Part shown: positions 1 through 32,000 of the stretch, one piece after another
Numbering within the stretch: the first letter of the stretch is position 1
How the letters are laid out: every line of letters starts with the position of its first letter
Assembly: GCA_963667735.1 (NCBI GenBank)
Contig: OY763919.1
Coordinates: 1,209,539 to 1,241,538 of the forward strand
Direction: 5' to 3'
Length of the DNA: 32,000 nucleotides
DNA from: an uncultured Methanoregula sp.
Lineage (GTDB): Archaea; Halobacteriota; Methanomicrobia; Methanomicrobiales; Methanospirillaceae
Translations under genes and position numbers: made by a program
The notes under the pieces: model-generated
Database searches by the model: none
Seen by the model: the letters and a program-made list of their open reading frames with translations, nothing else
What the model was told of the DNA's origin: nothing

Positions 1-372
1 TTCAAGAACCTGATCACCCTGAAGATCAAGACCGACAAGGGAGAAGAATCGGTCAGCGGCACGGTCTTTTTCAAGGGCCGGAGCCGGATCGTTGCGGTTG
101 GCGGGTACACGATGGATATGATCCCCGAAGGCCACGTGCTCGTATCCAAGCACCTGGACAAGCCCGGTGTTATCGGGCGGGCGGCAACCATCCTTGGCAA
201 GAACCATATCAATATCGCGGGCATGCAGGTTGGCCGGTTCAAAGCCGGGGAACCCGCACTGATGGTCCTGAACGTGGACAGCCCGGTGCCGCAGAATGTG
301 CTTGACGAACTTCGCGGCCTCCAGGGCATCTCCACCATGATGTTTGCCAAAATTTCAGATGAGAGAATCTGA
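1..372 (+). CDS. serA: D-3-phosphoglycerate dehydrogenase, C-terminal part (ACT regulatory domain); 5' end lies outside the window
   Basis: Frame 1 is open from base 1 (FKNLITLKIKTDKGEESVSGTVFFKG...). The tail HVLVSKHLDKPGVIGRAATILGKNHINIAGMQVGR...ALMVLNVDSPVP matches the typical ACT-domain end of archaeal/bacterial SerA. A T-rich tract follows the TGA stop. Confidence 0.75.
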   Translation, partial: FKNLITLKIKTDKGEESVSGTVFFKGRSRIVAVGGYTMDMIPEGHVLVSKHLDKPGVIGRAATILGKNHINIAGMQVGRFKAGEPALMVLNVDSPVPQNVLDELRGLQGISTMMFAKISDERI

Positions 373-595
373 AGATTATTCTTTTTTGAAGTGTTTTAAT
401 TCTTGATTTCTTAAGGTCTGATTTTCTTTCATAGTAATGAGCTCAGCATATCATTCCTGATATTGCGATGTCCCCGCCGCCCCCAAGAGCGGATCTGTTT
501 TTCAACCAGACCCGGCTGAAAATTTTCAATCGCGATCACGACCCTGGTTGTAAAATCGATACGGATCAATCGAACCTTTGATTGAAAAACGAATT

Positions 596-693
596 GATCC
601 CCCATGCGCTCCTGTGACCCCCCCACCCCATAGCAGGGGGGGGTTCGATCGATTTGAAAAAGATCAGGAGGGGGGGTCTGCGAGAGACCCCCC
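596..693. repeat. Copy 1 of an imperfect ~100-bp direct repeat rich in G7-8/C6-7 homopolymer hairpins
   Basis: It starts gatcccccatgcg. C7 (618-624) can pair with G8 (636-643). An 8-bp stem ggggggtc (671-678) / gaccccccc-type (686-693) encloses a 7-nt loop. It shares the core ...cccc-ata/tatgc-cagg-gggggtt(c/g)gatcg(a/t)ttt-aaaaa-...-ggggggg-t..gcg.g.gacccccc with copy 2. Confidence 0.7.
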
Positions 694-806
694 GCCTCAA
701 ATGTGAGTAATCCCCCTCCTCCGGCAGTTGCCCGCCTGGCATTTCGTGTGGAGTTCCTGACGTGACGGGCACAACCTGCAGGCACTCATTATTGAGTTGG
801 GGATCG

Positions 807-916
807 GATCCCGCATGGTGACAGGGGGGGTCCCCGGTCAACCCCCCCTATGCTCAGGGAGGGGGGTTGGATCGTTTTAAAAAAATAATGGTGGGGGGGT
901 TAGCGCGGGACCCCCC
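807..916. repeat. Copy 2 of the G/C-homopolymer hairpin repeat
   Basis: It starts gatcccgcatggtg. G7 (824-830) can pair with C7 (842-848), and G7 (893-899) with C6 (911-916). By-eye alignment to 596-693 shows the same order of motifs, with a ~12-bp extra segment near the 5' end. Confidence 0.7.
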
Positions 917-928
917 ATGTGTCCTGCT

Positions 929-1594
929 TTATTTCCCGATAAAATCCTTGGCAACCATCCGGCAGAGCCGGTTGCTCTCCGCAAGGTACCGCGGCGTCTC
1001 GCGCTCTATCTTCTCGCGCTGGAACCGGGTCACGTCCTTTGACCAGTCCCGGATCAGCTCTTCCGTCATCTCCAGGTGGAACTGGAACCCGAGAGCATTC
1101 CGGCACACGATCGCCTGGTTCCTGACGTGCTCCCCGTATGCAAGGAGCCTCGCCCCATACGGCATCCCGAAGGTCTCACCGTGAAACTGGAAGACCTGGA
1201 ACCGGTCCGGGAACCCGGCCAATGCCCCGCCCGCGCCTTCCACTTTCGAGAGCGGCTGCCACCCGATCTCTTTTTCGAACGGGTAGACTTTCGCCCCATG
1301 GGCCGAGGCGATGAGCTGGGCCCCGAGGCAGATCCCGAGGACTTTTCTTCTGTCCTTTGCTGCCGCACGGATCAGCGCTTTCTCCTCTGCCAGCCAGGGA
1401 AGTTCCTTTTCGTCGTTGACACTCATGGGGCCGCCCAGGAAGAGCAGGTGGGTGGCATCCAGCCGTTTTGGAACCTCCCCCGTCTCAAAGAGCAGGACGT
1501 ACTCGACCGGGACTTTGGCTTCCTCAAAAACCGTCTCGAAATACCCGGCATGCTCGCGGGGAGCCTGCTGGAGTATGGCGATCTTTTTTTCCAT
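929..1594 (-). CDS. Class I glutamine amidotransferase (GATase1, GuaA-like stand-alone domain)
   Basis: I take the start at MEKKIAILQQ (ATG 1594). The nucleophile elbow is GICLGAQL and the His/Glu pair is FQFHLE. The 400-aa ORF on the track is an artefactual 5' extension that overlaps the next gene. Confidence 0.8.
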   Translation of the reverse strand: MEKKIAILQQAPREHAGYFETVFEEAKVPVEYVLLFETGEVPKRLDATHLLFLGGPMSVNDEKELPWLAEEKALIRAAAKDRRKVLGICLGAQLIASAHGAKVYPFEKEIGWQPLSKVEGAGGALAGFPDRFQVFQFHGETFGMPYGARLLAYGEHVRNQAIVCRNALGFQFHLEMTEELIRDWSKDVTRFQREKIERETPRYLAESNRLCRMVAKDFIGK

Positions 1595-1737
1595 ACTCTT
1601 GGTCTCTTGCTCCCGGGTAATAATGTGAACGAAGGGGCTGGACCGCGTCTGGTTCCTGCGGAGCATCCTGCCCGCCCGGGACTGGCAATGGGAGCGGAGT
1701 AAAAAGGGAGGACTTATGTTCCGGACACGAAGTCCCG

Positions 1738-2496
1738 CTATTTTGTCTGCTGGGGGATAACCGGGCCGGGTCCCATGGGCGGGAGTTTGGGAACCGGGGA
1801 GATCGAGACCGACCAGCTCCCGGGGTTGTACCGTCCCAGGACGTTCAGGTAATAGGTGCCGTTCTCCGGGATGGTGATAAACACGAACGGGTGTGGCGAG
1901 AGCGCACCGAAACCCGGCTGGATGTACGTGTTGTTGGCGTCCATAAGCGGCGTGCCATTGGAGTACCCGAGGAAATAGTAGGGGGAGTCGAGGCCGGTCA
2001 CATTCCGCTCGAAGAAATATTCGCCGCGCTCCAGGTAGAAGACCGGGGTTACCTGCGTTCCCGTACCCGAGAGGTTCACCGGCGCCTTCAATGGATTTGC
2101 TGTCAGGAGCGGGGCAACCTCTGCGGTCCACCGGCCAGTGCTCGTGATGTTCAGGTTATACGTGTCCTTTGCGGGAACCTGGAAGGAGACCGACCCGGCA
2201 TACGGGCCGGTTGTCGAGAACACGGTTGCTGCCCCGCTTGTCTGCGACAGGTTGAAAAAGTCAACCTCCATCTTCTGGGCACCGGCCGTCTGGAACGATA
2301 CGATAATTACCCCCGGTTCATGGGTGAACGTGGCATTCGGGTTATCGGAAGAAAGAGACCGGGTCTGGACCGGTGTTACGGTTACGGACGGAGCCGCAGG
2401 GGCAGGGGCCTGCGTACACCCGCAGGAGACGAGACAGAGCAGGACAACGATGGTCAGGATAAGGGAAAACTGCATACTATGTCCCAATGTCTGCAT
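1738..2496 (-). CDS. Hypothetical exported or lipid-anchored protein with two internal ~100-aa repeats
   Basis: There is an N-terminal signal peptide with a Cys-containing end (LILTIVVLLCLVSCGCTQ) and many NxS/T sequons. Two similar modules are present (...KDTYNLNITSTGRWTAEVAP / ...ENGTYYLNVLGRYNPGSWSVSISP). An alternative start is ATG 2475. I do not recognise a family. Confidence 0.55.
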   Translation of the reverse strand: MQTLGHSMQFSLILTIVVLLCLVSCGCTQAPAPAAPSVTVTPVQTRSLSSDNPNATFTHEPGVIIVSFQTAGAQKMEVDFFNLSQTSGAATVFSTTGPYAGSVSFQVPAKDTYNLNITSTGRWTAEVAPLLTANPLKAPVNLSGTGTQVTPVFYLERGEYFFERNVTGLDSPYYFLGYSNGTPLMDANNTYIQPGFGALSPHPFVFITIPENGTYYLNVLGRYNPGSWSVSISPVPKLPPMGPGPVIPQQTK

Positions 2497-2614
2497 GAAA
2501 TTTCAGTGTTTCTTTTTTATCGGGATGCGTATATTTAATAAAAAAGGTTATAGCCGCCGGGAACCTGCGATGGATAATCCACCCTCCTCCCGATGCCGGC
2601 TCTTTTTGCCTTCC

Positions 2615-2929
2615 TTATGCTTCTTCGTACACCCGTACCGGTACCGGCAGGATACCCGGCCTCCGGTCGGTCATGAAGTACATGTAGGGCATCACGTGGA
2701 CCAGGTATTCCAGGTAGCCTTTGACAAAGTTGGATAGTCCTTCGATGCGCCTCCCGAGGATCAGGATGCAGACCCACTGGATGATGAGGCAGATTGCCGA
2801 GATGATCCCGTACACCCAGAGGACAATGCCGATGATGATCCAGTAAACGATACGGATGAGCAGTTCGAGCCTGCTCGCGTCATGCTCGTACAGGAAGAGC
2901 TGACCAAGCGCGGGGGTTGCTTGTGTCAT
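2615..2929 (-). CDS. DUF4389-family small membrane protein
   Basis: There are two hydrophobic helices (RIVYWIIIGIVLWVYGIISAICLIIQWVCILIL) followed by the ...YMYFMTDRRP motif typical of DUF4389. The start is ATG. Confidence 0.6.
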   Translation of the reverse strand: MTQATPALGQLFLYEHDASRLELLIRIVYWIIIGIVLWVYGIISAICLIIQWVCILILGRRIEGLSNFVKGYLEYLVHVMPYMYFMTDRRPGILPVPVRVYEEA

Positions 2930-3082
2930 GATATACCAAATCAGGCATGGGGGCCGTTTCGTAATAAAAGCAGCGTATTTCTCGCCCGGATGCCCTCCGG
3001 TGCACCATAGGGATTTTTGGACGTGTGTGCACTAATTTTTAATAATACCAGAACAGATGCTATAGAGCATCAGACATTAAGC

Positions 3083-3156
3083 GGGCTCGTGGTCTAGTTG
3101 GCTATGACGTCGCCTTGACATGGCGGAGGTCCTGAGTTCGAATCTCAGCGGGCCCA
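3083..3156 (+). tRNA. tRNA-Val (anticodon GAC), no encoded CCA
   Basis: The cloverleaf was folded by hand. Acceptor stem is GGGCUCG/CGGGCCC (one G-U pair). D-arm is GUCU..UGAC. Anticodon stem is UCGCC/GGCGG with loop UUGACAU. T-arm is CUGAG-UUCGAAU-CUCAG. The discriminator is A. Confidence 0.9.
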
Positions 3157-3311
3157 TCTTTCTTCTTTTCCGAAATATTCCGATAATAATCCGGTTGATC
3201 ACGTATCCTGGCAGTTGCAAAACATGGCTGTGGATATCTGCCGCAATGGTTTGGGAACAAAAACAGTACATTGCAGGAATTAATCTTCCGGAGGCGATCC
3301 CCGGTCCAGGC

Positions 3312-3629
3312 TCATTCCGGTTCTACCTGGTGACTCAGGTTTTCATACACGCTGTAGGAGTACACGTGGTTCTGGACGTTTTCTTTGATTGTGATGTTTG
3401 GGGTGGATCTTTTTGGCTTCCAGCAGGACTCGCACAACCCGCTCTTTTTTGTCCGTAAGAAATCGGTGACCGGATACCGTTCCCCGCAGCGGAAACAGCG
3501 GATAGTGGGTAAAACCGGTTCATACAGCGCGGAATCCTCCGGGCTGAGGATCGTACTATCGTTTCTGGTACCTGTACCGGTCCATCCGTCACTGTTATTC
3601 CCGTTATTGATTATTGGATGCGTATTCAT
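3312..3629 (-). CDS. Hypothetical small protein with a CxxC...CxxC zinc-ribbon motif (orphan)
   Basis: This is a 105-aa ORF with CFRCGERYPVTDFLRTKKSGLCESC. It lies in a somewhat AT-richer stretch downstream of the tRNA. I do not recognise a family, so coding status is uncertain. Confidence 0.35.
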   Translation of the reverse strand: MNTHPIINNGNNSDGWTGTGTRNDSTILSPEDSALYEPVLPTIRCFRCGERYPVTDFLRTKKSGLCESCWKPKRSTPNITIKENVQNHVYSYSVYENLSHQVEPE

Positions 3630-3887
3630 GGCGGTTCCCCGGCTCTGTCATGTGAATACACTTTATGGGAGAAATGGGATGATATACTCCCTTTTTACCC
3701 TATTTTTTGCCGTAATATTCCCAATTTCCTGAAAAATTCCTGCTCCGGCCGGATCGGGGCCTCGTTGTTCCGGGAAATGGTCCGGTTTTTCGGTTGGAAT
3801 GATTAACCGCTGCGAAGTGTTCGGAAGTCCTACCCCCCGGTCATCCGGCCCGGTGATGCTGTTTTCGTGCAATGGAAAAAAAGCGGT

Positions 3888-4835
3888 TCAGAAGAATTTC
3901 TTTCGCCACATGAAAAGGCCGAGGATTATTGAGCACATGAAGGATATGCCAAAGATGATCTCGAATGCCAAAGGCTTCTGCGAGAGCGGGATGTCCACGA
4001 CGTTCATCCCGTAAAAACTCGCAATCATCGTCGGGATGGCGATGATGATCGTGATGGAGGCGAGGAACTTCATCACGATATTGAGGTTGTTGGAGATGAT
4101 CGTGGCAAACGCGCCGGTCATGCCGTTCAAGATGTGCAGGTAGATCTGGGACATCTCCATGGCCTGCTTGTTCTCGATGATGACGTCTTCGAGGAACTCG
4201 GCATCGTCGTCGTACATCTTCAGCGGCTTGGTTCTCAGGATCCGCTCCAGGACCGCCTCGTTCGACTTGAGCGATGTCGAGAAGTAGATGAGGCTCTTTT
4301 CCAGTTCCATCATCCGGAAGAGCTCCTCGTTCTTCATTGAACGGTGCAGTTCCACTTCTATCCGGGAGATCGTCTTCTCAATCTGCCGCAGGTGCTGCAG
4401 GTACGAGGAAGCGTTCCGGTAGAAGATCTGGAAGATGAACCGGGTCTTCTTGGCTGTATGGAAATGACGGACCTTCCCTGCGGTGAAATCGTCCAGGATG
4501 GGGGACTGGCTGTTGCAGACCGTGACTACCAGGGTATCGGTGATGATGATGCCGAGCGGGAGGGTGGAGAGCGTTCGTATCCCCTCGTTGTCGGTGATCA
4601 TCGGTACATCGAGGACAACGAGAACCACGCCGTCTTCGGAATCGATGCGCGGACGCTCCTCTTCATCGAGGGCAGCTTTTAAGAATTCCGGCGGGAGGTG
4701 GCAGGTTTCGGCTATATGGGCAAGTTCGGCTTCGGTCGGGCTCGTCAGCCGTACCCAGGTGCCATCGCCCGGTGTGTCCACGGTCTCGATGATTGCCGGT
4801 TCTGTGTCTTTTTTTGTCCTGTAGATCTGCATCAT
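3888..4835 (-). CDS. corA: CorA-family Mg2+/Co2+ transporter
   Basis: The C-terminal signature is FYGMNV (GMN motif) between two TM helices, preceded by a long cytoplasmic domain. I prefer ATG 4835 (MMQIYRT), which is preceded by gggagga, over the GTG at 4871 used by the ORF track. Confidence 0.85.
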   Translation of the reverse strand: MMQIYRTKKDTEPAIIETVDTPGDGTWVRLTSPTEAELAHIAETCHLPPEFLKAALDEEERPRIDSEDGVVLVVLDVPMITDNEGIRTLSTLPLGIIITDTLVVTVCNSQSPILDDFTAGKVRHFHTAKKTRFIFQIFYRNASSYLQHLRQIEKTISRIEVELHRSMKNEELFRMMELEKSLIYFSTSLKSNEAVLERILRTKPLKMYDDDAEFLEDVIIENKQAMEMSQIYLHILNGMTGAFATIISNNLNIVMKFLASITIIIAIPTMIASFYGMNVVDIPLSQKPLAFEIIFGISFMCSIILGLFMWRKKFF

Positions 4836-5192
4836 GACCCGGGTCCTCCCGATAATCCCGAGGTTCCCCACCGGTTTGTTTCACGGGGCGGGGGAACCTT
4901 CGGATGTACTTCCATCCCATGGCTGCGTTCCCCGCCCGCCAGTAGCGATCTTTTGCATCGCACGCCGGTCGTGGAACAACCTGTTGCTGATGGAGGAATT
5001 GGCGCTGGATATATTTTGTTCAATCGGTTTATGCTTTTTCCGGCTTTCGTGAGTGCCGCAATTTTGCCTGAATAGCAATTTCACACACAATAATAAGGTA
5101 TTTATTGAATTCTCTCTCAAAATATCCGTATTTTTCCCATTTATGGCTATATATATCTCTGATGCCCCAAAAAAGGCGAAAAAGAAGAAATC

Positions 5193-5202
5193 ATTATAAA
5201 TA
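5193..5202 (+). promoter_or_regulatory. Candidate TATA box for the NRAMP-like operon
   Basis: The sequence attataaata lies in the AT-rich divergent intergenic region, about 125 nt upstream of ATG 5327. This implies a leader of about 100 nt. A second TATA-like tract, ggctatatatatc, sits around 5143-5158. Confidence 0.3.
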
Positions 5203-5326
5203 CCTGGGGTATATTGATATGCAGGACGTCATTATCCGTGACAGGGCACCGGCATGCCCGTCATCTGCGGTGAATGGGGGCTGAATAACCGGCTATGTAA
5301 CAATATACTATCTGGGGCGTGACTGC

Positions 5327-6595
5327 ATGGATCTCGGATCAACCTTTTTTTATAAATACCAGCGATTTATCAAGACCCTGAAAATTTACCTGCTCATCGC
5401 CGGGCCGGGTCTCATCGTCATGCTCGCGGACAACGATGCCGGGGGCATCACCACCTACACCGTAACCGGTGCGAAATTCGGGTACGGGCTCATCTGGTTC
5501 TTGCTCCTCCTCCTGCCCGTTGCGTACGTTGTACAGGAGATGACCGTGCGCCTCGGGGCAGTCACAAAACGGGGCCATGCAGAGGCGATCTTCGATGCGT
5601 TCGGCTCGTTCTGGGGCTGGTTCTCGTTCCTCGACCTGGCTCTCGTGAACTGGCTGACGCTGGTGACGGAATTTATCGGGATGACCGCAGCGCTCGCCAT
5701 CTTCGGCATCGATCCGGTGATCACGGTCGTTATCGTATCCATTGTCATGATGCTGATGGTGCTGCAGGGGAAGTACTGGACCTGGGAGAAGATCGCCATG
5801 CTCTTTGCCGCCCTCAATATCGTTTACATTCCGGCGGCATTCATGGTGCACCCCTCGGTGGGCCAGGTCCTGGCGCAGGGTCTCATCCCCCATTTCCCCG
5901 GGGGATTCAACGGGACGTTGTTCTTCTTCTTAATGGCCAATATCGGTACAACGATCGCCCCCTGGATGATCTTCTTCCAGCAGAGCGCGGTGGTTGATAA
6001 GGGGATGAAGGAGAAAGATATCCCCTGGGGTCAGATGGACACTCTCATCGGATCGGCATTCACCGTTCTCGTGGCAATATTCCTGGTCGTCGTGACCGGC
6101 ACCGTGCTCTATGGTTCGGAAGTCGAGAGTGCCGCCCAGGCAGCGAGCGTGCTCATGACCACCAATCCCTGGCTCGGGACCTTCATTGCGATCGGTCTCT
6201 TCAATGCCGGGTTCCTCGGGGCGATCTGCATCTCCCTTGCAAGCTCGTGGGCGTTTGGCGAGGTATTCGGCTGGGCCCATTCGCTGAACCTGAAGATCCG
6301 CGAGGCCCCGTGGTTTTACTTATGCTACCTCTTTGCGCTCGTGAGCGCCGGTGCGGTCGTGCTGATACCCAATGCCCCGCTAGTTCTCATCACCCTGTTC
6401 GTCCAGGTCATCGCCGTGACCCTGCTGCCTGCGGCCCTGGTCTTTCTGATCCTGCTCTTGAACAACGAGGAGATCATGGGCAAATACAAAAACAATCTCT
6501 GGCAGAACATTGCCGGCACAACCATCGTTGTCGCGATCATTGTCCTCTCCACCCTGTATGGCATCACGACCCTCTTCCCGGGGCTGATCTCATGA
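5327..6595 (+). CDS. NRAMP (SLC11) family transporter with an NRMT-like (Mg2+-type) metal-site signature
   Basis: The 422-aa protein is polytopic. TM1 reads ...MLADNDAGGITTYT where canonical Nramp has DPGN. TM6 reads IGTTIAPWMIFFQQS where canonical Nramp has GA.IMPHN. Confidence 0.85.
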   Translation: MDLGSTFFYKYQRFIKTLKIYLLIAGPGLIVMLADNDAGGITTYTVTGAKFGYGLIWFLLLLLPVAYVVQEMTVRLGAVTKRGHAEAIFDAFGSFWGWFSFLDLALVNWLTLVTEFIGMTAALAIFGIDPVITVVIVSIVMMLMVLQGKYWTWEKIAMLFAALNIVYIPAAFMVHPSVGQVLAQGLIPHFPGGFNGTLFFFLMANIGTTIAPWMIFFQQSAVVDKGMKEKDIPWGQMDTLIGSAFTVLVAIFLVVVTGTVLYGSEVESAAQAASVLMTTNPWLGTFIAIGLFNAGFLGAICISLASSWAFGEVFGWAHSLNLKIREAPWFYLCYLFALVSAGAVVLIPNAPLVLITLFVQVIAVTLLPAALVFLILLLNNEEIMGKYKNNLWQNIAGTTIVVAIIVLSTLYGITTLFPGLIS

Positions 6596-6617
6596 CGGGC
6601 CGGATGGGGGTGCAGGT

Positions 6618-6821
6618 ATGGTAACGCTCGAAACGGTCTTTGGCCTCAGGATCGGGAGCATGATCCAGGGGGGGATAGACAAGATCCACGAGATCAACAA
6701 AAAATACAAGACGCCCCGGATCAAAATGTCCCGCGGAGTCAAACTCGCGCTCCTGTTCCTGCGGCTCTACCTGATCCTGCTTGTACTGCTGCTTGGCTAT
6801 AAATTCTGGACATTGCTGTAA
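6618..6821 (+). CDS. Small membrane protein (67 aa, single C-terminal TM helix), co-operonic
   Basis: ATG 6618 is preceded by gggggtgcagg (SD-like) and lies 22 nt after the NRAMP stop. The C-terminal helix is LALLFLRLYLILLVLLLGY. The next gene starts 12 nt after its stop. Confidence 0.5.
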   Translation: MVTLETVFGLRIGSMIQGGIDKIHEINKKYKTPRIKMSRGVKLALLFLRLYLILLVLLLGYKFWTLL

Positions 6822-6833
6822 AGGGAGGGAATC

Positions 6834-8123
6834 ATGCAGACGGATGGTACGCAATCAGGGAAAAGTGCCCAAAACCCGGGCACGGAATATCTCATGAGCA
6901 CGCTTATCGGGGGAAAGGTCTTCCGGGGCTCAAAGAAGATCGGCAGGCTTTCCGATCTGATGATCATCGAGACCGGAAAACTTCCGGAAGTCAAAAACCT
7001 GGTGATCACCCGCCCGTTCGGGGACCCGGCGCTTCTCGTTCCCTGGGACCGGGTGAAGAGCTTTGAACCGGGACGCTGTGCGATCGAGCTGGAGGATCTT
7101 AAAAAATACGAGGCTGAACCCCCGGAGGACGCGATCCTTCTCTTCGACCATATCCTCAACAAGAAAGTGCTCGACATGGAAGATGCCGAAGTCGAGGTTG
7201 TGTACGATATCCATCTCGTCAACCGGAACGGCCGGCTGTATGTGACGGAAGTCGATACCTCCAAGTCGGCCCGCCTCCGCCGCCTCGGGCTGGGTTTCCT
7301 GTCCGGCGTCCTGTACCCGCACGAGGACCCCAAGGACCCCGGCGTGATCTCCTGGCTGTATATCCAGCCCCTTCCCCCCCAGATCAGCAGTTTCCGGGGG
7401 GATGTCAAGCTCAATATCTTAAAAGACAAACTGGCGGAGATCCACCCGGTGGATCTCGCCGATATCCTGGAAGAGCTCGACCATGACCAGCGCGTGATGG
7501 TCTTCTCGTCGCTCGATCAGGAGCAGGCATCGGATACCCTCGAAGAGATAGAACCCCAGGTCCAGCGCGACATCATCTCGTCCCTGACCACCGAGCAGGT
7601 AGTGCGGCTCCTCAACGACATGACCCCCGGCCAGGCTGCCGATATCTTATCGGTGCTCCCGTCATCGGAAGCCCAGGAGATCCTCGAAGCCCTGAGTAAG
7701 GACACTGCCAGGAAGATCCAGGCGATCATCGGGAAACAGGAAGAGAAAGTCATCCACTATACCACGCAGAAGATCCTGAAATTCCCCCCGGAGACGACTG
7801 CCGGTTATATCGAGAACGATTACCCCCGGCATGCTCGTGGGAAAGACGTCATCATGTACATCTATGTTACCGGCACGGATGACACCCTGCTTGGCGTCAT
7901 CGATCTCAAGGATCTCCTCCAGGCCGACGATCAGGCATTGCTCAGGGACATCATGCTCGAGAATGTGATCAGCCTGTCAACGGAGAGCACGCTCAAGGAA
8001 GCATCCCAGCTCTTTGCCCGGTATGATTTCCGCGCCCTGCCCGTTGTCGATGACAAAAATCGCCTGACCGGTGTGATCCCGTACCGCGATGTGATGAACC
8101 TCACCCACCATTTCGTGGAATAA
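6834..8123 (+). CDS. Soluble PRC-barrel + MgtE N-domain + CBS-pair protein (MgtE cytoplasmic Mg2+-sensor module without the membrane pore)
   Basis: ATG 6834 is preceded by agggaggg. The N-terminus is PRC-barrel-like (LIGGKVFRGSKKIGRLSDLMI...). The MgtE_N-like helical repeat is HPVDLADILEELDHDQRVMVFSSLDQEQASDTLEEIEP...AADILSVLPSSEAQEILEAL. The C-terminus is a CBS pair (...LLGVIDLKDLL... / ...ALPVVDDKNRLTGVIPYRDVM). No TM segments follow. Confidence 0.85.
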   Translation: MQTDGTQSGKSAQNPGTEYLMSTLIGGKVFRGSKKIGRLSDLMIIETGKLPEVKNLVITRPFGDPALLVPWDRVKSFEPGRCAIELEDLKKYEAEPPEDAILLFDHILNKKVLDMEDAEVEVVYDIHLVNRNGRLYVTEVDTSKSARLRRLGLGFLSGVLYPHEDPKDPGVISWLYIQPLPPQISSFRGDVKLNILKDKLAEIHPVDLADILEELDHDQRVMVFSSLDQEQASDTLEEIEPQVQRDIISSLTTEQVVRLLNDMTPGQAADILSVLPSSEAQEILEALSKDTARKIQAIIGKQEEKVIHYTTQKILKFPPETTAGYIENDYPRHARGKDVIMYIYVTGTDDTLLGVIDLKDLLQADDQALLRDIMLENVISLSTESTLKEASQLFARYDFRALPVVDDKNRLTGVIPYRDVMNLTHHFVE

Positions 8124-8161
8124 AAAAAATAAAATCTTCGGGGAAGATCCCCCGGATCCCC

Positions 8162-8416
8162 TTATTTTTCCTGCCACATCAGCCAGACTGCATAGAGCAT
8201 GGATAAGCACGCGGCAAGGAAGATGACGGCGTGGAGGCCCGGCAGAATGTTCAGGGCAAGGATACGGTCGATATCGAAGATGACGAACAAGGCAAACGTG
8301 ATGGCAATAAACCCGCCGTACATCTTCTTTCTCTTCCATGCAACGAGCAGGGCGAGTATGGCTACCGCCAGTTCGGTAATGATTGCGATTACCTGGATAA
8401 CGTCGGATATCTGCAT
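8162..8416 (-). CDS. Small hypothetical membrane protein (84 aa, ~3 TM)
   Basis: The ORF has an ATG start and is uniformly hydrophobic (VIAIITELAVAILALLVAW..., GGFIAITFALFVIF..., HAVIFLAACLSMLYAVWLMW). It lies immediately downstream of the ancestral msrA terminator. Confidence 0.5.
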   Translation of the reverse strand: MQISDVIQVIAIITELAVAILALLVAWKRKKMYGGFIAITFALFVIFDIDRILALNILPGLHAVIFLAACLSMLYAVWLMWQEK

Positions 8417-8453
8417 ATGTTCACGTTTCTTTTGGTTCTGGATTAAGTATTGT

Positions 8454-8475
8454 AAAAAAACCTGCGGACTGCAGG
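8454..8475 (-). terminator. Hairpin + T7 terminator belonging to the displaced (ancestral) msrA 3' end
   Basis: On the minus strand the TGA at 8479-8477 is followed by the stem cctgc/gcagg (8475-8461, 5-nt loop) and then TTTTTTT (8460-8454). Confidence 0.5.
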
Positions 8476-8476
8476 A

Positions 8477-8587
8477 TCAGATGTGACAGGTTCCGCCGTG
8501 TTTCTCGAAATACTGCTGGTGGTACTCCTCGGCCCGGTAGAAGACCCCGGCCGGCTGGATGATCGTTACGATCTTGCCAAACCCGAA
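8477..8587 (-). pseudogene. msrA: Displaced 3' fragment of msrA (last 36 codons + stop), orphaned by the islet insertion
   Basis: The minus-strand translation is [36 protein letters not shown]. This parallels the end of the intact gene at 10494-10607 ([37 protein letters not shown]). There is no upstream coding continuation, and similarity stops abruptly at 8587. Confidence 0.85.
8493..8587. repeat. Left 95-bp direct repeat (attL-like) flanking the islet
   Basis: The sequence is ccgccgtgtttctcgaaatactgctggtggtactcctcggcccggtagaagaCcccggcCggctggatgatCgttacgatcttgccaaacccgaa. It differs from 10513-10607 at 3 positions, all C/T transitions. Confidence 0.9.
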
Positions 8588-8610
8588 ATCATCGGACAAC
8601 TAATAAGAAA

Positions 8611-8620
8611 TTATATATAA
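8611..8620 (+). promoter_or_regulatory. Islet-borne TATA box for the SLATT-TIR operon
   Basis: The sequence ttatatataa lies ~45 nt upstream of ATG 8663, immediately inside the islet boundary. A second TATA-like tract, tctataatataa, sits at ~8636-8647. Confidence 0.4.
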
Positions 8621-8662
8621 TTTTACCTATTGTCTATCTATAATATAATCTTCTCCGGATTT

Positions 8663-9130
8663 ATGCCTCCTTCTGAGAACCCGACCGTTGAGAGACTTGA
8701 AGCGCAGTTGAGGTATTACAGCCAGAGCAGTCGGAAAAACCGGCTCTGGTACAAGTGGCTCAAAGTTGCAGAAATTATTGCGGCGGCTGCAATTCCTCTG
8801 GTTGTTGTGATATTTCCAACACCCAAATGCTCAGATCCGCCGGTTACCGCTGCATTCATCGCTGCCCTGTTGGGGATGCTGATTGTCATACTCGAAGGGT
8901 TCCAGGGTCTCAACCAGTACCAGCACAACTGGATTACCTTCCGCAGCACGGCAGAAGACCTGAAACATGAGAAATATCTCTGGCTTGCAAAGGCGGGACC
9001 GTATGCGAATACTGCCAATCCCGATACACTCCTTGCAGAGCGTATTGAATCCCTGATCTCGCGGGAACACTCTAAATGGATTTCATCCCGTGAACGGGAA
9101 CCGAAGAACAATTCGGAAAGTGAAAAATAA
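8663..9130 (+). CDS. SLATT / DUF4231-family 2-TM protein (predicted membrane effector)
   Basis: The DUF4231 hallmark order is present. The N-terminal helix is RLEAQLRYYSQSSRKNRLWYKWLKVAEII. The two TM helices are AAAAIPLVVVIF and VTAAFIAALLGMLIVILEGF. These are followed by QHNWITFRSTAEDLKHEKYLWLAKAGPY. I prefer ATG 8663, because the track start at 8630 is a TTG. Confidence 0.8.
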   Translation: MPPSENPTVERLEAQLRYYSQSSRKNRLWYKWLKVAEIIAAAAIPLVVVIFPTPKCSDPPVTAAFIAALLGMLIVILEGFQGLNQYQHNWITFRSTAEDLKHEKYLWLAKAGPYANTANPDTLLAERIESLISREHSKWISSREREPKNNSESEK

Positions 9131-9140
9131 GGAGTGGATT

Positions 9141-10385
9141 GTGAGCCCGGATGTTTTCATCAGTTATGCTTCAGAGGATAGAGAGATCGGGCTATCTATC
9201 TGTAATGGTCTTGAGGATGAGGGCATTTCCTGCTGGATCGCACCCCGAGATATTCTTCCCGGCATGGTCTATGCAGAAGCGATAATCAAAGGGATCGATT
9301 CAGCAAAAGTGCTCGTTCTGGTATTTTCCTCTCACGCCAATGCATCTCCCCATATCATCCGCGAAGTGGAACGGGCCGTGCACAATAATGCAATTATCAT
9401 TCCTGTGAAACTTGAGAAGATTGATCCTTCCCCGGCTCTTCAGTATTATATTAGTGCTCCCCAGTGGATTGATGCAACTGGAGGAATATTAGAATCTCAT
9501 ATTAATCAACTCGTGGAGACCTTGAAAAAACACTTGTCTCTGGAATGTGTACATGAGCTTAAGGTTAATTCTTTAGAAGATGTCTCACAACAAAATGGTC
9601 CACTGAATCCATCCCCCGGTATTAGTCGCTCATTTTTTCGATGGAGTGTGTTGAATTTTAAAAAAATATTGATAATAATCGTTTTGCTTCTTTTTATCGC
9701 AAGTATTTCAACATATATTGTTGTTTTTCGAGATGGCGATAGTAAAAGTGCATTTATAATTGGCGATCCATATGTGGGGTATTATAGTAAGTCCTCCCCC
9801 GTTTTCACCTCCACTATGCCTAACTGGAGTGGATATATGGAAAATTATCCTCATAATAGTTTTATCGGTAAAGGCGATTTATCTCAACAAAATTCACGCA
9901 ATTTCCTTATAATTGAGTTCCCCGTCCATTTTCTATTACCCGCAAACGATGTTAGCTTTAATTATACTTGTATCGGTGATGATGGTGATTACGCCACTCC
10001 AGTTCCACCACCACATGATCAATGGGGGTATACACATAATCCCGAATTTAGTGTTGCTGTGACGAACGTGACAAATTGGTGGGGTGACTGGGTTGATGAT
10101 TCGAGTGGAGAGCGTACAAATTACAATAAAACAAATATTTTTTTAGTATCGTATTTTGATAAAACTTCTTTTGGGTCAAACAAATCGGGTTCTGAACCGA
10201 TTTTTACAAGTGGCCTCTCTCGTGGATCTCATATTCAAACAATTGGACAAGGAGATATTATGTTAAATATGGAAATTTTCTCTCTCGGTAATGGATATCA
10301 TAAATATACTTGTACGTATATTGTCACATCGAAAGAGCCCAAATGGACTCAGCAAAAAACGATAATTTTAAGCCATTATGATTGA
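9141..10385 (+). CDS. TIR-domain protein with a single TM helix and an orphan C-terminal extracytoplasmic domain
   Basis: The N-terminal TIR (TIR_2-like) domain reads DVFISYASEDREIGLSICNGLEDEGISCWIAPRDILPG...VLVLVFSSHANASPHIIREVERA, with a putative catalytic Glu codon at 9363-9365. The TM helix is ILIIIVLLLFIASISTYIVVF (about 9666-9728). It is followed by ~215 aa with no family I recognise and five NxS/T sequons. The likely start is GTG 9141, 6 nt after aaggag and 10 nt after the SLATT stop. The ORF track begins at an upstream GTG (9090) that overlaps the SLATT gene. Confidence 0.8.
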   Translation: MSPDVFISYASEDREIGLSICNGLEDEGISCWIAPRDILPGMVYAEAIIKGIDSAKVLVLVFSSHANASPHIIREVERAVHNNAIIIPVKLEKIDPSPALQYYISAPQWIDATGGILESHINQLVETLKKHLSLECVHELKVNSLEDVSQQNGPLNPSPGISRSFFRWSVLNFKKILIIIVLLLFIASISTYIVVFRDGDSKSAFIIGDPYVGYYSKSSPVFTSTMPNWSGYMENYPHNSFIGKGDLSQQNSRNFLIIEFPVHFLLPANDVSFNYTCIGDDGDYATPVPPPHDQWGYTHNPEFSVAVTNVTNWWGDWVDDSSGERTNYNKTNIFLVSYFDKTSFGSNKSGSEPIFTSGLSRGSHIQTIGQGDIMLNMEIFSLGNGYHKYTCTYIVTSKEPKWTQQKTIILSHYD

Positions 10386-10493
10386 AAATCGGATTTAATC
10401 TGAATTTGGAAAATGATGTCTCCATTTTTAAGGCAAATGTGATTCACATAATCTACCGTCCTCTTTTTTCTGCCGCGCTGTACGTGGGGACTA

Positions 10494-10985
10494 TTATCTG
10501 GTATGGCATTGCCCGCCGTGTTTCTCGAAATACTGCTGGTGGTACTCCTCGGCCCGGTAGAAGATCCCGGCTGGCTGGATGATTGTTACGATCTTGCCAA
10601 ACCCGAACCGGCCGGAAACCTCCTGCTCCAGCTTCGATGCCCGTGCCTGTTTCGCCTGGTCAGGATCATGGTAAAAGATCACCGACCGGTAGTTTGACCC
10701 GATATCCGGTCCCTGCCGGTTGAGCTGCGTGGGGTCGTGGATCGACCAGAACACCTCAAGCAACTCTTCATACCCGACCCGCGATGGATCGTAGGTTACC
10801 TGCACAACCTCTGCATGCCCGGTCTCGCCTGTGCAGACCTGTTCGTACGTGGGATTTTTGGTAAAGCCTCCCATGTACCCCACTGCTGTGCCAGAAACTC
10901 CGTCAAGCTTCCGGAACGCTGCCTCAACGCCCCAGAAACAGCCGGCCCCGAACGTGGCTGTTCTTCCTGTGCCGTCTTCTGCCAT
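10494..10985 (-). CDS. msrA: Peptide-methionine (S)-S-oxide reductase MsrA
   Basis: The active-site motif is [12 protein letters not shown], and the product has MsrA-like length. The preferred start is ATG 10985 (MAEDG...), preceded by caggagtggatt. The last ~38 codons lie in or beyond the right direct repeat. Confidence 0.9.
10513..10607. repeat. Right 95-bp direct repeat (attR-like), part of the intact msrA
   Basis: It is 92/95 identical to 8493-8587. In the msrA frame, two of the three differences are synonymous and one is a V/I change. Confidence 0.9.
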
Positions 10986-11052
10986 AATCCACTCCTGTAT
11001 GATCATGGAACCCGGGAACAATAAGATTCTCCGATCTCAGGAACGCATCACG

Positions 11053-11059
11053 TATATAA
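11053..11059 (+). promoter_or_regulatory. Candidate TATA box for pspC-like gene (short or no leader)
   Basis: The sequence tatataa is centred ~27 nt upstream of ATG 11082, in the msrA/pspC divergent intergenic region. Confidence 0.35.
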
Positions 11060-11081
11060 TGGCAACAACCCCAGTTTATTC

Positions 11082-11297
11082 ATGAAACAACTGACCCGGC
11101 CAGAGAACGGCCGTATGATCGGGGGGGTCTGCGCGGGGATCGGTCAGCACCTGGATGTCGACCCGACCGTTATACGGATAATCTGGGTTGCCTTGACCCT
11201 CCTCTCCCTCGGTACCGGCATCATCGTCTATATCATTGCCTGGATTCTCATCCCCGAAGCTCCCCGGGATCCTCCGGCTTCCCTGTCACCCCCATAA
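11082..11297 (+). CDS. PspC-domain membrane protein
   Basis: The sequence RPENGRMIGGVCAGIGQHLDVDPTVIRIIWVAL is followed by a TM helix (GIIVYIIAWILIP). This is the classic PspC-domain pattern. Confidence 0.75.
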   Translation: MKQLTRPENGRMIGGVCAGIGQHLDVDPTVIRIIWVALTLLSLGTGIIVYIIAWILIPEAPRDPPASLSPP

Positions 11298-11353
11298 CCG
11301 TACCGGACTAACAATTCATCAGGGACAACGACAAACCTGTAGGCAGGCAATTG

Positions 11354-12460
11354 ATGAAGATCCTTTTTGTAGTCTGCGGTGAGGGACTCGGGCATGCATC
11401 CCGCTGTCTCCATCTCGGGCATTACATGCAGCAGCAGGGCCACACCATCCACTACGCCGGGTACGGCAAATCCTATGATTTCATGCAGCAGCACGGGTGC
11501 CAGATGCTGCATAAGATCCCCCGCGAGGTTTGCCTTGAGGGGGAGGGAGGCTTCTTCGACCTGAAAAAGACCCTCTGGTGTTCCAAGTCGGTGGCCCTCG
11601 ACCTGCTCAAATCCGCAGCAGCCGTGCGCCGTCTCCTCCATGACAACGAGTTCGACTGCGTTGTCTGCGATACCATGTACGGGGGACTGTTCTCAGCCTG
11701 GGCCCGCAGGATCCCGAGGGTTTTCATCACCAACCAGAACCATTTCAATGGCCATGCCGGCAAGACCAACCCGGTCTGGCACCTCCTCAACCTCTTAATC
11801 CGGCGCTACATCGGCTTTTTTTCCCCCCACATCATCGTCCCCGATTACCCGTCCCCGGATACGGTGAGCGAATACAACCTTGTCATGCCCTATCGCTCGA
11901 AACCCCGGTATTATTTTACCGGCCCGTTCTACGAGTTCGACCCCACCAAGTACGTGTACGACAAGAAGACCATCTTCACCAGTTTCGGGGGGGAACCCTA
12001 CAAGCTCCCGATGTACCTGATGCTCAAGGCGATAGCCGACCAGCACAAGGAAGAGTTCTTCGATGTCTTTTATACCGGCCCGCAGATCCCGGAATCCTCG
12101 GACAACTTCGCCTCCCACGGGTACGTCCCCAACCTCTACGAGCACCTTGCGCTGGCAAAGATTGCGATCGTCCACGGGGGCCTCACTACCCTCCACGAAG
12201 CCCTGCTCTTCGAGAAACCCGTGCTCATCATCATGGACCCGAACCACCCCGAGCAGCAGAACAATGCCAAGAAGATAGTTGACATGGGTGCAGGGATCGC
12301 CATCGACGGCAGGGATGTGACCAAAGAGGTGCTTGAGGAGAAGATCGCCGAGACGCTCCTCCTGACCCCCCGGCCGTTCCAGGCCAAGCATGCGGAGATC
12401 AACGGGCGGAAGGCGGCCTCGGATATCATCCTTGGCCTCTGCAAACGCCGGCAGCCTTAA
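11354..12460 (+). CDS. GT-B glycosyltransferase (MurG/GT28-like, MJ1255-type)
   Basis: The N-terminus is MKILFVVCGEGLGHASRCLHLG (the G-rich loop of MurG-like GTs). The C-terminal half contains ...VHGGLTTLHEALLFEKPVLII... The true start is ATG 11354, because 11351 is a TTG. Confidence 0.75.
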   Translation: MKILFVVCGEGLGHASRCLHLGHYMQQQGHTIHYAGYGKSYDFMQQHGCQMLHKIPREVCLEGEGGFFDLKKTLWCSKSVALDLLKSAAAVRRLLHDNEFDCVVCDTMYGGLFSAWARRIPRVFITNQNHFNGHAGKTNPVWHLLNLLIRRYIGFFSPHIIVPDYPSPDTVSEYNLVMPYRSKPRYYFTGPFYEFDPTKYVYDKKTIFTSFGGEPYKLPMYLMLKAIADQHKEEFFDVFYTGPQIPESSDNFASHGYVPNLYEHLALAKIAIVHGGLTTLHEALLFEKPVLIIMDPNHPEQQNNAKKIVDMGAGIAIDGRDVTKEVLEEKIAETLLLTPRPFQAKHAEINGRKAASDIILGLCKRRQP

Positions 12461-12493
12461 GTAACGGGAGAAAAAAGATCCTTTCAGGATACG

Positions 12494-12766
12494 ATGAGCA
12501 TGGAAAAGAACGGGGAAATATCCCACCTCAAGGTTACGGAAGAGCTGCATACCTGCCCCTCCTGCGGGTACGACAAGGGTTTCCATACCTCGTTCCTGAA
12601 CGTGAACTCCTCTGACAATCCGGTCAAGTCCACCCGGGAGGTCTTCCGGGTGATCCTCATCTGCCCGGAGTGCGGCGCCCGCTATGATGTCGGGTGGCGG
12701 GTCTCGTTCGTTGAGCCCGAGAGCCGGTTTACGAAAACCATTGTCCTGCCTCCCCCCAGCTCATGA
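12494..12766 (+). CDS. Small zinc-ribbon protein (hypothetical)
   Basis: The 90-aa protein has CPSCGYDKG...CPECGARYD (CxxC x ~40 CxxC). Its codon composition matches neighbouring genes. Confidence 0.5.
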   Translation: MSMEKNGEISHLKVTEELHTCPSCGYDKGFHTSFLNVNSSDNPVKSTREVFRVILICPECGARYDVGWRVSFVEPESRFTKTIVLPPPSS

Positions 12767-12827
12767 ACCGGCAGATCCCGCGTTTCTGTTCTCTCCTTTC
12801 CCTCCTGCCGGTACGGTGTGAAGGGCC

Positions 12828-13973
12828 ATGATGCAGTGTGCCGAATGCAAAGGCAAGGGCCGGTGCGGCCTTCCCCGCTGCCCGATCGTGAGCCGGTTCC
12901 ATACGCAGGCGCAGATCAAGCCCGTGAGCAGTTACCAGGGATCCGCCCCGTCTGTTTTTATCGGGAGTTACGGTTACCCGGATGTCACGGGCGGCCCCCT
13001 GATGATCAATGACTCCGACAACCCGCAGGACTGGATAAAGAAGGGGCTCGGGATCGAGGAGATCGTCGCGGTCCGGGCCCGGACCATCCGCGGGAATTCG
13101 CACCTTCCCTCGGTTGCCGAAAACCTGCAGGAGATTGCAATCTCGAGCCGCCCGCTGGATGTGGATGTGGCGTTCGAGAAGCCCGTTGCTTTCAGCCTCA
13201 GTTTTGACGGAACGGTAGCCCCGGTCGGGTTCTCCGGCCCGGTCCGGTCCCTGGACGTGGTCGGGAGCGCACGGGTGGAGCGGGCGGTTGACCGGATCAC
13301 GTCGGATACCGATCTCCCGGCAACGGACGCGGCCGTCTCCCTCATGGACGCGGACATCGATGTATACCAGATAGCAAAGCTGATGACGGCCGGGCTGCTC
13401 GGGAAGCGGCGCACGTTCGTTCCCACCCGCTGGGCGATCACCGCGGTCGACGATACCCTCTCAAAGAGCCTCAAAAAAGAGATCTCCCGGTTCCCCCCGA
13501 TAGGCGAGATCTCGGTCTTCTCGGCGGAGATCTACGGGAACCGGATCGTCTGCCTCCTGGTCCCCGGCGATTACCGGTTCGAGATGATCGAGATCTGGGG
13601 AAGACAGACGCTCTGGGCCGGCGACGAAGAAGTGATCGTGCAGGATCGCGAGGGGGCAAAGAAGAGCGGGTATTCCCCCATATCCGGTGCCTACTACTCG
13701 GCCCGGCTTGCGGTCTGCGAGTACCTGGTAAAGATCCGGAGGTCGGCCCGGATCGTTGTCATCCGGAGCGTTTCGAGCGATTACTGGGCGCCGCTCGGGA
13801 CCTGGGTGATCCGGGAAGCTACCCGGAAGGCGATGGAGAACCTGCCCGTCACCTGCGCAACGCTCGACGATGGGGTCCGGAGAGCCAGCGCTGCAACCGG
13901 GTCGGATACCTGGCTTGCGAAAAGCACCCTGATCCCCGAGATGAAAGCCCAGAGAACGCTCTTTCAGTTCTGA
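12828..13973 (+). CDS. Nre-family (NreA-like) archaeal DNA repair protein
   Basis: The Cys-rich N-terminus is [20 protein letters not shown]. The length of ~380 aa fits the family. The C-terminal PIP-like peptide is QRTLFQF*. It is positioned tail-to-tail with the ATP-dependent DNA ligase, as is commonly reported for nre genes. The assignment is from memory of the family, not a search. Confidence 0.6.
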
Positions 13974-15616
13974 TAGGCCTGGGCCGAATTAGCCTGCCGC
14001 AAATAGCGCTCGCGGATGCTCCCGAGGGTCTCGATATCGGCGAGATCCTTGTCGTCCCGGATCCGGATGAACCTCGGGAACCTGAGGGCATAACCGCCAT
14101 CATAGTTCTGGCTTGCCTGCAGTTCGGCATACCCGACTTCGAAAACAAGGGACGGCTCAAACGTGACTTCTTTTCCGGCTTTCCGGATCACGCTGTCCTT
14201 GAGGAGTTCGTAAACTTCGATCAGCTGCTCGTCGGAGAACCCGGTTGCCACCCGGCTCAACGGGATCAGTTTCCCGCTGTCCTGGCAGGCAACGAGGAAC
14301 GATCCAAAGACATGGGCCCGTTTCCCCTCGCCCCATTCGGCGCCGATGACGGCAAGATCGAGCGTGTCCACCTGCGGCTTGATCTTGATCCAGTTCTTTC
14401 CCCGCTGCCCGGGTGTGTAGGGCGACCCGGGCACCTTGATCATGATGCCTTCGTGGCCTGCAGCGAGAGCGTCGGCGTAGGTCTTCTCTATTGTTGCCTG
14501 GTCACTGCTGACTACCTGCGGGGCAACGTACTGGCGGATGGTGCTCTCCAGTTTTTTCCTCCGCTCTGAAAGCGGCAGATCGATGAGCGTCTCCCCGTCC
14601 AGGTACAGGATGTCGAAGACATTGGGGATCATCTCGATAGCTTCTGTTGCCTCAGCCACATCGTGCCTCCTGCGGAACCTGCGCAGCACCGACTGGAACG
14701 GCATGGGTCTGCCATCCTTGACAGCGATAACTTCCCCGTCGATGATAACATCGTGGTCGGTAGCGGCCATCAGCTGCTCTATCACGTCCGGCAGGGCTGC
14801 TGTCACGTCCTCGAGCCTGCGCGAGTACATCCGGGCCCAGTTGCCTTTCTTGTGGAACTGGAACCGGGACCCGTCATACTTGAACTCGGCGGCGATCTCC
14901 CCGTGCTCTTCGATCATGCCGGCGATCGTCCCCTGCTGGGCCAGCATCATCCGGAGCGGGTGGAACGGGGTGATCCGGACTGCGGTGAGTGCATCGGGGC
15001 CGGTCTTTGCAAGCCTTGCCACTTCGCCCATGTCGTTGAGCGCCTGCATGGCATGCTCCACGAGAGCGGAGTCGACATTGAATGCTTTTGCCACCGCTTC
15101 CCTCACACTGCCCTCCCCTACCCCGATCCGGAGTTCTTCGAGCAGGATCCGGGCCAGGTACCGGCCTTCGAGTGGGTGGGCGTTGGCCAGGAGCCGGCGG
15201 ACCTCGAGCAGTTTCTCCCGCTGGGATTTCTTCCCCTCCTGGCCGGCAATGCTGATGAGGGCATTGTACACATGCACGAGATCCAGCTCCTCGTGGAAGA
15301 ACGTCATCTGCGATTTGGCTGAGAGCAGCTCCTCGACTGCCTGCCCGACATCGCCGGTCTTGTTGATCCGCTCGATCACGTCCTCCTTTTTTACTCCTGC
15401 CACGTACCCGATAGCTTCGTAGAGCAGGTTCGGGCCGATGCCGAGCTTCTGCGAGGACCAGTCCGGGAAGATCCGCCCCATCACAAAGCAGACAAAGACC
15501 GGCAGTTCCTCGTCCGAGAGCCCGGGCAGAACTTCGCTGATGATGGCAATCATATCGAGCCGGCCGGCTGTTGCTTCGAGCCGTTCGCAGCACCGGGAAA
15601 AATCCATGAAGAGCAT
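13964..15616 (-). CDS. lig: ATP-dependent DNA ligase (archaeal Lig1 type)
   Basis: Adenylation motif I is [12 protein letters not shown] (KxDG). Later motifs are present, including EGIMIK and [13 protein letters not shown]. The product is 550 aa. Its 3' end overlaps the nre gene by 10 bp in convergent orientation. Confidence 0.9.
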
Positions 15617-15754
15617 GGCGTAACTTGCTTTTGATGTTGCTTGGGGTTATGGATTAAGATTGTGTTCTTTGGGCTATTCTCCCCCCGTGATTCTTCCCCT
15701 TGTGAGGAAATGCCAAAGAAAAAAGCTGGTCTTCCGGTTCCGGTAACCCGGTGA

Positions 15755-16543
15755 TCAAAACCGGAGACACTGGGGATGAGCAGCCGAGGTCCCGTCCTGG
15801 GTGGCGACCGTTACCCGGTGTTCCTCGAAAAAGAGGCCGAGGCCCTCCCGGGCACTCCCTTTTGCTTTCTCGGGGGTATTGTTCATCTCGCTCAGGTGGG
15901 CGAGGATGACTTCGGGCACGTCTTTTCCGAACTCCCGCAGGCAGAGGGCGGCGTCCGGGTTGGAGAGATGGCCGCGTTTTGATCGGATCCGGCGTTTGAG
16001 GGATTCGGGATAGGGGCCGTTTGCAAGCATCTCGGGACAATGGTTGCTCTCAAGAATGATCCCGTCGCAGGGCAGGAGCAGATCCAGCATCTGCGGGGTG
16101 ACAATACCGGTATCCGTGCAGTACCCGATCCGGCAGTCGCCCTCCCGGATGATGAACCCGCACGGTTCGGCTGCATCGTGGGAGATGGCAAACGGCTCGA
16201 TTGTGAAATCCCCGACTGTGAACTCTTCGCGGTACCGGCACACCCGACTCTCCAGGGGTTTTTCGGAAGTCCGGCGGTGATTGAGGAAATCGGCCAGCGT
16301 CCCTTCCGTTGCATAGACCGGCAGATCCAGTTTCCGGCAGAGGACGTCCAGGCCCCGGATATGGTCCCCGTGCTCGTGGGTGACAAGAATGGAGAGCAGC
16401 TGTTCCGGGTCGAGCCCGGCCCGGGCCATGCGGAGAAGCAGTTCCTTTGCACTCAGGCCAGCGTCGATGAGGATGCTCCCGGAGGATCCTTCAAGGACAA
16501 CCGAATTTCCCTTGCTCCCGCTTGCAAGAACAATGCAGCGCAT
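15755..16543 (-). CDS. MBL-fold metallo-hydrolase
   Basis: The N-terminus LASGSKGNSVVLEGSSGSILIDAG and the HxHxDH motif (THEHGDHIRG) are present. A later His and AHLS occur near the C-terminus. Confidence 0.85.
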   Translation of the reverse strand: MRCIVLASGSKGNSVVLEGSSGSILIDAGLSAKELLLRMARAGLDPEQLLSILVTHEHGDHIRGLDVLCRKLDLPVYATEGTLADFLNHRRTSEKPLESRVCRYREEFTVGDFTIEPFAISHDAAEPCGFIIREGDCRIGYCTDTGIVTPQMLDLLLPCDGIILESNHCPEMLANGPYPESLKRRIRSKRGHLSNPDAALCLREFGKDVPEVILAHLSEMNNTPEKAKGSAREGLGLFFEEHRVTVATQDGTSAAHPQCLRF

Positions 16544-16657
16544 TGTCTCACCTATTCGTCGCGATCCTATTAGAGCCTAGAGCCTGTACCCTGCCGTGCA
16601 GGAATAAAAAAGGCGGGATGATCGTTCAGCTGGGACCTTACCGCATGACTACATGAG

Positions 16658-16843
16658 TTATTTCTTTGGCTTGAGCGCCTCGTACTCGGCCAGGACCGGG
16701 GCAATGGTCTTGGTGGATATGGAACGTCTCACAAGAGCGGTGAGCTTGCGGCAGTAATGGATATGGGCCATCTGGAAACTGACGATCAAGCCAAAACAGA
16801 AACAGGTTACGATGACCAGGGAATAACTGACAATATCTACCAT
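16658..16843 (-). CDS. Micro membrane protein (61 aa), paralogue of the upstream gene
   Basis: The protein is MVDIVSYSLVIVTCFCFGLIVSFQMAHIHYCRKLTALVRRSISTKTIAPVLAEYEALKPKK. ATG 16843 is preceded by ggaggag, 15 nt after the stop of the upstream paralogue. Confidence 0.5.
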   Translation of the reverse strand: MVDIVSYSLVIVTCFCFGLIVSFQMAHIHYCRKLTALVRRSISTKTIAPVLAEYEALKPKK

Positions 16844-16858
16844 CTTTTCTCCTCCACT

Positions 16859-17047
16859 TTAGGTCTCCCTCTGGAGTTCGTCAACGATCGGCACAACGGA
16901 ATCTGCATCGGAACATTCCTTTGCCACGATCAAAAATCTCTTGGTATAATGCATAATCAGGAGCTGGTACCCGATGATCATCCCTATGGCGAAGGTGAGG
17001 ATCCCGATACCGATATAAATCAGAATATCCGTGGTAAGGTCAACCAT
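16859..17047 (-). CDS. Micro membrane protein (62 aa), paralogue of the downstream gene
   Basis: From ATG 17047 the protein is MVDLTTDILIYIGIGILTFAIGMIIGYQLLIMHYTKRFLIVAKECSDADSVVPIVDELQRET. It has the same MVD start, a single TM helix, the (M/I)HY motif and the (A/V)P(V/I)..E tail. The track start at 17083 is a TTG. Confidence 0.5.
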   Translation of the reverse strand: MVDLTTDILIYIGIGILTFAIGMIIGYQLLIMHYTKRFLIVAKECSDADSVVPIVDELQRET

Positions 17048-17192
17048 AATGTATCCTACTACAGAGACTGTTACTTCAGGCAACCTGATAAATATATTGA
17101 ATAGGTTCTCTCCGGCTGACTGTCTGAAAAGGTTAATCCCTATGGCTAATGCTACTTTACAGTAATCAAGACCCGCGAACGAGCCGGCCGGG

Positions 17193-18356
17193 GTGGTGAC
17201 TGCCCGTCTCCCTCACGGTTACGGCCGGGAACCCGATACCGTGTCCGAAACAACCCTGCCCCCCCTCCGGTTCAGCCTCTCGGAGCTGGCGGGATCGCTG
17301 GGGGATTTCGGGACTATCATTCCCCTCATCCTTGCCGTGGCGCTCGTCTCGGATGTCAATGCCCGCTACATCCTCCTCTTCTTTGGGATCTGGTTCATTG
17401 TCACGGGCCTCTGGTACCGGCTTCCCATCCCGCTCGAACCGATGAAAGCAGTGGCGGTGATCGTCATTGCCGGAACTATCGGGAGCGGCGAGATCGCAGC
17501 AGCGGGCCTCATCCTCGGCGTTATCTTCCTCGTGCTCGGGTACGGCCGCTTCTTCGGCATCATCGAGAAGTGGGTGCCCCAGAGCGTTGTCCGGGGTATC
17601 CAGCTGGGTCTTGCCCTGCTCCTCTTCAAATCCTCGATAGGTTTCGTGGTAAAAGACCCGCTCTTCTTCATCATCGGGATTGCCATCATCGCAGCATTCC
17701 TCCTGCTCGCCCGCTACCGGAACGTCCCCGATCTCTCGGCGATCGTTGTCATCGCTGTCGGTCTTGTCGGAGGGATCGCCATCTTCGGGGTTCCCCCGGT
17801 AAGCCTGATCCCCCCGCCCCAGCTGGTCATCCCGCTGACAACGGACTTCTCCTCTGCGTTCTCGACCCTTGTGCTCCCGCAGGTGGTCCTGACGATAACG
17901 AACGCCATCCTGGCCACATCCCTGCTCACCAAGGACCTGTTCGCCCAGGACATTGCGCCTAAGAAATTCTCCCGGACCATCGGGCTCATGAACCTCACGT
18001 CGGTACCGTTCGGCGGCTTTCCCATGTGCCACGGGGCGGGCGGCCTTGCCGGCCAGTACCGGTACGGGGCCCGGACCGGGGGTGCGAACGTGTATGCCGG
18101 CCTGATCTTCATCATCCTCGCCCTCTTCTTCACCTCGCCGCAGGTGCTCTCGATCATTGCCGTTGGCGTGCTCGGGGCCCTGCTCGTCTTTGTCGGGATC
18201 GAGATGTGCCGGTACAGTATCAGGACGGATTCCCTGCTCGTGACCGGAGTCATCGGGGTACTCGCGCTCGTGAGCTCCATGACCCTTGCATTTGTTGTGG
18301 GAATGGTTCTCGCGTACCTGGTCCCGTACATCCGGAAACGGGCGGCGGCCGGATAG
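17193..18356 (+). CDS. MOT1/SulP-related putative molybdate (or sulfate-type oxyanion) transporter
   Basis: The family motifs LSELAGSLGDFGTIIPLIL and FPMCHGAGGLAGQYRYGARTGG are present in a polytopic protein. The start is uncertain, with GTGs at 17193, 17196 and 17241. Confidence 0.75.
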   Translation: MVTARLPHGYGREPDTVSETTLPPLRFSLSELAGSLGDFGTIIPLILAVALVSDVNARYILLFFGIWFIVTGLWYRLPIPLEPMKAVAVIVIAGTIGSGEIAAAGLILGVIFLVLGYGRFFGIIEKWVPQSVVRGIQLGLALLLFKSSIGFVVKDPLFFIIGIAIIAAFLLLARYRNVPDLSAIVVIAVGLVGGIAIFGVPPVSLIPPPQLVIPLTTDFSSAFSTLVLPQVVLTITNAILATSLLTKDLFAQDIAPKKFSRTIGLMNLTSVPFGGFPMCHGAGGLAGQYRYGARTGGANVYAGLIFIILALFFTSPQVLSIIAVGVLGALLVFVGIEMCRYSIRTDSLLVTGVIGVLALVSSMTLAFVVGMVLAYLVPYIRKRAAAG

Positions 18357-18469
18357 ACGGATACGGCGGTCCTGCTGCACGATCCCGCCATCTCGCCCGG
18401 ACCGCTCTGGTGCTCTTTTTGTGGGCACAATACCAGTATTGATTAGCCGGCGTTTCCAACACCTGATCA

Positions 18470-19378
18470 ATGCAGCACGAATCAGGCATTCATATGAAAG
18501 GAGGCGTGATAACCGAACGCGATCCCGATTACTGCACAGTCAGGCTCCGTGCACCGGCAGGCGTCTTCACGGTCGACCAGCTCCGGGGAATTGCCACTCT
18601 TGCCAAAAGGTACGGGAACGGCGAGGTGCATGGCACCACCCGCCAGACCCTCGAGATCCCGCATGTCAGGGGGTCCGACTTAAAAAAACTCGGAAAGGGT
18701 CTTGAGAAGAACAATACCCCTATCGGTTCCGAGAAGGACGAAGTGGTCAACATCATAGCCTGCCCGGGTACCTCCCGGTGCAAGTTCGCCAATATCGATA
18801 CGATAAGCCTTGCAAAGAAGATCGATGCAAAACTCTTCGGGAAGGAGATGCCGGTCAAGATGCGCATCGCCCTCTCGGGCTGCCCGAATGCCTGCACGAG
18901 CCCGATGCTCAACGAGATCGGGATCATCGGACGGGTGAGACCGGTCCGGACCACGGAGCGGCTCTGCACCGGCTGCGGCAACTGCGTCTATTACTGCAAG
19001 GAGAAGGCAATCCGGATCAGAAACGGTATTTCCGTGCTGGACGAGGGCAAGTGCGTGGACTGCGGGGTCTGCGTCCAGTCCTGCCATTTCGACCTCATCA
19101 AGGCCGAGCACCGCCATTTCCTCATAACCGTCGGGGGCCGGCGCGGCAGGCATCCGAGGATCGGCAGGGAACTCTTAACGGTCGAGACCGAGGAGCAGGT
19201 TCTTTTTGCCATCGACAGGATCATTGACTGGGTGTACCGCCGGGCCTGGAGCGGCAGGCTGCTCTCCGAGCAGCTGGACGAGATCCATTTCGAAAAGTTC
19301 CGGGAGGACATCCTGAAGCAGGTGCCGGAAGCAAAGCCGGTCACCGATGAGAAGAATGCTGCCGTGAAAAAAGAATAA
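18470..19378 (+). CDS. Small sulfite/nitrite-reductase-like siroheme protein with an inserted 2x[4Fe-4S] ferredoxin domain (Dsr-like protein, AsrC-like)
   Basis: The siroheme/cluster motif is CPGTSRC...CPNAC (Cx5C...Cx3C). Two ferredoxin motifs are present, CTGCGNCVYYC and CVDCGVCVQSC. An alternative start is ATG 18494 (MKGGV). Confidence 0.75.
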   Translation: MQHESGIHMKGGVITERDPDYCTVRLRAPAGVFTVDQLRGIATLAKRYGNGEVHGTTRQTLEIPHVRGSDLKKLGKGLEKNNTPIGSEKDEVVNIIACPGTSRCKFANIDTISLAKKIDAKLFGKEMPVKMRIALSGCPNACTSPMLNEIGIIGRVRPVRTTERLCTGCGNCVYYCKEKAIRIRNGISVLDEGKCVDCGVCVQSCHFDLIKAEHRHFLITVGGRRGRHPRIGRELLTVETEEQVLFAIDRIIDWVYRRAWSGRLLSEQLDEIHFEKFREDILKQVPEAKPVTDEKNAAVKKE

Positions 19379-19518
19379 TGCATGTCCTGGTTTCAGGCTT
19401 GGGACTGAACCGTGCCTTTTCCCCGCTCCTTCTTTTTTGCACCCTGATTTATGGCATATCCATGGTCATGGTGATGGGGAATCAGCCAACATGACACTCC
19501 CCTTCGGAATGCATAATT

Positions 19519-19560
19519 AAAAAAAACAGCCGGCGCCTCTCCCTGAAACGAGATGCCGGC
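19519..19560 (-). terminator. Hairpin + T8 terminator after fwdC
   Basis: The minus strand reads gccggc (19560-19555) ... gccggc (19534-19529), followed by tg and TTTTTTTT (19526-19519). It lies ~50 nt downstream of the fwdC stop. Confidence 0.45.
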
Positions 19561-19606
19561 TTTGCACTGATGCGTGTGTGCTGATAAAAATGGCGGGAAG
19601 AAAGGA

Positions 19607-20407
19607 CTAGATCTTCTTGTACAGATTCCCGTACACGACAATGCCTTTCTTCTTCTTGTGGCGCTCTCCAAGATCGCCGATGAAGTGGGCAAAGGTCGCC
19701 TTTTTGCCGTCAACTTCGAGCTCGACTTCGCCGTTTGGCTTGAAGCCGGGCATCATGACCTCGATGGAGCCAAAGACGTAGATCGTTCCCTCGACCATCT
19801 GGCCGCCGAGCTTGCTCTTGGCATTGCCCTTGACAACGAGCTTGCCTCCCTCTGCATGGGTCATGGCGTGGACATCGACATTGCCGTTGACAATGATCTC
19901 GCCGCCGAGCATGTACATGCCGATATCGGAACCGGCATTGCCCTTGACCAGGATCTTACCGCCGGACATGCCTCTCCAGTCGCCCCGGTAGGCTGCGCCG
20001 AGATAGTTGCCGGCATTGCCCTCGATGGTCAGCTCCCCGCCTTTCATGGCCGTTGCGGCAAAGGCTGCAACATCGCCCTTTGCAAGGAGTTTTCCTCCCT
20101 TCATCCAGGCTCCCACGTACTGGTCGGCGCTCCCTTCGATGACCAGCTCGCCGGCGGTCATCTTGAAGCCGAGGTACTTAACCTTCTTCACATCGCCTTT
20201 GACAATGATCTTCGTGTCAGCCGCGGTTGCACCTGCGCTTCCGCTGACTTCGAAGTACTTGCCAAGGGTCGAGGGCACGTTTCCCTCGAAGACGGGAAGT
20301 TCCGCAATCTGGGCAGCGCTCTTTCCGGCAAATGCATCGGGGGAGATGGTGTCTGCCTCAAGATACAGTGCAGGCGCATTTTTCAAATTAATGGTAACGG
20401 TTTCCAT
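19607..20407 (-). CDS. fwdC: Formylmethanofuran dehydrogenase subunit C
   Basis: A repetitive beta-helix G-x-x-G-x-x-G pattern is present (GNAGNYLGAAYRGDWRGMSGGKILVKGNAGSDIGMYMLGGEIIVNGNV). The RBS gaggtggag precedes ATG 20407. Confidence 0.9.
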   Translation of the reverse strand: METVTINLKNAPALYLEADTISPDAFAGKSAAQIAELPVFEGNVPSTLGKYFEVSGSAGATAADTKIIVKGDVKKVKYLGFKMTAGELVIEGSADQYVGAWMKGGKLLAKGDVAAFAATAMKGGELTIEGNAGNYLGAAYRGDWRGMSGGKILVKGNAGSDIGMYMLGGEIIVNGNVDVHAMTHAEGGKLVVKGNAKSKLGGQMVEGTIYVFGSIEVMMPGFKPNGEVELEVDGKKATFAHFIGDLGERHKKKKGIVVYGNLYKKI

Positions 20408-20418
20408 TTCTCTCCACC

Positions 20419-22128
20419 TCAGTTGGTTGCATCCACCTCAAGGGCGTACGGGTTCGGGACAAAGTGGTGCCCGAGCGCCTCGTAGTTGTTCTGCGTCATG
20501 CTGTAGTACTTGACGAACTTCTCGGCAATGTCGCGCATGACCTGCGGGTTCTCCTTGGCCTTGACATTGACCCAGAGCGTGCGCTTGTGGCCGTTACTTA
20601 CAATCTCGCCATTGCTGACAACCTGCACGCCGCTCTTGAAGACCGCTGCGCAGCGGCTGAATGCGGTCTCGATGTCGTCCGGGTTTGCAACCGGCTTGTC
20701 GGGGTTGAAGTTGTAGACTGCAACGTCGGCATCCATGCCGGGTTTCAGGCCGCCGCAGATTGCGGTAAGACCCAGGGATTTGGCCGGGCCGGCGCGGGTC
20801 ATCTGGGCCAGTTCGTAGAGCGAGATCTCCTTGTCCAGGCTGCCGATGCTGGTCTGGGAGAGGACCTTGTCCTTGTGCTTGAAGGCGTCGATCTGTGCGT
20901 CGCGGGCCTTCTTGCTCATGAGCCACTTGATGACGCGGGGGTACCGGGTGAACGGTCCTGCGTTCGGGTGGTCGGTGGTGATGTAGCAGCGCATCGGGTC
21001 CTTCATCATCAAGGGGATCTCAAGACCGATCGCCCACTGGATGGCGCAGACCGAGATGGACGGGCTGTAGATGTACGGCACGACACCGGCTGCGGTCTCG
21101 AGTTCGACATCGCAGTTGGCCCACTTCAGGTGATTGAGGCCGGTGAGGTGGTGCTCGAACGGACCGTCGGCAGTCATCGTCGTGGTCTCGTCAAGGGTGA
21201 CGTTTCCGGTGTCGATGGTGATGTTCTTGTTCTTGTTCACGTAGTCGGTGATCTCTTTTGCGCCCGATTCGAAGTCGCCCCAGTTGGTTCCCTTGTAGGA
21301 GTGGAACTGGGAGTGGGTGAGGTGCAGTACCTGCTCGCGGCCGAAGGTGTTCTTGGCCTTGAATCCCTCTGCGATCTTCAGGGTGTCGAGGGTTGTCTGG
21401 TAGCATCCGGGGTTCCCGAGGTTGTTCGGGTGGATGTGCACGGAGTGCGGGAGACCGAGGTACTCGTTTGCCTCGATGAGACCCTTGACGATCTCTGCCG
21501 GGGTGATGTCAAAGTACGGGACCGGGTCGTTGACCGAGAGACAGTTCAGTCCCCAGGCCCAGGCTTCCGTGCCGCCGGGGTTGACAACCTTGACTGCATA
21601 ACCCTTCGTCACTTTGAGGAGCCAGGCAATGTAGGCGGCGGTGTTCTCGACTTCCTGGTTCTTGAGGTATTCGAGTACGAACCAGTTGTTCCCGAAGACC
21701 GGGAATGCGCCCTCGTCGATGATGGGGGTGTCGCGGATCTCCTCGTGCACGTGGCGGGCGAAGAGCGGGGGCATGGCGGCTTCCATTGCCGTGGTGTAGC
21801 CCATCTTGGCATACTCGTAGCCGGTCTTGAACGTGGTCGGGATCGAGGCCCCGCCGCCCATCCGCTCCATGCCCTTTGTGGGCGTGCAGCTGAAGAGCTT
21901 GTCCTCGGGCCGGTAGATACGTCCGAGGTTGACCTTGGGCCCGGCGATGTGAGAGTGGATCTCGACTGCGCCTGCCATGACGGTCTTTCCGGTGGCGTCG
22001 ATAACCTTTGCACCGGATCCGACCTTGTCGACAATCTTGCCGTCTTTTATTGCGATATCTTTCTTGTCGCCCTTGATGCCCTGGACCGGGTCAAAGACGT
22101 GGCCGTTCTTGATGATATATTCAGACAT
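20419..22128 (-). CDS. fwdA: Formylmethanofuran dehydrogenase subunit A (amidohydrolase fold)
   Basis: The protein starts MSEYIIKNGHVFDP... and contains EIHSHIAGPKVN. At ~570 aa it has FwdA length. ATG 22128 lies 1 nt after the fwdB stop, and the track start at 22137 is a TTG. Confidence 0.9.
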   Translation of the reverse strand: MSEYIIKNGHVFDPVQGIKGDKKDIAIKDGKIVDKVGSGAKVIDATGKTVMAGAVEIHSHIAGPKVNLGRIYRPEDKLFSCTPTKGMERMGGGASIPTTFKTGYEYAKMGYTTAMEAAMPPLFARHVHEEIRDTPIIDEGAFPVFGNNWFVLEYLKNQEVENTAAYIAWLLKVTKGYAVKVVNPGGTEAWAWGLNCLSVNDPVPYFDITPAEIVKGLIEANEYLGLPHSVHIHPNNLGNPGCYQTTLDTLKIAEGFKAKNTFGREQVLHLTHSQFHSYKGTNWGDFESGAKEITDYVNKNKNITIDTGNVTLDETTTMTADGPFEHHLTGLNHLKWANCDVELETAAGVVPYIYSPSISVCAIQWAIGLEIPLMMKDPMRCYITTDHPNAGPFTRYPRVIKWLMSKKARDAQIDAFKHKDKVLSQTSIGSLDKEISLYELAQMTRAGPAKSLGLTAICGGLKPGMDADVAVYNFNPDKPVANPDDIETAFSRCAAVFKSGVQVVSNGEIVSNGHKRTLWVNVKAKENPQVMRDIAEKFVKYYSMTQNNYEALGHHFVPNPYALEVDATN

Positions 22129-22129
22129 G

Positions 22130-23446
22130 TTATGCAACCCCCTTGAGCGTCTTTAAGCGGTCACGGACTTTGATGAGGAACTGCTCGTCGGTGAGCATGC
22201 CCTCGGGCGGCTCGACAACCTTGCGGCAGTCGATCGGGACATTGTCCATGCGGTAGCAGTTGCCGCCGCATTCGACACCGTTGAATGCAACGGGGATATG
22301 GAGCTTGGAGACGCCGGAGGTCGGGGTCAGGTGCGGGTCGATACAGACCGAGGGAACCTGGGCGATGTGCTTGACAGCGCTGATGGGGAAGTGTGCCCCC
22401 GGGTCGCTCCCTATGGTGAACATGGCATCGATCTCGCCTCGGTTGAGGAGATCGATCGAGCTCGAGTCGCCCGGGTTGTAGCGGGCAAAGCCGCGGGTCA
22501 GGTCAACGGAGTACGGGAACCCGAACTGCCAGGCAAAGACTTCTCCGGAGCCGGTCACGTTGTAGTGGCCCCGCATCGGCATGATCGAGTACTTCGTGTA
22601 CTCGTTGAGGTCCTTGGTCAGGGCAATGGCCTCGTCGATGTTGTGGTTCTTGGAGAGGGACTGGGTGACACCCATACCGAAGAAGATGATGCCGAACCGG
22701 CCGCTCTTCAGGGTATCCGCAACCTCGCGAATCTTGGCTGCCGGGATACCGGCAACCACATCGGGGAGCCACTCTCCCTTGAGGGCAACGCGGAGTGCAT
22801 TGAGCAGCTCGTAGTCGCGGCCCTGCTCGACCTGCAGGTGGACATCGGCCATCTTGGCGGTGTCGGTGCAGCGGGGGTCAACGACCACCAGCTTGCGGCT
22901 CATCTGTCCCTTGCCGGTGAAGAAACCGCGGGGGAAGATGGAGTACCGGGACATGTGCCGGGGGTGGGCGTGAGCCGGGTTGCAACCCCAGAATATGACG
23001 CGGTCGGCACGGTTCTTGACCTCACCGAGCGTACAGGTCGGGAGACCGATGTCCTGTACCGCAATCAGGGTGGTGCCGTGGCAGACCGCTGCGGTGTTGT
23101 CGCAGCAGGCTTTCGAGATCTCGGCGATCTCGTTGCCTACGCTCTGGGCCTCGCAGTTGGTTGAGGACCAGCCGTACATCAGGGGCTTCTTTGCCTTCGC
23201 GAGCATCTGGGCCGTGTATTCGGCAGCCTCATCATAGCTGATCTCCTTCCAGCTGCCGTCGGCCTGGCGCAGCCGGGGTTTCGTGACCCGGTCGGCTGAC
23301 TGGGAGTGGAGGAACTTCTCGGTCCCGATGACGCAGGCATTGTAGACTTCGAGCAGTTTCTTGCCGTCATCCGATACAACGACTTCGAGATCGTCGCAGA
23401 GGGTTCCGCAGAACGGGCAGATGACATCGGTGATAGTCTTGGTCAT
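22130..23446 (-). CDS. fwdB: Formylmethanofuran dehydrogenase subunit B (molybdo/tungstopterin subunit, Cys type)
   Basis: The N-terminal cluster motif is CPFCGTLCDD and the fold is MopB-type. The reading frame is uninterrupted, so there is no in-frame UGA. ATG 23446 overlaps the fwdD stop (ATGA). Confidence 0.9.
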   Translation of the reverse strand: MTKTITDVICPFCGTLCDDLEVVVSDDGKKLLEVYNACVIGTEKFLHSQSADRVTKPRLRQADGSWKEISYDEAAEYTAQMLAKAKKPLMYGWSSTNCEAQSVGNEIAEISKACCDNTAAVCHGTTLIAVQDIGLPTCTLGEVKNRADRVIFWGCNPAHAHPRHMSRYSIFPRGFFTGKGQMSRKLVVVDPRCTDTAKMADVHLQVEQGRDYELLNALRVALKGEWLPDVVAGIPAAKIREVADTLKSGRFGIIFFGMGVTQSLSKNHNIDEAIALTKDLNEYTKYSIMPMRGHYNVTGSGEVFAWQFGFPYSVDLTRGFARYNPGDSSSIDLLNRGEIDAMFTIGSDPGAHFPISAVKHIAQVPSVCIDPHLTPTSGVSKLHIPVAFNGVECGGNCYRMDNVPIDCRKVVEPPEGMLTDEQFLIKVRDRLKTLKGVA

Positions 23447-23850
23447 CCTACGATCACCCCGCACTGCTTCTGGACAAGTTCGATACCGAGAAGGATAGGC
23501 TCGTTGATAGCTACTTCAATGGTGACCGGGGTGCCCTTGAAGGTCGGCATACCGGTGGAGTAGGTGTTCGGGTTGATGATCGAGTTTGCCCACGGGCCCA
23601 TGGGGATAAAAGCAACGCCCGGGTGGGGTCCCTGCGTGGCTTCGACAGCTTTGACGACGACGCTGCCATACTCGCTCGTGACCTTCACGTTGGTGTTCTT
23701 CCATGCGCCGAGTGCTTTCAAATCGACGGTGTCCATCTCGATTATGCCGCAGGCGGTGCGGTACGAGGACTTCTCTTTGCCGCTCTCGATAGCAACACCC
23801 TGCTGGATGGTCCTGCCGGAGATCAGGTTAACAGATATTGACTTTGCCAT
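23443..23850 (-). CDS. fwdD: Formylmethanofuran dehydrogenase subunit D (molybdopterin dinucleotide-binding beta-barrel)
   Basis: The protein starts MAKSISVNLISGRTIQQG, contains ...VKVTSEYGSVVVKAV...AFIPMGPWAN, is 135 aa long, and has the RBS gaggaa. Confidence 0.85.
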   Translation of the reverse strand: MAKSISVNLISGRTIQQGVAIESGKEKSSYRTACGIIEMDTVDLKALGAWKNTNVKVTSEYGSVVVKAVEATQGPHPGVAFIPMGPWANSIINPNTYSTGMPTFKGTPVTIEVAINEPILLGIELVQKQCGVIVG

Positions 23851-23863
23851 AGTATTCCTCGCT

Positions 23864-24157
23864 TCAGGCCACGTTTTGGATCATCTCTCCCCTGCCGGAG
23901 AGGCGTATTACGTCATACGGGCAGGCATTGACACAGACGCCACAACCTGCGCAGAGTTCAGCCTTCACATCGAGGTGAACCGACTTTCCGTTCCTGACGG
24001 CGTAGATCTTCTCTTTGGTAGCCGGGTCCACGGTATATAGCTCAAGGGCATCAACCGGGCATGCGATGACACAGTTGCCACAACCGGTGCATCGCTCCAT
24101 GTTTACATGTACAGAAAACGCCATGCGCATCACACACATTGTCGTCGATGGATCCAA
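23864..24157 (-). CDS. 2x[4Fe-4S] ferredoxin of the fwd operon (FwdG-like)
   Basis: Two motifs are present, CTGCGNCVIACP and CAGCGVCVNACP. The start is ambiguous, with in-frame ATGs at 24157, 24139, 24130 and 24124. Confidence 0.75.
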   Translation of the reverse strand: MDPSTTMCVMRMAFSVHVNMERCTGCGNCVIACPVDALELYTVDPATKEKIYAVRNGKSVHLDVKAELCAGCGVCVNACPYDVIRLSGRGEMIQNVA

Positions 24158-24546
24158 TGTTGTTGAGCAAGTTAATTAAAGATATCTAAATTTACAACGT
24201 GGTAATCAAAAGTAGTTAACTCGCTGCGATAAGTTATGTGGAAACCATGTACTTTTCCTGGATTCCGGCCCGTTTTCCGATCGTTTCGGATACAAAAACC
24301 GCAAGATCCGGCCCCTGATTTCATAATCACGTCCAAAATGGACGATGCCACTATATAATCGTTTGCTCCCTGCCATCCCCATGCCGGATTTCTGCAATCG
24401 CATGTGCATGCGCGTAATCGAAAGACGCCATATACAATATTGTACGTGCACTAATTGTCTACAGTGTACCTGTAATACGTGATTGGAGAAATCCGCGACA
24501 TGTATTCAGTAAAATGGTGAACCGGATGCAAACCATTACTCAGGTT

Positions 24547-26403
24547 CTACCGGACCTCTCGCAGTGTGCCGGTCTCCGTTGTATCGTACCCGCCAAGATT
24601 CTTTAGGATCTCCCGGAACCGTGCCGACCGGATTGCACTGATGAGTGCCCGGACCCGTGGGTCCCCCGCATGTTCATGCCGGATGGCAATCTCGTACCTC
24701 TCCTGCGATACCGGGACAAACGGCAGATTGAGCGCTTTTGCCGCACTGTACACACAGAGGCCGGCTTCCGCTTCCCCGCTCTTCACCGCAAGGGCAACGG
24801 CGATGTGCGTGGTCACCTCCCTCTCGTAGCCCGGGATGGAACCAGGATCGATCCCTGCCTTCTTCAGTTCAAAGTCCAGGAGCATCCGGGTGCCGGAGCC
24901 TCTCTGGCGGTTGACAAATGCCCGGCCCGGCAGCTCGGCAAGCGCAAGGCCGGTTCGAGAGACAACTCCCTGCTGCCGGCCGGCAACGCAGATGAGATCG
25001 ATTTTGGTCTGCGGCAGGTACTTCTGCAGGAATGTCGTGTTGTAACTCCCGTCTTCTGCCAGCAGGTGGGTGGGGGCGGCATGGCAGTCGTCTTTTTTCA
25101 GGGCAAGGATCCCGCCCATGCTCCCCACGTGGGTTGAGATGAGGGTGATGCCTTCCGGGCGGAGGAGATCGGCCAGGTAATCGAGGACCGGGTCGTGACT
25201 GCCCGTTACGATGAGGGCATTTTCCGCCTCGTGGACCGGCACCATCAGCCGGGCCTCGACTCTATCCCCGGCCGTGTAACCCTCAGAATTGCGGGGAACC
25301 CGGATATACGCGTTTGCCCGGACAGCGCTCATCTGGACACCGGCTCCCTTGGACTGGGGGGAGACGGTCCAGCGGTTCCCGACTTTTCCGAGCGTGCAGA
25401 GCACGAACTCGTCGGATCCGATCTCTTTTGGCAGTGCCGAGGTTATCTCCGCCTGGATCACGGCCGGGTCCGGCACAACAAGGCCGTAGTTTCTGAGGAA
25501 CGGGAGGACGAGCTCGCGGATGATGGTCAGGGCCGAGAGCGGATAGCCGGGAAGGCCGATGACCGGCTTTCCCCCGATTGTGCCGATGATGACCGGCTTA
25601 CCCGGTTTCGTTGCAACGCCGTGGACAAGCACGGTGCCAAGCCCTGCGATGACATCCGCGGTGTAATCCTTTGTTCCTGCCGACGAACCTGCAGAGACGA
25701 TGACGATATCGTTCTCCCGTGCAGCCGTTTCAATAGCTGCCCGGATCCGTTCGGGCCGGTCTTCCACAAAGGGGTACCGCGTGCAGCTGGCCCCGGCCTC
25801 TTCGAGCATCGCCTTTGCCATGACCGTGTTGCTCTCCACTACCTGACCCGGTGCCGGCCGGGTGCCGGCCGGAACGAGTTCGCTTCCCGTGGGAACGAGC
25901 CCGATCCTGACCGTGATCGCGTCGAGCGTCGTGATCCCGTACGTTGCAAGAGCGCCGATCTCGTGAGGCCGGATCCGGTGATGCGAGGGCATCACCATCT
26001 CGGACTCGGCGAGATCCTCTCCCGCCGGCCGGACATGCTGCCACGGGCTTGTGGCTTTCCGGATCGTGTAGGTCCCATCCTTTTCCCAGACATCCTCGAT
26101 CATGATCACGGCATCGTATTCCTGCGGGACAACATTGCCGGTATTCACCCGTGCGGCCCGGGTGAGAGTGATCGGGTGCTGCTCGGAGGCCCCTTTTGTA
26201 TCGGCACTCACGACCGCAATGCCGTCCATGGCCGCGAGATGGATCTCCGGTACCGAGAAGCGTGCAAAGATGGGGCCTGCCGTGATCCGTCCGGCAGCTT
26301 CTTCAACCGGCACCTGCAGGACCGTTGGAACGCAGGAAAATTCCCGGGACAGGAGGGAGAGGGCATCGTCCAGCGTGATGACCGAGAGGTAACGTTTCAC
26401 CAT
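24547..26403 (-). CDS. moeA: Molybdopterin molybdotransferase MoeA fused to a C-terminal periplasmic-binding-protein-like (PBP-like) domain
   Basis: The MoeA core includes ...AMDGIAV..., ...GEDL..., ...SAGSSAGTKDY... and GVATKPGKPVIIG. It is followed by ~220 aa resembling the oxyanion-binding PBP-like module seen in long archaeal MoeA proteins. The preferred start is ATG 26403 (MVKRYLSV), preceded by ggaggc. Confidence 0.85.
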   Translation of the reverse strand: MVKRYLSVITLDDALSLLSREFSCVPTVLQVPVEEAAGRITAGPIFARFSVPEIHLAAMDGIAVVSADTKGASEQHPITLTRAARVNTGNVVPQEYDAVIMIEDVWEKDGTYTIRKATSPWQHVRPAGEDLAESEMVMPSHHRIRPHEIGALATYGITTLDAITVRIGLVPTGSELVPAGTRPAPGQVVESNTVMAKAMLEEAGASCTRYPFVEDRPERIRAAIETAARENDIVIVSAGSSAGTKDYTADVIAGLGTVLVHGVATKPGKPVIIGTIGGKPVIGLPGYPLSALTIIRELVLPFLRNYGLVVPDPAVIQAEITSALPKEIGSDEFVLCTLGKVGNRWTVSPQSKGAGVQMSAVRANAYIRVPRNSEGYTAGDRVEARLMVPVHEAENALIVTGSHDPVLDYLADLLRPEGITLISTHVGSMGGILALKKDDCHAAPTHLLAEDGSYNTTFLQKYLPQTKIDLICVAGRQQGVVSRTGLALAELPGRAFVNRQRGSGTRMLLDFELKKAGIDPGSIPGYEREVTTHIAVALAVKSGEAEAGLCVYSAAKALNLPFVPVSQERYEIAIRHEHAGDPRVRALISAIRSARFREILKNLGGYDTTETGTLREVR

Positions 26404-26910
26404 GCTATGCCTCCGGCCTTTGCGTGTCCGGCATCCCAACGGGCCGGCATGTTCCGGCATACCTGCCTGCCGCCCGCCGCCCGAATCCCTTCGCCAATCC
26501 GGATCGTTTCCTGAAAAGAACGATATCCCCCCTGCATGGATCTGCCCATCTCTCTCACCCCGGCTCCTGGTACTCTGTTGTCATCTTATCTGGTATACCC
26601 CTTATGGATGATTGGTGGCCCGGTGCGTGCCCTCCGGGAACCCTGCCGGTCGGTACAGGGCACACCCGGAATATCGGTACCCTCAAGCAAGGTACCGGTG
26701 AAAAATCCGAGGATCCCGGGAAAAAACCAGAGAGCGAACTCTGCGGGAACGAGACGCCCGGGGTCCTGTCCGTAGGGGCCTGGATGTGTCTGCGATGAGC
26801 ATGCCAAAAATTCCCGCCCGGCACTCAGGGCCGGGATGGTGGAGATGTAGTGTATCCCGAACGGTCCGATACGACCGATCCCTGATTGCTGATTAAAAAG
26901 GGGGCCCGGG

Positions 26911-27366
26911 TCACCAGACCTCGGGGAATGCCATGTTGGTATAGATGTCCTCAAGCCGGGCCTTGTGGCTCCGCTCCATGTTCGCCAGCTGGGAGAAGAG
27001 CAGCTGCGTCTCCGTGTCAGCGGCTGCGTTTGCAAACTGGGTGTACATCTGCATGGCTTCGAGTTCCTTCTTGATGGCAATGACCAGGCCTTCGAGCGGC
27101 TTTAAGTCCATGGTCAGTTTCGGTGAGGGGAGTTCGTCGCCCACCTTGTAGTCGTGGCCGGCAGCGAACTTGATCTTGCCGGCATCCTTTGAGAGGAATC
27201 CCTGGAGGAACTCCCGGTGTTTCTTCTCCTCTTCTGCAAGTTCTGCAAAGAGTGATTTCAGCGCCTTGTCCTTTACCTTGTCAGCAACGCTGCGGTAAAA
27301 AGTGTAGGCTTCGACTTCCCTGTCGATAGCCGTGGAAATGATTTTTTTTGCATCTTCGGTTTTCAT
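26911..27366 (-). CDS. Rubrerythrin/ferritin-like di-iron four-helix-bundle protein (no rubredoxin domain)
   Basis: Two E...ExxH half-sites are present (REVEAY...EEEKKH and KKELEAM...MERSH). The RBS is gagaggtg. The gene begins 16 nt after the fdhB stop. Confidence 0.8.
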   Translation of the reverse strand: MKTEDAKKIISTAIDREVEAYTFYRSVADKVKDKALKSLFAELAEEEKKHREFLQGFLSKDAGKIKFAAGHDYKVGDELPSPKLTMDLKPLEGLVIAIKKELEAMQMYTQFANAAADTETQLLFSQLANMERSHKARLEDIYTNMAFPEVW

Positions 27367-27382
27367 AAATGCACCTCTCTTG

Positions 27383-28636
27383 TTAGTGCTCCTTTGCGGG
27401 GTTGAACACGTTCAGGTAGATCATGTCGCTGCCGGTGTTGTGCAGCCGCGAACGCTCGGCCTTCTCCTCTGCGTAAGCAAGGAGGGGGAGTTCCATGCTG
27501 ACACCCGGGGTGTGGCCGAACATCTTCTCGAGCTCGACCTGCTGGGCGTGCATGAACATCGCGTTCGGAATCTCCGACGGGCAGAGTTCCTGGCACTGGC
27601 CGCAGTTCACACAGGAGTCCGCAATGTGGGCAAAGCGGATGAGGTGGAACATGAAGTTCGGCGGAACTTCGCCGGGTTTGACATAGGCCGGGTTCTTGGT
27701 TGTGCAGTCAACGCAGTAGCAGATCGGGCAGGCCGAGATGCAGCTGTAGCACTTGATGCAGCGGGAGGTCTCGGTCATGATCTTCCGGAGCCGGTCCTTG
27801 CCCTCGCCCAGCGCTTCGAAGTCGTGCTTGCGCCACTTGTCGCCGAGCTTGAGCATTGCGCCCTCGACCTTTCCGCGGATCTCCAGACCCTTGGGGCTGG
27901 CGGCCTCAGCTGCGAGGACGCCATTCTTGACTGCGCCGGAGACCAGGTTTGCACCTTTCTCGGAGCAGACTTCAACGAACGTGGCTTTTCCGGCCTTCTC
28001 GCCGATGACGCCCCAGTTTCCGCAGGCAAGATCTGCCTGCCGTGGGATCTTCATCTTGCAGCGCCGGCAGTTGGACCTGCGGCCATAGCCTGCCTCTTCG
28101 AGCTCGTCAACGGAGATGCCTTTGTGGCCTCCCTCGTACTCGATGATGAACTGGCCCTTGTCGATCTCTTCTTTGTGGACAGTGTTCGGGTCAACACCGT
28201 ACTTGTCGGCAATCATTTTGCGGGCAAGGACCGGGCTGACCGATCCGCCGCAGTTGACCCCGATCATGATGATGTTGTCGAGGTTGATCTGCTTTCTTTT
28301 GGCCAGCTCGTAGAAGGCCATGGCATCGCAGCCCTTGACGGTGACACCGAGTTTCATGTTCGCAGCGCCATCAAAGTATTTCTTGATGAGCTTGGGAAGG
28401 AGCAGGGTGCCGCAGTGGAGGGACCCGGCAGTCTTTGCAAGCTCCTTGGGATCGGAGATCAGGACCGGCTGCGCATCGTAAAGGTCCGCTCCCTTGGTGA
28501 TGACGAGCACGGCATCGACTGCTTTTGATTCGAGCGCGAACTTCCAGAGGGCAGTGACTGCCCCGCCAAGCTCGGCCTTCTTCTTGATGTCCGCGTCGTT
28601 TGTCCATGCATAGAGCATATCGCCTTTCTTTGCCAT
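27383..28636 (-). CDS. fdhB: Formate dehydrogenase beta subunit (F420-reducing, FrhB/FdhB family with ferredoxin domain)
   Basis: The sequence has the FrhB-family N-terminal domain, with a CxxCxxCxxxC pair near the C-terminus (CIKCYSCISACP, CVNCGQCQELCP). ATG 28636 (MAKKGDMLYAW) is preceded by aaggagg, 1 nt after the fdhA stop. Confidence 0.9.
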   Translation of the reverse strand: MAKKGDMLYAWTNDADIKKKAELGGAVTALWKFALESKAVDAVLVITKGADLYDAQPVLISDPKELAKTAGSLHCGTLLLPKLIKKYFDGAANMKLGVTVKGCDAMAFYELAKRKQINLDNIIMIGVNCGGSVSPVLARKMIADKYGVDPNTVHKEEIDKGQFIIEYEGGHKGISVDELEEAGYGRRSNCRRCKMKIPRQADLACGNWGVIGEKAGKATFVEVCSEKGANLVSGAVKNGVLAAEAASPKGLEIRGKVEGAMLKLGDKWRKHDFEALGEGKDRLRKIMTETSRCIKCYSCISACPICYCVDCTTKNPAYVKPGEVPPNFMFHLIRFAHIADSCVNCGQCQELCPSEIPNAMFMHAQQVELEKMFGHTPGVSMELPLLAYAEEKAERSRLHNTGSDMIYLNVFNPAKEH

Positions 28637-28637
28637 G

Positions 28638-30701
28638 TTAGGCCTCCTTGATCTTTTCAATCCTCAAAGCACAGGCCTTGAACTCGGGGATCTTTGCAAC
28701 CGGGTCGAGCGCATTGATCGTGAGCGTGTTGGCAGAGCACTCAACAAAGTGGAACGGGATGAAGACCTCGCCCCGCTTGATGCCCTTTGTCACGCGGGCG
28801 CCGATTCTGATCTCGCCTCGGCGGGAGATCGCCTTGACCATCTCGCCCTCCTTGATACCCCATTCCTTTGCATCCTCGGTATTGATCTCGATCCAGCCGG
28901 TCGGCTCCTCGCGTTCGAGGCTGGGGGAGCGGCGGGTCATCGAGCCGGTGTGCCACTGCCAGATGCAGCGACCGGTGGTTAAGATGATCGGGAAGTCCTT
29001 GTCCGGCACTTCTGCCGGGTACTTGAACTCAATGGGCGTGAAGATCCCAAGTCCGTCCGGGTGGGTGAACTTCTCCTTGTGCAGGATCGGGGTTCCCGGG
29101 TGGTCCGCGGTCGGGCAGGGCCAGTGGAGAGCTTCGGGCTTTTCGAGCCGGGCATAGCTCATGCCGCCGTACGATGGCGTGACCTTTGCAATCTCATTGA
29201 AGATCTCTTCTGCACTCTTGTACGGGAACTGCTTCTCAAAGCCCATTGCCTTTGCAATGTCGCAGATGATCTGCCAGTCCACCTTTGCCTCGCCGGGTGG
29301 GTCCTGCGCCTTTCTCCATTTCTGGACCCGGCGCTCGGTGCTGGTCTGGGTGCCGTCCTTTTCCGCATAACAGGTGGCCGGGAGAACGACATCAGCCATC
29401 CGGGCAGTCTCGGTCAGGAAGATATCCTGCACAACGATGAATTCCGCGTTCTTCAGTCCCTTCTCAACGTGGTGGAGATCGGGGTCGGAGATCATCGGGT
29501 TCTCGCCCATGATATACAGGCACTTGAGTTTGCCGGGTGTGTCGGCGAGGACATTGACCATCTCGGTGACGGTGTAGCCGACCCTGCCCTCGGCGATCTC
29601 GGATACGCCCCAGGCCTCCTTCATCTTCTTCTGGAAGTCGGGGTTGATGACGGCTTGGTAGCCGGAGTATACGTTCGGCAGTGCCCCCATGTCGCAGGCG
29701 CCCTGCACATTGTTCTGGCCCCGGAGTGCACAGACCCCGCCCCCGCGCTTGCCCAGGTGACCCGTCAGCATCTGGAGGTTTGCAACCGACTTGACATTGT
29801 CGACCCCGGTGGTGTGCTGGGTGATGCCCATCGAGTAGAGGACATTGCTCGACTCGGCTTTTGCAATCCACTCTGCAGCCTGGGCAAGCTGTTCAGCCGG
29901 GATACCGGAGATCTTGGAGACTTTGTCAAGGGCATAGTCGGGTTTCATTACGACTTCCTTGAGTTTCTCGAAGTCTTTGGTTCTGTTCTTGATGAAGTCC
30001 TTGTTCTCCCAGCCGTTCCTGATGATGTGCTGCATCATCCCGTTCAGGATGGCCACATCAGTGCCGGAGTGGAACTGCATGTAGAGATCTGCCTGCTTTG
30101 CCGTCGGGGTCAGCCGCGGGTCTGCAACAATGACCTTGCCGCCACGCTGCCTGGCGAGCATGATCTGCCGACCAATGAGCGGGTGATTCTCAAACGTGTT
30201 GGAACCAAGAACAAAAACACATTTCGACTCCCCGATATCGGTGATCGAGTTGGTCATTGCACCGGAACCAAAAGCACCGGCAAGACCAACGACCGTTGAA
30301 GCGTGGCAGAGCCGGGCGCAGTGGTCGATGTTGGGGGTCTTCAGGACAGCCCGGGCAAACTTGTTCATCAGGTAGTTCTCTTCATTGGAGACCCGGGCCG
30401 ATGAGAGGCACTGGATCTCTTCAGGCTTGTAAGACTTGAACTTCTGGGCAATGAGCTTGTACGCCTCGTCCCAGCTGGCTTCGACAAACTTGCCATCCTT
30501 CTTGATGAGCGGCTTTGTCAGCCGGTCCGGGCTGTTGATGAACTCCCAGGCATAGTTGCCCTTGGGACAGAGCTTTCCTTCATTGACCGGATTGCGCTGC
30601 CACGGCTGGACGCCGACGACCTTCTTGTCAACGACAACAAGGTTGAAGCCGCAACCGGTTCCGCAATACGGACACGTGGTTGGCACATACTTGAATTCCA
30701 T
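28638..30701 (-). CDS. fdhA: Formate dehydrogenase alpha subunit (molybdo/tungstopterin, Cys type)
   Basis: The N-terminus is MEFKYVPTTCPYCGTGCG. The active-site segment NIDHCARLCHASTV has Cys (codon 30306-30308) at the position that is selenocysteine in Sec-type enzymes. The fold is MopB with a C-terminal beta-barrel. Confidence 0.9.
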   Translation of the reverse strand: MEFKYVPTTCPYCGTGCGFNLVVVDKKVVGVQPWQRNPVNEGKLCPKGNYAWEFINSPDRLTKPLIKKDGKFVEASWDEAYKLIAQKFKSYKPEEIQCLSSARVSNEENYLMNKFARAVLKTPNIDHCARLCHASTVVGLAGAFGSGAMTNSITDIGESKCVFVLGSNTFENHPLIGRQIMLARQRGGKVIVADPRLTPTAKQADLYMQFHSGTDVAILNGMMQHIIRNGWENKDFIKNRTKDFEKLKEVVMKPDYALDKVSKISGIPAEQLAQAAEWIAKAESSNVLYSMGITQHTTGVDNVKSVANLQMLTGHLGKRGGGVCALRGQNNVQGACDMGALPNVYSGYQAVINPDFQKKMKEAWGVSEIAEGRVGYTVTEMVNVLADTPGKLKCLYIMGENPMISDPDLHHVEKGLKNAEFIVVQDIFLTETARMADVVLPATCYAEKDGTQTSTERRVQKWRKAQDPPGEAKVDWQIICDIAKAMGFEKQFPYKSAEEIFNEIAKVTPSYGGMSYARLEKPEALHWPCPTADHPGTPILHKEKFTHPDGLGIFTPIEFKYPAEVPDKDFPIILTTGRCIWQWHTGSMTRRSPSLEREEPTGWIEINTEDAKEWGIKEGEMVKAISRRGEIRIGARVTKGIKRGEVFIPFHFVECSANTLTINALDPVAKIPEFKACALRIEKIKEA

Positions 30702-30744
30702 GGTTATACACACCTCTTGAATAATCACGGGTCTGGCTGAACGC

Positions 30745-30752
30745 TATTTAAG
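30745..30752 (-). promoter_or_regulatory. Candidate TATA box for the fdhAB operon
   Basis: The minus strand reads ccTTAAATAg, ~45 nt upstream of ATG 30701, with agaggtg as an SD-like element in between. A second TATA-like tttataaaa lies at ~30826-30834, so the promoter assignment is tentative. Confidence 0.3.
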
Positions 30753-30985
30753 GATAGTGTATTTTTTGTAAAAAATGGCGATTAAGTGGGGGTAAGGGGC
30801 GGATCGCACGAAAAAGGTAACCGGATTTTATAAACTACAGGGTTTTACAGAATTTTTGAAAGTAAACACAAATGGTTTACTCCTTCTTTTTGCAGGTTCT
30901 GGCCGCGCATGGCTGCTTATACGACGATAAAATGGCCGGCCTCCTGCCTTTTTCCGGTTGTCGTCCATGCGTTCAATCCTCTTTT

Positions 30986-32000
30986 TCATCTGTTGCTGGT
31001 CTTTGCCGGGTCCCTGCCGTCCCCTTCCTCAGGCAATACATGGATTGCCGTTGCCTTCACTCCGGCAAGGACGCTTGTTCCGACAGCCAGCCCGAGATCC
31101 GTGCAGGACCGGCGGGTGATGAGGGCGACCAGGATAAACCCGCAGTCCACGCTGACCCTGACAAACGGGCCGGAGGGGACTATCTTGGTTATCCGGCCGG
31201 TGATCCGGTTCCGCATGCTGCTTTTTTCCGGAAGTGTACCGGTCGGGGCGATGGTCACTTCTTCCGGACGGATGCAGAGGGAGACCTTCCGCCCCTCTTG
31301 TAGATCCGTCAGTGCTTCAAAGCAGGTCTCCCTCACCCGTATCAGGGCATGTCCATCCCGGTTCTCGATAACTTTTCCGCCGGTGATCGCCTCGATGCCC
31401 ACGAACCGGGCAATGTCCCTGCCTTTTGGCTGGTAGAAGATCTCGCTTGCCCCTCCCACCTGGACGAGCCGCCCGTCCATGATTACGCCGATCCGGTCGG
31501 CGAGTCGCTGCCCCTGGGCCATGTCATGGGTGGACAGGATGATGGTGGTTCTGAACTTCTTGCGGATCCGGAGGACGAGATCCTCGATCAGTTCGGACGA
31601 GACCGGATCGAGGTTTGCCGTCGGCTCATCGAGCAGGAGCACTTCAGGCCGGGTCACCATGGCCCGGGCTATTGCCACCCGCTGCATCTCGCCACCGGAG
31701 AGGGTCGTTGCTATGCGGCCTTCAAACTCCGGCAGGCCCACCAGTTCGAGGGCTTCCTGCACCCGCCCGGCAATCTCTGTTCTTTGCACCTTGCGGAACT
31801 CGAGGCCGAAGGCAATGTTCTTTGCAACCGTTGTGTTCAGCACGGCCGGTTTCTGGAAGACCATTCCGATGCGGCGCCGGATTGCAAGCCGGCCGGCTTC
31901 GGTAGTTGCCGTATCCTGCCCGTCAAAGAATATTTTCCCGGAACTCGGGATATCAAGGAGATCGAGTAAGCGGATGACCGTTGTCTTCCCGCTCCCACTG
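30986..32000 (-). CDS. ABC transporter ATP-binding protein with a C-terminal TOBE/Mop-like domain (molybdate/tungstate ModC/WtpC-like); 5' end outside the window
   Basis: Walker A SGSGKTT lies at the window edge. The signature LSGGEMQRVAIARA and Walker B LLLDEPT are present. The C-terminal beta-barrel segment is RNRITGRITKIVPSGPFVRVSVDCGF...AGVKATAIHVL. Confidence 0.85.
   Translation of the reverse strand, partial: SGSGKTTVIRLLDLLDIPSSGKIFFDGQDTATTEAGRLAIRRRIGMVFQKPAVLNTTVAKNIAFGLEFRKVQRTEIAGRVQEALELVGLPEFEGRIATTLSGGEMQRVAIARAMVTRPEVLLLDEPTANLDPVSSELIEDLVLRIRKKFRTTIILSTHDMAQGQRLADRIGVIMDGRLVQVGGASEIFYQPKGRDIARFVGIEAITGGKVIENRDGHALIRVRETCFEALTDLQEGRKVSLCIRPEEVTIAPTGTLPEKSSMRNRITGRITKIVPSGPFVRVSVDCGFILVALITRRSCTDLGLAVGTSVLAGVKATAIHVLPEEGDGRDPAKTSNR

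Follow-up and report, generated by a model that had tools for sequence, protein, structure and literature searches.

Closest described systems

A circular DNA that does not replicate can enter a chromosome by a single crossover (pop-in), an event that is standard in archaeal genetics. Its product carries the host segment repeated on either side of the insert, the inner ends being those of the entering DNA, and a later exchange between both repeats can remove the insert. The product predicted for this route is exactly the arrangement found in the window (i.e., the whole 32-kb stretch of DNA analyzed here). Unlike laboratory pop-in, however, the present case would be natural, with a very short homologous arm (about 125 nt) kept long enough for its ends to be diverged. 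Other integrative elements bring a replacement 3' end for their target gene, for instance, proviruses and plasmids in tRNA genes, or ICESt1 and ICESt3 in fda. As in these elements, the target gene of our locus is intact via an element-borne end, its native end having been moved to the other side of the insert. On the contrary, our insert has no integrase, it is restricted to 1.9 kb and two genes, and its repeat (95 nt near-identical, with diverged homology beside it) is longer than typical att cores. Defense hotspots flanked by core genes normally have these genes intact on either side of the cargo, with no gene-end duplication. The locus resembles them by its small module, which strains of 97–99% identity have, lack, or replace at one spot, and by a hypervariable sensor domain, but it differs from them since the cassette is flanked by a duplicated gene end.

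Cis-mobilizable elements (CIMEs) are integrase-less, att-flanked remnants of ICEs or IMEs (PMC5704250, PMC6323972). Similarly, the cargo of our locus lies between direct repeats containing a protein-gene 3' end, without integration or transfer genes; on the other hand, no cognate msrA integrase element is known in these archaea, and one boundary as well as the repeat length vary between the two occurrences of the cassette. To our knowledge, conjugative ICE/IME systems of the CIME type have not been described in archaea.

Concerning the cargo, the closest system is the newly described and validated type VII Thoeris, which associates a TIR protein (ThsB) with a SLATT effector (ThsH), and whose defining features include infection-dependent cADPR production and antiviral protection (bioRxiv 10.64898/2025.12.03.692087). 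In the window also, a TIR gene lies beside the gene of a SLATT/DUF4231 protein with two transmembrane (TM) helices, in strain-variable DNA. Cluster membership aside, the cargo appears to match the type VII Thoeris gene pair by its gene content. It differs from this pair by its archaeal host (Methanoregula), by the SLATT gene preceding the TIR gene, and by a TIR protein which contains a membrane helix and a hypervariable orphan C-terminal domain, for which just one homologue is known.

An insertion in the 3' end of msrA

The 3' end of msrA is present twice in the window, in direct orientation, on both sides of an AT-rich insert of 1.9 kb. The features on the msrA side are the following:

8162–8416, minus strand: p84, gene of an 84-aa small membrane protein (no Pfam match), conserved downstream neighbor of msrA in Methanoregula, which marks the ancestral site
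8454–8475, minus strand: native msrA terminator (5-bp stem hairpin + T7; terminator scan), now apart from the intact gene
8477–8599, minus strand: displaced native msrA 3' end, 40-aa ORF ending GGTCHI* (Pfam PMSR positions 121–149)
8493–8587, minus strand: left direct repeat, within the displaced native msrA 3' end
10494–10512, minus strand: insert-side replacement msrA end (codons Q-C-H-T-R-stop), a diverged msrA homologue
10513–10607, minus strand: right direct repeat, within the intact msrA
10494–10985, minus strand: intact msrA, 163 aa (Pfam PMSR 1e-63, profile positions 1–150/153; WP_319377494.1)

A previous reading of these letters without database searches (hereafter, the sequence-only reading) had proposed that the direct repeats are two msrA 3' ends. 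We found again their 92/95 identity by direct reading, and the Pfam PMSR profile matches both ORFs. A repeat search extends the pair to one long direct repeat of 112 nt at 90% (8476–8587 versus 10496–10607) and, beyond this msrA pair, finds no other repeat longer than 27 nt within 7000–12500. The two copies end differently, as this reading had also seen. Indeed, the left copy ends in GGTCHI* and its stop codon precedes, on the minus strand, a hairpin (CCTGCAGTCCGCAGG) and T7 at 8475–8454, a structure which the terminator scan also retrieves, while the right copy, attached to the intact gene, ends in GGQCHTR*. The intact msrA is a mosaic, probably a hybrid between the host body and insert-borne last codons. 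The 163-aa MsrA matched no record when looked up exactly; the protein is listed as P0249 in the cluster table.

Nine related Methanoregula loci present an empty site, in which msrA runs straight into the terminator (8454–8475 in the window) and the 84-aa gene (L002, L171, L172, L167, L168, L169, L170, L004, and L005). Three of them are at 97–99% DNA identity to the window; L002 is 98.1% identical at the nucleotide level and L172 96.7%, and L171 comes from a sister sample of L002. In a more distant locus (L166, 92.3%), msrA is also followed by the terminator, the contig stopping 51 nt past the stop codon, before the 84-aa gene. Because nine relatives, three of them so close, have the empty site, the insertion is real and recent. 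Moreover, the left copy does not belong to any longer gene but corresponds to the native tail, displaced here and contiguous with msrA in these relatives. Hence, as expected for a Campbell-type event, a host segment occurs twice in the same orientation and relatives have the empty site.

Such an arrangement could also come from the assembly, by the misjoining of two strains or of a chromosome with an extrachromosomal element. The sequences are metagenome-derived, the repeat exceeds the k-mer length, and the L002 scaffold is gapped at the repeat. Yet, both junctions (8587|8588 and 10512|10513) recur in a Logan unitig from an independent source (L003, ERR12015701), which matches 8537–10542 exactly, so the arrangement is not confined to one assembly. 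The left junction is also present in a JGI contig, the window belongs to a contig of 2.89 Mb, and the two repeat copies do not correspond to one collapsed sequence since three SNPs and their ends distinguish them. An artefact is thus highly improbable.

Gene content and composition of the insert

The insert carries two genes on the same strand, separated by 10 nt, the SLATT gene being the first:

8588–8662, plus strand: very AT-rich upstream region of the cassette (GC 0.24; sequence and composition), identical in L002
8663–9130, plus strand: DUF4231/SLATT protein, 155 aa (Pfam DUF4231 1e-24, SLATT_1 5e-9, SLATT_3 3e-7)
9141–9478, plus strand: TIR domain, residues 1–113 of the 414-aa TIR protein (Pfam TIR_2 3e-22)
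9479–10385, plus strand: TIR variable module, i.e., linker, TM helix, and orphan C-terminal domain (hydropathy, comparison with TIR_B)
10386–10493, plus strand: cassette 3' untranslated region, with a T6 run at 10464–10469 (sequence)

The composition of the insert is foreign to its surroundings. The GC content is 0.24 in 8588–8662, 0.50 in the SLATT gene, 0.47 in the TIR domain, 0.36 in the TIR C-terminal part, and 0.39 in the 3' untranslated region, versus 0.56–0.59 in the flanks; similarly, GC3 ranges from 0.28 to 0.54 in the insert versus 0.69–0.80 in the flanks. The inter-repeat region is therefore AT-richer than its flanks, in agreement with the sequence-only reading, which had also given it its own TATA box. 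Two TATA-like runs are present (TTATATATAA at 8612–8621 and TATAATATAA at 8640–8649), and they may constitute a promoter. The defense-type nature of the SLATT and TIR cargo had gone unrecognized in that reading.

The replacement tail of msrA

On the insert side, msrA ends with the codons GGG CAA TGC CAT ACC AGA TAA, versus GGA ACC TGT CAC ATC TGA in the native end. This replacement tail stays in frame and keeps the GGxCH motif which is conserved across msrA homologues. About half of the 19 nt following CACGGCGG differ while the adjoining 53 bases are identical; since a diverged msrA-like end directly abuts 53 identical bases, we interpret this limit as a recombination boundary and not as the result of in-place decay. 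The GGQCHTR* end is a diverged msrA homologue rather than random DNA and, as the sequence-only reading had advanced, fits a Campbell-type insertion of DNA bringing a substitute gene end. The two inner ends of the insert are not equally informative. The TIR-side end, a diverged in-frame msrA tail with the Cys-His pair kept, is convincing as incoming DNA; the SLATT-side end shows a weak homology (SDDF versus SGRF), with only TCCG in common beyond the repeat. A search for the source of this tail covered 120 msrA homologues: QCHTR terminates none of them and SDDF is absent from all, and the GGHCHT* end of some is two substitutions away.

The three differences between the repeats (at 8546, 8553, and 8565) consist of one V/I replacement and two synonymous changes, as already described in the sequence-only reading, which had deduced from them the functional origin of the incoming copy. 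The sites say little about the incoming copy, being polymorphic in the host: the states are A,A,A in the window, A,G,G in L002, G,A,G in L171, and G,G,G in fragments and remoter relatives. Because they vary among host msrA alleles, these SNPs cannot locate the crossover. A crossover between 8553 and 8565 had been considered and was dropped, all three sites being polymorphic in intact host alleles, as seen with L171 and L172.

Proposed entry by host recombination

With moderate confidence, we interpret the 1.9-kb insert as a minimal defense cassette, devoid of any recombinase and moved by host homologous recombination. The cassette would have entered by a Campbell-type single crossover between the host msrA 3' end and an msrA-3' segment located on the incoming DNA, probably through a circular intermediate. 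This crossover would have duplicated ~95–112 nt, left the native tail, the terminator, and the 84-aa gene on one side of the insert, and, on the other side, fused the msrA body with the tail brought by the insert (GGQCHTR*), a fusion by which msrA stays intact. A RadA-type host recombination, and not a site-specific integrase, would drive both the insertion and the later reshuffling, and the cassette, dependent on this host machinery, would spread among close strains by recombination within or beside the host-homologous arm. We favor host recombination because the cassette has no recombinase of its own and because L002 carries an identical left half in a longer duplication, with another right end. 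Several points count against it, including the following: the homology in the window (95–125 nt) is little for an efficient homologous recombination in archaea; a replacement tail ending exactly at the stop codon is a classic hallmark of integrase elements; and an integrase located elsewhere in the 2.89-Mb genome could act in trans.

Search for mobility genes and for the cassette elsewhere

A domain search detected no integrase, transposase, or replication domain in the insert, in line with the sequence-only reading, nor in any large ORF of the window; no recombinase was found within 10 kb in L001 and L002. The insert also differs from IS, MITE, and transposon insertions, since no pair of terminal inverted repeats joins its ends, it has no transposase, and the duplication measures 95 nt with diverged inner ends.

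These results bear on a CIME-like origin, in which a larger element would have integrated by means of its own tyrosine integrase, directed to the 3' end of msrA, would have supplied the replacement tail, and would afterwards have lost this integrase with other genes, leaving an attL-cargo-attR remnant that is either immobile or moved in trans by a related integrase. Direct repeats made of a protein-gene 3' end, together with a tail that preserves the target, are the textbook outcome of site-specific integration, and both strains have the same SLATT-side boundary. Furthermore, a related SLATT–TIR pair (L158) lies 1.8 kb from a tyrosine recombinase (PF00589), and another related cluster (L088) has direct repeats on both sides. 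Nevertheless, the surroundings of the L158 integrase revealed no att repeats, and no integrase-bearing element occupies the msrA end in L004–L007, L019, L022, and L166–L172 (6–10 kb of flank). Neither was a second duplicated msrA tail found in 80 msrA loci. The TIR-side boundary and the repeat length, moreover, differ between the two occurrences of the cassette. The plasmids or viruses in which the sequence-only reading had suggested looking for the cassette gave no match, either by BLASTN against plasmids and phages or in IMG/VR (by the SLATT protein, the TIR protein, and the exact junction 31-mer). Altogether, we regard this integrase origin as possible, but on the unlikely side. In JGI metagenomes, the best match to the SLATT protein has 61% aa identity and none of the matches adjoins msrA; in the searches run here, the cassette was found in one species only.

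A second arrangement in a sister strain

Besides its empty msrA site, L002 (98% identical) holds the same segment, i.e., msrA fragment, SLATT gene, and N-terminal part of the TIR gene, one gene over. The two strains show 0 mismatches in 8502–9208 (707 nt) and 6 in 8502–9478, while the genomic background of 2% predicts ~14 mismatches per 707 nt. Hence, the cassette is younger than the strain split and has been shared recently from strain to strain. On the left, this tract of full identity ends within 8312–8501, so that the exchanged tract is essentially the cassette plus the arm, not long flanks. The L002 duplication, of up to 433 nt, runs from the 84-aa gene through the terminator to the msrA end, and its TIR-side junction falls 1 nt past the stop codon of the 84-aa gene, while that of the window falls at the msrA stop codon. 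Since the TIR-side boundary and the repeat length (95–112 versus up to 433 nt) differ, the two occurrences do not have the identical boundaries of a site-specific element. This second context, which the sequence-only reading could not have known, is not easily reconciled with a simple model based on one att site. The left junction of L002 falls in a scaffold gap of 63 N, the longer duplication being partly sequenced there.

The region bears further marks of recombination, in keeping with an entry by host recombination. Between the window and L002, the identity of the TIR gene drops sharply from 100% to about 30%, and a local alignment of the 3' untranslated regions of both cassette versions is no better than shuffles. 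The identity of CorA declines to 82% towards the locus, some strains have and others lack a 3.3-kb NRAMP/MgtE_N block as well as a Kup gene, and LamG genes fill the same gap in other species. Such a recombination-prone context, with the mosaic TIR gene and the retrieval of the cassette in this single species only, is what one would expect if there were no autonomous unit at all, i.e., if one old illegitimate or integrase event had occurred in an ancestor and the insert had since then behaved as ordinary chromosomal DNA. It would pass from strain to strain as linear fragments, by double crossover in the flanking core genes (msrA, 84-aa gene, CorA), and occasional homology-facilitated illegitimate joins would have made the L002 arrangement. 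We consider this scenario unlikely: a double crossover in the flanks would keep one arrangement, yet neither the position nor the repeat extent is the same in the two strains; the exchanged tract is limited to about the cassette and its arm; and the diverged replacement tail is left unexplained.

Two observations on the 84-aa gene were also considered. The idea that the second L002 copy came from a divergent donor, by homology-facilitated illegitimate recombination, is weakened by three L002-specific SNPs common to both copies, and we keep it only as part of the linear-fragment scenario. The L171 gene was considered as a hybrid of the two L002 copies (i.e., an excision scar) and this was rejected, the differences being private SNPs of these two copies. 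The history of the cassette is read here from the only two genomes known to carry it.

Possible mobility of the putative defense module

Defense systems are among the fastest movers between genomes, and the vehicles used in archaea, especially in methanogens, are poorly known. Here, a single species shows the empty site, the cassette at msrA, and half of the cassette in a second duplication context. If host recombination alone suffices, a short copy of a core-gene end would make a defense module mobile within a species, which, if true, would bear on the sharing of archaeal pan-immune systems. One may go further and imagine a class of archaeal, recombinase-free, "homology-addressed" defense islets carrying a portable 3' end of their target, which host recombination would pop in and out and whose sensor module it would swap, the TIR protein being a surface sensor that signals to a SLATT pore. 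This generalization is doubtful. It would give the TIR protein a topology similar to that of Toll-like receptors (ectodomain, one membrane helix, cytoplasmic TIR) and, if true, the surface-sensor TIR would represent a Thoeris variant sensing events at the cell envelope and not in the cell interior.

Predicted function of the cargo

The SLATT protein, 100% identical in L002, possesses two hydrophobic helices (about residues 31–50 and 57–78, by hydropathy) and is predicted to be a membrane-disrupting effector, similar to ThsH. Residues 1–113 of the TIR protein are identical to P0001 save for the start codon (M versus V). In a phmmer alignment with the TIR-STING chain 6wt6_A, E75 (HIIRE) faces the E of SKFE, which makes it a candidate catalytic glutamate. 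By analogy with type VII Thoeris, the TIR domain would make a NAD-derived signal to which the SLATT protein would answer by permeabilizing the membrane, and the pair would have a defense function. PADLOC v2 (2023, which predates the type VII preprint) gave no match to a SLATT model and weak PDC-S66/ThsB-like matches for the TIR protein.

The variable part of the TIR protein starts after this conserved domain. Hydropathy indicates one TM helix (about residues 172–195), followed by an orphan C-terminal domain of 220 aa which contains five N-X-S/T sequons and is probably extracellular. This domain has a single real homologue among 1.84 billion representative proteins, and the AF2 model, built from a 2-sequence alignment, has a pLDDT <50 over residues 181–414. 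The variable module (GC3 = 0.28) is ~30% identical to that of TIR_B, with the same architecture. A membrane-anchored TIR with a rapidly replaced orphan outer domain predicts a sensing at the cell surface, which is testable. The cargo extends the TIR + SLATT configuration of type VII Thoeris to archaea, and the order found here, a SLATT gene and then a TIR gene, is present in 20 out of 80 metagenomic loci.

Insertion of a TIR-SLATT cassette at the 3′ end of msrA

The arrangement found in the window is a real, recent and recombinase-free insertion of a defence-type cassette, carrying a TIR and a SLATT gene, at the 3′ end of msrA, and a tail borne by the insert has restored the target gene. A repeat search returned one long direct repeat in the region, i.e., 8476-8587 against 10496-10607 (112 nt, 90% identity), and direct reading of the sequence confirmed that 8493-8587 and 10513-10607 are identical at 92 of 95 positions. 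PMSR matches assign both copies to the msrA 3′ end, on the minus strand. The features of the locus are:

3888-4871, CorA
8162-8416, p84, an 84-aa membrane-protein gene, downstream of the terminator beyond the left msrA copy
8477-8599, minus strand, left msrA fragment, a 40-aa ORF covering PMSR profile positions 121-149 only
8663-9130, DUF4231/SLATT protein (E 1e-24; SLATT_1 and SLATT_3 matches; two hydrophobic helices)
9141-10385, TIR protein of 414 aa, beginning 10 nt past the SLATT gene (N-terminal TIR_2, E 3e-22)
10494-10985, minus strand, intact msrA (complete PMSR domain, E 1e-63)

Relatives were found through exact-protein look-ups and msrA homologues, and their nucleotide identity to the window was taken on the right flank.

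State of the msrA 3′ end in relatives
L001/L002/L164 (one JGI contig, sister strain), 98.1%: cassette present, other context
L171 (sister sample of that contig): empty
L172, 96.7%: empty
L166, 92.3%: msrA then terminator; contig stops 51 nt past the stop codon
L170, 87.0%: empty
L167, 80.2%: empty; L168 and L169 have the same layout
L004, 70.4%: empty; L005 has the same layout

In every locus marked empty, msrA leads directly into the same terminator and p84, which shows that the msrA-p84 adjacency is ancestral and that the left copy of the window is the displaced native msrA tail. The sequence-only reading had proposed a Campbell-type integration, a model that would fail if all relatives were duplicated or if the left copy belonged to a longer, independently conserved gene; empty sites exist, the left copy is that displaced tail, and the model stands.

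The two msrA ends

The two C-termini are those first described: the left copy has its own GGTCHI* end, followed by a hairpin and T7 terminator at 8475-8454 (terminator scan), and the right copy, part of the intact msrA, ends in GGQCHTR*. Written in the sense of msrA, the native end is CAC GGC GGA ACC TGT CAC ATC TGA and that of the window's intact gene CAC GGC GGG CAA TGC CAT ACC AGA TAA, a replacement that leaves the frame unchanged and retains both Gly-Gly and Cys-His, the GGxCH motif being a general feature of msrA homologues. Differences occur at about half of the 19 bases following CACGGCGG, directly beside 53 identical bases, and this abrupt change of divergence marks a recombination boundary. 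The insert side bears a diverged msrA tail, as expected under the Campbell-type model; the homology is weak at the inner end of the other copy (SDDF vs SGRF). The QCHTR ending was found in none of 120 msrA homologues, some of which end in GGHCHT*, two substitutions from the window's tail. The three SNPs between the repeats are polymorphic among host msrA alleles, so that they do not place the crossover.

Composition and recent exchange of the cassette

The insert had been described as AT-rich and without an integrase, and this part of the account holds; its two ORFs, left unnamed at that time, are now identified as the SLATT and TIR genes. The insert is compositionally foreign, with a GC content of 0.24-0.50 (flanks, 0.56-0.59) and a GC3 of 0.28-0.54 (flanks, 0.69-0.80). 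That the arrangement is an assembly artefact is very unlikely; 8537-10542 is matched base for base in an independent Logan unitig (L003). The run of this unitig, ERR12015701 (L003, L165, L168), contains the window's cassette and a window-identical p90/Nre fragment, and also DNA of a second Methanoregula species, in which the site is empty (msrA 86%); thus, cassette-bearing and cassette-free relatives share one community.

In the sister strain (L002), the order in window orientation is CorA, the 3′ half of p84(b), 63 N, msrA fragment, SLATT and TIR_B, then 141 nt of AT-rich DNA, p84(a), terminator and intact native msrA, the native msrA-terminator-p84 junction being present as well. Over 8502-9208, window and L002 show 0 mismatches in 707 nt, a tract that takes in the msrA-fragment/SLATT junction, the putative promoter, the whole of SLATT and TIR up to its nt 68; over 8502-9478, there are six, all at or beyond 9209. 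Since the two genomes differ by about 2% elsewhere, around 14 mismatches were expected in the 707 nt, and this half of the cassette is hence younger than the strain split. Past residue 113, the identity of the TIR protein drops from 100% to about 30% with an unchanged architecture, and the outer domain has thus been exchanged as a module. An old insertion, with no mobile unit and only recombined from strain to strain, is an unlikely reading of the locus.

In L002, the TIR-side junction is found not at the stop of msrA but 1 nt past that of p84. The duplicated host segment comprises p84, the terminator and the msrA tail and measures up to 433 nt; it falls partly within the scaffold gap, as does the left junction. 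L171 displays the empty msrA-terminator-p84-CorA order, with L002-like sequence and a (b)-type p84 end. One species thus exists in three states: empty, with cassette A at msrA, and with cassette B in a longer duplication, the window and L002 being the only two cassette-bearing genomes in the collections searched.

The SLATT-TIR cargo

In the TIR protein, a linker joins the TIR domain to a single, strongly hydrophobic helix (about residues 172-195), in front of which stand R/K residues; the C-terminal domain beyond it has 220 aa and five N-X-S/T sequons. This last domain has exactly one real homologue in 1.84 billion representative proteins, and its structure model has a pLDDT below 50. The SLATT protein retrieved 80 metagenomic loci, and in 20 of them a SLATT gene is followed by a TIR gene; one of these (L088) has two tandem TIR-linker-helix-variable-domain genes.

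TIR and SLATT have been validated as type VII Thoeris in a December 2025 preprint, in which the TIR protein is the source of canonical cADPR and SLATT acts as the effector at the membrane (bioRxiv 10.64898/2025.12.03.692087). On paper, the cassette may work in the same way, and a defence function seems plausible from this likeness; PADLOC v2 has no model for the TIR and SLATT cargo. The att-flanked islet, the defence hotspot and the Thoeris-like pair are known kinds. What is new here is the archaeal setting, the host-homology arm of variable length without any integrase, and a TIR protein anchored in the membrane whose outer domain is an orphan and has been swapped.

Mode of insertion

As had been noted, the insert has no integrase, transposase or replication domain, and likewise none is present in the large ORFs of the 32 kb, nor within 10 kb in L001/L002. 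No inverted repeats pairing the insert ends were found, the cassette had no match in plasmid, phage and viral-contig collections, the other Methanoregula loci examined showed no integrase-bearing element at the msrA end, and no further duplicated msrA tail was seen in 80 msrA loci.

The arrangement is the one expected from a single crossover between msrA and incoming DNA bearing an msrA 3′ arm, presumably circular and brought by a transfer vehicle: a host segment is duplicated, the native tail is displaced, and msrA is intact but hybrid. We give about even chances to catalysis by host homologous recombination, which is favoured by the lack of a recombinase, by the repeat length and one boundary, both of which differ between the two occurrences, by an exchanged tract that is essentially the cassette and its arm, and by several further recombination marks at the locus. 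A CIME-like integrase element (defined in PMC5704250), either decayed or mobilised in trans, is possible, if somewhat doubtful. Such elements typically bring a replacement tail that ends at a stop codon, and two related clusters speak for this reading. In L158 (7989-12482), a SLATT-TIR pair with 50-57% identity adjoins an archaeal flagellin gene, with a PF00589 tyrosine recombinase gene 1.8 kb away; flanking att repeats and a tRNA gene were not found there. In L088 (7767-11888), SLATT and the two TIR genes, which share 84% DNA identity over their N-terminal regions, adjoin hypD and lie between direct repeats (7767-7808 and 11847-11888; 42-nt core, 88% identity), which suggests that repeat-flanked insertion occurs beyond the msrA case.

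Variability of the neighbouring genes

Between p84 and CorA, the window contains a 3.3-kb two-gene block (4836-8154; NRAMP, 5327-6595; MgtE_N/CBS, 6834-8123). It is also found in L167, with an additional Kup gene, and is absent from L001/L002, L170, L171 and L172, where p84 abuts CorA. The CorA identity between window and L001 declines from about 98% to 92%, 89% and 82% towards the breakpoint of this block, and with it another indel and recombination boundary adjoins the cassette.

In other Methanoregula species, the msrA-p84 gap encodes a protein of 424-435 aa that combines a hydrophobic helix at its N-terminus with a Laminin_G_3 domain (L019, 6522-7796; L022, 6480-7787), or there is a tandem p84 duplication (L005, 6576-7104); the gap 3′ of msrA thus repeatedly gains genes. 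A second variable spot lies between the GATase and 2-hydroxyacid dehydrogenase genes. It is almost bare in the window (387-587) and has two different small ORFs in L172 (13663-14249). In L001 (16951-18818), it is larger by about 1.9 kb; the extra DNA includes an HSDR_N (type I restriction N-terminal-like) gene of 334 aa and a duplicated segment of 90 nt.

Finally, the window encodes a conserved 262-aa metallo-beta-lactamase-fold protein (15755-16543, minus strand) whose orthologues have a precomputed Pfam match to Anti-Pycsar_Apyc1 (PF23023). All relatives have this gene, so that its product probably serves a housekeeping role, as a hydrolase of cyclic nucleotides or RNA, and not anti-defence.

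Follow-up and report, generated by a model that had tools for sequence, protein, structure and literature searches.

A probable type VII-kind Thoeris operon with an unusual membrane-anchored TIR protein in Methanoregula

The stretch of uncultured Methanoregula DNA analysed here (32,000 nucleotides, referred to throughout as the window) carries a two-gene cassette in which a gene for a SLATT_1/DUF4231 protein directly precedes a gene for a TIR protein (Table 1). The two genes lie on the same strand with an intergenic gap of 10 nt and form one operon. A first-pass annotation of this DNA, made from the letters alone, had described a single operon in a methanogen host. Its positions for the TATA box, both genes, the AAGGAG motif and the GTG start all match the sequence, and the host is borne out by the SLATT protein, which is 100% identical to 'DUF4231 domain-containing protein [uncultured Methanoregula sp.]'. 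GC content is 0.56 for the window, 0.50 for the SLATT gene, 0.47 for the TIR domain and 0.36 for the C-terminal part of gene 2. Gene 2 is not a product of assembly chimerism, since window positions 8537–10542 recur with 100% identity in an independent contig (L043, 2006 nt). The region of the TATA-like element is 99.4% identical to that of a sister strain (L001), the sole archaeal comparator.

Table 1. Coordinates of the cassette, its encoded domains and its flanking repeats (positions in the window).
Feature	Position	Strand	Details
Left direct repeat, displaced msrA 3' end (fragment ORF 8477–8599)	8476–8587	-	Translation matches msrA C-terminus
TATA-like element 'ttatatataa'	8611–8620	+	Putative promoter, ~45 nt before ATG 8663
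Gene 1 (thsH-like, SLATT_1/DUF4231, 155 aa)	8663–9130	+	Start ATG 8663, stop TAA 9128–9130
Shine–Dalgarno-like AAGGAG	9129–9134	+	Putative ribosome-binding site, overlaps gene 1 stop, 7 nt before GTG 9141
Gene 2 (thsB-like, 414 aa: TIR_2, linker helix, one TM helix, outer domain)	9141–10385	+	Start GTG 9141
Glu75 codon, position of the NAD+-cleaving Glu in TIR enzymes	9363–9365	+	S-x-x-x-x-x-E motif position
Block exchanged between sister strains (TIR linker, TM helix, outer domain, 3' spacer)	9479–10512	+	
Single TM helix, residues ~170–196	9648–9728	+	Hydropathy peak 2.95; AF2 helix 170–196, pLDDT 86–95
Predicted extracytoplasmic beta-rich orphan domain, residues ~197–414 (~215 aa)	9729–10382	+	
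Right direct repeat, inside intact msrA (10494–11021, minus strand)	10496–10607	-	PMSR match 1.4e-63

By its sequence, gene 1 encodes a ThsH-family SLATT_1 protein with two transmembrane helices. The product matched Pfam DUF4231 (PF14015; 1.1e-24, 87.2 bits, cut-off 24.7), NCBIfam SLATT_1 (NF033634; 1.5e-34, 118.8 bits, cut-off 41) and Pfam SLATT_1 (PF18181; 4.6e-09). Hydropathy gave two hydrophobic segments, with transmembrane helices at about residues 33–55 and 61–84, followed by conserved cytoplasmic helices; both termini are predicted to be cytoplasmic. Profiles and hydropathy thus agree with the earlier description of a minimal 155-aa, two-TM SLATT/DUF4231 protein. The AF2 model consists of four long helices (mean pLDDT 89.8), for which a Foldseek search of the PDB returned only generic helical bundles (best E 0.19). 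Most of the 21 residues that are invariant across the SLATT_1 family lie on the cytoplasmic helices of the window protein. The first-pass remark that this protein has no obvious ligand-binding domain carries little weight in view of these helices and of ThsH, in which the signal is proposed to bind positively charged pockets between SLATT protomers (bioRxiv 10.64898/2025.12.03.692087).

Gene 2 carries a predicted enzymatic-type TIR_2 domain in which the glutamate at the catalytic position is retained. The match to TIR_2 (PF13676; 3.4e-22, 79.6 bits, cut-off 28) covers residues 5–115, AF2 modelled residues 1–140 at pLDDT >93, and Foldseek aligned the TIR model with plant TIR, SARM1 and AbTir structures (probability 1.00) and also with SPARTA TIR structures. 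Glu75 is invariant in 40 close homologues, and a glutamate occupies its column in all 56 sequences of an alignment of the window protein with 55 SLATT-linked TIR proteins. Profile searches therefore uphold both domain assignments made at first pass, together with the conserved glutamate, and hydropathy shows transmembrane segments in each partner, as had been claimed.

Beyond the TIR domain, the protein is predicted to be tethered by its one transmembrane helix to an outward-facing orphan domain, with the TIR_2 domain in the cytoplasm. The predicted topology, N-terminus in and C-terminus out, follows from the R/K-rich segment RSFFRWSVLNFKK just before the helix. The outer domain had no match in Pfam, and an exhaustive HMMER search of 1.84 billion representative proteins returned only its sister-strain allele (P0001) and a weak match to Ig/cadherin repeats. 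AF2 did not provide a fold for it: strands alone were modelled, and most of residues 198–374 had pLDDT <50. Five of the six N-X-S/T sequons of the TIR protein fall in this C-terminal domain, in both alleles, and two cysteines of the outer domain are conserved between them.

The sister strain carries the cassette at the same site, and comparison of the two indicates that the outer domain has been swapped as a block between near-identical strains. The DNA of the two strains is 99.4% identical up to position 9478 and 97.9% identical from 10513 onwards; between these stretches (9479–10512) no identity is detectable, and the breakpoint is abrupt. At the protein level, SLATT and TIR residues 1–113 are 100% identical, and the remainder of the TIR protein is ~30% identical. 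The conserved block of 977 nt contains six mismatches, none of which changes either protein, so that the genes are under purifying selection. No silent copy of the exchanged segment, of the sort seen with antigenic-variation cassettes, was found in a search of the window.

The insert is flanked by direct repeats of 112 nt with 90% identity, both derived from the 3' part of msrA. In a four-way alignment, the left copies of the repeat follow msrA as far as 'CCCGAA' at 8587 and then diverge from it; what looks like a deletion in the sister strain's left repeat is a gap in the scaffold (a run of N) and not biology. We found no mobility gene (integrase, transposase or other) in the cassette or elsewhere in the 32-kb window and no tRNA target in the cassette; the only tRNA (Val, 3083–3156) is 5 kb away. 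The locus thus falls short of an integrative mobile element, which would combine flanking direct repeats with a mobility gene. The first-pass label of 'mobile islet' is thus only partly upheld: the repeats and the dip in GC content favour it, and the lack of an integrase or transposase in the window and the presence of the sister-strain cassette at the same site speak against it.

The genes around the pair, both in the window and at four homologous loci, are mostly housekeeping genes, and the scanned open reading frames (ORFs) of the window include no known defence genes. In particular, they contain no SIR2–SLOG ThsA, Macro–TM effector, CD-NTase or cyclase of type I or II Thoeris, CBASS or Pycsar. 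A survey of two genes on each side at 42 homologous loci, based on counts without a per-locus score or background, yielded few defence genes among 136 nearest-neighbour ORFs: one type I restriction–modification set, one SspH and one ThsB. PADLOC matches of neighbours to 'pVip' (viperin) and 'mads' are likely to be cross-matches of radical-SAM/MoaA-type proteins and ABC ATPases, as the Pfam matches of these ORFs include Radical_SAM plus Mob_synth_C, and ABC_tran. The suggestion that the context is typical of defence cargo is not supported by the neighbours at these loci.

Linkage between SLATT_1 and TIR genes is widespread in Bacteria and Archaea. Of 80 species-level loci of SLATT_1 homologues, 42 have a directly neighbouring TIR gene and 55 have one within 3 kb, and the density of TIR ORFs within 3 kb was 13.5 times higher than in the outer flanks. 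Partners were counted with Pfam (28 downstream TIR_2 genes), and an iterated HMM gave the same number; both overturned an early low count obtained with an HMM built from close homologues only. This neighbourhood link had been predicted before it was validated (PMC7159879, PMC9503650). Among the 55 partner TIR proteins, a transmembrane helix follows the TIR domain in 22 and is absent from that place in 33; many are soluble or encoded on the opposite strand, and FGE-sulfatase, TonB_C, WD40 and beta-helix are among the domains at their C-termini. In bacterial relatives of the window protein, FGE-sulfatase, TonB_C or Big_2 domains, which are ligand-binding or periplasmic, are placed after the transmembrane helix. 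The family is commonest in soil Acidobacteriota and among Methanothrix and Methanoregula; SLATT_1 relatives are rare on viral contigs (7 loci).

The pairing of TIR with SLATT, which the first-pass annotation believed to be untried in experiments, received experimental validation in December 2025 as type VII Thoeris, comprising ThsB and ThsH (Yirmiya et al., bioRxiv 10.64898/2025.12.03.692087). That system defends against phage: its TIR protein makes canonical cyclic ADP-ribose (cADPR) only upon infection, and externally added cADPR is toxic to cells with the system (bioRxiv 10.64898/2025.12.03.692087). The window SLATT protein is homologous over its full length to ThsH (L127:940–1389, 150 aa; 39% identity, E 8e-30, hhalign probability 99.9%) and has 16 of the 21 family-invariant residues in common with it; the ThsH compared here is the product of the SLATT_1 gene directly before a ThsB that is 98% identical to the validated ThsB of Bacillus licheniformis SCCB 37. 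The earlier statement that neither partner matches ThsA/ThsB architectures is therefore right for ThsA but overlooks a clear ThsH homologue. The TIR domain is a member of the TIR_2 clade, and its best BLAST score against six type VII TIR domains was 24 bits. Because of this distance from validated type VII ThsB proteins, its product could differ from canonical cADPR.

With TIR–SLATT adjacency in one operon and an effector homologous to ThsH, we consider the cassette to be probably a thsH–thsB operon of the type VII kind with an unusual sensor protein, and 'Thoeris-like', the first-pass wording, remains the best reading of the pair. The window TIR protein differs from the known ThsB members, which are small and soluble and come from four SLATT-linked TIR clusters; this describes those members and is not a formal definition of the type. 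In PADLOC-DB 2.0 (2023), the SLATT protein had no match and the TIR protein had only weak matches to ThsB, PDC-S66 and SAVED-TIR; this says little about the pair, as the library predates type VII Thoeris.

By analogy with the validated systems, a virus-related trigger would cause the TIR domains to assemble, and the assembled domains would make a cyclic ADP-ribose signal from NAD+. Once this signal is bound by its conserved cytoplasmic helices, the SLATT protein would oligomerise and breach the membrane, and growth of the infected cell would stop before the virus cycle is completed. The C-terminal part of the TIR protein may be the counterpart of the variable sensor regions of other ThsB proteins. 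From its predicted position outside the membrane, this part may sense something at the cell surface or may merely place the TIR domain beside the membrane effector.

The first of these two options can be taken further, in a refinement that concerns the place of sensing. The outer domain would bind a virion, a virus-induced change in the S-layer or a neighbouring cell, and its clustering would be relayed across the membrane to the TIR domain and from there to a SLATT pore. We regard such outside-in sensing as tentative and on the doubtful side. The predicted N-in/C-out topology, the sequons of the C-terminal domain, the block replacement of the outer domain between flanks that are 98–99% identical, with TIR and SLATT fully conserved, and the domains that follow the transmembrane helix in bacterial relatives all point towards it. 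However, known ThsB proteins sense infection within the cell, and the divergence of the outer domain could reflect turnover of a surface protein apart from any sensing; moreover, as 33 of the 55 SLATT-linked TIR proteins lack a transmembrane helix after the TIR domain, sensing outside the cell is not general to the family. In its fullest form, in which the protein is a transmembrane receptor with a reversed Toll-like layout, whose hypervariable outer domain detects a virus or other entity at the archaeal surface and whose TIR product opens the SLATT pore, we think this account unlikely. Were it true, immune sensing would take place before genome entry, and swaps of the outer domain at the level of strains would set its specificity.

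Rather less probable is a mechanism with no diffusible signal, in which the TIR protein is a direct NAD+-depleting effector, as in SPARTA and TIR–STING, and the SLATT protein is a coupled second effector or regulator that contacts it in the membrane. Two membrane proteins encoded 10 nt apart would suit such a complex, as had been supposed at first pass, and by Foldseek the TIR domain is as near to the NAD+-depleting SARM1, SPARTA and AbTir as to signalling TIRs. Against this, ThsH, to which the SLATT protein is homologous over its full length, responds to cADPR supplied from outside, and the many SLATT-linked TIR proteins that are soluble or encoded on the opposite strand are easier to reconcile with a diffusible signal than with an obligate membrane complex. 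That the cassette is not antiviral at all, and reuses TIR–SLATT chemistry for surface stress or cell–cell recognition (kin discrimination, or programmed death in consortia), seems improbable to us: the housekeeping context here and at most sampled homologous loci, the polymorphic outer domain, which is also expected of a recognition locus, and the frequency of the family in soil Acidobacteriota, Methanothrix and Methanoregula are compatible with it, but close SLATT relatives act in phage defence, such relatives also sit beside the integrase in the lysogeny module of staphylococcal phages, and no further recognition or export genes were found linked to the pair.

The recognition of infection by ThsB proteins is a poorly understood step. 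Should the pair work as a type VII-kind operon, TIR-to-SLATT signalling would reach the methanogenic archaea, and the cassette would point to a large unstudied branch in which a single-pass membrane TIR sensor carries an exchangeable outer domain. This domain is an orphan in Methanoregula, whereas Acidobacteriota, NC10 and other bacteria have FGE-sulfatase, TonB_C or Big_2 in its place. The two natural alleles, which differ only in the putative sensor module and have an identical TIR domain and effector, are ready material for domain swaps. The validated type VII systems were drawn from TIR clusters chosen for defence-island enrichment, with a defence score >0.4 (bioRxiv 10.64898/2025.12.03.692087); the housekeeping context found here suggests that screens of defence islands may miss the membrane-TIR branch.

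Three unusual features set the cassette apart from known type VII Thoeris: its archaeal host, its membrane-anchored, receptor-like TIR protein and an outer domain that differs between sister strains. The system of B. licheniformis SCCB 37 has the same two-gene order, SLATT then TIR, with a two-TM ThsH of ~150 aa and a glutamate at the catalytic position. However, its ThsB is a soluble protein of 134 aa (ThsB_TIR, PF08937), whereas the window protein is a TIR_2 protein of 414 aa with a transmembrane helix and an outer domain; the window cassette, moreover, lies in an archaeon, and its signal and defence role are predicted from the genes. Alteromonadales type VII systems likewise have a TIR gene adjoining a SLATT effector, the C-terminal half of which is SLATT_1, but thsB comes first and ThsH is a SLATT_3–SLATT_1 tandem of 290 aa with 25% identity to the window protein and 9 of the 21 invariant residues in common. 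In Staphylococcus phages (SN8 and SN10) and Streptococcus Javan prophages, a single-domain DUF4231 protein (145 aa, 35% identical) is directly followed by a TIR gene, a pair noted previously (PMC9503650); there the TIR protein is small and soluble and the genes belong to a lysogeny module beside an integrase, a repressor and ImmA, whereas no mobility gene accompanies the window pair.

Type II Thoeris (ThsB plus Macro–TM) and the SLATT effectors of CBASS and DRT10 are similar in their proposed logic, in which a small membrane effector, lethal to the cell or arresting its growth, is switched on by a nucleotide-derived or nucleic-acid signal; they differ in their Macro domain, CD-NTase or reverse transcriptase, none of which occurs in the window, and the DRT10 effector is a SLATT_5 protein. 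The resemblance to animal Toll-like receptors is one of layout only, with no sign of common descent of the whole protein. In both, a single membrane span joins a variable outer domain to a TIR domain in the cytoplasm, but in the window protein the TIR domain is N-terminal, giving a reversed order, the enzymatic glutamate is retained and the partner is a pore-type effector instead of adaptors.

The 155-amino-acid product of gene 1 matches DUF4231 in Pfam (1.1e-24) and SLATT_1 in NCBIfam (1.5e-34; 118.8 bits against a cut-off of 41), which bears out its assignment to the SLATT/DUF4231 family. Its start position agrees with that of homologues, which open with M..NPT..RLE. The protein has two hydrophobic segments and conserved Arg/Lys residues at both termini, and both ends are predicted to be cytoplasmic. 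An AF2 model consists of four long helices at high confidence (mean pLDDT 89.8), for which Foldseek found no counterpart among solved structures (best E 0.19). The Methanoregula protein also carries a 12-residue insertion, FPTPKCSDPPVT (residues ~51–62), which includes a Cys and sits in the outer loop that joins the two transmembrane helices. This insertion is missing from all 31 aligned non-identical homologues, and could be a contact point for the outer domain of the TIR protein.

The 414-amino-acid product of gene 2 is confirmed as a TIR protein by a TIR_2 match (3.4e-22, residues 5–115) and by Foldseek matches to plant NLR TIR domains, SARM1, AbTir and SPARTA TIR-APAZ; AF2 pLDDT exceeds 93 across residues 1–140. 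The conserved Glu that had been noted in this domain is present as Glu75 and is unchanged in 40 of 40 close homologues. A single transmembrane helix (about residues 170–196) is preceded by an R/K-rich stretch, and the TIR domain is therefore predicted to lie inside and the last ~215 residues outside the membrane. Five N-X-S/T sequons lie in this C-terminal part, which matches no Pfam family. When 1.84 billion representative proteins were searched exhaustively with HMMER, it matched only one real relative. AF2 fails to fold the region, yielding beta strands only, at low confidence. The coordinates that the first-pass annotation gave for the cassette features proved accurate when the sequence was re-read, and the sole archaeal comparator is 99.4% identical to the window across the promoter and ribosome-binding motifs.

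Features of the cassette and its surroundings, in window positions; L001 is the sister-strain contig with the same cassette
Feature	Position	Remarks
tRNA-Val (GAC)	3083–3156	Sole tRNA of the window
Nramp gene	5327–6595	
MgtE_N/CBS gene	6834–8123	
84-aa hydrophobic ORF	8162–8416	Minus strand
Direct repeat, left copy	8476–8587	Displaced msrA fragment
msrA fragment, SLATT gene, TIR residues 1–113	8502–9478	99.4% DNA identity to L001
TATA-like ttatatataa	8611–8620	Candidate promoter element, by sequence match only
Gene 1 (SLATT)	8663–9130	ATG 8663, TAA 9128–9130
Insertion in SLATT protein	8813–8848	
AAGGAG	9129–9134	Overlaps gene 1 stop codon; candidate ribosome-binding motif (sequence match only)
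Gene 2 (TIR)	9141–10385	GTG start
Glu75 codon	9363–9365	S-x-x-x-x-x-E position of the catalytic Glu
Remaining TIR gene and 3′ spacer	9479–10512	DNA identity to L001 undetectable
Direct repeat, right copy	10496–10607	Within intact msrA
Right flank	10513–16000	97.9% DNA identity to L001
MBL-fold protein	15755–16543	Minus strand

The best-supported reading, which we consider fairly probable, is that the pair is a Thoeris-like abortive-infection module. Some trigger would be sensed, the TIR domains would assemble and produce an NAD+-derived cyclic ADPR signal, and this signal would bind the conserved cytoplasmic helices of the SLATT protein, which would then oligomerise and damage the membrane. 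Each of these steps is modelled on validated bacterial systems; the locus itself supplies domain content, homology, linkage, predicted topology and allele structure.

The allele structure emerges from comparison with L001, a 236-kb metagenomic contig that has the pair at the same site, beside msrA–PspC–GT–Nre–ligase. The SLATT proteins of the two strains are identical, as are TIR residues 1–113, whereas the linker, transmembrane helix and outer domain can be aligned at only ~30% identity, with a pair of Cys residues and the final strands conserved. On its left side the replaced segment begins abruptly, its junction coinciding exactly with the TIR domain's end, after WIDAT. The window contains no silent copies of this variable segment. 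The window allele recurs with 100% identity on a separate 2-kb contig from another run, which rules out an assembly chimera as the source of either allele. The pattern resembles exchange of a sensor or surface module by recombination and fits diversifying selection on the outer domain, although the ligand is not given by the pattern itself. Sensing that takes place outside the cell, which would refine the Thoeris-like reading, is a possibility that we hold tentatively; the locus would be of high interest if such outside-in sensing were true.

Other differences between the strains surround the replaced segment. The conserved part of the cassette is closer between strains (99.4%) than the flanking core genes (97.9–98.2%), which hints at a recent exchange or sweep of that segment. 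The interval from CorA to the cassette (window 4872–8154; L001 6969–7150) contains the Nramp and MgtE_N/CBS genes in the window, and both are missing from that place in L001; CorA is 86% identical between the two, compared with ~98% for the right flank. The stretch to the left of msrA looks like a hot spot of recombination. The 84-amino-acid ORF left of the cassette, which has no Pfam match, occurs in L001 as a partial copy left of the TIR gene (7143–7298) and a full copy right of it (9399–9653). Because a scaffold gap (a run of N) lies directly beside the left copy, assembly may account for part of this duplication.

Relatives of the SLATT protein are encoded by at least 566 stretches of a species-level genome collection; among the matches listed, most are from Acidobacteriota and others from Methanothrix, Methanosarcinales, Nitrospirota, Verrucomicrobiota, Planctomycetota and more. 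We counted TIR linkage in the best 80 of these loci. In 28 the SLATT gene is followed immediately by a TIR gene on its own strand, in 7 it is preceded immediately by one, also on that strand, in 7 the adjacent TIR gene is on the opposite strand, and in a further 13 a TIR gene is non-adjacent but within 3 kb. Across the best 80 loci, TIR ORFs number 68 within 3 kb of the SLATT gene and 7 beyond, a 13.5-fold higher density near the gene. As these 68 ORFs fall in 55 loci, some loci have several TIR genes beside one SLATT gene, recalling Thoeris loci with multiple ThsB genes.

The catalytic-position Glu is kept in 55 of 55 partner TIR proteins, and a transmembrane helix follows the TIR domain in 22 of them. 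Direct depletion of NAD+ by the TIR domain, with the SLATT protein coupled to it within the membrane, seems to us unlikely. The C-terminal domains of the partners include FGE-sulfatase (found in the closest TIR relatives, which have the SPH[IV]..E motif in common), TonB_C, WD40, beta-helix/NosD, chagasin-type inhibitor and GH25. Thus a constant, small SLATT_1 effector pairs with TIR proteins bearing varied putative sensor modules, many of which are predicted to lie outside the membrane. On the Halocatena marina plasmid NZ_CP109982.1, a DUF4231/SLATT_1 gene adjoins a SAVED-domain gene and type III-A csm genes (3971–5832), which suggests a further link in archaea, between SLATT effectors and cyclic-oligoadenylate signalling.

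The SLATT protein is 100% identical to ‘DUF4231 domain-containing protein [uncultured Methanoregula sp.]’, encoded on a 2.89-Mb contig. The remaining window content is core metabolism and maintenance genes: CorA, Nramp, an MgtE_N/CBS protein, msrA, PspC, a glycosyltransferase, Nre, an ATP-dependent DNA ligase, MoeA and formylmethanofuran-dehydrogenase-type molybdopterin oxidoreductases. Two 90%-identical copies of a 112-nt direct repeat, consisting of the msrA 3′ end, flank the cassette. GC content is 0.564 for the window as a whole and drops to 0.50 in the SLATT gene, with 0.47 for the TIR domain and 0.36 for the C-terminal part. The proposed ‘mobile islet’ is thus an islet, given its repeats and GC drop, but its mobility was overstated, as no integrase or transposase was found across the 32-kb window. 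The proposed defence context was likewise too confident: the neighbours are housekeeping genes, and no other defence genes were found in the same 32 kb. The tRNA-Val gene does not adjoin the cassette and is therefore not its integration target. An MBL-fold protein 5 kb away has an L001 orthologue (14973–15761) with a precomputed Pfam match to the Anti-Pycsar Apyc1 family; our own scan (E ≤ 1e-5) matched only Lactamase_B and Lactamase_B_2, and it is probably an ordinary MBL hydrolase.

Four homologous loci also lie among housekeeping genes, and one shows only an IS110 transposase 7 kb off. The 136 nearest-neighbour ORFs of 42 loci, a small sample without a formal background, include one type I RM set, one SspH and one ThsB; the rest are ordinary genes and a recurrent Tll0287-like/HAMP neighbour. 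This last protein is among the two nearest neighbours in 9 of the 42 adjacent-pair loci and may reflect Acidobacteriota lineage synteny or be a third component. Such housekeeping contexts and scarce defence genes would suit a non-antiviral function in recognition or stress response, a reading that we nevertheless think quite improbable. Pointing the other way, staphylococcal phages carry single-domain DUF4231 and TIR pairs in the lysogeny module, adjoining the integrase, a classic spot for defence cargo.

The outline of the first-pass interpretation holds, but its statement that the pairing is untested is out of date. A TIR–SLATT neighbourhood link had already been seen computationally (PMC7159879, PMC9503650), and Yirmiya et al. 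(December 2025; bioRxiv 10.64898/2025.12.03.692087) validated such pairs as type VII Thoeris, naming the TIR protein ThsB and the SLATT effector ThsH. In that study, TIR and adjoining SLATT genes from an Alteromonadales scaffold, Pseudohongiella nitratireducens and Bacillus licheniformis gave phage protection when cloned. The TIR proteins made canonical cADPR on infection only, and added cADPR, but not 2′cADPR or 3′cADPR, halted growth of system-bearing cells. In AlphaFold3 models, ThsH forms an oligomer that spans the membrane, with pockets of positive charge between the protomers.

We compared the window pair with close matches to two of these systems. One, on a TARA contig, has a ThsB with 95% identity to the Alteromonadales protein and, after it, a 290-amino-acid ThsH, a SLATT_3 and SLATT_1 tandem with only 25% identity to the window SLATT protein. 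Directly after that pair (contig positions 2558–3313) is a 251-amino-acid protein with a CAP12/Pycsar-effector-type TIR domain (8.4e-30), which may be a second TIR-based effector of the same locus. On another contig, a 150-amino-acid single-domain SLATT_1/DUF4231 gene precedes a ThsB gene and overlaps it by 4 nt; this ThsB shares 98% identity with the B. licheniformis protein. The window effector can be placed in the ThsH family because it is 39% identical to this second ThsH along its full length (E 8e-30; hhalign 99.9%), 16 of the 21 invariant residues of its family recur there, and the two loci agree in gene order and effector size.

The TIR proteins differ. That of the window belongs to the TIR_2 clade and is distant from all six type VII ThsB TIR domains that we compared from the paper's list (24 bits at best), in which the four SLATT-linked ThsB clusters are mutually unrelated (bioRxiv 10.64898/2025.12.03.692087); TIR clade therefore does not define type VII, but the window protein’s signal molecule cannot be assumed. 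We found no membrane-anchored ThsB in that paper, where ‘transmembrane’ refers to effectors or appears in figure legends. The six ThsB proteins compared are soluble and about 130–160 amino acids long, whereas the window TIR protein is a membrane protein. We read the locus as a ThsH-type SLATT effector in an archaeon, joined to a putatively receptor-like, membrane-anchored TIR protein whose outer domain appears to have been swapped between strains.
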